Source: a virus (taxonomy: Duplodnaviria > Heunggongvirae > Uroviricota > Caudoviricetes). From it: a stretch of DNA of 5,554 nt. Each line of letters begins with the position of its first letter. Position 1 is the stretch's first letter. Positions 1 through 5,554 of this stretch are shown here, one piece after another. The translations under genes were made by a program, and so were the position numbers. The DNA lies in the IMG/VR virus record IMGVR_UViG_2698536506_000004; one strand, given 5' to 3'. The notes beneath the pieces were generated by a model. It saw only the letters and a list, made by a program, of their open reading frames with translations. It did no database searches and had not been told where the DNA came from.

Positions 1-217
1 CTTTTTTTATCGTCGTGGTGAGTCGAGACATAAACCGCTGATGTCGTGGCTGGCCTGGCTGCTGATGCTGCTTTATGCCTTTGCGCCGCTTTGTTATCTG
101 TGTGGTCGCTTTCCACCCGGTAACTGGCTGGTCGTCCTGATTAACCTGGTGTTCTGCGTGCTGGTGATACGAGCACGCGGGAACGTATCAAAAATCCTTG
201 TATTACGAAGGCGCTGA
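1..217 (+). CDS. Putative holin-like small membrane protein (class II-like, two predicted TM helices); 5' end may lie upstream of the window, only in-window start is ATG at 41
   Basis: Frame 2 is open from position 2 to stop TGA 215-217. From ATG 41 the product is MSWLAWLLMLLYAFAPLCYLCGRFPPGNWLVVLINLVFCVLVIRARGNVSKILVLRRR (58 aa): two hydrophobic stretches separated by a short RFPPGN turn, then a basic C-terminal tail, which is typical holin architecture. The stop lies 1 nt before the endolysin start (219), the usual holin-endolysin arrangement. No convincing SD precedes ATG 41, so the true start may be upstream. No homolog recognised from memory. Confidence 0.5.
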   Translation, partial: FFYRRGESRHKPLMSWLAWLLMLLYAFAPLCYLCGRFPPGNWLVVLINLVFCVLVIRARGNVSKILVLRRR

Positions 218-218
218 T

Positions 219-710
219 ATGAAGTCGAAAGATGAAATTTTTGACGAAATTCTGGGAAAAGAGGGCGGTTACGTCAATCACCCGGATGATAAAGGTGGTC
301 CGACTAAATGGGGCATCACTGAAAAAGTTGCCCGTGCACACGGTTATCAGGGCGATATGCGTGACCTGACGCGNNNNNNNNNNNNNNNNNNNNNNNNNNN
401 NNNNNNNNNNNNNNNNNNNNNNNNNNNNNNNNNNNNNNNNNNNNNNNNNNNNNNNNNNNNNNNNNNNNNNNNNNNNNNNNNNNNNNNNNNNNNNNNNNNN
501 NNNNNNNNNNNNNNNNNNNNNNNNNNNNNNNNNNNNNNNNNNNNNNNNNNNNNNNNNNNNNNNNNNNNNNNNNNNNNNNNNNNNNNNNNNNNNNNNNNNN
601 NNNNNNNNNNNNNNNNNNNNNNNNNNNNNNNNNNNNNNNNNNNNNNNNNNNNNNNNNNNNNNNNNNNNNNNNNNNNNNNNGGCTGGATGAAAGAGCGCGT
701 GGCTGTGTGA
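219..710 (+). CDS. Endolysin, glycoside hydrolase family 108-like lysozyme with probable C-terminal peptidoglycan-binding domain; interior hidden by assembly gap
   Basis: ATG 219 preceded by GAAGG (207-211) at 7-nt spacing. N-terminus MKSKDEIFDEILGKEGGYVNHPDDKGGPTKWGITEKVARAHGYQGDMRDLTR carries the EGGY...DxGGxTxxGIT signature I associate with GH108 phage lysozymes (catalytic Glu in EGGY). The frame re-emerges after the N-run as GWMKERVAV then TGA 708-710. No hydrophobic SAR/signal segment at the N-terminus, so it is holin-dependent. Frame continuity across the gap cannot be verified. Confidence 0.78.
   Translation: MKSKDEIFDEILGKEGGYVNHPDDKGGPTKWGITEKVARAHGYQGDMRDLTXXXXXXXXXXXXXXXXXXXXXXXXXXXXXXXXXXXXXXXXXXXXXXXXXXXXXXXXXXXXXXXXXXXXXXXXXXXXXXXXXXXXXXXXXXXXXXXXXXXXXXXGWMKERVAV
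374..680. other. Assembly gap (run of 307 N)
   Basis: Uninterrupted N characters from 374 to 680; true length and content unknown. All ORF-track entries crossing it are partly virtual. Confidence 0.99.
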
Positions 711-799
711 TAGCATTTAAAAATGATCATTATCAATGAGTTAAGTGTATTTTGCGTTTAATTTCTCCTGGGCGTACGCAACCAAAAGGAGAAATACGT

Positions 800-1006
800 A
801 TGAAGTACTATGTTCACACTCTTACAGATAATCAGAACGATCATGAGGTTCATACAGAAACATGTTTTCGACTTCCTGATGCAAACAATCGTAAAGAGCT
901 TGGAGAGTTTAGCTCATGTGAGCCGGCAGTGAAGGCCGCAAAAAATCTGGGTTACACGAGGGTGAATGGATGTTACTGGTGCTGCAGAGATTGCCATACA
1001 TCCTGA
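800..1006 (+). CDS. Hypothetical small cysteine-rich protein (68 aa), moron-like
   Basis: ATG 800 preceded by AAGGAG (786-791) at 8-nt spacing; stop TGA 1004-1006; followed by an intrinsic terminator. Product MKYYVHTLTDNQNDHEVHTETCFRLPDANNRKELGEFSSCEPAVKAAKNLGYTRVNGCYWCCRDCHTS has Cys at 22, 40, 58, 61, 62, 65 and His at 6, 15, 18, 66; no TM segment. The ORF-track entry from 752 uses an upstream TTG lacking an RBS. Family not recognised. Confidence 0.6.
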   Translation: MKYYVHTLTDNQNDHEVHTETCFRLPDANNRKELGEFSSCEPAVKAAKNLGYTRVNGCYWCCRDCHTS

Positions 1007-1032
1007 CATAAGGTGTGAATAATTCTGACAAA

Positions 1033-1057
1033 GGTCGCTTCGGCGGCCTTTTTTATT
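1033..1057 (+). terminator. Rho-independent terminator (UUCG tetraloop hairpin + U-tract)
   Basis: GGTCGC (1033-1038) / TTCG loop (1039-1042) / GCGGCC (1043-1048) gives a 6-bp stem with one G-U pair, immediately followed by TTTTTTATT (1049-1057). It sits 27 nt after the stop of the 800-1006 gene. Confidence 0.72.
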
Positions 1058-1085
1058 ACTCAAAAACGAAAGAACGGAGGTACGT

Positions 1086-1367
1086 ATGTACGCACTCAAG
1101 AAAATCACGGTAACAGAAGACGGTCGTCATGTTGAGGAAGTGCATGTCCTGGGGGATATGTACCGCCTGGAGTTCTATCCGCGTAACACTCATCTTGCAG
1201 CGAAGATTGAGTATTGCCGGGACGGGAATATTCCGTGCATTCCTGTAGAAAAAGAGGATGAAGCCTACATCATCACACTGAACGGTGACACGGCGCGTTG
1301 TATCTGTCGTGGCGACAGTGAAGCCCGGAATGAAATAGCAAGATGTCGCGCCCATACAGATAAATAA
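1086..1367 (+). CDS. Hypothetical small protein (93 aa), moron-like
   Basis: ATG 1086 preceded by GGAGG (1076-1080) at 5-nt spacing; stop TAA 1365-1367; followed by an intrinsic terminator. Product MYALKKITVTEDGRHVEEVHVLGDMYRLEFYPRNTHLAAKIEYCRDGNIPCIPVEKEDEAYIITLNGDTARCICRGDSEARNEIARCRAHTDK; Cys at 44, 51, 72, 74, 87; no TM segment. Family not recognised. Confidence 0.6.
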   Translation: MYALKKITVTEDGRHVEEVHVLGDMYRLEFYPRNTHLAAKIEYCRDGNIPCIPVEKEDEAYIITLNGDTARCICRGDSEARNEIARCRAHTDK

Positions 1368-1377
1368 AAAGCAAAAA

Positions 1378-1409
1378 CCCCGGCTGCGGGAACAGTTCGG
1401 GGTTTTCTG
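1378..1409 (+). terminator. Rho-independent terminator, possibly bidirectional
   Basis: CCCCG (1378-1382) pairs with CGGGG (1398-1402), with an inner CTG/CAG stem (1384-1386 / 1393-1395) around a 6-nt loop, followed by TTTTCTGTTTCTG (1403-1415). An A-rich run (1361-1377) upstream would give a U-tract for the minus strand as well. Confidence 0.65.
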
Positions 1410-1438
1410 TTTCTGACCTTGAGTAAGCAAGGGAGAAC

Positions 1439-1621
1439 ATGGAGAAGTATAAACGAATTCTGTTGAGGTTGACTATGAAAAACGGCCTTGAATTGAAAGC
1501 GCCTGTAACTGATGACATCAGCAGAGCGGTGGCTTTTGCCATTAAGTGGGTGGCGGTCGGCATCGCCGTGTCTCCGATGCTGTATGGGATGGCAAAGTTG
1601 ATTGTTGCTCTGAAATCGTGA
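1439..1621 (+). CDS. Hypothetical small membrane protein (60 aa; C-terminal TM helix); alternative start ATG 1475 (48 aa)
   Basis: ATG 1439 preceded by AAGG/GGGAGA (1429-1436); the internal ATG 1475 also has GAGG (1465-1468) at 6-nt spacing. Stop TGA 1619-1621. Product MEKYKRILLRLTMKNGLELKAPVTDDISRAVAFAIKWVAVGIAVSPMLYGMAKLIVALKS: a basic amphipathic N-terminus and a single hydrophobic segment (about residues 30-57) ending 3 residues before the C-terminus. Confidence 0.5.
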   Translation: MEKYKRILLRLTMKNGLELKAPVTDDISRAVAFAIKWVAVGIAVSPMLYGMAKLIVALKS

Positions 1622-1629
1622 GTGGTGAT

Positions 1630-1812
1630 ATGACGCGAAAACACTGGACACACAGAATGCCGCGAACGGCGGCGAAATGGGCACTGGTAGCGATACTGGT
1701 GCCTTTTTTATTGTCGGGATGCGTCAGCCTGGATAGGGCGCGTCAGCTTTTGGATGCTGCCTCTCAGGTCTGTGAAATTGTCAATGGTGTCCGGCAGTGT
1801 ATGCAGAACTGA
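1630..1812 (+). CDS. Hypothetical small lipoprotein (60 aa precursor; lipobox LSGC); alternative start ATG 1657
   Basis: ATG 1630 lies 8 nt after the stop of the preceding gene, suggesting translational coupling; the SD is weak (GGTGA 1624-1628). Product MTRKHWTHRMPRTAAKWALVAILVPFLLSGCVSLDRARQLLDAASQVCEIVNGVRQCMQN: basic n-region, hydrophobic core WALVAILVPFLL and lipobox L-S-G-C, giving a ~30-aa mature peptide with four Cys including the lipidated one. Stop TGA 1810-1812. Confidence 0.55.
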   Translation: MTRKHWTHRMPRTAAKWALVAILVPFLLSGCVSLDRARQLLDAASQVCEIVNGVRQCMQN

Positions 1813-1936
1813 TCGCCTGTAAGAGCAGAATATTTTGCTGAAAAATGAAGGATGCGCCGGCGTCCGGAAAGCATGAAATTCTGCTGCGTGTACCAATTTT
1901 ATCTTGTTCATTCTAAATCTTGCCGAATCAAGCAAC

Positions 1937-1962
1937 TGCCCGGGCGGCAAGGGGCATTTTTA
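1937..1962 (+). terminator. Weak candidate hairpin + T-tract (possible terminator or translational control element) just upstream of the 1975 gene RBS
   Basis: TGCCC (1937-1941) pairs with GGGCA (1952-1956) around a 10-nt G-rich loop, followed by TTTTTA (1957-1962). The stem is only 5 bp and it ends 4 nt before the GGAGG SD (1966-1970). Low confidence. Confidence 0.2.
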
Positions 1963-1974
1963 TCCGGAGGGGAT

Positions 1975-2196
1975 ATGAAGAGATTACTGGTAACCGTAAA
2001 GCCCTTTAACGGAACGATTCCATTCAGGGTTTTGCAGCGTGGACGTGTTCTGGTTAAGGATATCTTCAGTGGTAAATGCACGGAATGTTATTCCCGGACA
2101 TATGAAGTGGATGCCACGGATGAAGAAATTTCTGTTGAATGTGATCTTAACGCGAATATGGCGGAGATTGTAACAGCCACGTTGTTGCCTGTTTAA
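1975..2196 (+). CDS. Hypothetical small protein (73 aa) immediately upstream of cos, moron-like
   Basis: ATG 1975 preceded by GGAGG (1966-1970) at 4-nt spacing; stop TAA 2194-2196. Product MKRLLVTVKPFNGTIPFRVLQRGRVLVKDIFSGKCTECYSRTYEVDATDEEISVECDLNANMAEIVTATLLPV; CxxC at 35-38 plus Cys 56; no TM segment. The ORF-track entry from 1852 is an N-terminal over-extension. Family not recognised. Confidence 0.55.
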   Translation: MKRLLVTVKPFNGTIPFRVLQRGRVLVKDIFSGKCTECYSRTYEVDATDEEISVECDLNANMAEIVTATLLPV

Positions 2197-2220
2197 TGAA
2201 TGACAGGTGTTCTCATTTGT

Positions 2221-2275
2221 GCGGGTCCTTCCGGTGGGGAGGCCTGCCACGGGGCGGCAGCGGCGCGGATTTTCG
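2221..2275 (+). other. cos: cos site core: cosQ-like conserved block and cosN (predicted terminase nicking site; predicted 12-nt cohesive end GGGCGGCAGCGG at 2252-2263)
   Basis: 2221-2251 GCGGGTCCTTCCGGTGGGGAGGCCTGCCACG resembles the lambda right end (...GCGGGTCCTTTCCGGTGATCCGACAGGTTACG, from memory). 2252-2290 GGGCGGCAGCGGCGCGGATTTTCGCTATTTATGAAAATTTT resembles the lambda left end (GGGCGGCGACCTCGCGGGTTTTCGCTATTTATGAAAATTTT). The distance from the predicted left end (2252) to the Nu1 start (2440) is 188 nt, against 190 in lambda. Nick positions are inferred by alignment, not observed. Confidence 0.75.
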
Positions 2276-2301
2276 CTATTTATGAAAATTTTTCGGGAAA
2301 A

Positions 2302-2317
2302 AGCGTGTCGGTACTTC
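2302..2317 (+). promoter_or_regulatory. cosB R3-like terminase small-subunit binding element
   Basis: AGCGTGTCGGTACTTC aligns with the lambda R3 region (GGCGTTTCCGTTCTTC, from memory). Its core GTGTCGGTAC resembles the R1 arm CATGTCGGACC (8 of 11) in the same orientation. Confidence 0.45.
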
Positions 2318-2321
2318 TCGT

Positions 2322-2353
2322 GTATAACTCATTGTTTTTTCATCAATCACATC
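2322..2353 (+). promoter_or_regulatory. Putative IHF-binding region (I1-like) of cosB
   Basis: The A/T-rich block GTATAACTCATTGTTTTTTCATCAATCACAT is positionally and sequence-wise equivalent to the lambda segment CATAACTTAATGTTTTTATTTAAAATAC that contains the I1 IHF site. No clean WATCAANNNNTTR match was found, so this rests on analogy only. Confidence 0.3.
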
Positions 2354-2360
2354 CGTAAAA

Positions 2361-2415
2361 GGTCCGACATGAAAGTGCCCGAAAAAGACGTTTTTGAGCA
2401 CTTCCATGTCGGACC
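2361..2415 (+). promoter_or_regulatory. cosB R2/R1-like inverted repeats (55-bp near-perfect palindrome)
   Basis: Left arm GGTCCGACATGAAAGTGC (2361-2378) and right arm GCACTTCCATGTCGGACC (2398-2415) are reverse complements at 17 of 18 positions, separated by a 19-nt spacer CCGAAAAAGACGTTTTTGA that is itself partly symmetric. In lambda, inverted Nu1-binding R2 and R1 elements occupy the same position just upstream of Nu1. Confidence 0.6.
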
Positions 2416-2439
2416 CTGCATTTGATATGGAAATGTTTT

Positions 2440-2988
2440 ATGAAGGTTAATAAAAAGAAGCTCGCGGAAATTTTCAACGTGGATCCACGAACGATTGAAC
2501 GCTGGCAGTCTCAGGGGCTCTCTTGTGTCTCTGGTGGTAGTAAGGGGGTTGAATCTGTATTTGATACCGCCATGGCAATTCAGTGGTATGCGCAACGCGA
2601 AGCCGATATTGAAAACGAAAAACTCCGCAAAGAGACCGAGGATTTGCGTGCGGCTGCGGAATCAGATTTACAACCCGGCACCATTGACTATGAACGCTAC
2701 CGACTCACAAAAGCACAGGCTGATGCACAGGAACTGAAAAATGCCCGCGAAGAAGGGCTGGTACTGGAAACGGAATTGTTTACCTTCATTCTGCAACGTG
2801 TGGCACAGGAGATTTCGGGGATACTTGTACGTGTGCCGCTGACATTACAGCGTAAATATCCGGATATTTCACCGTCACACCTTGATGTGGTGAAAACTGA
2901 AATCGCAAAAGCCTCCAACGTTGCAGCTAAAGCTGGTGAGAACGTAGGCGGGTGGATTGATGATTTCAGACGCACAGAAGGCAGCTAA
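2440..2988 (+). CDS. nu1: Terminase small subunit (lambda gpNu1 homolog)
   Basis: Product [41 protein letters not shown]...[28 protein letters not shown]... is closely similar to lambda Nu1 (MEVNKKQLADIFGASIRTIQNWQEQGMPVLRGGGKGNEVLY...[28 protein letters not shown]..., from memory); 182 aa against 181 in lambda. Stop TAA 2986-2988. The ORF-track start at 2422 is an over-extension into cosB. Confidence 0.93.
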
Positions 2989-4876
2989 TGCAGCCGGTGC
3001 GATAGCAACAGGGCTTGTATCTCTCAATATTCCGGTACCACTGACGACAGTTCAGTGGGCTGATCAGCATTATTATCTGCCAAAAGAGTCTTCATATACT
3101 CCCGGGCAATGGGAAACACTGCCGTTTCAGGTTGCCATCATGAACAGCATGGGGAATGACCGGATCCGCACCGTTAATCTGATTAAATCGGCGCGTGTTG
3201 GTTACACCAAAATGCTGTTGGGGGTGGAGGCTTATTTTATTGAACACAAATCCCGTAACAGCCTGCTTTTTCAGCCGACAGATTCTGCGGCAGAAGATTT
3301 TATGAAATCCCATGTCGAACCAACGATAAGAGACGTTCCTGTATTACTGGAGCTGGCTCCGTGGTTTGGCAGAAAACATCGGGACAACACGCTTACCCTG
3401 AAACGTTTCTCCTCCGGTGTGGGATTCTGGTGTCTGGGCGGAGCTGCTGCCAAAAACTACCGTGAAAAATCTGTGGATGTGGTCTGCTATGACGAACTCT
3501 CCTCGTTTGAACCGGATGTGGAAAAAGAAGGTTCACCAACTCTGCTTGGCGATAAGCGTATCGAAGGTTCGGTATGGCCTAAATCCATACGCGGCTCAAC
3601 GCCCAAAATTAAAGGTTTTTGCCAGATTGAAAAAGCCGCGAACGAATCTGCACATTTTATGCGGTTTTATGTGCCATGCCCTCATTGTGGTGAAGCCCAG
3701 TATCTGAAGTTTGGCGATGATGCGACAACCTTTGGCCTGAAATGGGAGAAGGGCAAGCCGGAGACGGTGTATTACCTGTGTGAACATAATGGCTGCGTGA
3801 TCCGTCAGTCGGAACTTGACCAGACCGACGGGCGGTGGATTTGTGACAATACCGGGATGTGGACGCGTGACGGTCTGACATTTTACAGCGCCGGTGATGA
3901 GGAAATCCCGCCACCGCGCTCAATCTCGTACCACATCTGGACGGCATACAGCCCGTTCACCACCTGGGTACAGATTGTTTATGACTGGCTTGATGCACTG
4001 AAGGATCCGAATGGCGTCAAGACGTTCATTAACACCACGCTGGGGGAGCCTTATGAAGAGGCTGTGGCAAAAAAACTGAGCTTTGAGTTGTTGCTGGAAA
4101 AAGTCTGCCACTATGATGCGCAGGTTCCCCTGCGGGTGGTTTACCTGACCGCAGGGATTGACTCTCAGAAAAACCGTTATGAGATTTATGTCTGGGGCTG
4201 GGCTCCTGGCGAAGAAGCTTTTCTGATTGACAAGCAGATCATCATGGGGAGACCGGAAGATGAGGACACCCTTAAACGCGTTGATGCCGTGATCCGGAAA
4301 AAATACCGTCATGCAGATGGCACTGAAATTTCCATTTCCCGCGTCTGCTGGGATACCGGTGGTATTGACCAGGACATTGTGTATCAGCGATCCAGAAAAC
4401 ACGGCACTTTTTTTGTGCTCCCCATCAAAGGGGCGTCGGTGTACGGCAAGCCGGTGATCACCATGCCAAAAAAGCGAAACCAGCGTGGGGTGTTTTTGTG
4501 TGAGGTGGGTTCCGATACCGTCAAGGAAATGCTGTATGCGCGTTTTGCCCTGCCGGTGGTATCTGCCAGTGAAGTCGCACCGTATACCTTCCGTTTTCCG
4601 GATAACCCGGACATTTTTTCTGATGTTGAAGCTAAACAACTCGTGGCAGAAGAGCTGGTTGAAAAAGTTGTGAACGGGCGGGTGAAACTCCAGTGGGATG
4701 CCAGAAAACGGCGTAATGAAGCTCTGGACTGTCTGGTGTATGCCTATGCAGCGCTGCGCATTTCCGTTCAGCGGTGGCAACTGGATCTGGATGCACTGGC
4801 CCGCGCCAGAAGAGATGAACAGGACGACGATGAAATGACTATTGAAGAAATCGCGGCTGCTCTGAGTGGAGGATAA
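2960..4876 (+). CDS. A: Terminase large subunit (lambda gpA homolog; ATPase/endonuclease)
   Basis: ATG 2960 (GGTGG 2951-2955 upstream; the TTG at 2957 is an ORF-caller alternative), overlapping the Nu1 3' end by 29 nt as in lambda. The product is colinear with lambda gpA over its whole length, for example [27 protein letters not shown] against lambda VEWADANYYLPKESAYQEGRWETLPFQ, and the Walker-A-like KSARVGYTK at 3185-3211. Stop TAA 4874-4876; 638 aa against 641 in lambda. Confidence 0.95.
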
Positions 4877-4879
4877 GTG

Positions 4880-5089
4880 ATGATTTATACGCATGAAATG
4901 CTATGCGATGCCCGCCGGGCGTTACATGAACTGATGATCGGACGTGCTGTGGTTTCCGTCAGCAAGGACGGGCGTCAGGTTCAGTATTCGCGGGCGACAA
5001 TTGGTGAACTGCGTCAGTATATTGAAGAGCTGGAAAGTGCGCTGGGTGTATCCGGACGGCGTCGTGGCCCGGCAGGAGTGGGGCTGTGA
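4880..5089 (+). CDS. W: Head completion / head-tail joining protein (lambda gpW homolog)
   Basis: ATG 4880 preceded by GGAGG (4868-4872) at 7-nt spacing; GTG 4877 is an alternative. Product MIYTHEMLCDARRALHELMIGRAVVSVSKDGRQVQYSRATIGELRQYIEELESALGVSGRRRGPAGVGL resembles lambda gpW ([68 protein letters not shown], from memory). Stop TGA 5087-5089. Confidence 0.85.
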   Translation: MIYTHEMLCDARRALHELMIGRAVVSVSKDGRQVQYSRATIGELRQYIEELESALGVSGRRRGPAGVGL

Positions 5090-5554
5090 ACGGGGAACTG
5101 GTGGATATTCATGGGCAGCCTTTACGGCAAAGCATGGGATATTCTGGTGGTGGTTCCGGGTTCGGTGGGCAAATGGCAGAATGGCTGCCTGCACCGGAAA
5201 GTGCCGACGTGGCGCTCTTACCTTCCATTCATCTGGGTAACGCCCGCGCGGATGATCTGGTCCGTAACAACGGTATTGCATCGAATGCAGTGGAAATTCA
5301 TAAGGATCATATTGTCGGGCACATGTTTCGTCTGAGTTACCGTCCCAACTGGCGCTGGCTGGGGATGTCGGAAGCAGATTCACATGCTTTTATTGAAGAT
5401 GTTGAGGCGGCGTGGATGGAATACTGCGATCCGGTGTTTGGTACGATGGATGTGGAAGGGCGTCGTTCGTTTACCGAATTCATTCGTGAAGGGGTGGGGG
5501 TCCATACGTTTAACGGTGAAATTTTTGTCCAGCCCGTATGGGATGCGGAATCCA
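5086..5554 (+). CDS. B: Portal protein (lambda gpB homolog), 5' part; continues beyond window end
   Basis: Frame 1 is open to the window end. Product ...GYSGGGSGFGGQ...LGNARADDLVRNNGIASNAVEIHKDHIVGHMFRLSYRPNWRWLG...GRRSFTEFIREGVGVHTFNGEIFVQPVWD matches the lambda gpB N-terminal region (GYHGGGSGFGGQ...RGNARADDLVRNNGYAANAIQLHQDHIVGSFFRLSHRPSWRYLG...FNGELFVQATWD). Start assigned to GTG 5086, which overlaps the W stop as GTGA and has AGGAG (5074-5078) at 7-nt spacing; GTG 5101 and ATG 5134 are alternatives. Confidence 0.88.
   Translation, partial: MNGELVDIHGQPLRQSMGYSGGGSGFGGQMAEWLPAPESADVALLPSIHLGNARADDLVRNNGIASNAVEIHKDHIVGHMFRLSYRPNWRWLGMSEADSHAFIEDVEAAWMEYCDPVFGTMDVEGRRSFTEFIREGVGVHTFNGEIFVQPVWDAES

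What the first reader, a model, noticed from the sequence alone, without database searches (positions are those of the whole stretch)
1..1812. Lysis cassette shows holin and endolysin but no recognisable canonical spanin genes downstream
Lambdoid lysis cassettes of Gram-negative hosts usually run holin, endolysin, then Rz/Rz1-type spanins. Here the endolysin is followed by soluble Cys-containing proteins and the atypical pair above. No ORF of 130-180 aa with an N-terminal TM helix, and no embedded proline-rich lipoprotein, is visible. Spanins could lie upstream of the window, be hidden in the 374-680 gap, or be functionally replaced.
Basis: inference. Interest (0 to 1): 0.4.

Follow-up and report, generated by a model that had tools for sequence, protein, structure and literature searches.

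The report
Lysis cassette with lipoprotein replacing spanins
This E. coli prophage lysis cassette really has no standard outer-membrane-breaking "spanin" genes; in their usual place is a tiny, conserved lipoprotein that was listed once as a possible minimal spanin, has never been tested, and has no recognisable inner-membrane partner.

Summary
The window is the late region of a lambdoid E. coli prophage and is almost identical to strain C5. It runs Phage_holin_3_7 holin, GH108/PG_binding_3 endolysin, two small Cys-rich insert genes each followed by a terminator-like hairpin, a 60-aa membrane protein, a 60-aa lipoprotein, cos and the Nu1/A terminase.

No Rz/Rz1 or unimolecular spanin exists in the window. 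In C5 the N-gap region codes only for endolysin. Upstream lies a second holin (Phage_holin_8). Nothing spanin-like was found anywhere in the 48-kb C5 prophage.

The lipoprotein at 1630-1812 is under purifying selection and has three invariant cysteines. It is homologous to the ORF that Kongari et al. (2018) listed as the phiP27 "o-spanin", the shortest in their catalogue. Their phiP27 i-spanin ORF has no homolog in any other locus examined.

Family members sit directly after the endolysin gene across three holin types, two endolysin types and several packaging and tail modules. One related cassette carries canonical Rz/Rz1 in that position instead.

Most likely this lipoprotein is the cassette's outer-membrane lysis factor, working without a dedicated inner-membrane partner. 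That is inferred from gene context only. The 60-aa membrane protein is optional and also occurs in cassettes that have Rz.

The parts
1..217 (+). 3' part of the Phage_holin_3_7 holin gene. The full gene is 92 aa in C5 and starts 61 nt before the window. A 129-aa Phage_holin_8 gene lies directly upstream of it, outside the window.
   Evidence: Pfam PF05449 1e-11 and PHROG 217 holin 1.8e-20. Full-length C5 homolog 8.4e-21 and upstream PF16931 3.7e-22. The 130-aa Phage_holin_8 homolog was deleted and complemented in porcine STEC, with loss and restoration of enrofloxacin-induced Stx2e release (PMC12571312).
219..710 (+). Endolysin, GH108 muramidase plus PG_binding_3. The masked run 374-680 lies wholly inside it.
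   Evidence: In C5 the corresponding CDS is 181 aa, and the masked stretch (361 nt there) holds no lipobox or TM ORF in any frame.
800..1006 (+). 68-aa Cys-rich soluble protein (PHROG 4298, function unknown), followed by a terminator-like hairpin at 1030-1051. An insert-type gene, absent from most related cassettes.
   Evidence: Close (100%) homologs occur in this position in only 4 of 80 loci.
1086..1367 (+). 93-aa Cys-containing soluble protein (PHROG 33497, function unknown), followed by a G+C-rich hairpin and T-run at about 1376-1404. An insert-type gene.
   Evidence: The hairpin is read directly from the sequence. The gene is frameshifted in C5.
1439..1621 (+). 60-aa membrane protein (PHROG 1115). 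The N-terminal 29 residues are basic (7 K/R, net +3) and the hydrophobic segment covers about residues 30-58. It is an optional accessory gene and not i-spanin-like.
   Evidence: It lies directly upstream of the lipoprotein in 30 of 60 loci. Homologs sit between R and canonical Rz in PhiR5_2 and directly before Rz in GER2. All database homologs are named 'hypothetical'.
1630..1812 (+). 60-aa prolipoprotein (PHROG 7528). The lipobox LLSG-C31 spans nt 1708-1722. The mature peptide is 30 aa, with Val at +2, invariant Cys48 (1771-1773) and Cys57 (1798-1800), no proline and net charge 0. It is the candidate outer-membrane lysis factor in the spanin position. An alternative start at 1657 would give 51 aa.
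   Evidence: It is 85% identical in protein to phiP27 20679-20858, which covers the ORF listed as the phiP27 o-spanin at 20706-20861. pN/pS is 0.35 overall and 0.22 for the mature part, against 1.0-2.0 in the other frames.
1975..2196 (+). 73-aa soluble protein of unknown function between the lysis genes and cos.
   Evidence: PHROG 2571, 3.5e-28.
2440..2988 (+). Terminase small subunit Nu1. It marks the end of the lysis region. gpA follows at 2957/2960-4876.
   Evidence: Pfam PF07471 2.3e-83 and C5 annotation.

Best explanation
The window carries a phiP27-type lysis cassette that truly lacks Rz/Rz1 and unimolecular spanins. The gene order is Phage_holin_8, Phage_holin_3_7, cytoplasmic GH108 endolysin, then a small lipoprotein (1630-1812).

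The position normally held by spanins, directly after the endolysin gene, is held by this 60-aa prolipoprotein. It has a lipobox and a +2 Val, which under the standard Lol sorting rule sends it to the outer membrane (inferred, not shown). Its 30-residue mature part is predicted helical and has two invariant cysteines.

Most likely it is made from the Q-dependent late transcript together with the holins and endolysin. It would be anchored in the inner leaflet of the outer membrane, possibly as a disulfide-linked oligomer, and would destabilise the outer membrane once the endolysin has removed the cell wall. That makes it a functional replacement for a spanin that works without a dedicated phage-encoded inner-membrane subunit.

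Shown here: canonical spanins are absent; the lipoprotein is a real, selected gene; it is linked to the 3' end of endolysin genes; no neighbouring partner is conserved in sequence. Inferred: outer-membrane location, late expression, disulfide bonding and any role in lysis.

In this window two insert-type genes (800-1006, 1086-1367) and an optional membrane-protein gene (1439-1621) have come between the endolysin and the lipoprotein. A 44-aa membrane-protein gene that usually separates the last two is deleted.
For: 1. Canonical spanins are absent from the window, the gap, the upstream region and the whole prophage.

2. The lipoprotein is a real gene. pN/pS is 0.35 (0.22 in the mature part) against about 1-2 in the other frames. 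The lipobox Cys and two further Cys are invariant in 43 protein variants.

3. It sits in the spanin position. Of 67 evaluable Phage_holin_8-anchored IMG/VR loci, 59 have the lipoprotein and no Rz, 1 has canonical Rz with embedded Rz1 in the same position and no lipoprotein (L095), 1 has both (L081, where the lipoprotein is N-terminally truncated), and 6 have neither.

4. It is tightly linked to the endolysin gene. In 24 of 60 loci it starts 15 nt after the M15 endolysin stop. In Yersinia enterocolitica its start overlaps the GH108 endolysin stop by 4 nt.

5. Remote family members found by profile search also follow the endolysin by 4-7 nt. One sits in a cassette with a single lambda-S-type holin (Phage_holin_3_1) and Peptidase_M15_4.

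6. The linkage is independent of holin type (three), endolysin type (two) and packaging or tail module (Nu1/A, HNH plus Terminase_4, Terminase_2, and modules with a tail sheath or baseplate).

7. Within about 5-6 kb of flank, the lipoprotein is the only ORF of L109 with a homolog in all five compared loci.

8. No sigma-70-like promoter is predicted on the + strand upstream of it.

9. The cassette occurs in phages deposited as complete genomes (phiP27, phiSTEC1575-Stx2k, vB_Apl-pPE4), and none has Rz annotated in the lysis region.

10. Kongari et al. independently listed the phiP27 homolog as an o-spanin, with a 30-aa periplasmic part predicted 83% helical.

11. In the Rz-bearing phage GER2 only a decayed remnant of the gene remains.
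Against: There is no experimental evidence for any member.

Thirty residues (about 4.5 nm as a helix, about 10.5 nm fully extended) cannot bridge the periplasm, and no known mechanism exists for a lone lipoprotein of this kind.

The mature peptide is neutral and only moderately amphipathic (muH 0.36-0.55), so it is not obviously membrane-lytic.

The AF2 model has low confidence (mean pLDDT 68.5, pTM 0.30).

Six of 67 related loci have neither the lipoprotein nor Rz. The gene may therefore be dispensable, or those prophages may be defective.

The 67 loci are close relatives (holin 83-100% identical), so the counts are not independent events. The one locus with Rz replacing the lipoprotein and the one with both are single cases.

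Weak matches to 'Rz-like spanin' PHROGs (E 0.04-0.25) begin in the signal peptide and lipobox and extend only partly into the mature peptide. They are not evidence of homology.
Confidence: 0.55

Rival explanations
1. The two adjacent genes form a true but miniature two-component spanin. The 60-aa membrane protein (1439-1621) would be the inner-membrane subunit and the lipoprotein (1630-1812) the outer-membrane subunit, as Kongari et al. proposed in principle for phiP27.
For: The genes are adjacent, 8 nt apart, in the order i then o. A related small membrane protein lies directly upstream of the lipoprotein in 30 of 60 loci. The phiP27 pair is catalogued as a 'separated' two-component spanin with 62 periplasmic residues in total.
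Against: The membrane protein has its hydrophobic segment at the C-terminus. Its 29-aa N-terminal part has 7 K/R and net +3, which the positive-inside rule places in the cytoplasm, leaving 2-12 residues outside.

It is absent from half of the lipoprotein-bearing cassettes, including the Yersinia locus and the remote ones. Its homologs occur directly before canonical Rz in PhiR5_2 and GER2.

The ORF that Kongari et al. took as the phiP27 i-spanin is a different one. It starts with TTG, lies antisense to a 90-aa ORF, and has no homolog in any of the other loci held.
Confidence: 0.1
2. The cassette has no spanin function at all and the lipoprotein has nothing to do with lysis. It would be a cargo gene, for example for superinfection exclusion like Cor or Llp, or another envelope function. 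Outer-membrane rupture would then rely on shear, low divalent cations or an unrecognised factor.
For: About 13% of phages of Gram-negative hosts (91 of 677) had no identifiable spanin in the catalogue. This region of lambdoid phages collects cargo genes, here 800-1006 and 1086-1367, and LT-II, KilA-N or Stx genes in relatives. Six related loci lack the lipoprotein. Small disulfide-containing lipoproteins that block receptors are known (own knowledge: T5 Llp, phi80 Cor).
Against: The gene is joined to the endolysin stop codon (4-nt overlap, or 4-15 nt spacing) in many cassettes and has no predicted promoter of its own.

It stays with the endolysin while the packaging and tail modules downstream change. 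That is the opposite of what is expected for a receptor-specific exclusion protein. From own knowledge, cor and llp lie next to tail or receptor-binding genes.

It shows strong purifying selection and near-exclusivity with Rz/Rz1.
Confidence: 0.2
3. The lipoprotein works like a colicin lysis (bacteriocin release) protein. As a very small lipopeptide it would perturb the outer membrane and activate the host phospholipase OmpLA, rather than acting by spanin-like membrane fusion.
For: The size class and chemistry are the same: a precursor of 51-60 aa, a mature lipopeptide of 30 aa and a release function by context (the comparison is from own knowledge of ColE1 and cloacin DF13 lysis proteins). 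No inner-membrane partner would be needed, which fits.
Against: There is no match to Pfam Lysis_col or any other family at E<=1. Colicin lysis proteins are Gly/Ser-rich, unstructured and lack the two conserved cysteines (own knowledge), whereas this peptide is predicted helical. Here a holin and an endolysin are present, which colicin operons lack.
Confidence: 0.1
4. The prophage is simply defective and has lost its Rz/Rz1 genes by deletion.
For: Local rearrangement is visible. A 148-nt deletion removed a 44-aa ORF. The 93-aa ORF is frameshifted in C5. There are two insert genes. Some relatives carry larger deletions in this region, for example L027.
Against: The same spanin-free arrangement occurs in 59 of 67 related loci, in 10 of 10 genome contexts examined, in Yersinia and Salmonella, and in the deposited complete phage genomes phiP27 and phiSTEC1575-Stx2k. 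No Rz or Rz1 remnant is detectable in the window. The rest of the C5 prophage looks complete from integrase to tail fibres.
Confidence: 0.05

Closest known systems
phiP27 'separated two-component spanin' (Kongari et al. 2018, BMC Bioinformatics 19:326; singleton i- and o-spanin families)
   Same: The window lipoprotein is 85% identical in protein (about 92% in DNA) to the phiP27 ORF listed as the o-spanin at 20706-20861. The upstream holin pair is the same, and the gene lies in the same position after the endolysin.
   Different: phiP27 has an M15 peptidase endolysin rather than GH108. The ORF listed as the phiP27 i-spanin (20348-20542, 64 aa, TTG start) is absent here and from every other locus examined. 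Here a different, optional membrane protein with a C-terminal TMD precedes the lipoprotein. Neither assignment has been tested experimentally.
Lambda Rz/Rz1 (embedded two-component spanin; Pfam PF03245 and Rz1)
   Same: Same position in a lambdoid late operon, after S and R and before cos/Nu1. The outer-membrane component is a roughly 60-aa prolipoprotein with periplasmic cysteine. One related cassette (L095) carries true Rz/Rz1 in this position.
   Different: There is no inner-membrane subunit with an N-terminal TMD and coiled-coil periplasmic domain. The mature lipoprotein has 30 aa and no proline, against 40 aa with 10 Pro in Rz1. It is not embedded in another gene and has no sequence match.
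T1 gp11 unimolecular spanin
   Same: A single gene with an N-terminal lipoprotein signal in a lysis cassette and no separate partner.
   Different: gp11-type proteins have a C-terminal TMD that anchors them in the inner membrane and a long beta-rich periplasmic domain. Here the C-terminal 28 residues contain no hydrophobic segment and the whole mature part is 30 aa.
Colicin lysis / bacteriocin release lipoproteins (Pfam Lysis_col)
   Same: Very small mature lipopeptides (about 28-35 aa) that compromise the outer membrane for release, with no inner-membrane partner (own knowledge).
   Different: No sequence similarity. The composition differs: helical with two Cys, against Gly/Ser-rich. The gene context is a phage holin-endolysin cassette, not a colicin operon.
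phiKT gp28 'disruptin' (bioRxiv 10.1101/515445)
   Same: A non-spanin solution to outer-membrane disruption in a phage that lacks spanins.
   Different: gp28 is described as a cationic antimicrobial peptide. The protein here is a neutral lipoprotein (net charge 0).

Membership tests
Two-component spanin (Rz/Rz1 type, as defined in Kongari et al. 2018) | o-spanin: a small outer-membrane lipoprotein with a signal peptide and lipobox, encoded in or next to the i-spanin gene | tested here: met
   Lipobox LLSG-C31 after a basic n-region and a hydrophobic h-region. Residue +2 is Val, not Asp. Lipidation and outer-membrane location themselves were not tested.
Two-component spanin (Rz/Rz1 type, as defined in Kongari et al. 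2018) | i-spanin: a type II inner-membrane protein with an N-terminal TMD and a periplasmic, usually coiled-coil, domain, encoded adjacent to, overlapping or embedding the o-spanin gene | tested here: not met
   The adjacent 60-aa protein has its hydrophobic segment at residues about 30-58, with 2-12 residues after it. No credible i-spanin-like ORF of 70-230 aa with an N-terminal TMD exists in the 48-kb prophage. Many family members have no membrane-protein gene nearby.
Two-component spanin (Rz/Rz1 type, as defined in Kongari et al. 2018) | Combined periplasmic domains long enough to connect the inner and outer membranes (catalogue range 62-300 residues) | tested here: not met
   The mature lipoprotein has 30 residues, about 4.5 nm as a helix, and no periplasmic domain can be assigned to a partner. 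The phiP27 value of 62 depends on an i-spanin ORF that is not conserved.
Two-component spanin (Rz/Rz1 type, as defined in Kongari et al. 2018) | Periplasmic cysteine(s) available for intermolecular disulfide bonds | tested here: met
   Cys48 and Cys57 are invariant in 43 protein variants and in the remote homologs. Actual disulfide formation was not tested.
Two-component spanin (Rz/Rz1 type, as defined in Kongari et al. 2018) | Function: needed for outer-membrane disruption, with a spherical-cell phenotype in Mg2+ when absent; complements lambda Rz-am Rz1-am | not testable with these tools
   Needs genetics and microscopy.
Rz (PF03245) and Rz1 sequence families | A significant profile match | tested here: not met
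   No Pfam or NCBIfam hit at E<=1 for any small ORF in the window. As a positive control, Rz of PhiR5_2 scores 8.6e-51. PHROG 'Rz-like spanin' hits reach only E 0.04-0.25; they begin in the signal peptide and extend only partly into the mature peptide.
Unimolecular spanin (T1 gp11 type) | An N-terminal lipoprotein signal AND a C-terminal transmembrane domain in one polypeptide | tested here: not met
   The lipobox is present, but the 28 residues after the signal-peptide hydrophobic window contain no hydrophobic segment. The only hydrophobic window is the signal peptide.
phiP27-type small lysis-cassette lipoprotein (PHROG 7528; the phiP27 'o-spanin' singleton) | Sequence homology over the full length, with the lipobox and two C-terminal cysteines | tested here: met
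   PHROG 7528 E=9e-37 over residues 1-60. 85% protein identity to phiP27. Conserved pattern GC-x16-C-x8-C.
phiP27-type small lysis-cassette lipoprotein (PHROG 7528; the phiP27 'o-spanin' singleton) | Location downstream of the endolysin gene in a holin-endolysin cassette | tested here: met
   The window order is holin, endolysin, (inserts), lipoprotein. The same order is seen.
Colicin lysis protein (Pfam Lysis_col) | A profile match and location in a colicin operon | tested here: not met
   No Pfam hit at E<=1. The context is a phage late operon.
Receptor-blocking exclusion lipoproteins (Cor, Llp) | Linkage to the tail or receptor-binding module of one phage type | tested here: not met
   The gene stays with the endolysin while the downstream packaging and tail modules differ. 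The usual position of cor and llp is from own knowledge.

The most novel reading that the evidence does not exclude
A 30-residue, disulfide-bearing outer-membrane lipoprotein is enough by itself, with no inner-membrane subunit, for the last step of phage lysis. That would be a third kind of outer-membrane disruptor alongside spanins and the cationic disruptin. It would be used by a cassette family found in about 6.6% of complete E. coli genomes and in Stx2e, Stx2k and LT-II-associated prophages.
Probability: 0.3. Interest if true: 0.75.

Novelty: new variant of a known kind. Interest (0 to 1): 0.45.

Why it matters
Spanins are treated as the near-universal third step of lysis in Gram-negative hosts, and only one alternative has been described, the phiKT disruptin.

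This cassette family is common. The lipoprotein gene is present in 356 of 5,426 complete E. coli genomes, with up to 7 copies in one genome. It lies next to toxin genes whose release depends on phage lysis (Stx2e, Stx2k, LT-II).

If the small lipoprotein does the outer-membrane step alone, three things follow. It would define a minimal mechanism that can be tested. It would correct a catalogue entry, since the phiP27 i-spanin is not conserved. And it would give a handle on toxin and virion release from these prophages.

There is also an annotation point. The gene is not annotated in the RefSeq record of strain C5, so automated spanin surveys will score such phages as lacking spanins.

Tried and rejected
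- **Spanin in the masked gap.** Rejected. The C5 sequence shows only the endolysin there.
- **Spanin upstream of the window.** Rejected. The gene there is a second holin, Phage_holin_8.
- **Spanin elsewhere in the prophage, as in T4.** Rejected by a lipobox and N-terminal-TMD scan of 48.3 kb. The only other lipoprotein is an SPFH-domain protein in the early region.
- **The 60-aa membrane protein as i-spanin.** Rejected on topology and distribution.
- **One of the two holins as the constant inner-membrane partner.** Weakened. A remote family member sits in a cassette with a single, unrelated lambda-S-type holin, and no flanking ORF is shared across divergent loci.
- **Remote homology to known families.** A profile search of 1.84 billion proteins found only 23 hits, all of the same small-lipoprotein type or fragments and fusions. 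Pfam and NCBIfam found nothing. PHROGs gave only 'unknown function' families plus sub-threshold hits to spanin families that start in the signal peptide.
- **AF2 model of the lipoprotein.** One long helix at low confidence (pLDDT 68.5). It was not informative and no fold search was run.
- **Literature.** No experimental study of the phiP27-type lipoprotein was found. The only functional data on this cassette concern the Phage_holin_8 gene.

Full report
**What the window is**

The 5,554-nt window is the late region of a lambdoid E. coli prophage. Bases 1-2450 match E. coli strain C5 (NZ_CP010122.1) at essentially 100% outside the masked run. I used the annotated C5 region as a stand-in for everything hidden or outside the window.

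The gene order in the window is as follows:

| Window position | Feature |
|---|---|
| 1-217 | 3' end of a Phage_holin_3_7 holin gene |
| 219-710 | GH108 plus PG_binding_3 endolysin; the N-run 374-680 lies inside it |
| 800-1006 | 68-aa Cys-rich ORF |
| 1086-1367 | 93-aa ORF |
| 1439-1621 | 60-aa membrane protein |
| 1630-1812 | 60-aa lipoprotein |
| 1975-2196 | 73-aa ORF |
| about 2240-2300 | lambda-like cos region |
| 2440-2988 | Nu1 |
| from 2957/2960 | gpA, then gpW and the start of the portal gene |

**Checking the observation**

No ORF in the window has an N-terminal TM helix followed by a 70-230-aa body, and none carries an embedded proline-rich lipoprotein. None of the small ORFs matches any Pfam or NCBIfam family at E<=1, including Rz and Rz1. 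As a control, a true Rz from phage PhiR5_2 scores 8.6e-51 in the same search.

- **The gap.** In C5 it is 361 nt, against 307 N in the window. The 54-nt difference keeps the frame. It codes for the middle of a 181-aa endolysin. The only alternative-frame ORFs there are 36 and 44 aa and have no lipobox or hydrophobic segment.
- **Upstream.** From Q towards the window lie an ompC gene on the opposite strand, a 65-aa hypothetical gene, a DNA methylase, tRNA-Gly, and a 129-aa Phage_holin_8 gene that overlaps the start of the Phage_holin_3_7 gene.
- **The whole prophage.** I joined the C5 prophage from integrase to the ssrA attachment site (48.3 kb). I scanned every ORF from every start codon for lipoprotein signals and for N-terminal TMDs. 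The only late-region lipoprotein is the 60-aa ORF equal to window 1630-1812. The only other lipoprotein is a 275-aa SPFH-domain protein in the early region. The only clean N-terminal hydrophobic hit of i-spanin size is Lom, an outer-membrane barrel with a signal peptide.

So canonical spanins are absent, not merely unseen.

**What occupies the spanin position**

The 1630-1812 ORF encodes MTRKHWTHRMPRTAAKWALVAILVPFLLSG|CVSLDRARQLLDAASQVCEIVNGVRQCMQN. It has a basic n-region, a hydrophobic h-region, the lipobox LLSG-C31 and Val at +2. Under the standard sorting rule that sends it to the outer membrane. The mature peptide has 30 residues, no proline, net charge 0 and two further cysteines.

It is a real gene. 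Across 47 distinct nucleotide variants, pN/pS is 0.35 in its frame and 0.22 for the mature part, against about 1.0-2.0 in the other two frames. The three cysteines are invariant.

It belongs to PHROG 7528 (E=9e-37, 'unknown function'). All 119 database relatives are from Enterobacteriaceae and are named 'hypothetical' or simply 'Lipoprotein'. The gene is present in 356 of 5,426 complete E. coli genomes, with up to seven copies in one genome. No feature is annotated over it in the C5 RefSeq record.

**Link to the literature**

The gene is about 92% identical in DNA and 85% in protein to a stretch of Stx2e phage phiP27. Kongari et al. (2018, PMC6139136) list phiP27 as having a 'separated' two-component spanin, with the i-spanin at 20348-20542 and the o-spanin at 20706-20861. 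They describe it as the shortest in their set, with 62 periplasmic residues in total: 32 for the i-spanin and 30 for the o-spanin, the latter predicted 83% helical. Their o-spanin is the homolog of the window lipoprotein, read from an internal Met.

Their i-spanin is a 64-aa ORF that starts with TTG and lies antisense to a well-formed 90-aa ORF, inside an insertion specific to phiP27. A tblastn search of it against all the other loci held at that point found nothing. The catalogued i-spanin is therefore not a conserved partner.

**Gene context across relatives**

Ten genome contexts of one lipoprotein variant all show Phage_holin_8, Phage_holin_3_7, GH108 endolysin, 60-aa membrane protein, (44-aa membrane protein), lipoprotein. 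This holds whether the packaging module downstream is lambda Nu1/A or HNH plus Terminase_4.

I fetched 80 IMG/VR loci anchored on the Phage_holin_8 gene; 67 could be evaluated.

| Content after the endolysin | Loci |
|---|---|
| Lipoprotein, no Rz | 59 |
| Rz with embedded proline-rich Rz1 in the same position, no lipoprotein (L095) | 1 |
| Both, with an N-terminally truncated lipoprotein (L081) | 1 |
| Neither | 6 |

The endolysin in these loci is either GH108 (25 loci) or an M15 peptidase (42 loci). In 24 of the 60 lipoprotein-bearing loci, the lipoprotein starts 15 nt after the M15 endolysin stop with nothing in between. In a Yersinia enterocolitica prophage its ATG overlaps the GH108 endolysin stop by 4 nt.

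A profile search of 1.84 billion proteins found a handful of more distant members with the same pattern, lipobox-C, x16, C, x8, C. Two of their contexts could be read. One is Phage_holin_8, Phage_holin_3_7, Peptidase_M15_4, lipoprotein. The other is a single lambda-S-type holin (Phage_holin_3_1), Peptidase_M15_4, lipoprotein, in a phage with quite different tail genes. In both, the lipoprotein starts 4-7 nt after the endolysin.

Comparing all ORFs of that last locus with five divergent loci, the lipoprotein is the only one with a homolog in all five.

In the Rz-bearing Stx phage GER2, only a frame-broken remnant of the lipoprotein gene remains downstream of Rz.

**The other member of the 'atypical pair'**

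The 60-aa protein (1439-1621, PHROG 1115) has a basic 29-residue N-terminal part (7 K/R, net +3). Its only hydrophobic stretch is at residues about 30-58. By the positive-inside rule it is tail-anchored, with almost nothing in the periplasm. That is the opposite of an i-spanin.

It or a 47%-identical relative lies directly upstream of the lipoprotein in 30 of 60 loci. Homologs also lie between R and canonical Rz in PhiR5_2 and directly before Rz in GER2. It is therefore an optional accessory of the region after the endolysin, not a spanin subunit. Its function is unknown. One possibility is a role at the holin step, like the 65-aa Lcc6 protein reported for Shewanella phage LambdaSo (bioRxiv 10.1101/2024.01.23.576932), but I could not test this.

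In most relatives a 44-aa membrane-protein gene (PHROG 4906) separates it from the lipoprotein gene. The window has a clean 148-nt deletion of that gene.

**How it most likely works**

Three things are shown. The cassette lacks canonical spanins. A selected small lipoprotein gene sits in the spanin position. It travels with the 3' end of endolysin genes, independent of holin, endolysin, packaging and tail types.

The rest is inferred. The gene would be transcribed with the late operon, since no + strand promoter-like site is predicted before it and the terminator-like hairpins upstream would be read through under Q. The protein would be lipidated and sent to the outer membrane. It may pair through its cysteines, as Rz1 and T4 PseT.2 do. 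It would then weaken or breach the outer membrane once the endolysin has removed the wall.

I put about 0.55 on 'outer-membrane lysis factor replacing a spanin', and within that I favour action without a dedicated inner-membrane subunit.

Several points argue against it. Thirty residues cannot span the periplasm. The peptide is neutral and only moderately amphipathic. The AF2 model is a single low-confidence helix. Six related loci have neither gene. The loci compared are close relatives, so the counts are not independent. Nothing has been tested at the bench.

The only experimental data on this cassette concern the upstream Phage_holin_8 gene. Its deletion abolished, and its re-supply restored, enrofloxacin-induced Stx2e release in porcine STEC (PMC12571312).

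**Rivals**

- **A miniature two-component spanin made of the two adjacent genes (0.1).** Topology and distribution argue against it.
- **A cassette without any spanin function, in which the lipoprotein is unrelated cargo such as an exclusion protein (0.2).** The tight join to the endolysin gene argues against it, as does the lack of linkage to any one tail module.
- **A colicin-lysis-protein-like mechanism through OmpLA (0.1).** The size and chemistry are similar, but there is no sequence match and the composition differs.
- **Simple loss of Rz/Rz1 in a defective prophage (0.05).** The same arrangement recurs in many genomes and in deposited complete phage genomes.

**Novelty and score**

The absence of canonical spanins in phiP27-like cassettes is implicit in earlier surveys. 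Rz was found in 277 of 279 Stx phages, and a small cluster had a metallopeptidase endolysin (PMC8136144). The lipoprotein family is already catalogued as a putative o-spanin. So the window is a new member of a catalogued but untested family.

Three points are added here. The catalogued i-spanin is not conserved. The adjacent membrane protein is not an i-spanin. And the lipoprotein alone is the constant element after the endolysin. Together these make it a variant that fails the two-component definition.

I score interest at 0.45. It is moderate as it stands and would be clearly higher if a solo lipoprotein were shown to carry out the outer-membrane step.

Noticed in passing
window 1621-1630 (compare L002 3176-3331 and L005 4844-5000): The window has a clean 148-nt deletion relative to E. 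coli R1 and other genomes. It removes a 44-aa membrane-protein gene (PHROG 4906) that normally lies between the 60-aa membrane-protein gene and the lipoprotein gene, leaving the two only 8 nt apart.
   Followed up: yes
window 374-680: The masked run is 307 N, but the corresponding stretch in the otherwise identical C5 genome is 361 nt. The 54-nt difference keeps the endolysin frame. It could be a real 18-codon difference in the source genome or an effect of masking; I cannot tell which.
   Followed up: partly
window 1630-1812 and 800-1006; L001 10683-10865 and 9854-10060: Neither the lipoprotein gene nor the 68-aa Cys-rich ORF is annotated in the C5 RefSeq record. phiP27 L32 is annotated in the wrong frame over the lipoprotein gene. 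Automated surveys would miss this gene.
   Followed up: partly
window 800-1006 and 1086-1367: Two small Cys-rich soluble proteins (PHROGs 4298 and 33497, function unknown), each followed by a terminator-like hairpin, are inserted between the endolysin and the rest of the cassette. The 93-aa ORF is intact in the window but frameshifted in C5.
   Followed up: partly
L003 (phiP27) 3658-3852: The ORF catalogued as the phiP27 i-spanin starts with TTG, lies antisense to a 90-aa ORF (3642-3914, minus strand) and has no homolog in any other locus held. It is probably a false assignment.
   Followed up: yes
L001 4782-5885 (C5 prophage, upstream of the window): A full-length ompC porin gene lies on the opposite strand between the Q antiterminator and the lysis cassette of this prophage.
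   Followed up: no
L024 7030-8042 (C5 prophage early region): A 275-aa SPFH-domain lipoprotein with an adjacent 62-aa membrane protein is encoded on the minus strand of the early region. It may be a cargo or defence pair.
   Followed up: no
L107 (phage GER2) 3488-3681: A frame-broken remnant of the lipoprotein gene lies about 750 nt downstream of canonical Rz in an Stx phage. A 50-aa homolog of the window's 60-aa membrane protein lies directly before Rz (2130-2282).
   Followed up: yes
window about 2240-2300: The sequence ACGGGGCGGCAGCGGCGCGGATTTTCGCTATTTATGAAAATTTTTCGG closely resembles the lambda cosN/cosB region as I recall it. It lies just before Nu1, so the lysis region ends at cos, as in lambda.
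   Followed up: no
L015 (SerU-LTIIb) and L016 (vB_Apl-pPE4): In relatives, the space after the endolysin carries toxin or other cargo: LT-IIb A and B genes in SerU-LTIIb, which has no lipoprotein, and a KilA-N gene in vB_Apl-pPE4. vB_Apl-pPE4 is deposited as an Actinobacillus phage but carries this E. coli-type cassette at about 92% DNA identity.
   Followed up: no

What the first reader, a model, noticed from the sequence alone, without database searches (positions are those of the whole stretch)
711..2250. Five-gene cluster of unrecognised small proteins between endolysin and cos
Between the endolysin stop (710) and cosN (~2252) lie five + strand ORFs (800-1006, 1086-1367, 1439-1621, 1630-1812, 1975-2196), each with an SD and two with their own intrinsic terminators (1033-1057, 1378-1409). 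In lambda the equivalent interval holds bor and two small ORFs, and in lambdoid prophages it is a known site for accessory cargo. I recognise none of these five products. Three are soluble Cys-containing proteins and two form a membrane/lipoprotein pair. The cluster also looks more A/T-rich by eye than the terminase genes, but I did not compute this. It is the best candidate in the window for an undescribed accessory, anti-defence or exclusion module.
Basis: partly seen in the sequence, partly recalled or inferred. Interest (0 to 1): 0.65.

Follow-up and report, generated by a model that had tools for sequence, protein, structure and literature searches.

The report
Extended prophage lysis cassette, not a module
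The five small genes between the endolysin and cos are real but are not one module: they are independently shuffling late genes of an E. coli lambda-like prophage, and one of them, a 30-residue outer-membrane lipoprotein, sits exactly where other phages keep their spanin (outer-membrane lysis) genes.

Summary
All five + strand ORFs exist at the stated coordinates and are coding: pN/pS is 0.13-0.40, against 0.58-2.61 in the +1 frame (narrowest for ORF3). cosN at 2252 and both terminator hairpins are confirmed. The lower GC is weak (0.472 vs 0.510) and uneven.

None of the five hits Pfam, NCBIfam or PADLOC above chance. All belong to PHROG families of unknown function and are common in E. coli prophages.

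Across 209 distinct endolysin-downstream regions the genes assort independently in a fixed order: endolysin-[ORF1]-[ORF2]-[ORF3-p44]-(ORF4 or Rz/Rz1)-[ORF5]-terminase.

ORF4 (1630-1812) is the conserved fourth gene of the Phage_holin_8/Phage_holin_3_7/endolysin cassette. It occurs in 103 of 117 such regions and starts 18 nt after the endolysin stop in the minimal form. It almost never co-occurs with Rz/Rz1. In Enterobacter and Leclercia relatives of the same holin pair, canonical spanins fill that slot.

A 2018 spanin census already called its phiP27 homologue an o-spanin. The i-spanin paired with it there looks spurious, and I found no i-spanin in the complete prophage.

No + strand promoter-like site was found, so late-operon expression is likely. 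There is no support for an anti-defence or exclusion module. Functions of ORF1, 2, 3 and 5 stay unknown.

The parts
1..217 (+). 3' part of the second holin gene (holB, Phage_holin_3_7), cut by the window start
   Evidence: Pfam PF05449 E 1e-11 and phrog_217 'holin'. The full 92-aa gene is in the C5 copy, PF05449 E 8e-21. It is preceded in C5 by a Phage_holin_8 gene (holA).
219..710 (+). Endolysin (GH108 + PG_binding_3), with an N-masked run at about 374-680
   Evidence: The C5 homologue hits PF05838 and PF09374. The N run is visible. Offsets to locus L001 differ by 54 nt on the two sides of the mask.
800..1006 (+). ORF1: 68-aa His/Cys-rich protein, an optional insert
   Evidence: phrog_4298 E 8e-25. 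pN/pS 0.13. Family of 1549 representatives at 50% identity with conserved H18 C22 C40 C58 C61 C65 H66. AF2 pLDDT 82, no fold match. Found on either side of ORF4 in relatives.
1030..1057 (+). Intrinsic-terminator-like hairpin after ORF1
   Evidence: Called by the scan. dG -14 kcal/mol, z -4.3.
1086..1367 (+). ORF2: 93-aa soluble protein, an optional insert usually directly after the endolysin
1376..1412 (.). Hairpin after ORF2, a plausible bidirectional terminator
   Evidence: dG -20.7, z -3.3, followed by UUUUCUGUUUC on the + strand. Minus-strand terminator-like site at 1391-1378.
1439..1621 (+). ORF3: 60-aa protein with a basic N-terminal 29 residues and one C-terminal transmembrane segment; a mobile lysis-cassette insert
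   Evidence: phrog_1115 E 1e-41. Hydropathy. pN/pS 0.27, against 0.58 in the +1 frame. Lies between the endolysin and the outer-membrane-step gene in both cassette types: 50 of 117 holA/holB and 53 of 66 holS regions. Its usual partner p44 is absent here.
1630..1812 (+). ORF4: 60-aa lipoprotein precursor (lipobox LSGC, Cys31; mature 30 residues with two more invariant Cys), in the spanin slot of the cassette
   Evidence: phrog_7528 E 9e-37. G30, C31, C48 and C57 invariant. pN/pS 0.26. Starts 18 nt after the M15 endolysin stop in 37 loci. Present in 103 of 117 holA/holB regions and almost never with Rz. The phiP27 homologue is listed as an o-spanin. It is the only credible lipoprotein signal in the late region of the 49-kb prophage locus.
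1679..1710 (+). Terminator-like hairpin plus T-run inside ORF4 (in the signal-peptide codons)
   Evidence: Scan. dG -17.8, z -5.0. Conserved in family variants, but that conservation is confounded with coding. Function not established.
1975..2196 (+). ORF5: 73-aa soluble protein, a recurrent 'post-spanin' gene
   Evidence: phrog_2571 E 3.5e-28. pN/pS 0.40. Its left neighbour is Rz in 40 contexts, ORF4 in 17 and ORF2 in 1. In Stx2a and related phages it overlaps the Rz stop by 4 nt.
2252..2263 (+). cosN (start of the cohesive end), phage-21 type
   Evidence: Position 1 of phage 21 records X02501.1 and OL657228.1 aligns to query position 63 = window 2252, at 81% identity over the cos-terminase segment.
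2440..2988 (+). Terminase small subunit (Nu1 family); marks the end of the interval
   Evidence: PF07471 E 1.6e-81. Annotated as terS in C5.

Best explanation
The interval 711-2250 is the distal part of the late lysis operon of a lambda-like E. coli prophage. It has been padded with small genes that come and go independently.

The cassette is of the phiP27 type: Phage_holin_8 holin, Phage_holin_3_7 holin, then a GH108 or M15 endolysin, then a fourth conserved gene, ORF4.

ORF4 is made as a 60-aa lipoprotein precursor. It is cleaved and lipidated at Cys31 and, having Val rather than Asp at +2, is sent to the outer membrane. This leaves a 30-residue, probably helical, Cys-containing peptide. It occupies the position that Rz/Rz1 spanins occupy in other cassettes. 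I infer that it performs, or is needed for, the outer-membrane step of lysis, apparently without a canonical inner-membrane partner.

ORF1, ORF2 and ORF3 (in relatives, ORF3 plus p44) are insertions at the endolysin/spanin junction, a known insertion spot. ORF5 is a recurrent gene that follows whichever outer-membrane-step gene is present.

All are most likely transcribed with the lysis genes from the Q-dependent late promoter, which reads through the two terminators.

SHOWN: gene reality, gene order, linkage, lipoprotein signal, absence of an i-spanin candidate. INFERRED: late expression, outer-membrane localisation, a lysis role for ORF4, any role for ORF1, 2, 3 and 5.
For: - Coding: pN/pS 0.13-0.40 for all five.
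- Independent assortment and a fixed order in 209 distinct regions.
- Unbiased sample obtained through holA: 58 of 65 evaluable cassettes carry ORF4, 57 of them without Rz.
- holS/lysozyme-R cassettes: Rz in 66 of 66, ORF4 in 1 of 66. Fisher p about 1e-36, inflated by relatedness.
- ORF4 starts 18 nt after the M15 stop in 37 loci and overlaps the GH108 stop in one.
- The same optional genes flank ORF4 and Rz: ORF3-p44 upstream, ORF5 downstream.
- Distant relatives of the same holin pair in Enterobacter and Leclercia have a canonical embedded or overlapped two-component spanin directly after the endolysin. Salmonella and Citrobacter have ORF4.
- Rare E. coli cassettes with Rz/Rz1 lack ORF4.
- The whole C5 prophage is structurally complete with no annotated spanin. 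ORF4 is the only credible late-region lipoprotein, and there is no type-II membrane protein with a periplasmic domain.
- Kongari et al. list the phiP27 homologue as an o-spanin.
- No + strand promoter-like site in 690-2460. Q antiterminator lies upstream in C5.
Against: - No experiment links ORF4 to lysis.
- A mature length of 30 residues cannot span the periplasm, so the spanin mechanism cannot apply as known.
- About 10% of holA/holB cassettes (12 of 117 distinct; 6 of 65 in the unbiased set) have neither ORF4 nor Rz. So ORF4 is dispensable, or those prophages are defective.
- One locus has both Rz/Rz1 and a shortened ORF4.
- Slot equivalence could arise from recombination between shared flanks without shared function.
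- ORF4 shows no sequence similarity to lambda-type Rz1 (hhalign probability 4.7%).
- The promoter scan is a crude consensus test and cannot exclude weak or non-sigma-70 promoters.
- Loci are related by descent, so the counts are not independent.
Confidence: 0.6

Rival explanations
1. One reading: the cluster, or part of it, is prophage-expressed accessory cargo acting in anti-defence, superinfection exclusion or host fitness. For example, ORF3 and ORF4 could be an envelope-level exclusion pair like Cor/Llp or Imm/Sp, and ORF1, ORF2 and ORF5 could be soluble inhibitors.
For: - The interval varies between related prophages.
- ORF1 and ORF2 are each followed by a terminator hairpin, as morons often are.
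- ORF1 and ORF5 have GC about 0.43, against 0.51 for the structural genes.
- The products are small, uncharacterised and under purifying selection.
- Lipoproteins and small membrane proteins are typical exclusion factors (established knowledge).
Against: - No PADLOC, Pfam or NCBIfam match above chance.
- No + strand promoter-like site.
- The genes do not co-occur as a unit.
- ORF4 is tied to one cassette type and almost never occurs with Rz.
- ORF5 overlaps the Rz stop in Stx phages, and ORF4 abuts the endolysin stop, which indicates late-operon coupling.
- Anti-defence genes are usually early genes (established knowledge).
Confidence: 0.15
2. ORF3 and ORF4 form a canonical but very short two-component spanin (i-spanin plus o-spanin), as the 2018 census classified phiP27.
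For: - ORF3 is a membrane protein and ends 8 nt before ORF4, a lipoprotein.
- Kongari et al. class phiP27 as a 'separated' two-component spanin. [quoted passage not shown]
Against: - ORF3's only TM segment is C-terminal and its 29-residue N-terminus is net +3, which predicts N-in with nothing in the periplasm.
- ORF3 is absent from 48 distinct contexts where ORF4 directly follows the endolysin.
- ORF3 is present in 53 of 66 cassettes that already have Rz.
- phiP27 itself has no ORF3 homologue.
- The census i-spanin there is a TTG-start ORF antisense to a 90-aa gene with its own PHROG family, and it occurs in no other locus.
- 29 + 30 residues is shorter than the shortest spanin in the census (62).
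Confidence: 0.07
3. ORF4 is a lipoprotein unrelated to lysis (for example a Bor- or Cor-like conversion or exclusion factor) that happens to be linked to this cassette. These phages are genuinely spanin-less and rely on shear, or on another factor, for outer-membrane rupture.
For: - About 10% of cassettes lack both ORF4 and Rz.
- The mature peptide is too short to bridge the envelope.
- About 13% of phages in the census have no spanin, and 31 genomes have a lipoprotein without an i-spanin.
- In lambda, the lipoprotein gene bor lies just after Rz (established knowledge).
Against: - ORF4 is on the late strand, 18 nt from or overlapping the endolysin stop, unlike bor, which is transcribed from the opposite strand (established knowledge).
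- It almost never occurs with Rz/Rz1, and canonical spanins replace it in distant relatives of the same holins.
- No match to the Bor Pfam family or any other curated lipoprotein family.
Confidence: 0.18

Closest known systems
phiP27 'o-spanin' (record NC_003356 20706-20861) in the census of Kongari et al. 2018 (PMC6139136)
   Same: It is the same protein family as ORF4: 85% identity, the same lipobox, a 30-residue mature part and the same position after a two-holin plus endolysin cassette.
   Different: The census pairs it with a 64-aa i-spanin. Here that ORF appears spurious and is confined to phiP27. Neither the window nor >100 other distinct ORF4-carrying cassettes have such a partner. The call was computational and has not been tested.
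Lambda Rz/Rz1 two-component spanin
   Same: It occupies the same slot, directly after the endolysin (or after the same optional inserts) and before ORF5. ORF4, like Rz1, is a 60-aa lipoprotein precursor with periplasmic Cys.
   Different: There is no Rz-like type-II membrane partner. ORF4 has no proline-rich region and no sequence similarity (hhalign probability 4.7%). The mature part is 30 residues against 40, and it is separate rather than embedded.
Unimolecular spanin (T1 gp11)
   Same: It is a single gene with an N-terminal lipoprotein signal in a lysis cassette.
   Different: ORF4 has no C-terminal transmembrane segment and is far too short.
Disruptin (phiKT gp28), the cationic peptide that disrupts the outer membrane in a spanin-less coliphage (bioRxiv 10.1101/515445)
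   Same: It is a small stand-alone product that could replace spanins. ORF4 has a moderately amphipathic helix (moment 0.55).
   Different: The abstract describes gp28 as a cationic antimicrobial-type peptide. ORF4 is lipid-anchored and its mature part has net charge 0.
Lambdoid 'moron' cargo such as bor and lom
   Same: These are small genes inserted between functional blocks, with variable content between relatives. ORF1 and ORF2 have terminators.
   Different: No own promoter was detected, and the genes lie co-directionally inside the late operon. bor itself is absent (no Bor family hit).

Membership tests
o-spanin of a two-component spanin | N-terminal lipoprotein signal with a lipobox Cys, and no Asp at +2 (outer-membrane sorting) | tested here: met
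   LSGC/LVGC lipobox with G30 and C31 invariant, and Val or Ala at +2 in the 21 clusters aligned; same pattern in the variants from the loci.
o-spanin of a two-component spanin | Gene lies in the lysis cassette next to the endolysin | tested here: met
   18-nt gap to the M15 stop in 37 loci and overlap with the GH108 stop in one. In the window it is separated only by inserted small genes.
o-spanin of a two-component spanin | A cognate i-spanin: a type-II inner-membrane protein gene that embeds, overlaps or adjoins it | tested here: not met
   No such ORF in the minimal cassettes or anywhere in the 49-kb C5 prophage locus. The phiP27 candidate is unique to phiP27 and antisense to a real gene.
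o-spanin of a two-component spanin | Combined periplasmic length sufficient to bridge the inner and outer membranes | tested here: not met
   The mature part is 30 residues. The census minimum for a pair is 62, and that minimum is this same family.
o-spanin of a two-component spanin | Complements the outer-membrane lysis defect of an Rz/Rz1 null phage | not testable with these tools
   This needs the lambda Rz-am Rz1-am lysogen assay.
Unimolecular spanin (T1 gp11 type) | Lipoprotein signal AND a C-terminal transmembrane domain in one polypeptide | tested here: not met
   The only hydrophobic segment is the signal peptide (maximum hydropathy at residue 14). The C-terminus is polar.
Disruptin (phiKT gp28 type) | Cationic amphipathic peptide (per the abstract of bioRxiv 10.1101/515445) | tested here: not met
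   Mature ORF4 has net charge 0 and a lipoprotein signal. Its amphipathicity is marginal (5.4% of shuffles reach it). The gp28 sequence itself was not compared.
Moron (autonomous accessory gene in a prophage) | Own promoter and terminator, composition different from neighbours | tested here: inconclusive
   Terminator hairpins follow ORF1 and ORF2. No + strand promoter-like site was found. The GC difference is small and limited to ORF1 and ORF5.
Known anti-phage defence or exclusion proteins | Sequence match to a described defence family | tested here: not met
   No PADLOC hit for any of the five at E <= 1, and none in Pfam or NCBIfam above chance.
phiP27-type lysis cassette | Phage_holin_8 + Phage_holin_3_7 + M15 or GH108 endolysin, co-directional, followed by the ORF4-family lipoprotein | tested here: met
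   Pfam assignments. Architecture in the window, C5, R1, phiP27, phiSTEC1575-Stx2k, Salmonella and Citrobacter.

The most novel reading that the evidence does not exclude
The ORF4 family is a stand-alone 30-residue outer-membrane lipopeptide that completes lysis without any inner-membrane partner. That would make it a further class of phage outer-membrane-disruption factor beside two-component spanins, unimolecular spanins and disruptin. It would be carried by a common group of E. coli, Salmonella and Citrobacter prophages that includes the Stx2e phage phiP27 and an Stx2k phage. A weaker corollary is that ORF3/p44 and ORF5, which travel with either kind of outer-membrane gene, are undescribed lysis modulators.
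Probability: 0.25. Interest if true: 0.7.

Novelty: new variant of a known kind. Interest (0 to 1): 0.4.

Why it matters
How phages without recognisable spanins breach the outer membrane is an open question. The 2018 census found none in about 13% of phages of Gram-negative hosts, and 31 genomes had a lipoprotein but no i-spanin. Only one alternative, disruptin, has been demonstrated.

This cassette offers a tractable E. coli case. It has a short lipoprotein in the spanin slot, no inner-membrane partner that I could find, natural variants where Rz/Rz1 has replaced it, and a ready complementation assay. It also corrects a probable mis-call in the census (the phiP27 i-spanin).

The work shows that current genome annotation often omits ORF1 and ORF4. 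For the scan itself, the result is mainly deflationary. The 'five-gene module' is a mosaic of common hypothetical late genes, with no evidence of defence or anti-defence function.

Tried and rejected
- **Curated families:** Pfam, NCBIfam and PADLOC scans of all five proteins found nothing above chance.
- **PDB by sequence:** searches with ORF1, ORF2, ORF5 and the ORF4 profile gave nothing meaningful.
- **RNA families:** an Rfam scan of the window found only sub-threshold chance hits.
- **ORF4 as an Lpp mimic:** rejected. The hhalign match (probability 61%) covers only the signal peptide, the lipobox and a few residues.
- **ORF4 as a relative of lambda-type Rz1:** rejected (probability 4.7%).
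- **ORF3 as the i-spanin:** rejected on topology, on its absence from the minimal cassettes, and on its co-occurrence with Rz.
- **The census i-spanin of phiP27:** rejected as not conserved and antisense to a PHROG-supported gene.
- **A spanin elsewhere in the prophage:** none was annotated or found by a lipobox/TM screen.
- **Literature:** searches for orphan o-spanins and for this cassette type found no functional work. One search failed on a term that was too short.
- **Spurious ORFs:** the idea that the ORFs are non-coding was rejected by pN/pS.


Full report
**1. What the window is**

The window is 99.9% identical over 711-2450 to a prophage in E. coli strain C5 from a cow (NZ_CP010122.1).

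That prophage runs from integrase to tail fibres. It is lambda-like, looks structurally complete, and carries a Q antiterminator upstream of the lysis genes.

The window holds, in order:
- the 3' end of a Phage_holin_3_7 holin;
- a GH108 endolysin, with an N-masked run at about 374-680;
- the five small ORFs;
- cos;
- Nu1, terminase large subunit, a gpW-like gene and the start of portal.

In C5 a Phage_holin_8 holin precedes the Phage_holin_3_7 gene.

**2. Check of the observation**

The five + strand ORFs are at the stated coordinates. ORF1, 2, 3 and 5 have good SD sequences, and ORF4's is weak.

All five are under purifying selection in their own frame. pN/pS is 0.13, 0.19, 0.27, 0.26 and 0.40, against 0.58-2.61 in the +1 frame control. 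They are real genes, although PGAP annotates only three of them in C5. The margin is smallest for ORF3 (0.27 vs 0.58).

The terminator after ORF1 is called by the scan (1030-1051 plus T-tract). The hairpin after ORF2 was not called on the + strand, but it folds at -20.7 kcal/mol (z -3.3) and is followed by a U-rich tract.

cosN is confirmed: position 1 of two phage 21 records aligns to window 2252.

The compositional claim is weak. GC is 0.472 against 0.510, carried by ORF1 (0.435) and ORF5 (0.432), while ORF4 is 0.536.

The consensus scan finds no + strand promoter-like site anywhere in 690-2460.

**3. What the proteins are**

None of the five matches Pfam, NCBIfam or PADLOC above chance. The only Pfam line is a DUF2963 hit to ORF2 at E 0.15, below the curated cutoff. 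Each belongs to a PHROG family of unknown function, and all public names are 'hypothetical'.

- **ORF1 (68 aa)** belongs to a very large family of stand-alone proteins of about 68 aa. It has 1549 representatives at 50% identity with E <= 1e-3. The family keeps a conserved H18/C22/C40/C58/C61/C65/H66 signature, so it is probably a small metal-binding protein (inference). The AF2 model (pLDDT 82) matches nothing in the PDB or BFVD.
- **ORF2 (93 aa)** has a small family restricted to Enterobacterales, and its cysteines are not conserved. The model is an all-beta domain plus a helix (pLDDT 76), with no significant fold match.
- **ORF3 (60 aa)** has a basic 29-residue N-terminus and a single C-terminal transmembrane segment, which divergent relatives keep.
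- **ORF4 (60 aa)** is a lipoprotein precursor. G30, C31, C48 and C57 are invariant, the lipobox is LSGC or LVGC, the +2 residue is Val or Ala, and the mature part is 30 residues with net charge 0. The family is found in Escherichia, Salmonella, Citrobacter and Yersinia.
- **ORF5 (73 aa)** is soluble, and its cysteines are not conserved.

**4. It is not a module**

I collected about 375 loci through each of the five proteins and, independently, through the first holin. I mapped a panel of marker proteins onto them.

In 209 distinct endolysin-downstream regions the genes occur in many combinations but in one order: endolysin - [ORF1] - [ORF2] - [ORF3 - p44] - (ORF4 or Rz/Rz1) - [ORF5] - other small genes - terminase.

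Further points on linkage:
- ORF1 is also found after ORF4.
- ORF3's usual right neighbour is a 43-44 aa membrane protein, p44 (75 contexts). It is present in strain R1 but missing as a clean gap of about 150 bp in the window.
- ORF3 and p44 occur in two unrelated cassette types: 50 of 117 holA/holB regions and 53 of 66 holS/lysozyme-R regions.
- ORF5's left neighbour is the outer-membrane-step gene in 57 of 58 contexts (Rz 40, ORF4 17, ORF2 1). In Stx2a and related phages it overlaps the Rz stop by 4 nt.

**5. ORF4 sits in the spanin slot**

- In the sample drawn through holA, which is unbiased with respect to ORF4, 58 of 65 evaluable cassettes carry ORF4 and 57 of these lack Rz. One cassette has Rz only and six have neither.
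- Over all distinct regions, holA/holB cassettes have ORF4 in 103 of 117 and Rz in 3 of 117. holS cassettes have Rz in 66 of 66 and ORF4 in 1 of 66. Fisher p is about 1e-36, an overstatement because the loci are related.
- In the minimal form, ORF4 starts 18 nt after the M15 endolysin stop (37 loci) or overlaps the GH108 stop, with no intervening ORF.
- The rare holA/holB cassettes with a complete embedded Rz/Rz1 lack ORF4.
- In one-genome-per-species data, Salmonella and Citrobacter relatives have ORF4. More distant relatives of the same holin pair in Enterobacter (45% identity) and Leclercia (40%) have a canonical embedded or overlapped i-/o-spanin pair directly after the endolysin.

Position, tight coupling to the endolysin and near-exclusivity with Rz/Rz1 together make a role in the outer-membrane step of lysis the best-supported inference.

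**6. Relation to what is known**

Kongari et al. 2018 (PMC6139136) list phiP27 as a 'separated' two-component spanin, the shortest in their census at 62 periplasmic residues. Their o-spanin coordinates are the ORF4 homologue.

Their i-spanin is a 64-aa TTG-start ORF antisense to a 90-aa minus-strand ORF. That minus-strand ORF matches a PHROG family over its full length. The region occurs in no other locus I hold.

The complete C5 prophage has no annotated spanin. It has no other credible late-region lipoprotein signal and no type-II membrane protein with a periplasmic domain.

ORF4 therefore meets the lipoprotein and position criteria of an o-spanin. It fails the partner and length criteria, and it is not similar to lambda-type Rz1. 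It lacks the C-terminal TMD of a unimolecular spanin. It also lacks the cationic character reported for disruptin.

The same paper notes 31 genomes with a lipoprotein but no i-spanin, so this is a recognised unresolved category.

**7. Mechanism, and how sure I am**

Shown:
- gene reality, order and linkage;
- the lipoprotein signal;
- absence of an i-spanin candidate.

Inferred:
- the genes are read from the Q-dependent late promoter through both terminators;
- ORF4 is lipidated and sorted to the outer membrane;
- ORF4 is needed for the outer-membrane step.

How a 30-residue lipopeptide would do this is unknown. Disulfide-linked oligomerisation through C48 and C57, or action on an envelope component, are speculations.

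ORF3/p44 may modulate lysis, given their position inside two cassette types, but that is a guess. ORF1, ORF2 and ORF5 remain of unknown function.

Confidence is about 0.75 that the interval is a mosaic of independent late genes with ORF4 as a core cassette gene. It is about 0.5 that ORF4 acts in outer-membrane disruption, and about 0.25 that it does so alone.

**8. Verdict**

The interval is an extended lysis cassette plus common hypothetical late genes, and nothing points to defence, anti-defence or exclusion.

The one element of real interest is the orphan o-spanin-like lipoprotein. It is a new variant of a known kind and can be tested directly in the lambda spanin-complementation system.

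Noticed in passing
window 374-680: There is a run of N inside the endolysin gene. Offsets to the C5 copy differ by 54 nt on the two sides of the mask (217 maps to L001 5453; 711 maps to L001 6001). So either the mask does not preserve length, or this endolysin is 18 codons shorter than the C5 one.
   Followed up: partly
window 1679-1710 (+), inside ORF4: A strong terminator-like hairpin (11-bp stem, dG -17.8, z -5.0) followed by UUUUUU lies within the signal-peptide codons of ORF4. It is kept in nearly all family variants, but the coding constraint confounds this. It could attenuate non-antiterminated transcripts before the lipoprotein is made.
   Followed up: partly
window 2361-2417: A long near-perfect inverted repeat (dG -34.9 kcal/mol, z -8.7) lies between cosN and the Nu1 start, in the cosB-equivalent region. 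It may be paired terminase or IHF binding sites or a transcript structure. It was not compared across phage 21-type cos sites.
   Followed up: no
window 1621-1630 versus L002 3911-4068: The window (like C5) lacks the gene of about 150 bp for the 44-aa membrane protein p44 (phrog_4906). In strain R1 and many relatives p44 lies between ORF3 and ORF4.
   Followed up: yes
L001 6376-6656 (C5 copy of ORF2): ORF2 is a frameshifted pseudogene in strain C5 but intact in the window, so the window comes from a different, very close strain. PGAP annotates neither ORF1 nor ORF4 in C5.
   Followed up: partly
L003 3452-3607 (phiP27 L32) and 3170-3364: The deposited phiP27 CDS L32 overlaps the ORF4 homologue in another frame, which is a probable mis-annotation. 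The ORF used as 'i-spanin' in the 2018 census is antisense to an unannotated 90-aa ORF (3154-3426, minus strand) that matches phrog_36812 over its full length.
   Followed up: yes
L376 5030-6042 (minus strand; early region of the C5 prophage, outside the window): A 275-aa SPFH-domain protein with a lipoprotein-type signal (…LVGC) is followed by a 62-aa membrane protein. A RelE/ParE toxin-antitoxin pair lies nearby (11317-11944). This early-region pair is a better candidate for an envelope-level defence or exclusion function than anything in the window.
   Followed up: no
L376 17599-20897 (between Q and the holins in C5, outside the window): An OmpC-family porin gene on the opposite strand, a DNA methyltransferase and a tRNA-Gly occupy the position where Stx phages carry stx. 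This is typical late-promoter-proximal cargo.
   Followed up: no
PP818812.1, about 20079-20380: A record named Actinobacillus phage vB_Apl-pPE4 carries the ORF4 region at 92% nucleotide identity to this E. coli prophage, and the gene is unannotated there. That is unexpectedly close for a Pasteurellaceae host. It suggests an enterobacterial origin of that phage, or a host mis-assignment.
   Followed up: no
L378 6027-6587 (Salmonella enterica): A 186-aa ORF that looks antirepressor-like to my eye (not tested against any family library) is inserted between the GH108 endolysin and the ORF4 homologue. This suggests the endolysin/outer-membrane-gene junction is a general insertion spot.
   Followed up: no
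window 752, 1546 and 1852: In-frame upstream alternative starts extend ORF1 (TTG 752, 84 aa), ORF4 (GTG 1546, 88 aa, overlapping ORF3) and ORF5 (ATG 1852, 114 aa). Database entries of 51, 60, 71 and 84 aa for ORF4 and 74 and 81 aa for ORF5 show that gene callers disagree on the starts. Conservation of residues 3-9 (RKHWTHR) supports the 60-aa start for ORF4.
   Followed up: partly

Follow-up and report, generated by a model that had tools for sequence, protein, structure and literature searches.

Small zinc proteins and prophage cargo genes are both kinds of thing that are already known. Among the former, TraR and lambda Orf73 are encoded by mobile elements and reprogram the machinery of the host. 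Among the latter, the lambdoid morons, such as bor and lom of lambda, gp15 of HK97 and toxin genes, are found in the post-lysis or late region; the slot behind the lysis genes is indeed the classical insertion site for lambdoid cargo genes, and the morons known from it mostly encode envelope proteins or toxins. A further point of reference is provided by E. coli Ada, whose N-terminal zinc domain (N-Ada10; PF02805, Ada_Zn_binding; PDB 1ADN, 1EYF and 1U8B) has the ligands C38-x3-C42 ... C69-x2-C72 in the Ada sequence that we confirmed against the PDB. Here we describe a protein of 68 residues from an E. coli prophage, the family of which is itself unstudied, and about which nothing is yet mechanistically surprising.

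The DNA analysed, hereafter the window, is a stretch of 5,554 nucleotides (IMG/VR record IMGVR_UViG_2698536506_000004) that corresponds to the late region of a lambdoid prophage of E. coli. Its features are collected in Table 1; the cassette that carries the gene for the 68-residue protein begins directly past the stop codon of the endolysin gene.

Table 1. Features of the window, in window coordinates.
Feature	Position	Strand	Remarks
3TM holin gene	41-217		PF05449
GH108 endolysin gene	about 225-710		partly N-masked
Optional cassette, relative to sister prophages	711..1027 (right end about 1027)	+	
Cassette leader	711..799	+	AT-rich; GC about 0.37-0.39
Segment matching the 3' end of an Rz1-like gene	724-739		TGATCATTATCAATGA
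In-frame TTG, possible earlier start	752		
8-bp palindrome in the leader	772-779		GCGTACGC
Ribosome-binding site	786-791		AAGGAG
Gene for the 68-aa His/Cys protein	800..1006	+	PHROG 4298; UniProt A0A168SMV3_ECOLX
Hairpin (stem and loop)	1030-1051		
Intrinsic-terminator hairpin with T-run	1030..1060	+	
Downstream partner gene, 93 aa, start 'MYALK'	1086..1367	+	PHROG 33497
Five small ORFs			3' of the GH108 endolysin gene
Genes after the five small ORFs			in order: Nu1-type small terminase subunit, large terminase subunit, head-tail joining protein, portal protein

The open reading frame comprises 68 codons (product MKYYVHTLTDNQNDHEVHTETCFRLPDANNRKELGEFSSCEPAVKAAKNLGYTRVNGCYWCCRDCHTS), and its ribosome-binding site is placed 8 nt upstream of the ATG; translation could also begin at the in-frame TTG, although all homologues start at the ATG of position 800. 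Cysteines occupy positions 22, 40, 58, 61, 62 and 65 of the product and histidines positions 6, 15, 18 and 66. No hydrophobic segment is apparent in the translation, and neither a signal peptide nor a transmembrane segment was found in the protein. The strong Shine-Dalgarno site, the six cysteines and four histidines and the lack of a hydrophobic stretch had all been noted in a preliminary description of the locus, made from the DNA letters without database searches, and each of these observations is borne out. That description also proposed conservation in related phages as a check, and the frame is indeed conserved, with homologues of equal length: dN/dS amounts to 0.083 between the window and prophage L092 and to 0.072 between L093 and L094, the synonymous sites of the remaining, more distant pairs are saturated, and the 68 codons are kept in every copy. 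The frame is a genuine gene under strong purifying selection, and this selection, together with His and Cys positions that are conserved across 262 diverse homologues, places it beyond chance. A spurious frame within an intergenic spacer would be consistent with the NCBI annotation, as PGAP calls nothing here in NZ_CP010122 and leaves the gene uncalled in the inspected RefSeq E. coli records, both in the form seen in the window and as a 71-aa paralogue variant that is more common (244 of 5,426 complete E. coli genomes have it). That explanation is already effectively refuted by the homologues, which run into thousands of proteins of the same length with conserved ligands, by a fold predicted at pLDDT 97 and by the dN/dS values of 0.07-0.08, with the strong Shine-Dalgarno site as a further argument against it.

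The protein is a direct member of PHROG 4298, matching the profile over its full length (E 8e-25; its residues 1-67 align with positions 2-69 of a 70-position profile). A word-indexed search returned 16 close relatives, and a profile search of 1.84 billion representative proteins recovered 1,549 clusters, defined at 50% identity, at E <= 1e-3; with the threshold tightened to E <= 1e-10, 486 remained. Members are almost always stand-alone proteins of 65-70 residues. In a GTDB scan with one genome per species the family is present in at least 571 species, with representatives in Bacteroidota, Alpha- and Gammaproteobacteria, Acidobacteriota, Planctomycetota, Verrucomicrobiota, Clostridia, Fusobacteria and Patescibacteria; PHROG 4298 takes in only the phage fraction, most of the family being chromosomal and spread across many phyla. 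All sources name its members merely 'hypothetical' or 'uncharacterised'. Pfam, NCBIfam and PADLOC scans of the 68-aa protein gave noise-level matches only, as did Pfam and NCBIfam scans of 106 family members; sequence searches of the PDB with two profiles retrieved chance matches only (an arenavirus glycoprotein and PsaC), and a literature search for PHROG 4298 or the motif GDHEVH yielded as its sole match an unrelated list of Weissella peptides. The family is very large and uncurated: no curated database describes it, and the function of PHROG 4298 is unassigned. Two tandem copies of the gene occur in one viral contig, and about 5% of the top matches carry a signal peptide and end in C-D-T-G instead of C-H-T-S, which suggests that the domain also works outside the cytoplasm. 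Vitamin-B12 ribonucleotide reductases listed with one member in a cluster table looked like a domain fusion but were an artefact of the table, the sequences sharing nothing with the family.

The conservation is of the type expected for a metal site. Of 274 sequences, 272 have H18 and 272 have C22, while 264 have C58 and 265 have C61; most of the exceptions are gaps. Besides these putative ligands, G57, E16, V17, A43, A47 and G35 are near-invariant. C40 and C65 vary together: 246 sequences have the pair, 13 have neither and 5 lack only one of the two, and no other pair of columns scores as high in a mutual-information scan with APC correction. Position 62 is a serine in 51% of the members and a cysteine in about a third, position 6 is an asparagine in 80%, and H15 and H66 are kept in 87% and 92%, respectively. 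The conserved family pattern is H-x3-C ... C ... C-x2-C-x3-C-H. The six-cysteine signature initially proposed for the protein was consequently wrong in detail, C62 being dispensable and two of the key ligand candidates being histidines.

A structure predicted with AlphaFold2 from an alignment of 111 sequences (pLDDT 97.1, pTM 0.85) places strands at residues 2-6, 15-19, 31-36 and 55-57 and a helix at 40-49, giving the layout beta-beta-[H-x3-C]-beta-alpha-beta-[C-x2-C]. On this topology H18-x3-C22, following strand 2, and C58-x2-C61, following strand 4, would form one tetrahedral site, the ligands being brought together as judged from conservation and topology, and the metal would most likely be Zn(II). 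The C-terminal tail with C65 and H66 would be clamped to the start of the helix at C40, either by way of a second metal site or by direct Cys-Cys contact, perhaps with the participation of H66. The ligand conservation and the predicted fold thus argue strongly for a cytoplasmic metalloprotein with a two-knuckle tetrahedral site. The suggestion that this is a small metal-binding protein is accordingly supported, with H18, C22, C58 and C61 conserved at about 99-100%, and it is the zinc-ribbon fold offered with it that falls. A zinc ribbon needs two C-x2-C knuckles on two beta hairpins in a three-stranded arrangement, and here an H-x3-C and a C-x2-C knuckle are split by strand-helix-strand; no zinc-ribbon family or structure was matched in the Pfam, NCBIfam or structure searches.

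Foldseek searches of the PDB and BFVD returned nothing below E 0.4, and the only structural neighbour, a weak one, is the N-terminal zinc domain of Ada. The Ada domain runs through a beta-hairpin, a knuckle, a strand, a helix, a strand and a second knuckle, and the order and spacing of its knuckles equal those of the 68-aa protein. The differences are considerable: the first ligand is a histidine where Ada has the methyl-accepting Cys38, the N-terminal helix is missing, a C-terminal C-H tail coupled to C40 is present, no AraC or AGT domain is attached and the charge is neutral. At the sequence level, neither the window protein nor any of 106 family members gave a PF02805 match at E <= 1, alignment of the family with the single Ada sequence in hhalign indicated no homology, and alignment of the family profile with 120 Ada domains reached a probability of 0.8%. 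We therefore regard Ada as the closest analogue, not as the family to which the protein belongs. The identical knuckle spacing in the best structural neighbour could be read as the mark of a true Ada-type sacrificial alkyl acceptor, active in methylphosphotriester repair or alkylation sensing, and a hint of a function on DNA comes from one family member that has a GIY-YIG-like nuclease domain as a fusion (E 6e-4, short of the Pfam cut-off). We nonetheless consider such a role highly improbable: the histidine at the position of the nucleophilic Cys38 is invariant, Zn(Cys)3(His) is by established chemistry less nucleophilic than Zn(Cys)4, homology to PF02805 is lacking, and the family is neutral in charge and free of AraC and AGT domains. 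The histidine, taken together with zinc-thiolate chemistry, makes a structural site likelier than an alkyl-acceptor site.

The metal site would then hold the fold together, and the protein would serve as a small binding module for nucleic acid or protein. The median net charge of the family is 0, with a pI of about 7, which does not favour a classical DNA binder. That the protein is a binding module and not an enzyme is suggested, weakly, by analogy with the topology and knuckle spacing of Ada, and we put this part of the reading forward tentatively, at clearly less than an even chance. A role as regulator or inhibitor of a host enzyme, as raised for the protein earlier, is speculation.

The gene is followed by a hairpin with a 9-pair stem, AAAGGTCGC-TTCG-GCGGCCTTT, and then by TTTTTTATT; the structure folds at -14.7 kcal/mol (z = -2.3), and the first 2,500 nucleotides of the window (1-2500) contain 7 terminator-like sites where 2.0 are expected. 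Across diverged prophages the stem AAGGTCGC...GCGGCCTT is invariant and the loop is TTCG, TGTG, TTC or TTAG. A hairpin with a T-run is situated 3' of the gene in every lineage examined, the 71-aa variant included. A pattern scan, however, turned up at least 120 viral contigs with the same stem, in contexts that were unrelated in 106 of 108 cases, and in a sister prophage without the ORF it lies directly 3' of the endolysin gene. A cassette-specific regulatory element is thereby ruled out; the hairpin is a stereotyped phage terminator that is not private to the 68-aa gene. On the + strand, no sigma-70-like promoter was found upstream of the gene in the window, in L094 or in L310, using a scan restricted to consensus sigma-70 sites, weak or activated promoters being outside its reach. 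An Rfam scan of 681-2500 gave nothing near gathering scores. Thus the self-contained transcription unit with its own UUCG-tetraloop terminator that the preliminary description had envisaged is only half borne out: the terminator hairpin with its TTCG loop is present as claimed, together with a T-run, but a promoter was not found, the loop is not conserved and the hairpin is generic.

As no promoter was found, the gene is probably read from the Q-antiterminated late transcript in lytic growth. Q-modified polymerase ignores terminators, and would in this case read the gene through them. In the lysogen, some Q-independent transcription may start from a promoter that a consensus scan does not recognise, and the retention of a terminator right after the gene across lineages hints at such transcription without Q; expression in the lysogen is a conjecture on our part. 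A homologue in Streptococcus phage Javan231 has both a promoter-like site with an extended -10 element and a terminator, and is a textbook autonomous cargo gene.

Within E. coli the exact locus is present in 13 of the 5,426 complete genomes, and 66 other matching records match only at window 1025-1099, a stretch that covers the hairpin and the first part of the following gene. Among these 66 hairpin-only records one sister prophage, that of E. coli BCE049, was read in detail: it has the same two holin genes and GH108 gene, the hairpin lies within about 10 nt of the GH108 stop codon with the MYALK gene next, and the cassette is absent. This gene order delimits the optional cassette given in Table 1. 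Its 5' part is distinguished by a GC content of 0.37-0.40 (windows spanning 681-930), compared to about 0.45 in the rest of the ORF and about 0.50 in the flanks. The leader, which also holds an 8-bp palindrome, is homologous to that of prophage L092 from about position 724 onward, and its first 16 nt of homology match the 3' terminus of a gene for an Rz1-like lipoprotein, which L092 has in intact form. The window thus retains the last 16 nt of the Rz1-like gene as a remnant. Close homologues, at 76-90% identity, are all located between lysis and terminase genes; in L092 the gene adjoins those for the LT-II enterotoxin A/B, and this prophage has a pertussis-like toxin gene as well. In 42 non-redundant IMG/VR viral lineages the neighbours are for the most part endolysins, holins, Rz-like spanins and the small terminase subunit. 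The lysis-terminase slot of gamma-proteobacterial lambdoid prophages thus accommodates the gene as optional cargo, and the absence of the gene from most sister prophages indicates that it is dispensable for the phage.

The position directly 3' of the holin, endolysin and spanin genes in proteobacterial prophages could alternatively reflect an accessory or regulator of lysis, for instance a cytoplasmic antiholin cofactor. We consider this very unlikely, as the post-lysis slot is a classical site for lambdoid cargo, a sister prophage with the same lysis genes lacks the gene, and the family, found in at least 571 species, is also present on small plasmids and in chromosomal islands, on the opposite strand within the lysogeny modules of Gram-positive phages and in an inovirus, which does not lyse its host. 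If our reading is right, the gene, met repeatedly as solitary cargo in a slot known for toxins and conversion genes, is a candidate for a factor of lysogenic conversion or of conflict in E. coli, Klebsiella, Citrobacter, Enterobacter and Providencia.

The gene is not always without company. In 28 of the 42 non-redundant viral lineages the family gene and its hairpin are followed, within about 100 bp, by a partner of one of two types, the MYALK type of PHROG 33497, represented in the window, or the MLTVK type ('MLTVKVMSPGGGEEIH...') of PHROG 3909, and these two PHROGs are the commonest neighbour families. The order gene-hairpin-partner is kept between Enterobacteriaceae and Aeromonadaceae, with proteins diverged down to about 50-55% identity. 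The two partner types occupy the same position in the gene order, and their comparison gives E 0.013 with a probability of 3%. Such an arrangement could represent a two-gene prophage system of the zinc protein and the MYALK/MLTVK protein, with the hairpin setting the expression ratio, for example a defence, anti-defence or toxin-antidote-like pair; this would be compatible with our main reading. The retained order in prophages of the two bacterial families and the frequency of the partner speak for it. On the other hand, the MYALK gene occurs without the zinc gene in BCE049, the 66 E. coli records that match the hairpin and the MYALK start suggest the same, and the zinc gene is partnerless in Bacteroidota islands, on plasmids, in Gram-positive phages and in the common 71-aa E. 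coli variant. Moreover, the two partner types match one another only weakly and PADLOC gave no matches. With the MYALK gene alone in BCE049 and the family gene partnerless elsewhere, the link is suggestive and not obligatory, and we hold a two-gene system to be improbable, although it is the alternative to which we give most weight. A still bolder and somewhat less probable proposal joins this pair to the fold: the family would then be a new, broad class of His/Cys metal mini-proteins, a non-catalytic offshoot of the Ada fold, forming with the MYALK/MLTVK proteins a two-gene accessory system that could act, for example, in phage-host or phage-phage conflict.

Outside the enterobacterial prophages the family gene mostly travels by itself. 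Solo homologues on the strand opposite to their neighbours are found in Staphylococcus phage 187, Streptococcus phage Javan231, Erysipelothrix phage SE-1 and a Vibrio inovirus, the copies of the Gram-positive phages and the inovirus lying within the early or lysogeny region, and as plasmid cargo the gene was found on a mobilisable element of 6.6 kb and on members of the IncF group. Other neighbours are heterogeneous accessory genes, including AbiE, subunits of type I restriction-modification systems, DUF2188, an integrase, IS110, RhuM and a holin. The Bacteroidota are a separate case: in 23 of 80 sampled genomes, all of this phylum, the gene is positioned 3' of a TPR-HATPase sensor kinase and a response regulator, and heads an array of small proteins (DUF4236, TerB-like, DUF1508/YegP, HsdR_N-like, Excalibur and DUF4177). 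Apart from this island, no conserved partner was found outside Proteobacteria.

The Bacteroidota arrays also bear on the identity of the metal. Ligand sets of three cysteines and one histidine can also hold Fe or a [2Fe-2S] cluster, and the protein could in principle be an iron or iron-sulfur protein or a thiol redox switch, operating as a small sensor of redox state or stress. The invariant 3 Cys + 1 His, a coupled cysteine pair able to form a reversible disulfide, the secreted family members and the small stress-type proteins (DUF1508/YegP, TerB-like and DUF4236) accompanying the gene behind a two-component system would all fit. We still judge this unlikely, since X-x3-C and C-x2-C on this topology represent a mononuclear tetrahedral geometry, as in N-Ada, and no known Fe-S motif matches, Pfam Fer4 remaining at noise level.

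We return, then, to zinc as the probable metal and to the question of what the protein acts upon. With no universal partner, the protein would act alone on something widely conserved, and its solitary travel in prophages, plasmids, an inovirus and islands of many phyla likewise suggests a widely conserved cellular target. Aggregated, a zinc-stabilised binding module carried as accessory cargo is the reading that we consider moderately probable as a whole; that there is a real gene, a metal site and a cargo location is far more secure than that. If the inference is right, the family constitutes a sizeable piece of protein 'dark matter', with hundreds of species harbouring a compact, confidently predicted and apparently metal-needing domain on phages, plasmids and genomic islands, and would exemplify a second, non-repair use of the Ada-type zinc-knuckle architecture. 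It would moreover be a cheap target for structure determination, metal analysis and a new family definition.

Set against the described systems, the locus resembles the lambdoid morons in that the cassette is present or absent between the same flanking late genes, is AT-richer and is followed by a terminator, and in that the L092 copy occupies the same slot beside LT-II enterotoxin genes. It differs from them in three respects: a search of the E. coli copies did not reveal the promoter that defines a moron, the terminator is equally present where the cassette is missing, and the product is a predicted cytoplasmic metal protein, not an envelope protein or a toxin. TraR and lambda Orf73, with their DksA-like C4 fingers, are likewise proteins of about 70 residues with a cysteine-based metal site in the cytoplasm, and are likewise solo accessory genes on phages and plasmids. 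No TraR-type sequence or structural match emerged from the PDB profile searches or Foldseek, and TraR is a coiled coil with a C4 finger, whereas the predicted fold of the 68-aa protein is unrelated; the likeness is one of lifestyle only.

The stem of the intrinsic terminator directly 3' of the His/Cys gene, AAGGTCGC-N4-GCGGCCTTTTTTATT, was found again in at least 120 IMG/VR contigs (L100-L219), carrying at least 26 distinct loops and placed in gene contexts that are nearly all unrelated. This exact 23-base stem with its tail is widespread in phages; it could mark the edge of a mobile element, serve as a linker for recombination or be a terminator that phages favour. Beyond the gene and its hairpin, 28 of 42 viral lineages carry the gene for either of two small proteins, named here MYALK and MLTVKVMSPGGGEEIH, as seen in the window, in the prophages with diverged copies (L092-L096), in L012 and L035 and at many IMG/VR loci. 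In strain C5, RefSeq annotates the gene for MYALK as a pseudogene with a frameshift. Upstream, a perfect 8-bp palindrome, GCGTACGC, is positioned about 20 nt 5' of the His/Cys start codon, being kept in L093-L096 but not in L092. A second palindrome, ATACGTAT, overlaps the ATG itself, and ACGTATG is seen again where the next gene begins.

Features of the window surrounding the His/Cys gene
Feature	Window position	Remarks
GH108 endolysin gene	about 225-710	mostly masked by N run at 374-680
Lipoprotein gene remnant	724-739	16 nt
Palindrome GCGTACGC	772-779	
Palindrome ATACGTAT	794-801	
Terminator stem-loop	1030-1060	
ACGTATG	1080-1088	
MYALK protein gene, 93 aa	1086-1367	PHROG 33497, uncharacterised
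MLTVKVMSPGGGEEIH protein, 66 aa (other lineages, in place of MYALK)		PHROG 3909, uncharacterised
60-aa ORF, C-terminal transmembrane segment	1439-1621	PHROG 1115
60-aa ORF, lipoprotein, lipobox LLSGC	1630-1812	PHROG 7528

The run of N leaves the GH108 endolysin unreadable in the window; at the identical locus of NZ_CP010122 the protein is intact. Further downstream, two 60-aa ORFs are neighbours, one with a transmembrane segment and the other a lipoprotein that gives a faint Rz-like spanin match only (E 0.04). In L092, a homologue of this lipoprotein is located immediately 3' of the endolysin, and the window retains, between endolysin and His/Cys genes, a remnant corresponding to the last 16 nt of the lipoprotein gene standing there in L092. 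The two ORFs may form an unusual spanin-like pair, pushed out of the lysis cassette by cargo genes.

The family ORF lacks a PGAP gene call in the RefSeq records NZ_CP047277 (L310) and NZ_CP010122. In the former, a 1-kb stretch without annotated gene, reaching from the lysis genes to the terminase genes, holds the 71-aa variant, the commoner E. coli paralogue. This variant has matches in 244 of 5,426 complete E. coli genomes, and among the six matches listed none has an annotated feature beneath it.

Several architectures were observed within the family. Two proteins, P0089 and P0145, contain two tandem family domains, and one prophage (L307) has two tandem paralogous genes (4468-4710 and 5001-5207). 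A single fusion, to a GIY-YIG-like domain, was detected (P0112), and signal peptides and a C-D-T-G C-terminus mark a subgroup (P0038, P0044, P0066, P0092, P0093 and P0110). The 90%-identity cluster table also grouped Oricola vitamin-B12 ribonucleotide reductases (1,000-1,364 aa) with a 69-aa Enterobacter family member. We rejected a reductase domain fusion; because the reductase sequences and the family have nothing in common, the cluster looks like a table artefact.

In Bacteroidota, the gene is part of a conserved island, in which genes for a sensor kinase of TPR-HATPase type and for a response regulator precede the His/Cys gene, with a variable small-protein array after it (L018, L022, L023, L039, L040 and 18 other loci). 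Array members include DUF4236, TerB-like, DUF1508/YegP, HsdR_N-like, Excalibur and DUF4177 proteins, and additionally an 80-aa lipoprotein with its own motif, Y-H-x4-C ... C-x-H ... C. In L092, a lambdoid prophage fragment (Logan contig ERR3499260), the cassette adjoins the genes for LT-II enterotoxin A and B; 5' of the holins lies a gene resembling that for pertussis toxin S1. Toxins here occupy the same post-lysis cargo slot as the His/Cys cassette.

Follow-up and report, generated by a model that had tools for sequence, protein, structure and literature searches.

A reading frame of 93 codons (ORF93), lying between two terminator-like hairpins in the late genes of a prophage, raises the question of what kind of unit it belongs to: a moron serving the lysogen, a part of the lysis module, a cysteine-dependent protein, a chance open frame, or a cargo gene that moves with its terminators. 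We addressed this question in a window of 5,554 nucleotides, the whole stretch of DNA analyzed here, from a Caudoviricetes record (IMG/VR IMGVR_UViG_2698536506_000004). This DNA represents the late region of a lambdoid (lambda-like) E. coli prophage. Positions 721-2440 share 99.9% identity with E. coli strain C5, in which the annotated order is Q antiterminator, OmpC, methyltransferase, tRNA, two holins, GH108 endolysin, a region of small genes, the small and large subunits of terminase, a head-tail joining protein, and the portal. A run of N at 374-680 (307 bases) covers most of the GH108 endolysin gene, which is identified by its unmasked ends and by the near-identical C5 locus. The features of the window are as follows.

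41-217: holin C-terminus (PF05449)
228-710: GH108 endolysin, with the masked N run inside
800-1006, plus strand: ORF68, PHROG 4298, function unknown
1030-1057, plus strand: hairpin 1 and its U-run, intrinsic-terminator-like, putative 5' boundary of the cassette
1058-1085, plus strand: leader with the Shine-Dalgarno sequence GGAGG (1076-1080)
1086-1367, plus strand: ORF93 coding sequence, 93 amino acids, PHROG 33497, function unknown
1369-1413, strand unspecified: hairpin 2 and its U-rich tail, terminator-like, putative 3' boundary of the cassette
1439-1621, plus strand: 60-codon gene
1630-1812, plus strand: 60-codon gene (lipoprotein)
1975-2196: ORF73
2440-2988: terS
2957-4876: terL
4877-5089: gpW-like gene
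From about 5089: portal

The ORF93 gene and its protein family

By the sequence and the list of open reading frames, ORF93 runs from an ATG at 1086 to a TAA at 1365-1367, and its GGAGG stands 5 nt from the start codon; the frame of 93 codons and the good Shine-Dalgarno sequence that the earlier note had described are both present. The acidic bias reported there also exists but is only mild (17 D+E against 14 K+R; pI 5.77). ORF93 matches the profile of PHROG 33497 with an E value of 3.4e-49 (166 bits, residues 1-92 on positions 1-94 of 95) and is a full-length member of that family, which carries no functional annotation. A word-indexed search of 5.8 billion proteins returned 31 close relatives from Escherichia, Salmonella, Edwardsiella, Proteus, and Providencia, every one of them named 'hypothetical', while a profile searched exhaustively against 1.84 billion cluster representatives matched just 20 and revealed no distant annotated relatives. 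Searches of loci added Xenorhabdus and one Aeromonadaceae MAG. The family is real, very small, and confined to temperate phages of the Enterobacterales and that single MAG.

The description of the product as an unrecognised protein holds for every characterised family in Pfam, NCBIfam, PADLOC, and the PDB searched by sequence. Scans of Pfam and NCBIfam gave nothing (the sole Pfam line, DUF2963 at E 0.15, is well under the cut-off), the PADLOC-DB models of anti-phage defence gave 0 families at E <= 1, and the PDB gave a single match at E 0.91. The literature on phiSTEC1575-Stx2k, the one sequenced phage with an ORF93 homologue, yielded no functional data.

A frame that is short, has never been named, and carries a pseudogene label in strain C5 could be spurious, with a terminator pair or an RNA being conserved instead of a protein. 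We consider this explanation extremely improbable, given how the frame has evolved. Among 26 distinct alleles of 279 nt (302 pairs), the median dN/dS is 0.125 (range 0.04-0.49); the reading frame and its N-terminal MYALK are retained between genera at 38-56% protein identity, with the Shine-Dalgarno sequence at a constant distance from the start; the AlphaFold2 (AF2) fold is confident; and no Rfam family attains its gathering score in this DNA. ORF93 is a genuine coding gene under purifying selection. Its invariant residues in an alignment of 24 sequences are M1, Y2, A3, L4, G23, Y26, and A39, and its leader is conserved in the E. coli group as CTCAAAAA(A)CGAAAGAACGGAGGTACGTATG.

The gene is nevertheless dispensable, as judged from its presence in 87 of 5426 complete E. 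coli genomes (the flanking sequence is found in 1005) and from damaged copies: about 10 of the 103 loci that we collected with an intact or damaged homologue contain a frameshifted or truncated one. ORF93 decays readily within resident prophages. The copy in E. coli C5 (L001, 6366-6646) has a deletion of one base and is called a frameshifted pseudogene by PGAP, and a truncated copy of 33 codons is found in seven viral loci. In E. coli R1, RM13745, and K99B, the ORF93 DNA is 100% identical to that of the window.

From the 24-sequence alignment, AlphaFold2 predicts a seven-strand antiparallel beta sheet (residues 4-74) and a C-terminal helix (residues 78-91) with a pLDDT of 90.6 and a pTM of 0.74; the helix is missing from the shorter Proteus and Providencia forms. 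A Foldseek search of BFVD matched uncharacterised phage proteins of about 90 residues alone, at a TM of about 0.6, leaving a confidently predicted fold with no informative structural relative. Polyubiquitin, which a profile search of the PDB returned at E 2e-7, was rejected: 0 stretches pass alone, the score being a sum of weak scores over tandem repeats, a single ubiquitin is unmatched, and the predicted fold is not ubiquitin-like. The sequence contains neither a signal peptide nor a transmembrane segment, and for want of a signal peptide the protein is predicted to be cytoplasmic, where disulphides are unlikely. With no catalytic or metal-binding signature, ORF93 most likely acts by binding a macromolecule. 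Our default, held with low confidence, is a binding protein that, late in infection, could act on some component of the host or phage.

Cysteines of ORF93 and the neighboring ORF68

The five cysteines to which the earlier note drew attention, in the pattern C-x6-C ... C-x-C ... C, are all present in ORF93, at residues 44, 51, 72, 74, and 87. So many in 93 residues, all of them retained inside the closest E. coli/Salmonella clade, could suggest a metal-binding or redox protein that depends on them. Across the family, however, the weight placed on these residues is lost: alignments of 20 and 24 members contain no conserved cysteine column, and among the invariant and near-invariant columns of 24 sequences there is neither a Cys nor a His. 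Elsewhere in the family C44 is replaced by S, F, T, or A, C51 by S, N, H, or A, and C72 by R, A, H, V, or T; C74 is S in Proteus and Providencia, and C87 falls within the C-terminal helix that many members lack. The pattern is a trait of the E. coli/Salmonella clade only, and a pattern limited to one clade cannot define the mechanism of the family. Because no cysteine is conserved family-wide, we reject a metal or disulphide motif, and, the protein also being predicted to be cytoplasmic, we regard a cysteine-dependent function as very improbable. This corrects the tempting reading that a Cys-rich protein must bind metal.

The earlier note had also raised the possible relatedness of ORF93 to the other Cys-rich protein, ORF68, and had called for a profile comparison. 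The two are unrelated. BLASTP gave no alignment between them at E <= 100, profile-profile alignment (hhalign) gave a probability of 0.2%, and they match different PHROGs (33497 and 4298), which rules out membership in one family. ORF68 is likely a small zinc-binding protein and, of the two, is the better candidate for zinc binding. Its invariant His and Cys residues in homologues from E. coli, Edwardsiella, the Aeromonad MAG, and Proteus are H18, C22, C40, C58, C61, C65, and H66. In RefSeq, no feature is annotated at ORF68 in any of the 14 E. coli genome matches listed.

Co-occurrence of the two genes is partial. ORF68 lies directly 5' of the ORF93 homologue in 23 of the 103 loci, which cover E. 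coli, Edwardsiella, the Aeromonad MAG, and Proteus, and 3' of it in 2; in the complete E. coli genomes, on the other hand, ORF68 is found in just 14, as against the 87 with ORF93. The two are frequent but not obligate neighbors.

Terminator-like hairpins and the limits of the unit

Hairpin 1 has the stem GGTCGC/GCGGCC (arms 1033-1038 and 1043-1048) around a UUCG loop (1039-1042), an A:U extension (1030-1032 with 1049-1051), and a T-run at 1049-1054 followed by ATT to 1057. It was picked up by a terminator scan and folds with a dG of -14 kcal/mol (z -4.35), equalled by 0 of 200 shuffles. Of 40 distinct upstream sequences, 39 have a terminator-like hairpin with a T-run 25-40 nt 5' of the ATG, against 14 of 200 shuffles (7%); counted by locus, 94 of the 95 loci with an intact gene have one. 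The stem occurs in the variants GGTCGC/GCGGCC, CCTCGC/GCGGGG, GATCGC/GCGGTC, and GGTCAC/GTGGCC. In 23 distinct sequences 92.6% of cells are paired, and four of the nine pairs are altered on both sides (17 cells); 0 of 500 shuffles reached this paired fraction or the covariation score, and slid registers of the alignment gave just 26-74% pairing. Hairpin 1 is conserved as a structure, and its stem covaries.

The 25-nt motif of hairpin 1, GGTCRCTTNGGYGGCCTTTTTTATT, is not peculiar to this gene. It occurs in at least 120 viral contigs, ahead of dozens of different genes, and among the matches listed MYALK genes follow it in only 4. With 1024-1066 as the query, BLASTN matched the motif in 215 phage records, some of them from virulent FelixO1-like phages, and the record of phage wV8 labels it 'terminator'. 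With its GC stem, UUCG tetraloop, and U-run, hairpin 1 is best described as a putative generic strong terminator, not specific to ORF93. Its ubiquity would fit a shared joint of short homology and convergence on an optimal terminator equally well. The form GGTCRC-TTNG-GYGGCC-T6-ATT is widespread in phages of many genera (window 1030-1057; loci L105-L224), immediately ahead of many unrelated genes, which points either to a mobile terminator that these phages share or to strong convergence.

Downstream of the gene, hairpin 2 (1369-1412) has the core CCCCGG...CGGGG followed by TTTTCTGTTTC. It folds on the plus strand with a dG of -20.7 kcal/mol (z -3.87, about -3.9; 0 of 200 shuffles equal) and on the minus strand with a dG of -19.6 (z -3.6). 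The simple scan called a terminator on the minus strand, at 1391-1378, and missed the plus strand because of a bulge and a long loop. The symmetry of the A-run and U-run and the near-equal fold on the minus strand make the hairpin look bidirectional. A hairpin is present 3' of the stop codon in 40 of 48 distinct sequences, as against 29 of 240 shuffles (12%), and a terminator-like one in 85 of the 95 loci with an intact gene. Its structure is retained, with differing sequences, in E. coli, Edwardsiella, the Aeromonad MAG, Proteus, and Xenorhabdus. For both hairpins the evidence for termination is computational and comparative, and it gives good support to the single-gene unit with a putative terminator on either side that the earlier note had proposed.

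The minus strand of hairpin 2 also resembles the terminator hairpin of sar, the antisense RNA of the P22 immI 'ant moron' (RF00262), sharing its ACUGUUCCCGCAG core. The Rfam match, on the minus strand at 1370-1454, scores 23.1 bits against a gathering threshold of 43 (E 0.33 in the whole window, 0.01 in a sub-search of 171 nt). Membership in the sar family was rejected, as the score is under the threshold, the 5' hairpin is poorly matched, and there is an insertion of 22 nt. A minus-strand promoter-like site, TAGTCA-18-TATACT, extends from 1475 to 1446, upstream of hairpin 2 on that strand, and phiSTEC1575-Stx2k has a similar minus-strand site (10/12) in the corresponding downstream region. 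It is possible that 1366-1475 on the minus strand encodes a two-hairpin RNA of about 70 nt, antisense to the ribosome-binding site of the gene at 1439; the promoter-like hexamers may be fortuitous, as they are sited in coding sequence.

The genes that flank ORF93 vary widely over the 103 loci, while its orientation is that of the late genes in every one. The gene occupies either the gap between the Q antiterminator and holin genes or that between endolysin and terminase. In Proteus the order is Q antiterminator, ORF93 homologue, holin; in Xenorhabdus the 3' end of a tRNA gene is directly 5' of the homologue and a Q gene lies within 1.5 kb. In E. coli and Edwardsiella, ORF93 follows an M15 or GH108 endolysin and precedes the two 60-codon genes, terS, or an Rz-like gene, as in the arrangement endolysin, ORF93 homologue, Nu1 of Edwardsiella and in phage phiSTEC1575-Stx2k, where the homologue follows an M15 endolysin. 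When the window was compared with each locus by BLASTN, the left end of homology fell at 1025-1046 in 78 of 98 loci, and most of the other 20 have an ORF68 homologue directly upstream; among loci of the E. coli group, 35 have the right end at 1387-1415. Since homology ends inside the hairpins, the mobile unit would comprise approximately 1030-1413: terminator, leader, gene, and terminator. Neighbors that differ by locus and breakpoints inside the hairpins indicate that ORF93 is an 'extra' gene, shuffled horizontally as a unit between phages.

Two loci show such joints within the lipoprotein gene. In L032 the ORF93 leader is joined at CCTTTTTTATTG to a hairpin inside this gene (window 1679-1713), suggesting that an intragenic terminator-like element served as a recombination joint; in L033 an ORF68-ORF93 pair lies inside the gene, and the downstream joint is within hairpin 2. 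The element at 1679-1713 on the plus strand of the window is an 11-bp hairpin followed by TTTTTTATTG, in the region of the lipoprotein coding sequence that specifies the signal peptide. Elsewhere in L032 (3889-3970), the start of the lipoprotein gene overlaps the stop of the GH108 endolysin as ATGA.

Expression of the unit and competing explanations

A consensus scan found no plus-strand sigma-70 site of at least 9/12 in 700-1100. The sole plus-strand candidate of a lenient 8/12 scan, CATACA-17-AATAAT at 995-1023, is placed ahead of hairpin 1, so that transcription from it would terminate at once. The 34 nt between hairpin 1 and the ATG hold the Shine-Dalgarno sequence and leave no room for a sigma-70 promoter; consensus scans, which a weak or non-sigma-70 promoter overlapping hairpin 1 could escape, found no promoter of the gene's own in this gap or in 1007-1085.

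These observations bear on the classic moron layout that the earlier note had seen here. Morons as defined by Juhala and Hendrix (see PMC3594210) have a layout that demands a promoter of their own (PMC3594210). Part of the proposal stands: ORF93 is a single extra gene followed by a terminator and is patchily distributed among otherwise related prophages, with variable neighbors. A classical moron, that is, an autonomous unit expressed from the repressed prophage and benefiting the lysogen through lysogenic conversion or superinfection exclusion, would account for these traits, and this part of lambdoid genomes often hosts morons (PMC3594210, PMC2629481). The remainder of the proposal fails: the scans place no promoter between hairpin 1 and the start codon, the terminator ahead of the gene is conserved with it in 94 of 95 loci, and the GC content of ORF93 (0.489) is at the level of its neighbors (0.475-0.537). 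Many exclusion proteins, moreover, carry a signal peptide or a transmembrane segment, and ORF93 has neither. We therefore judge a classical moron to be unlikely; the missing promoter and the conserved front terminator point to a promoter-less cassette and not to a self-transcribed moron. It is similarly improbable that ORF93 is a lysis accessory, a cytoplasmic protein regulating when the holin or endolysin acts and a functional part of the lysis cassette. ORF93 does adjoin lysis genes in all five genera: the holins follow it in Proteus and Xenorhabdus, and the endolysin immediately precedes it in E. coli, Edwardsiella, and the Aeromonad MAG. Its place in the window is downstream of the endolysin and ahead of two small membrane or lipoprotein genes that resemble part of the lysis module. 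The interval from Q to terminase is short, however, so any gene there adjoins lysis genes. The position of ORF93 relative to holin and endolysin varies, it is found with at least three endolysin types (GH108, M15, and Phage_lysozyme), it is absent from most prophages with the same flanking genes, and in L032 and L033 it has been inserted into the lipoprotein gene. The data allow, but do not call for, a link to lysis.

The best explanation overall, and one that we consider probable, is that 1030-1413 is a self-contained, promoter-less accessory cassette in the Q-antiterminated late operon of an E. coli lambdoid prophage. In order, the cassette would comprise a first terminator, a short leader carrying the Shine-Dalgarno sequence, the 93-residue gene, and a second terminator, all co-directional within the Q-dependent operon. 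Q-modified RNA polymerase reads past terminators in lambdoid late operons, and it is on this behavior that our model of expression is based. With a strong terminator 34 nt ahead and no promoter of its own, ORF93 would be silent in the lysogen and made only during lytic growth, when Q-modified polymerase passes the terminators; late operons are switched on by Q antitermination (PMC2629481). The hairpins could insulate the unit and, being short sequences common to many phage genes, could also be the joints for its cut-and-paste recombination; as a counterpoint, the hairpin-1 sequence at joints may reflect convergence and not a role in recombination. The protein encoded by ORF93 would be soluble and cytoplasmic, a beta-sheet protein that binds a host or phage macromolecule late in infection, perhaps as a dispensable fitness or counter-defence factor; its five cysteines are lineage-specific and would play no part in its mechanism.

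The promoter-less cassette shares traits with several known systems. Like lambdoid morons, examples of which are HK97 gene 15 and lambda bor and lom, the ORF93 unit is extra DNA present in some related phages and absent from others, a single small non-structural gene that moves horizontally and is followed by a factor-independent terminator. It differs from them in having no promoter of its own, in including the preceding terminator within the unit, and in showing no GC anomaly; given these differences, expression from the repressed prophage, which is the point of a classical moron, is not expected. A second comparison is with the PR'/Q-dependent cargo of Stx phages, stx in the slot between Q and holin, which is reported to be co-transcribed with the late genes (PMC8065619). 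ORF93 is likewise co-directional with the late genes and downstream of terminators passed only by Q-modified polymerase, its Proteus homologue occupies the stx slot from Q to holin, and a homologue is present in the Stx2k phage phiSTEC1575; unlike stx, it has no toxin function or other recognisable function and no signal peptide, and in E. coli it follows the endolysin and does not precede the holin. The promoter-early stem-loop (PeSL) cassettes of virulent T4-type phages (Arbiol et al. 2010, PMC2839356) are also small non-essential genes between short conserved terminator stem-loops, with rearrangement breakpoints at the stem-loops, where recombination is our reading for ORF93 as well. PeSLs, however, combine a strong sigma-70 promoter with the stem-loop, whereas the ORF93 unit has just a terminator and a Shine-Dalgarno sequence, and promoter scans found no strong early sigma-70 promoter in or beside hairpin 1; PeSLs reside in virulent T4-like genomes, the ORF93 unit in a temperate lambdoid late operon.

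A broader reading joins these elements, and we offer it tentatively, as it is more likely wrong than right. The unit would be one of many promoter-less mini-cassettes of terminator, Shine-Dalgarno sequence, and small gene, shuffled in the Q-dependent late operons of enterobacterial temperate phages by recombination at a shared terminator of about 25 nt (GGTCRC-UUNG-GYGGCC-U6-AUU), a lambdoid counterpart of PeSLs. ORF93 itself would act late to inhibit some host factor, such as a defence system triggered by late proteins, and would have a beta-meander fold with no solved relative.

ORF93 is an uncharacterised phage accessory gene of an ordinary type, and the practical value of the result is modest. 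A frame that was never named, and that some genomes leave unannotated or call a pseudogene, is a genuine phage gene under selection; its fold is confidently predicted, and it is a clean candidate for functional screens (counter-defence, lysis timing, toxicity). The unit provides a well-documented case of a terminator that stands ahead of a gene and belongs to the segment that moves. Cassettes of this kind are probably silent in the lysogen and expressed only under Q antitermination, with their terminators marking mosaic joints, which is relevant to the annotation of prophage accessory genes and to their classing as 'morons'.

Further observations concern the lysis neighbors and the Proteus loci. 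The window contains no Rz/Rz1 spanin recognisable by Pfam. The 60-residue protein of 1439-1621 has a hydrophobic C-terminal stretch that, by eye, is likely membrane-spanning, and that of 1630-1812, also of 60 residues, is a lipoprotein with the lipobox LLSGC and a weak match to an Rz-like spanin PHROG (E 0.043). These two products may form the outer-membrane-disruption part of the lysis cassette, and the ORF68 and ORF93 cassettes may have been inserted into or beside that part. About 50 nt separate the Q stop codon from hairpin 1 in the Proteus loci, where the hairpin comes just 3' of an extended -10-like element, TGgTATATT (by eye). Hairpin 1 may act there as the late promoter's tR'-type terminator, in which case the ORF93 homologue would be the first late gene of these loci. 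In Proteus prophages (L002, 6248-6420, and similar), the homologue is followed by a second hairpin of the same type (AAGGTCATTTCGGTGGCCTTTTTTATTGGAGAAAATATG), which runs straight into a further tiny reading frame of 44 codons, so that units of terminator, Shine-Dalgarno sequence, and small gene stand there in series.

What the first reader, a model, noticed from the sequence alone, without database searches (positions are those of the whole stretch)
1439..1812. Translationally coupled pair: C-terminally anchored small membrane protein plus small Cys-containing lipoprotein
The 60-aa product of 1439-1621 has one TM helix at its extreme C-terminus and a basic amphipathic N-terminus. The next gene starts 8 nt after its stop and encodes a lipoprotein precursor (lipobox LSGC) whose ~30-aa mature part has three more Cys and no prolines. 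The location after an endolysin invites a spanin call. It does not fit: an i-spanin needs an N-terminal TM helix and a long periplasmic coiled coil, and o-spanins are typically proline-rich. A membrane protein plus lipoprotein pair in a prophage accessory region is more consistent with a superinfection-exclusion, receptor-blocking or toxin/immunity-like module.
Basis: partly seen in the sequence, partly recalled or inferred. Interest (0 to 1): 0.6.

Follow-up and report, generated by a model that had tools for sequence, protein, structure and literature searches.

The report
Orphan lipoprotein in the spanin slot
The two small genes are real but are not an obligate pair; the lipoprotein is the last gene of the prophage's lysis cassette, sits exactly where other phages carry their outer-membrane-breaking spanin genes, and never occurs intact together with them, so it is probably a new partner-less way for a phage to breach the outer membrane.

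Summary
Both ORFs are real genes under purifying selection: A (1439-1621, 60 aa, C-terminal TM helix) and C (1630-1812, 60 aa lipoprotein precursor). One detail is wrong. Mature C has two further Cys, not three.

A and C are not an obligate pair. In 200 distinct related lysis cassettes, A occurs without C in 70 and C without A in 54, and a third small gene (B) often lies between them.

C always ends the late lysis cassette, after holin(s) and endolysin. With one and the same holin and M15 endolysin, the gene 15-20 nt after the endolysin is either C or lambda-type Rz/Rz1.
- 117 cassettes have C only.
- 74 have Rz/Rz1 only.
- 4 have neither.
- 1 has both, and there C is a pseudogene.

Kongari et al. 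2018 listed the phiP27 homologue as a singleton o-spanin. The i-spanin they paired with it is an antisense artefact.

Best reading (about 0.55): a lipoprotein-only outer-membrane-disruption lysis protein. No evidence supports superinfection exclusion or a toxin/immunity module. A is an accessory lysis-cassette membrane protein of unknown role, possibly controlled by an antisense RNA. All evidence is comparative.

The parts
41..217 (+). 3' part of the second holin (Phage_holin_3_7); the first, multi-TM 'putative holin' lies upstream of the window
   Evidence: Pfam 1e-11 and phrog_217 holin. Full genes seen in E. coli C5.
228..710 (+). GH108-type endolysin; its middle is masked by N (374-680)
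   Evidence: PGAP 'glycoside hydrolase family 108 protein' in the 99.9% identical strain C5. Full sequence in L005.
800..1006 (+). 68-aa Cys-rich small ORF (phrog_4298), followed by a terminator-like hairpin at 1030-1051; variable cargo
1086..1367 (+). 93-aa ORF (phrog_33497); variable cargo that often precedes A
1366..1410 (.). Conserved A-tract/hairpin/T-tract (stem 1373-1382 with 1398-1406) that travels with gene A. It looks like a bidirectional terminator, with the stronger T-run on the minus strand.
   Evidence: Present, with differing loops and inner-stem bases that keep the pairing, in the distinct A upstream regions listed (25 of 42) of both C-type and Rz-type cassettes. Scans; fold.
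1439..1621 (+). Gene A: 60-aa membrane protein. The core is an invariant C-terminal TM segment (residues 30-60: F33 A34 I35 K36 W37 ... Y49 G50 ... K59). The N-terminus is variable and basic.
   Evidence: phrog_1115/4493/3246, function unknown. Occurs with either C or Rz/Rz1 downstream.
1446..1475 (-). Candidate sigma-70 promoter for an RNA antisense to A's ribosome-binding site and start codon (-35 TAGTCA, 18 nt spacer, -10 TATACT)
   Evidence: Same position in L002. Improved to 10/12 matches in the 50%-identical A' of L003. Sub-threshold Rfam sar and ohsC matches on this strand. Unproven.
1630..1812 (+). Gene C: lipoprotein precursor. Signal peptide is residues 1-30 (1630-1719), lipobox LSGC, and lipid-modified Cys31 is at 1720-1722. 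The mature part is 30 aa, CVSLDRARQLLDAASQVCEIVNGVRQCMQN, with invariant C48 and C57.
   Evidence: It occupies the spanin slot.
1679..1714 (+). Conserved hairpin (11 bp, -18 kcal/mol, z -3.8) plus a T6 run inside the signal-peptide coding part of C; intrinsic-terminator-like
   Evidence: kept in 55 distinct gene sequences. Synonymous diversity is halved there (pS 0.093 against 0.21-0.26).
1975..2196 (+). 73-aa ORF (phrog_2571); variable cargo before the terminase genes
2440..2988 (+). Terminase small subunit Nu1, which marks the start of the packaging genes (gpA, gpW and portal follow)
   Evidence: Pfam Phage_Nu1 2e-83.

Best explanation
The window is the late region of a lambdoid E. coli prophage: two holins, a GH108 endolysin, small cargo ORFs, A, C, then the terminase genes.

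Gene C encodes a 60-aa prolipoprotein. Inferred steps: it is exported by Sec, lipid-modified at Cys31 and sorted to the outer membrane, because residue +2 is Val and is never Asp in the family. That would leave a 30-residue helical peptide with two invariant Cys on the periplasmic face.

C is the terminal gene of this type of lysis cassette. It stands in for the Rz/Rz1 spanin and most likely performs or enables the third lysis step, breaching the outer membrane after the holin and endolysin have acted. It does this without a phage i-spanin. Both the slot position and the absence of an i-spanin are shown by comparative data.

How it works is inferred only. The closest working precedent is the colicin lysis (bacteriocin release) proteins. 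These are lipoproteins of about 28 residues that permeabilise the outer membrane by activating phospholipase A. Alternatives are disulfide-linked oligomers that perturb the membrane, or recruitment of a host inner-membrane partner.

Gene A is not C's partner. It is a separate small membrane protein, tail-anchored and probably N-in, carried in the lysis cassettes of both C-type and Rz/Rz1-type phages. It is plausibly a holin-level accessory or regulator, and may itself be held in check by a cis-antisense RNA. The 8-nt A-C spacing reflects a general habit of C, which always abuts whatever gene precedes it (1-20 nt).
For: (1) Position. In 160 loci fetched with A or C as query, the order is always endolysin-(cargo)-A-(B)-[C or Rz/Rz1]-(cargo)-Nu1.

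(2) Sample fetched with the holin, so not chosen for C or Rz. Of 80 loci, 67 have C, 5 have Rz/Rz1, none has both, and 8 have neither (4 of those are cut by a contig end).

(3) Same background, same nucleotide slot. L015 has hol37-M15 endolysin, then C 15 nt after the stop. L221 has hol37-M15 endolysin (90-98% identical), then Rz/Rz1 15 nt after the stop. In 60 of 64 M15 cassettes where the endolysin is the nearest upstream marker, C starts about 20 nt after it.

(4) After removing duplicates there are 200 cassettes: C only 117, Rz/Rz1 only 74, neither 4, both 1. Fisher p is 7e-48 overall and 8e-6 within hol37 cassettes, but the loci are not phylogenetically independent. The single 'both' case (L152) has a C copy with four in-frame stops. 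Two of the 'neither' cases carry LT-II toxin genes in the slot, and one of those has a frameshifted endolysin.

(5) No partner.
- A generic lipobox and TM scan finds no other Rz1-like or i-spanin-like gene within 5 kb of C, nor anywhere in the complete phiP27 genome.
- Kongari's phiP27 'i-spanin' ORF exists in 3 of 248 loci, is broken by a stop in 2 of them, and is antisense to an intact 90-aa gene.
- The upstream 'putative holin' is a multi-TM protein, not an i-spanin.

(6) Deep conservation of context. Divergent family members (P0253, P0247) keep the C-x16-C-x8-C pattern. They sit immediately after an M15 endolysin in three-gene cassettes with a different holin family, Phage_holin_3_1.

(7) Purifying selection and invariant lipobox and Cys residues.

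(8) Expression logic. No + strand promoter-like site was found in 700-2500. Terminator-like hairpins lie upstream, and a conserved hairpin with a T6 run lies inside C. This fits expression only from Q-antiterminated late transcripts.

(9) Isolated phages carry C and no annotated spanin: phiP27 and phiSTEC1575-Stx2k.

(10) Precedents. Disruptin shows that non-spanin outer-membrane disruptors exist, and about 15% of phages lack spanins (abstract of 10.1101/515445). Colicin lysis proteins are 47-aa precursors giving 28-aa lipoproteins that permeabilise the outer membrane via phospholipase A and are lethal if overexpressed (PMC2896534).
Against: - There is no experiment on any member of the family. 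All evidence is positional and comparative.
- The loci are mostly E. coli prophages related by descent, so the exclusivity counts overstate independence.
- A mature peptide of 30 residues cannot span the periplasm. Its net charge is 0 and its helical amphipathicity is unremarkable (13% of shuffles score as high), so no mechanism follows from the sequence.
- There is no sequence similarity to colicin lysis proteins, entericidins, Rz1 or any Pfam, NCBIfam or PADLOC family. The only link is a weak PHROG match to an 'Rz-like spanin' family (E 0.043), probably driven by the signal peptide.
- Some cassettes carry neither C nor a spanin, and 91 of 677 phages in Kongari et al. have no spanin. The slot can therefore hold non-lysis cargo, and a spanin is not obligatory.
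- Lipoprotein morons such as lambda bor also sit next to lysis genes.
Confidence: 0.55

Rival explanations
1. C is a late-expressed envelope lipoprotein that is not needed for lysis. It could be a Llp/Cor-like receptor mask that protects progeny from debris or excludes superinfecting phage, or a Bor-like conversion factor. These phages would then simply be spanin-less. This is essentially the first reader's view.
For: C is a small outer-membrane lipoprotein with conserved Cys, as Llp and Cor are (from memory). The region between endolysin and Nu1 is a cargo hot spot holding LT-II toxin genes, o68, o93 and o73. Four cassettes have neither C nor a spanin. 91 of 677 phages lack spanins.
Against: - C is strictly exclusive with Rz/Rz1 at the same nucleotide slot in the same holin and endolysin background, and the one co-occurring copy has decayed. 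A non-lysis moron should co-occur freely with spanins, as bor does.
- No + strand promoter-like site was found upstream (700-2500), and a terminator-like hairpin lies inside the ORF.
- C is tightly packed behind the endolysin across deep divergence.
- It is not near tail or receptor-binding genes.
- It matches no defence or exclusion family.
Confidence: 0.2
2. C is a genuine o-spanin that works with an inner-membrane partner not recognised as an i-spanin. The partner could be A or B where present, one of the two holins, or a host inner-membrane protein with a long periplasmic reach. The mechanism would still be bridging and fusion of the two membranes.
For: Kongari et al. classed the phiP27 homologue as an o-spanin. 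It has conserved periplasmic Cys, as in spanins where intermolecular disulfides are near universal. There is a weak phrog_6073 'Rz-like spanin' match. A gene with a TM helix directly precedes C in about half of the cassettes.
Against: - 54 of 118 C cassettes have neither A nor B.
- A and B also accompany genuine Rz/Rz1 (70 cassettes).
- A is predicted N-in, with only 2-8 residues beyond its TM helix.
- The holins also occur with Rz/Rz1.
- A mature length of 30 aa is far below any known o-spanin and i-spanin sum, and phiP27 was already the extreme outlier in that survey.
- The published i-spanin is an artefact.
Confidence: 0.12
3. A and C form a toxin/immunity-like or addiction module. A would be a small membrane toxin (type-I-like, with an antisense RNA) and C a protective or cooperating lipoprotein.
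For: A looks like a small hydrophobic protein with a conserved candidate antisense promoter and terminator over its ribosome-binding site. There is a sub-threshold Rfam match to ohsC, a type I antitoxin RNA.
Against: A and C assort independently. Both lie inside the Q-dependent late operon rather than as a free-standing locus. C is conserved without A. The antisense promoter is only a 9-10/12 consensus match, and the Rfam scores are far below gathering thresholds (20-23 bits against 43-50).
Confidence: 0.06
4. The ORFs are chance or decaying reading frames with no function.
For: PGAP leaves C unannotated in the nearest genome and in several others. phiP27's record annotates a different frame.
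Against: pN/pS is 0.23 and 0.35. The lipobox and Cys residues are invariant across at least 119 protein clusters at 90% identity and in divergent members. C is present in 314 of 5426 complete E. coli genomes.
Confidence: 0.02

Closest known systems
Two-component spanins (lambda Rz/Rz1), specifically the 'PhiP27' singleton o-spanin family of Kongari et al. 2018 (PMC6139136)
   Same: C is 85% identical to the phiP27 protein listed there as an o-spanin (record 20706-20861). It is an outer-membrane-type lipoprotein, lies in the lysis cassette, has conserved periplasmic Cys, and occupies the same gene slot as Rz/Rz1.
   Different: There is no i-spanin. The ORF paired with it in that survey is an antisense artefact, and none exists in 117 cassettes. 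The mature length is 30 aa, it is predicted helical with no proline, and it cannot reach across the periplasm.
Unimolecular spanins (T1 gp11)
   Same: A single gene with an N-terminal lipoprotein signal, in the spanin position.
   Different: C has no C-terminal transmembrane domain and only about 30 periplasmic residues. u-spanins have a far longer periplasmic domain (about 100 residues from memory), described as beta-rich.
Colicin lysis proteins / bacteriocin release proteins (e.g. ColE7 Cel)
   Same: Both are very small lipoproteins (47-aa precursor with 28-aa mature part, against 60 and 30 aa here) that are sorted to the outer membrane. Colicin lysis proteins compromise the outer membrane, are lethal if over-expressed and are tightly controlled (PMC2896534). 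This is the best 'works like' precedent for a partner-less lipoprotein that opens the outer membrane.
   Different: There is no sequence similarity (no Pfam hit at E up to 1). C is encoded in a phage lysis operon rather than a colicin operon, and has a Cys pair and a long conserved basic n-region. Dependence on phospholipase A is untested.
Disruptin (phiKT gp28)
   Same: A non-spanin small protein that replaces spanins for outer-membrane disruption in a spanin-less phage.
   Different: Disruptin is a cationic antimicrobial-peptide-like protein and, from memory, has no lipobox. Mature C has net charge 0 and is lipid-anchored.
Small accessory lysis membrane proteins such as Lcc6 of Shewanella phage LambdaSo (and the Mu releasin)
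   Same: Relevant to gene A (and B). Lcc6 is a 65-aa single-TM phage protein required for lysis at the holin step.
   Different: Lcc6 has an N-terminal TM helix and is encoded far from the lysis genes. A has a C-terminal TM helix and no sequence similarity was seen. A's role is untested.
Superinfection-exclusion lipoproteins Cor (phi80/N15) and Llp (T5)
   Same: Small outer-membrane lipoproteins with Cys residues encoded by phages (from memory).
   Different: Those genes lie by the tail or receptor-binding genes and are expressed early or in lysogens. C is in the late lysis operon, has no promoter-like site upstream, and is exclusive with spanins. No family match was found.

Membership tests
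Two-component spanin (Rz/Rz1 type) | i-spanin: type II inner-membrane protein with an N-terminal TM helix and a long periplasmic coiled-coil domain, encoded with the o-spanin | tested here: not met
   A has a C-terminal TM helix and a basic N-terminus and co-occurs with real Rz/Rz1. No candidate lies within 5 kb in 117 cassettes or anywhere in the whole phiP27 genome. The published phiP27 i-spanin is an artefact.
Two-component spanin (Rz/Rz1 type) | o-spanin: lipoprotein with a lipobox and an outer-membrane sorting signal (no Asp at +2) | tested here: met
   Lipobox L(S/V/A/G)GC is present and the Cys is invariant. Residue +2 is V, A, T, S or G and never D.
Two-component spanin (Rz/Rz1 type) | Combined periplasmic domains long enough to bridge the inner and outer membranes | tested here: not met
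   The mature part is 30 aa and there is no partner. Kongari's range is 62-300 aa, and phiP27, already the minimum, relies on the artefactual partner.
Two-component spanin (Rz/Rz1 type) | Located in the lysis cassette downstream of the endolysin | tested here: met
Two-component spanin (Rz/Rz1 type) | Complements lambda Rz/Rz1 null mutants; the null mutant gives spherical-cell arrest | not testable with these tools
   Needs genetics.
Unimolecular spanin (T1 gp11 type) | N-terminal lipoprotein signal AND a C-terminal transmembrane domain in one polypeptide | tested here: not met
   The lipobox is present, but the mature 30 aa contain no hydrophobic segment. The only hydrophobic window is the signal peptide.
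Disruptin (phiKT gp28) | Cationic amphipathic peptide | tested here: not met
   Mature C has 3 K/R and 3 D/E. Its hydrophobic moment of 0.35 is reached by 13% of shuffles.
Colicin lysis protein / BRP | Sequence membership in the Pfam colicin lysis protein family | tested here: not met
   No Pfam-A family matched at E up to 1.
Colicin lysis protein / BRP | Very small lipoprotein (about 28-aa mature part) sorted to the outer membrane | tested here: met
   30-aa mature lipoprotein; compared with PMC2896534.
Colicin lysis protein / BRP | Permeabilises the outer membrane through phospholipase A (PldA) activation | not testable with these tools
   Needs a pldA host and lipid analysis.
Cor/Llp-type exclusion lipoproteins; known defence systems | Sequence membership, and expression in the lysogen or early in infection | tested here: not met
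   No Pfam, PHROG-function, NCBIfam or PADLOC match. No + strand promoter-like site was found, and there is an internal terminator-like hairpin. Expression itself was not measured.
Type I toxin-antitoxin (for gene A) | Small hydrophobic toxin plus a cis-encoded antisense RNA over its translation start | tested here: inconclusive
   A conserved promoter-like site and terminator lie on the minus strand. Rfam sar and ohsC matches are well below gathering scores. Toxicity and the transcript are untested.

The most novel reading that the evidence does not exclude
C founds a fourth class of phage outer-membrane-disruption proteins, after two-component spanins, unimolecular spanins and disruptin. It would be a 30-residue, disulfide-bearing outer-membrane lipoprotein that acts without any phage inner-membrane partner, in a colicin-lysis-protein-like or other novel way, and is interchangeable in evolution with Rz/Rz1. 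A conserved intragenic terminator would keep it silent except under Q antitermination.
Probability: 0.4. Interest if true: 0.8.

Novelty: new variant of a known kind. Interest (0 to 1): 0.6.

Why it matters
About one phage in seven of Gram-negative hosts has no recognisable spanin, and only one alternative (disruptin) has been characterised.

A partner-less lipoprotein that swaps one-for-one with Rz/Rz1 in natural cassettes would show a further, very compact solution to the last step of lysis. It occurs in about 6% of complete E. coli genomes and in Shiga-toxin phages such as phiP27 and phiSTEC1575-Stx2k.

It would correct a published spanin assignment (the phiP27 i-spanin). It would flag a gene that annotation pipelines often miss or call in the wrong frame. 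It would also give a 30-residue tool for opening the outer membrane.

The hypothesis can be tested directly with standard lambda Rz/Rz1 complementation.

Tried and rejected
- Pfam, NCBIfam and PADLOC scans of A, B, C and the neighbouring small ORFs gave nothing. PHROGs gave only 'unknown function' families, plus E 0.043 to an Rz-like spanin family for C.
- A PDB sequence search with mature C gave nothing meaningful.
- AF2 models show only helices (C pLDDT 68, A 77). I did not run fold searches because the peptides are too short and featureless.
- A profile search of 1.8 billion representatives found only 23 relatives. All are small lipoproteins of the same family or fragments, with no link to a known family.
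- The genome-contig scan returned one species representative, Salmonella.
- I considered the upstream 'putative holin' as a hidden i-spanin and rejected it because it is a multi-TM protein.
- I considered Kongari's phiP27 i-spanin and rejected it as an antisense artefact.
- I considered C as an amphipathic or cationic peptide and rejected that.
- I considered an Lpp-mimic coiled coil. Heptad-like spacing is visible by eye, but there is no test, so it remains speculation.
- Rfam matched nothing above gathering scores in 700-2500.
- Literature searches found no experimental work on this family.
Full report
**What the window is.** The 5554-bp window is 99.9% identical to a prophage of E. coli strain C5. 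It covers the late region of a lambdoid prophage, in this order:
- the end of a Phage_holin_3_7 holin (41-217); a second, multi-TM 'putative holin' lies just upstream, outside the window;
- a GH108 endolysin (228-710, partly N-masked);
- two small cargo ORFs (800-1006 and 1086-1367), each followed by a terminator-like hairpin;
- ORF A (1439-1621) and ORF C (1630-1812);
- a 73-aa ORF (1975-2196);
- the packaging genes Nu1, gpA, gpW and portal.

No Rz/Rz1-type spanin genes are present in the window or annotated in strain C5.

**Checking the observation.**
- A is 60 aa. Its only hydrophobic segment is at residues 30-48 or later.
- AF2 gives helices at 3-15 and 22-59, with pLDDT above 90 for residues 30-60.
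- Its N-terminal 29 residues carry 7 K/R against 4 D/E.

The description of C mostly holds.
- C starts 8 nt after A's stop.
- It has a lipobox (LSGC, Cys31), and its 30-aa mature part has no proline.
- It has only two further Cys (C48, C57), not three.

Both are real genes.
- Among 55 distinct C sequences and 34 distinct A sequences, pN/pS is 0.23 and 0.35.
- In C, G30, C31, C48 and C57 are invariant.
- The ATG at 1630 is the real start. The internal Met10 that many gene callers use is replaced by I, T or V in homologues, and residues 1-9 are under constraint.
- In A, the invariant core is the C-terminal membrane segment (F33 A34 I35 K36 W37 ... Y49 G50 ... K59). The N-terminus is variable and is replaced outright in some homologues.
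- Both families are confined to prophages of Enterobacteriaceae and are 'hypothetical' everywhere. C occurs in 314 of 5426 complete E. coli genomes and is often left unannotated.

**The pair is not a unit.** BLAST against phage genomes showed the two genes in different phages.
- phiP27 has C but not A.
- PhiR5_2 and its relatives have A, then a 43-aa TM protein B, then a genuine embedded Rz/Rz1.
- E. coli R1 has A-B-C.
- phiSTEC1575-Stx2k has a 50%-identical A' overlapping C.

I fetched 160 IMG/VR loci with A or C as query, and 80 more with the holin as query. After removing duplicates there are 200 cassettes.
- A occurs without C in 70, all with Rz/Rz1 downstream.
- C occurs without A or B in 54.
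- B lies between A and C in at least 25.

The close A-C spacing is therefore not a signature of a two-gene module. C abuts whatever precedes it: A' by 1 nt, B by about 4 nt, A by 8 nt, and the M15 endolysin by about 15-20 nt.

**C sits in the spanin slot.** The gene order is always endolysin-(cargo)-A-(B)-[C or Rz/Rz1]-(cargo)-Nu1. The holin-anchored sample was not chosen for either C or Rz. It contains 67 loci with C, 5 with lambda-type Rz/Rz1, none with both, and 8 with neither, of which 4 are cut by a contig end.

Two loci share the same holin and 90-98% identical M15 endolysins but differ in the next gene. In L015 it is C and in L221 it is Rz/Rz1, in both cases 15 nt after the endolysin stop. 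This amounts to a natural swap.

The overall counts are C only 117, Rz/Rz1 only 74, neither 4, and both 1.
- The single 'both' case (L152) carries a C copy with four in-frame stop codons.
- Two of the 'neither' cases have LT-II enterotoxin genes in the slot, and one of those has a frameshifted endolysin. The partial SerU-LTIIb prophage shows the same arrangement.

Related GH108 cassettes with another holin, in Klebsiella and E. coli phages, carry ordinary overlapped spanins right after the endolysin.

Distant C relatives keep the C-x16-C-x8-C pattern and the roughly 30-aa mature length. These are P0253 and P0247 (hmmsearch E 1e-7 to 1e-13). They lie immediately after an M15 endolysin in three-gene cassettes with a different holin family, Phage_holin_3_1. 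The link between this lipoprotein and the position after the endolysin is therefore old and does not depend on holin type.

**No i-spanin.** A generic scan for lipoboxes in all frames found no other Rz1-like lipoprotein within 5 kb of C. The only other lipoprotein was Bor, on the opposite strand in nine loci. The complete phiP27 genome has no other late-region lipoprotein and no ORF with a single N-terminal TM helix that could serve as an i-spanin.

Kongari et al. 2018 listed phiP27 as a 'separated' two-component spanin. They paired an i-spanin at 20348-20542 (64 aa) with an o-spanin at 20706-20861 (the C homologue, started at Met10). Both were singleton families, and together they had the shortest periplasmic length of all 586 systems. 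That i-spanin ORF:
- starts with TTG;
- is found in only 3 of 248 loci;
- has a stop codon in two of those three;
- is antisense to a 90-aa ORF that stays intact at roughly 50% divergence.

It is an artefact. The family is thus an 'o-spanin' with no partner.

**Most likely function and mechanism.**

What the comparative data show:
- C has the sequence features of a lipoprotein (lipobox, invariant Cys, no Asp at +2);
- it is the conserved terminal gene of these lysis cassettes;
- it is interchangeable with Rz/Rz1;
- no i-spanin accompanies it.

What I infer: C provides the outer-membrane step of lysis. I put this at about 0.55 for a partner-less mode and about 0.12 more for a mode with an unrecognised partner.

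The mechanism is not readable from the sequence. The mature peptide is predicted helical, has net charge 0 and is not significantly amphipathic. The best working precedent is the colicin lysis proteins. These are 47-aa precursors that give 28-aa outer-membrane lipoproteins, activate phospholipase A, permeabilise the envelope and are lethal when over-expressed (PMC2896534). There is no sequence homology to them.

The two invariant Cys could form intermolecular disulfides, as in spanins, or staple a hairpin.

The expression logic fits a dangerous late protein.
- No + strand promoter-like site was found in 700-2500.
- A strong hairpin plus a T6 run lies inside the signal-peptide coding region (1679-1714; -18 kcal/mol, z -3.8). 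It is kept in 55 distinct gene sequences, and synonymous diversity is halved there.
- Such a structure would stop ordinary transcripts, but Q-antiterminated late transcripts would read through it.

**Gene A.** A accompanies both C-type and Rz-type cassettes, so it is neither an i-spanin nor specific to C. Its conserved intramembrane residues suggest a specific interaction within the membrane. Lcc6 of phage LambdaSo is a 65-aa single-TM protein required at the holin step. It shows that such small accessory lysis factors exist.

A always carries an upstream A-tract/hairpin/T-tract. The distinct upstream variants listed (25 of 42) differ in loop and inner-stem bases while keeping the pairing. A also carries a minus-strand promoter-like element inside codons 3-13. 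That element recurs at the same place in PhiR5_2 and, improved to 10/12 matches, in the 50%-identical A'. Together they predict an antisense RNA of about 70 nt over A's ribosome-binding site and start codon (fold -24 kcal/mol, z -3.05). Rfam gives only sub-threshold matches to sar and ohsC on that strand. This is a lead, not a result.

**Rivals.**
- *A non-lysis late lipoprotein (receptor masking, exclusion or conversion), about 0.2.* The slot does hold cargo, and some phages lack spanins. But this reading does not explain the exclusivity with Rz/Rz1, the decayed copy in L152, the tight packing behind the endolysin across deep divergence, or the absence of a promoter-like site upstream.
- *An atypical A+C spanin or an A/C toxin-immunity module.* Independent assortment argues against both.
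- *Chance ORFs.* Purifying selection and the breadth of the family exclude this.

**Novelty.** The phiP27 homologue has been catalogued, from sequence alone, as an o-spanin, so the spanin idea is not new.

What is new:
- the family has no i-spanin, and the published partner is an artefact;
- it swaps one-for-one with Rz/Rz1 in the same cassette background;
- it decays when Rz/Rz1 is present;
- it carries a conserved intragenic terminator-like hairpin.

I rate this a new variant of a known kind (outer-membrane-disruption lysis genes). It would become a new class if a stand-alone mechanism is shown. Everything rests on comparative genomics of related prophages, and the lambda Rz/Rz1 complementation test would settle it.

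Noticed in passing
window 1366-1475, minus strand: There may be a cis-antisense small RNA over gene A's ribosome-binding site and start codon. A conserved minus-strand promoter-like site (TAGTCA-18-TATACT) lies inside A codons 3-13, and a conserved hairpin with a strong minus-strand T-run lies upstream of A. The same arrangement is seen in PhiR5_2 and, at 10/12 matches, in the divergent A' of phiSTEC1575. Rfam matches to sar and ohsC are below threshold.
   Followed up: partly
window 1679-1714: An intrinsic-terminator-like hairpin (11 bp, -18 kcal/mol) plus a T6 run lies inside the C coding region, in the signal-peptide part. It is nearly invariant in 55 distinct gene sequences, and synonymous diversity is about half that of the rest of the gene.
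   Followed up: partly
L001 3171-3365 (phiP27 record 20348-20542): The ORF published as the phiP27 i-spanin is antisense to an intact, conserved 90-aa ORF (L001 3155-3427, minus strand) and is interrupted by a stop in the two other loci that contain it. In the phiP27 records, gene L32 (20630-20785) is called in the wrong frame over the real lipoprotein gene (20673/20679-20861).
   Followed up: yes
L005 3920-4054; L002 3740-3871: Gene B is a 43-44-aa single-TM protein (MSDKLITLAKILCVIVGISFSLMLVALFLS...). It usually follows A and precedes either C or Rz/Rz1, and is absent from this window. One metagenomic protein (P0214) is a B-A fusion.
   Followed up: partly
L240, L242 (about 7950-9170) and L166 3823-4972: In some cassettes of this holin/GH108 type, the slot after the endolysin holds type II heat-labile enterotoxin (LT-II) A and B genes instead of A/B/C. 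One of these has a frameshifted endolysin.
   Followed up: partly
L004 1009-2112 (upstream of the window in E. coli C5): The prophage carries an ompC-like porin gene on the opposite strand between the Q antiterminator and the lysis genes, as well as a DNA methyltransferase and a tRNA-Gly gene.
   Followed up: no
window 800-1006 and 1030-1051: A 68-aa protein has seven Cys, including a CxxCC...C cluster at the C-terminus (phrog_4298, function unknown). It is followed by a clean terminator hairpin, which gives it a moron-like layout.
   Followed up: no
window 374-680: A run of 307 N masks the middle of the endolysin gene. The full sequence had to be taken from related loci (L004, L005).
   Followed up: yes
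phage record PP818812.1: A record named 'Actinobacillus phage vB_Apl-pPE4' carries a 91.5% identical copy of the C region, which is otherwise typical of E. coli prophages. This is an odd host assignment.
   Followed up: no

Follow-up and report, generated by a model that had tools for sequence, protein, structure and literature searches.

The window, i.e., the whole 5,554-bp stretch of DNA analyzed here, is a segment of a lambdoid prophage that is 99.9% identical to the cow isolate E. coli C5 (NZ_CP010122) and is also matched by several further E. coli isolates from cattle. It runs from lysis genes through a group of small ORFs to a cos site, which is followed by the genes of a Nu1-family small terminase subunit and a gpA-family large one (Pfam identifiers PF07471, PF05876 and PF20454), and by those of a head-tail joining protein and a portal protein. 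The features are as follows:

Left end of the window: holin fragment (Pfam Phage_holin_3_7)
219-710: GH108 (glycoside hydrolase family 108) endolysin gene (RefSeq annotation)
800-1006: small Cys-rich ORF
1086-1367: small ORF
1439-1621: small ORF
1630-1812: small ORF with a lipoprotein-like LSGC motif
1975-2196: small ORF
2223-2229, + strand: cosQ heptamer GGGTCCT, the packaging termination signal, identical to the annotated phage 21 cosQ
2230-2251, + strand: cosQ-cosN spacer of the CCACG type, TCCGGTGGGGAGGCCTGCCACG, unlike the lambda/21 spacer TTCCGGCGATCCGACAGGTTACG
2247-2268: 22-bp cosN core, CCACG followed by GGGCGGCAGCGG and CGCGG (= CCACGGGGCGGCAGCGGCGCGG), twofold-symmetric and recurring elsewhere
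2252-2263, + strand: predicted 12-nt 5' cohesive end GGGCGGCAGCGG, from gap-free alignment to lambda/21 virion ends
2251/2252 (top strand) and 2263/2264 (bottom strand): nicks predicted by homology
2264-2300, + strand: conserved cosN-to-R3 spacer CGCGGATTTTCGCTATTTATGAAAATTTTTCGGGAAA, equal in length to the lambda and phage 21 spacers and highly similar to them
2301-2316, + strand: cosB R3 of the phage 21 type, predicted TerS binding site (15/16 vs. annotated phage 21 R3)
2325-2337, + strand: I1, equivalent of the IHF site (11/13 vs. annotated phage 21 I1)
2359-2374, - strand: cosB R2, inverted relative to R3 and R1 (16/16 vs. phage 21 R2)
2402-2418, + strand: cosB R1 (14/17 vs. phage 21 R1)
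2440-2988, + strand: small terminase subunit TerS, Nu1 family (Pfam Phage_Nu1, E = 2e-83)
2960-4876, + strand: large terminase subunit TerL, gpA family, 638 aa (Pfam GpA_ATPase and GpA_nuclease, both full length)
4877-5089, + strand: gpW head-tail joining protein (Pfam gpW, E = 4e-25)
5086-5554, + strand: portal protein of the lambda gpB family, running past the window end (Pfam Phage_portal_2, E = 1e-26)

The five small ORFs (800-2196) separate the lysis genes from cos, and each was without a match in the Pfam search. This region varies among window-type loci that are otherwise 99% identical, and the similarity of these loci to the window begins at about 2199-2215. Within the region, GC-rich hairpins followed by T runs can be seen by eye near 1031-1055 and also near 1373-1410, an arrangement that morons typically show. 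The endolysin gene is interrupted by a masked run of 307 N (374-680), at which the matching E. coli genomes are continuous. To the right of cos, the reading frames of the Nu1-, gpA-, gpW- and portal-family genes are intact.

The position of the cohesive end is predicted by comparison with lambda and phage 21. From cos through Nu1, A and W to B, the whole block runs colinear with phage 21, with approximately 81% DNA identity, so that the match at cos lies far beyond chance, and the Nu1 ATG is found at cos base 189 in both the window and phage 21. Aligned by MAFFT to lambda, to phage 21 and to four 21-like phages, the window shows zero gaps from cosQ through cosN to R3, and base 1 of the lambda/21 virion left end falls on 2252. 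Likewise, phage 21 records that start at the left end begin their BLAST alignment at window position 2252; therefore, the overhang had been placed correctly by the initial annotation at 2252-2263. The 12-mer GGGCGGCAGCGG is found once in the window, at these positions. Compared with the end GGGCGGCGACCT, which defines the lambda/21/434/phi80 cohesive-end group, it is not identical and carries changes at positions 8 (G>A), 9 (A>G), 11 (C>G) and 12 (T>G). This bears out the earlier remark that the distal part of cosN differs from lambda within an otherwise lambda-style cos. The accompanying statement that the first seven bases are identical and the rest differ is right as to the first seven but not as to the rest, since the C at position 10 is also conserved, giving an identity of 8/12.

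By definition, a lambda-like cos site has 5' cohesive ends of 12 bases whose identity to lambda is significant (PMC4669245). The window contains the cosQ heptamer, the conserved left half of cosN (GGGCGG) with its CG flanks, and a complex cosB followed by TerS and TerL. CG dinucleotides flank both predicted nicks and lie exactly 12 nt apart, as at the lambda nick sites, and the 22-bp core is twofold-symmetric at 14 of 22 positions, vs. 10 of 22 in lambda. The best symmetry center within 20 nt on either side lies between 2257 and 2258, i.e., between overhang bases 6 and 7. Judged from these sequence features, positions 2223-2418 probably constitute a functional cos of lambda architecture with a 12-nt cohesive end, belonging to an E. 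coli lambdoid prophage. Among the IMG/VR loci that carry the cos core, zero contigs end at the predicted nick, and in a metagenome scan none of the 10 contigs with a window-type cos begins or ends there.

An alternative is that the nick positions or the overhang length depart from the lambda alignment, e.g., as a 10-11-nt end or as a 1-nt shift tied to the shorter spacer. It draws on the cosQ-cosN spacer, which measures 22 nt and not 23, and on the 10-11 nt that lie between the conserved ACG and CGCGG in the related VT1-Sakai and Stx2 phages. However, the distance from cosN to R3 equals that of phage 21 without a gap, and it is R3 anchoring that sets the bottom-strand nick in lambda (PMC4669245); moreover, the exact 12-nt distance between the CG flanks and the symmetry center between bases 6 and 7 both agree with unshifted nicks, which makes this alternative distinctly improbable. 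Instead, a divergent cohesive end at the lambda-equivalent position, the other of the two readings offered by the initial annotation, appears to hold, as indicated by the gapless R3 spacing, the CG flanks, the symmetry and the occurrence of the same core at approximately 70 sites (see below).

In VT1-Sakai (L212, AP000400), the conserved ACG and CGCGG flanks enclose 11 nt, GGGCGGGCGGG, and in Stx2_KH16-043 (L214) they enclose 10 nt, GGGCGGGCGG. These cos-like sites suggest that either overhang-length variation or defective sites occur in the family. With only 10-11 nt in the CG...CG gap of the Stx phages, the length of the overhang would vary across the wider family.

The sequences flanking the cohesive end had been described as lambda-like. 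This does not hold for the distance from the cosQ heptamer GGGTCCT to the predicted nick, which amounts to 22 nt for the window class and to 21-22 nt for the Fels-1 type, vs. 23 nt in lambda, phage 21 and Gifsy-1. Nor is cosB lambda-like: R3 (15/16), I1 (11/13), R2 (16/16) and R1 (14/17) are all of the phage 21 type, and R3 lies at the same distance from cosN as in phage 21. The window thus carries R sites of the 21 type together with a TerS recognition region of the same type. The N-terminal 26 residues of TerS show a single difference from phage 21, located outside the conserved stretch, and the 15-residue N-terminal DNA-binding stretch is identical in the two. Given the 21-type cosB sites and a TerS that is 94% identical to its phage 21 counterpart with an identical DNA-binding stretch, the packaging specificity of the window is predicted to be that of phage 21.

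Variation within cosN's right half has been described. Lambda-like phages commonly differ in cosN bp 7-12, with cosQ and the CG flanks conserved among them; N15 and phiD326 differ from lambda at positions 9 and 12, and Gifsy-1 differs at 8, 9 and 11 (Feiss et al., 2015, PMC4669245). The site is functionally asymmetric, as G2C is deleterious whereas the symmetric change C11G has no phenotype in lambda, and positions 7-12 are under no maintenance selection (PMC4669245). Additionally, cosN-N15 is cut by TerL-lambda as well as cosN-lambda is, and chromosomes with two cohesive-end mismatches are still viable, with the yield reduced approximately four-fold (PMC4669245). The changes found in the window have natural precedents in Gifsy-1 (G8A, A9G and C11G) and in N15 (T12G). 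Natural cosN variants have reportedly been surveyed by Vahanian et al. in 2017 (Virology 509:140). With a precedent in nature or in experiments for each of the four substitutions, the finding is in line with the known pattern; the window end belongs to a known polymorphic cosN series, and its allele is possibly already tabulated. As text strings in the literature, GGGCGGCAGCGG in either orientation and the 12-mer of Gifsy-1 led to unrelated papers only. The importance of cohesive-end identity for helper-dependent packaging and cosmid compatibility had been overstated, since variation in bp 7-12 is described and tolerated and since it is mainly cosB and TerS, both of the 21 type here, and less cosN's right half, that determine specificity; the end sequence matters chiefly for the cyclization of chromosomes with mismatched ends.

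The allele carried by the window at positions 8-12, AGCGG, is widespread. The identical 12-mer within the identical 22-bp core is also present in the Salmonella prophage Fels-1. An exact IMG/VR scan for GGGGCGGCAGCGGCGCGG returned 87 loci, approximately 70 of which are cos-like; they fall into six right-flank classes, and 21 are of the window type. The exact 22-bp core occurs in these approximately 70 cos-like loci next to at least five unrelated right flanks, and its retention there and in Fels-1 argues for selection on the cos site. A degenerate IMG/VR scan (ACGGGGCGGCNNNNNCGCGG) yielded at least 12 alleles at positions 8-12 among the matches listed, with GACCT (lambda), AGCGG, GCGCT, GGACT, GGCAT, TGGCT, GAACT and GAGGT among them. 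Within this polymorphic series AGCGG is the commonest non-lambda allele, i.e., a common natural variant and not a private one. A cos of the window type (at least 90% identity) is carried by approximately 51 of 5,426 complete E. coli genomes, and a cosQ-cosN segment of the window's general type (at least 80% match) by 2,071 complete E. coli genomes. Among isolated phages, a short-query blastn retrieved only near variants in mEp460, phi458, PhiR40_1 and others, plus Fels-1. The end of the plaque-forming mEp460, GGGCGGGAGCGG, is one base off that of the window, and phi458 ends in the near variant GGGCGGGAGCGT. When the cos region was compared by megablast with the records of isolated phages, zero phages had the exact window cos, and the INPHARED collection contains zero isolated phages that combine the exact allele with a 21-type cosB. 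A scan of genome contigs for the cos 21-mer gave 14 matches, zero of them in any named enterobacterial genome; 13 lie in non-enteric, mostly GC-rich taxa and look like chance matches, and the fourteenth (L229) lies in a Faecalibacterium MAG. Covariation between TerL and the cosN allele was uninformative, as window-type TerLs are approximately 99% identical to each other.

The window comes from a bacterial chromosome and its exact cos is absent from virion records, as would be expected if the variant cosN were a decayed, non-functional site in a cryptic prophage whose changes reflect neutral drift after packaging was lost. Several observations speak against such decay. The terminase, gpW and portal frames are intact, with Pfam matches over their full length, and the block from cos to portal is 98-99.7% conserved in approximately 20 independent IMG/VR loci. 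Furthermore, every change falls within the tolerated right half of cosN, and the 22-bp core is kept next to unrelated flanks and with two families of terminase, contrary to drift. Decay is thus highly improbable, and a functional site carrying a common natural allele remains the preferred reading.

For the IMG/VR loci listed in a sampled survey, the terminase clade was set against the allele, the left flank and the cosQ spacing. Among the matches listed, the left flank is TTACG or CTACG, the spacer 23 nt long and the allele GACCT where the terminase is of the Nu1 type (lambda, 21 and N15 clades); where it is of the Fels-1 type, the flank is CCACG, the spacer measures 21-22 nt and the alleles are many. 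The window class, among the same matches, joins a Nu1/21-type cosB, TerS and TerL to a CCACG flank, a 22-nt spacer and AGCGG. The Fels-1-type TerS belongs to Pfam DUF1441 and is unrelated to Nu1, and the TerL that goes with it is in the same gpA Pfam families. The window lacks the signature of the Fels-1/Gifsy-2/mEp460 family, i.e., a DUF1441 TerS and a TerL of approximately 700 aa, and its likeness to that family is restricted to the cosQ-spacer-cosN half, in which the cosQ-cosN spacer is 95-98% identical to spacers of the Fels-1 family with DUF1441 TerS (e.g., L014, L083, L017 and L021).

Pairwise comparison of individual loci locates the boundary between the two halves. L042, whose TerS is 100% identical to that of the window, and L021, which has a DUF1441 TerS and a 700-aa TerL, are 99-100% identical over approximately 1.3 kb upstream; this identity runs through cos base 17-18, the end of CGCGG(A), beyond which the sequences are random with respect to each other (27-30%). 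The same upstream identity, here over 2.5 kb, and the same break at cos base 17-18 are seen between L016 and L017. As near-identical upstream sequence joins either terminase family right after CGCGG(A), cosN is a precise mosaic junction. These comparisons show that two very different terminase systems have the cosQ-cosN segment in common and that cosN is a mosaic breakpoint.

Hence the cos of the window is likely chimeric, consisting of a Fels-1-type cosQ-spacer-cosN half and a 21/Gifsy-like cosB/terminase half. Alternatively, AGCGG could have arisen by independent point mutation in the 21/Gifsy lineage, from the Gifsy-1 allele AGCGT by T12G, with no Fels-1-type exchange. The closest relative of the window TerL is that of Gifsy-1 (83%), whose end is one base different, as this alternative would predict. 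Gifsy-1, however, retains the lambda-type TTACG flank and the 23-nt spacer, whereas in the window both the flank, CCACG, and the spacer, 22 nt, are those typical of the Fels-1 family, and near-identical upstream sequence meets either terminase family exactly at cosN. Independent mutation is unlikely on these grounds, and the chimeric origin is retained in what follows.

Two further sets of loci were noted in the survey. In L171 (IMG/VR), a cos at approximately 477 combines a Fels-1-type left flank (…GGTGGCCTGCCACG) and the GACCT allele with an N15-like right side and TerS, and seems to be a chimera reciprocal to that of the window. In L071 (2104-2121), L028, L058 and L091, the cos 18-mer occurs with another left flank, GTGTCCTCCCGGCG, without CCACG, and L091 has both this site and a lambda-type cos. 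Downstream of the site, L071 has genes for a membrane protein resembling cytochrome b561, for an HNH endonuclease and for both subunits, small and large, of an HK97-style terminase; its 18-mer may be the remnant of a Fels-1-type cos beside another phage module. The loci with the right flank GATTTGGAGCAT had been considered as PICI-like satellites, an identity that was dropped as the region downstream in L071 is without an rpp-like gene.

A mechanism can be proposed from the homology to lambda and phage 21. TerS, of the Nu1 type and 21-specific, would bind R3, R2 and R1, with IHF at I1. TerS bound at R3 would anchor a gpA-type TerL for nicking of the bottom strand between 2263 and 2264, and a second TerL, symmetrically placed, would nick the top strand between 2251 and 2252, which should produce virion DNA with 12-nt 5' overhangs GGGCGGCAGCGG. 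The four differences from lambda sit in the cosB-proximal right half, in which nicking would be TerS-anchored and tolerant of base changes. As to its origin, AGCGG and the cosQ-spacer segment most likely came jointly into the 21/Gifsy-type packaging module by exchange at cosN, with phages of the Fels-1/Gifsy-2/mEp460 type as their source. Lambda-type termination requires cosQ and cosN only; thus, a terminase that starts at its own cosB could end at a heterologous cosQ-cosN. By a plausible route, the terminase would initiate at one cos of a recombinant concatemer and terminate where it meets a heterologous cosQ-cosN, after which the cyclized chromosome would carry a chimeric cos, and any end mismatch would segregate to either allele after replication, as in the crosses of Feiss et al. 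(2015). Both the direction and the mechanism of the exchange are deduced from the matches listed in the sampled IMG/VR survey.

A broader hypothesis treats cosN bases 7/8-12 as an exchangeable end-compatibility allele common to two terminase systems that have diverged deeply, Nu1/gpA of the 21-Gifsy type and DUF1441 with the 700-aa gpA of the Fels-1 type. It further takes cosN as a preferred crossover point at which enterobacterial lambdoid phages swap the entire structural-gene arm against the lysis/late arm, and holds that the many alleles are kept for their effect on end-joining among co-resident prophages and satellites, which they would either restrict or allow. This extension is rather unlikely in full; if true, the window would have arisen naturally, when termination crossed between families at a heterologous cosQ-cosN.

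In practical terms, the correct virion ends of a common, cattle-associated E. coli prophage type are probably GGGCGGCAGCGG, which is of use for genome orientation, for PhageTerm-style interpretation and for predicting viable hybrids by end annealing among co-resident phages. The view of lambda packaging is unchanged by the present analysis, which agrees with free variation of the cosB-proximal half of cosN. What appears to go beyond the literature is the chimeric cos junction at cosN between two terminase families, which is also the most useful lead: a sharp mosaic junction at cosN, with two very different terminase families, bears on the exchange of packaging and lysis modules in lambdoid phages, Stx phages and satellites.

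Among known systems, phage 21 has the same architecture and spacing as the window, i.e., cosQ-cosN-cosB with R3/I1/R2/R1, a Nu1-family gp1 and a gpA-family gp2. Its gp1 is 94% identical to the window TerS and its TerL 82% identical to that of the window, the TerL of lambda being more distant (64%). However, phage 21 has the end GGGCGGCGACCT, a TTACG left flank and a 23-nt spacer, whereas the window has GGGCGGCAGCGG, CCACG and 22 nt. Fels-1, in turn, has the same 12-mer GGGCGGCAGCGG and the same core CCACG...CGCGG, as well as a TerL in the same gpA Pfam families, but its TerS is DUF1441 and not Nu1, its TerL is 22.6% identical to that of the window, and its cosB is unrelated (GATTTGGCGCATTTTTGA...CATCATCATCAT). 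The relatives of the Fels-1 cos are found in mEp460, mEp213/LLS, Gifsy-2 and cdtI-type phages, and a 2025 Genome Research paper infers GGGCGGCGCGCT for mEp213/LLS, with Gifsy-2-like heads and a distant lambda-group TerL. Gifsy-1 has the TerL closest to that of the window (83%) and a Nu1-type TerS (78%), and its overhang GGGCGGCAGCGT matches that of the window at 11 of 12 positions, with G8A, A9G and C11G common to both; it differs in the T at position 12, the lambda-type left flank, the 23-nt spacer, a CGCAG right flank and another cosB. Finally, N15 and phiD326 have T12G in common with the window. The N15 end, GGGCGGCGTCCG, is off lambda only at positions 9 and 12 and is followed by a simple cosB with a single R3, and such right-half variants are cut efficiently and their mismatched ends are viable in experiments.

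Follow-up and report, generated by a model that had tools for sequence, protein, structure and literature searches.

A long inverted repeat upstream of nu1 in a lambdoid Escherichia coli prophage very probably represents the R2/R1 pair of a phage-21-type cosB

The 55-bp near-perfect palindrome located upstream of nu1 in the window (the whole 5,554-nucleotide stretch of viral DNA that we analysed, IMG/VR record IMGVR_UViG_2698536506_000004) very probably consists of the R2 and R1 boxes of a lambdoid E. coli prophage, in which they belong to a complex cosB of the phage 21 type, the subsite where packaging is initiated. This identification draws on homology of sequence and identity of position, on conserved boxes and on a small terminase subunit with an identical recognition helix, and the binding of proteins, the bending of DNA by IHF and the roles of the individual boxes would follow by analogy with the literature on lambda and phage 21. 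As R2/R1 of cosB-21, the feature has been described before. By this identification, the prophage joins the group with phage 21 packaging specificity, and the cos subsites obtain exact coordinates (Table 1). The result means little as a discovery; its uses lie in annotation, in predicting the helper phages or PICI-like elements that could exchange packaging with the prophage, and in defining the ends of its virion DNA.

Table 1. Positions of the cos subsites, the palindrome and the terminase genes in the window
Feature	Position	Strand	Description
cosQ	2223-2229	+	GGGTCCT, packaging-termination subsite; inside the old 'R4' feature of phage 21 (M81255.1)
cosN	2252-2263	+	12-base cohesive end GGGCGGCAGCGG; aligned to phage 21 cos, in which bp 1-12 are annotated as cohesive end
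R3	2301-2316	+	AAGCGTGTCGGTACTT, bp 50-65 from the cohesive end; 15/16 identical to phage 21 R3
I1, putative IHF site	2323-2337	-	maps onto the annotated phage 21 I1
R2	2359-2374	-	AAGGTCCGACATGAAA on the + strand; left palindrome arm; 16/16 identical to phage 21 R2
Palindrome	2361-2415	none	R2 core, spacer and R1 core; GGTCCGACATGAAAGTGCCCGAAAAAGACGTTTTTGAGCACTTCCATGTCGGACC
R2-R1 spacer	2375-2401	none	GTGCCCGAAAAAGACGTTTTTGAGCAC, symmetric A5...T5; varies between lineages
R1	2402-2417	+	TTCCATGTCGGACCCT; right palindrome arm; 13/16 identical to phage 21 R1
nu1, small terminase subunit	2440-2988	+	Pfam Phage_Nu1, E = 2.3e-83; RefSeq 'terminase small subunit' in E. coli C5
gene A, terminase large subunit	2960-4876	+	Pfam GpA_ATPase and GpA_nuclease; RefSeq annotation of strain C5 mapped over

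The palindrome described in the first-pass annotation proved to be real. Its 18-nt arms at 2361-2378 (GGTCCGACATGAAAGTGC) and 2398-2415 (GCACTTCCATGTCGGACC) show complementarity at all but one position (17 of 18), and the A5 and T5 runs that had been reported for the spacer are present (CCGAAAAAGACGTTTTTGA). A repeat finder, for which this was the longest inverted repeat of the window, extended the arms to 25 nt (2361-2385 and 2391-2415) with 22/25 positions (88%) complementary around a 5-nt centre. The claim that such a structure lies beyond chance was likewise upheld: scored at +1/-2 without gaps, the palindrome reached 16, compared with 8.75 ± 1.03 and a maximum of 12 in 60 first-order Markov shuffles of the window. 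The two palindrome arms hold the only exact copies of CATGTCGGRCC, and 24 nt lie between the end of the palindrome and the nu1 ATG.

When the 256 bases upstream of nu1 were compared with isolated phages by blastn, the cos region of phage 21 was recovered at ~80% identity together with several relatives. A near-identity megablast against isolated phages returned a single distant match, and the 'distant' mode of blastn was needed to reach phage 21. The annotations of phage 21 (M81255.1 and OL657228.1) were then transferred through a pairwise alignment. R4/cosQ, cosN, I2, R3, I1, R2, R1 and I0 of these records mapped colinearly onto the window, and the palindrome arms fell on the sites annotated as 'R2' and as 'R1, gp1/terminase small subunit binding site'. 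This was in agreement with the earlier suggestion, made from position, that the arms are inverted R2/R1 terminase-binding elements. The phage 21 records describe the boxes as gp1 binding sites and R2 as lying 'in opposite orientation to R3 and R1'; the older record, M81255.1, labels the R boxes 'putative'.

The order, orientation and coordinates of the subsites in the phage 21 cosB (M81255.1, X02501.1 and OL657228.1) match those of the window. With the first base of the cohesive end as bp 1, R2 occupies bp 108-123, R1 bp 151-166 and the nu1 ATG starts at bp 189, while phage 21 has R3 at 50-65, as in the window, R2 at 107-122, R1 at 150-166 and the ATG at 189. Relative to phage 21, the window carries a 1-bp insertion before R2; the R2-R1 spacing is 43 bp from start to start in both, and the identity of the non-coding sequence is about 80-85%. 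Since the coordinates from the cohesive end and the transferred annotations agree, we assign the arms to R2 and R1 of a cosB of the phage 21 type.

The subsites follow one another in the order cosQ, cosN, R3, I1, R2 (inverted), R1 and nu1. The element thus has the make-up of a complex (tripartite) cosB, with a place between cosN and nu1, three R boxes, I1, and the genes for Nu1 and gpA. The core TGTCGG is found on the plus strand in both R3 and R1, and its complement CCGACA in R2, which is inverted relative to the other two. The palindrome therefore results from one recognition sequence being present twice, as R2 and R1, in near-identical and oppositely oriented copies. R3 also forms an inverted repeat with the R2 region, detected as the second repeat by the repeat finder. 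For I1, the minus-strand sequence at 2325-2337, AAACAATGAGTTA, has one mismatch to the IHF consensus WATCAANNNNTTR, and this match alone is not significant; the evidence for I1 as a putative IHF site is its positional homology with phage 21 and not the match to the consensus.

The first-pass annotation had proposed comparing the arms across phages with related Nu1 proteins. A total of 80 IMG/VR loci encoding a Nu1 at least 93% identical to that of the window yielded 52 distinct upstream sequences, in which the cores of R3, R2 and R1 were essentially invariant. The R3 core GTGTCGGTACTT was nearly invariant in the 52 loci, and the GGGTCCT of cosQ, a subsite of 7 bp that is highly conserved (PMC4669245), was invariant in nearly all of the 52 upstream regions. 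The R2-R1 spacer, on the other hand, occurred as four haplotypes: GTGCCCGAAAAAGACGTTTTTGAGCAC in the window, ACGCCTAAAAAAGTCATTTTCGGGCAC, ACACCCGAAAAAGGGCATTTTAAGCGT, and GTGTCCGAAAATGCCTTTTTCTGGCGT in phage 21. The A-tract and the T-tract were kept in all four, and the helix-turn-helix of Nu1 was the same with all four. Invariant R cores combined with a diverging spacer make a pattern that fits protein sites. Owing to its spacer haplotype, which differs from that of phage 21, the palindrome of the window is longer and, as DNA, more perfect than the phage 21 palindrome (22/25 versus ~20/25 Watson-Crick pairs). The A-tract...T-tract of the spacer could provide an intrinsic bend or a minor-groove contact for the 'wing'. 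In lambda (bp 125-150, locus L004), the spacer holds a similar AAAGC-GAG-GCTTT. Outside these tracts, the spacer diverges freely.

Within this set, five loci (L032, L034, L035, L037 and L058) combine a phage-21-type cosB and Nu1 with an unrelated cosN region (...GGGGGTCATAGCACGCGCAAAAACGCGCTATTT...) at ~190-120 nt upstream of nu1. This subgroup keeps the cosQ sequence GGGTCCT. Several of its nu1 genes start with GTG, and one nu1 copy is frameshifted after codon 5. These loci may have a different cohesive end or may be decaying prophages.

The Nu1 homolog encoded in the window shares 94% identity with gp1 of phage 21 and 53% with Nu1 of lambda. At residues 17-25 it reads RTIERWQSQ, which includes E20 and S24 and does not differ from phage 21 gp1, while lambda has RTIQNWQEQ, with Q20 and E24. 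TerS residues 20 and 24, together with bp 56 and 59 of R3, are described as governing the discrimination between lambda and 21 (PMC4669245), and each of the two phages packages its own DNA more than 1000-fold better than that of the other (PMC4669245). Since both the box core CATGTCGG and the recognition helix of Nu1 are those of phage 21, the element should, judging from these sequences, have the packaging specificity of phage 21 and not that of lambda. The earlier reading that the arms point to a Nu1 specificity distinct from that of lambda is borne out insofar as the R boxes and the Nu1 helix-turn-helix are of the 21 type; what they represent is the classical specificity of phage 21. This 'distinct specificity' is thus not new and has already been characterised genetically against lambda (PMC4669245).

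The complex layout R3-I1-R2(inverted)-R1 is common to lambda, 21 and Monarch (PMC4669245). The cosB of lambda has perfect arms of 16 nt around a spacer of 26 nt at bp 109-166 (AGAAAGGAAACGACAG ... CTGTCGTTTCCTTTCT); this palindrome ends 25 nt before the nu1 ATG, and its score of 16 equals that of the window. R3 and R2 of lambda flank an IHF site, as they flank the putative I1 in the window. The R box itself differs, CTGTCGTTTCC in lambda versus CATGTCGGACC in the window. In lambda, R2 and R1 are an identical 16-bp sequence, from which R3 differs at 3 bp (PMC9026076). In Citrobacter and Kluyvera, lambda-type prophages carry these arms too, equally far from nu1. A different palindrome is present at locus L097 (Serratia proteamaculans), with arms of 11-12 nt (CGGGAAGTGATC...GATCACTTCCCG) at ~90-40 nt upstream of nu1, and the Nu1 homolog of this locus has a different recognition helix, RTITTWQSQ. 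This suggests that L097 represents a further cosB specificity class with an R2/R1-type layout.

N15 shares with the window a TerS-binding packaging site beside a lambda-like cosN, with the second R copy inverted. Its simple cosB, however, consists of a single R3 and of an rR2 inside the TerS gene, and upstream of that gene I1, R2 and R1 are missing, whereas the window has the full tripartite cosB. Inside gene A of the window, the sequence at 3311-3321, CATGTCGAACC, has one mismatch to the R1/R2 core and sits in a 30-nt stretch that is 73% identical to the R1 region. We considered this sequence as an N15-style rR2. Because it is absent from the A gene of phage 21 and because matches with one mismatch occur at a chance level, it is probably coincidental.

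In lambda, the small subunit is known to bind the R boxes, and the boxes are known to be needed for accurate nicking of cosN and the start of packaging; for 21, the same has been inferred (PMC4669245, PMC9026076). By analogy, each R box in the window would be bound by the winged helix-turn-helix of the small subunit encoded just downstream. IHF would bend the DNA at I1, as in lambda (PMC4669245, PMC9026076), and a dimer of the Nu1 DNA-binding domain could then dock on R3 and R2 across the bend. The docked Nu1 would anchor gpA, leading to accurate cosN nicks 12 bp apart. On this analogy, R3 would be the critical binding site for the small terminase subunit, and R1 an accessory binding site with the non-essential role that it has in lambda (PMC4669245, PMC9026076).

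Since the functional pair in the accepted model of lambda is R3 and R2 and R1 is dispensable, the dimer-docking model does not itself explain the symmetry between R2 and R1. What gives the element a wider interest is that a long, near-perfect R2/R1 palindrome with a symmetric A/T-tract spacer has been maintained in both the lambda and the 21 lineage although R1 is accessory. Conceivably, the R2/R1 pair has a second function beyond the docking of Nu1, either as an mRNA hairpin acting on the translation or processing of nu1, or as a bent module for a further Nu1 dimer that bridges R2 and R1 in the tetrameric terminase. We consider such a function unlikely; if it were true, it would explain why R2 and R1 are more alike than either is to R3 in both lambda- and 21-type phages, despite the dispensability of R1 in lambda.

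As an addition or an alternative to protein binding, the repeat could act at the RNA level, through a hairpin that the late (pR') transcript would form just upstream of nu1, affecting the translation of nu1, the stability of the mRNA or its processing by an RNase III-type activity. That the transcript would form a stable hairpin, as had been noted in the first-pass annotation, holds as predicted folding: the plus-strand RNA of 2340-2460 folds at -39.7 kcal/mol (z = -6.27), and no shuffle folds as well. All four spacer haplotypes fold into a near full-length hairpin of -26 to -33 kcal/mol, 88.6% of the cells were paired when 14 distinct R2-R1 haplotypes were aligned, and where the phage 21 haplotype deviates from perfect symmetry, most of the deviations are G-U pairs. 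The same alignment, however, contained no covariation, in that its combined pairing and covariation score was reached by 466 of 500 column shuffles, and among the 14 haplotypes no change on both sides relative to the commonest pair was found. At the dimorphic pairs, columns 15-41 and 16-40, G-C/T-A, A-T/C-G, G.T/T.G and the non-pairing A.C/C.A all occur. The presence of all four allele combinations at these columns indicates free recombination and not selection for pairing. In addition, the cores of the arms are conserved in sequence beyond mere complementarity and have a further copy in R3, which is not part of a hairpin, as is expected for a repeated protein-binding motif. The stem of the hairpin stops 24 nt short of the ATG and leaves out the ribosome-binding region. 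We therefore rejected a selected RNA or DNA hairpin as the main explanation, there being no covariation beyond shuffles in the 14 haplotypes, and judge a role of the transcript hairpin, whether alternative or additional, to be quite improbable. The late-transcript hairpin is a by-product of two inverted protein sites, and nothing indicates that it has a selected function.

Two further comparisons concerned RNA structures of known kinds. An intrinsic terminator was rejected since the stem is followed by CTGCATTTGATATGG, without a T-run, and 2361-2415 was absent from the terminator scan. No covariance model of Rfam 15 gave a match that reached the gathering score, and two matches remained below the threshold (E = 0.34).

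Alternatively, R2 and R1 together could form a symmetric operator for one Nu1 dimer or tetramer, or for another dimeric protein, in which the spacer, bent by its A-tract and T-tract, would be included. Three observations speak for this: R3 is less like R2 or R1 than these two are like one another, in the window as well as in lambda (PMC9026076); the symmetric A-tract...T-tract is seen in the four spacer haplotypes, with a similar AAAG...CTTTTT in lambda; and the R2-R1 spacing is constant between the window and phage 21. The cores of the half-sites are, however, ~41 bp apart from centre to centre, a distance that a compact wHTH dimer could not span unless the DNA is sharply bent, and in the published lambda model the dimer is placed on R3 and R2, with R1 accessory according to lambda genetics (PMC4669245). 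Nor is there, at the palindrome or immediately next to it, a promoter-like site for such an operator to control, since the sole match within 2150-2550 lies on the minus strand at 2195-2167, ~165 bp upstream. We regard a symmetric operator as very unlikely, and what is recognised is probably not the R2/R1 palindrome as a whole. Finally, many prophages are defective, and this copy could be so too, with the site as a relic, but a chance palindrome or a non-functional relic is extremely unlikely given a palindrome score of 16 against a null maximum of 12, arms that are invariant in the 52 distinct related sequences while neighbouring bases vary, and the homology of the arms to annotated functional sites of an active phage, phage 21.

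While the cosB of the window is very probably of the phage 21 type, its cosN, GGGCGGCAGCGG, differs from the GGGCGGCGACCT of lambda and 21 at bp 8, 9, 11 and 12, which all belong to the right half; the CG dinucleotides that flank cosN are retained. This allele with its flanks was found in 69 IMG/VR contigs, 13 of which fitted a strict phage-21 R2/R1 pattern. The other 55 mostly had an unrelated cosB, but they include at least one phage-21-type cosB that the strict pattern missed, that of L112, which has the R2 variant GGTACGACATG. As the allele is mostly associated with other cosB types, the cos of the window is a mosaic in which a widespread cosN allele is joined to cosB-21. Variation in the right half of cosN is documented as common and tolerated (PMC4669245), and in view of this and of the 69 contigs we rejected the variant cohesive end as a novelty.

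The ribosome-binding region of nu1 (2424-2439, GATATGGAAATGTTTTATG) is without a good Shine-Dalgarno match, the window having GAAA where the phage 21 record annotates GGGT. In phage 21, the annotated IHF-like site 'I0' overlaps this ribosome-binding region.

The cos region of the window is 100% identical to that of a chromosomal prophage of E. coli strain C5 (NZ_CP010122). In C5, the genes are ordered as holins, endolysin, small ORFs, terminase small subunit, terminase large subunit, head-tail joining protein and portal. Within the lysis-gene region of the window, positions 374-680 are a run of 307 N (masked or unsequenced), so that ORFs listed across it, such as 141-716 and 198-710, are not interpretable. 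A related cos region was found in 139 of 5426 complete E. coli genomes, and among the matches listed, those with at least 98% identity were mostly from bovine isolates.
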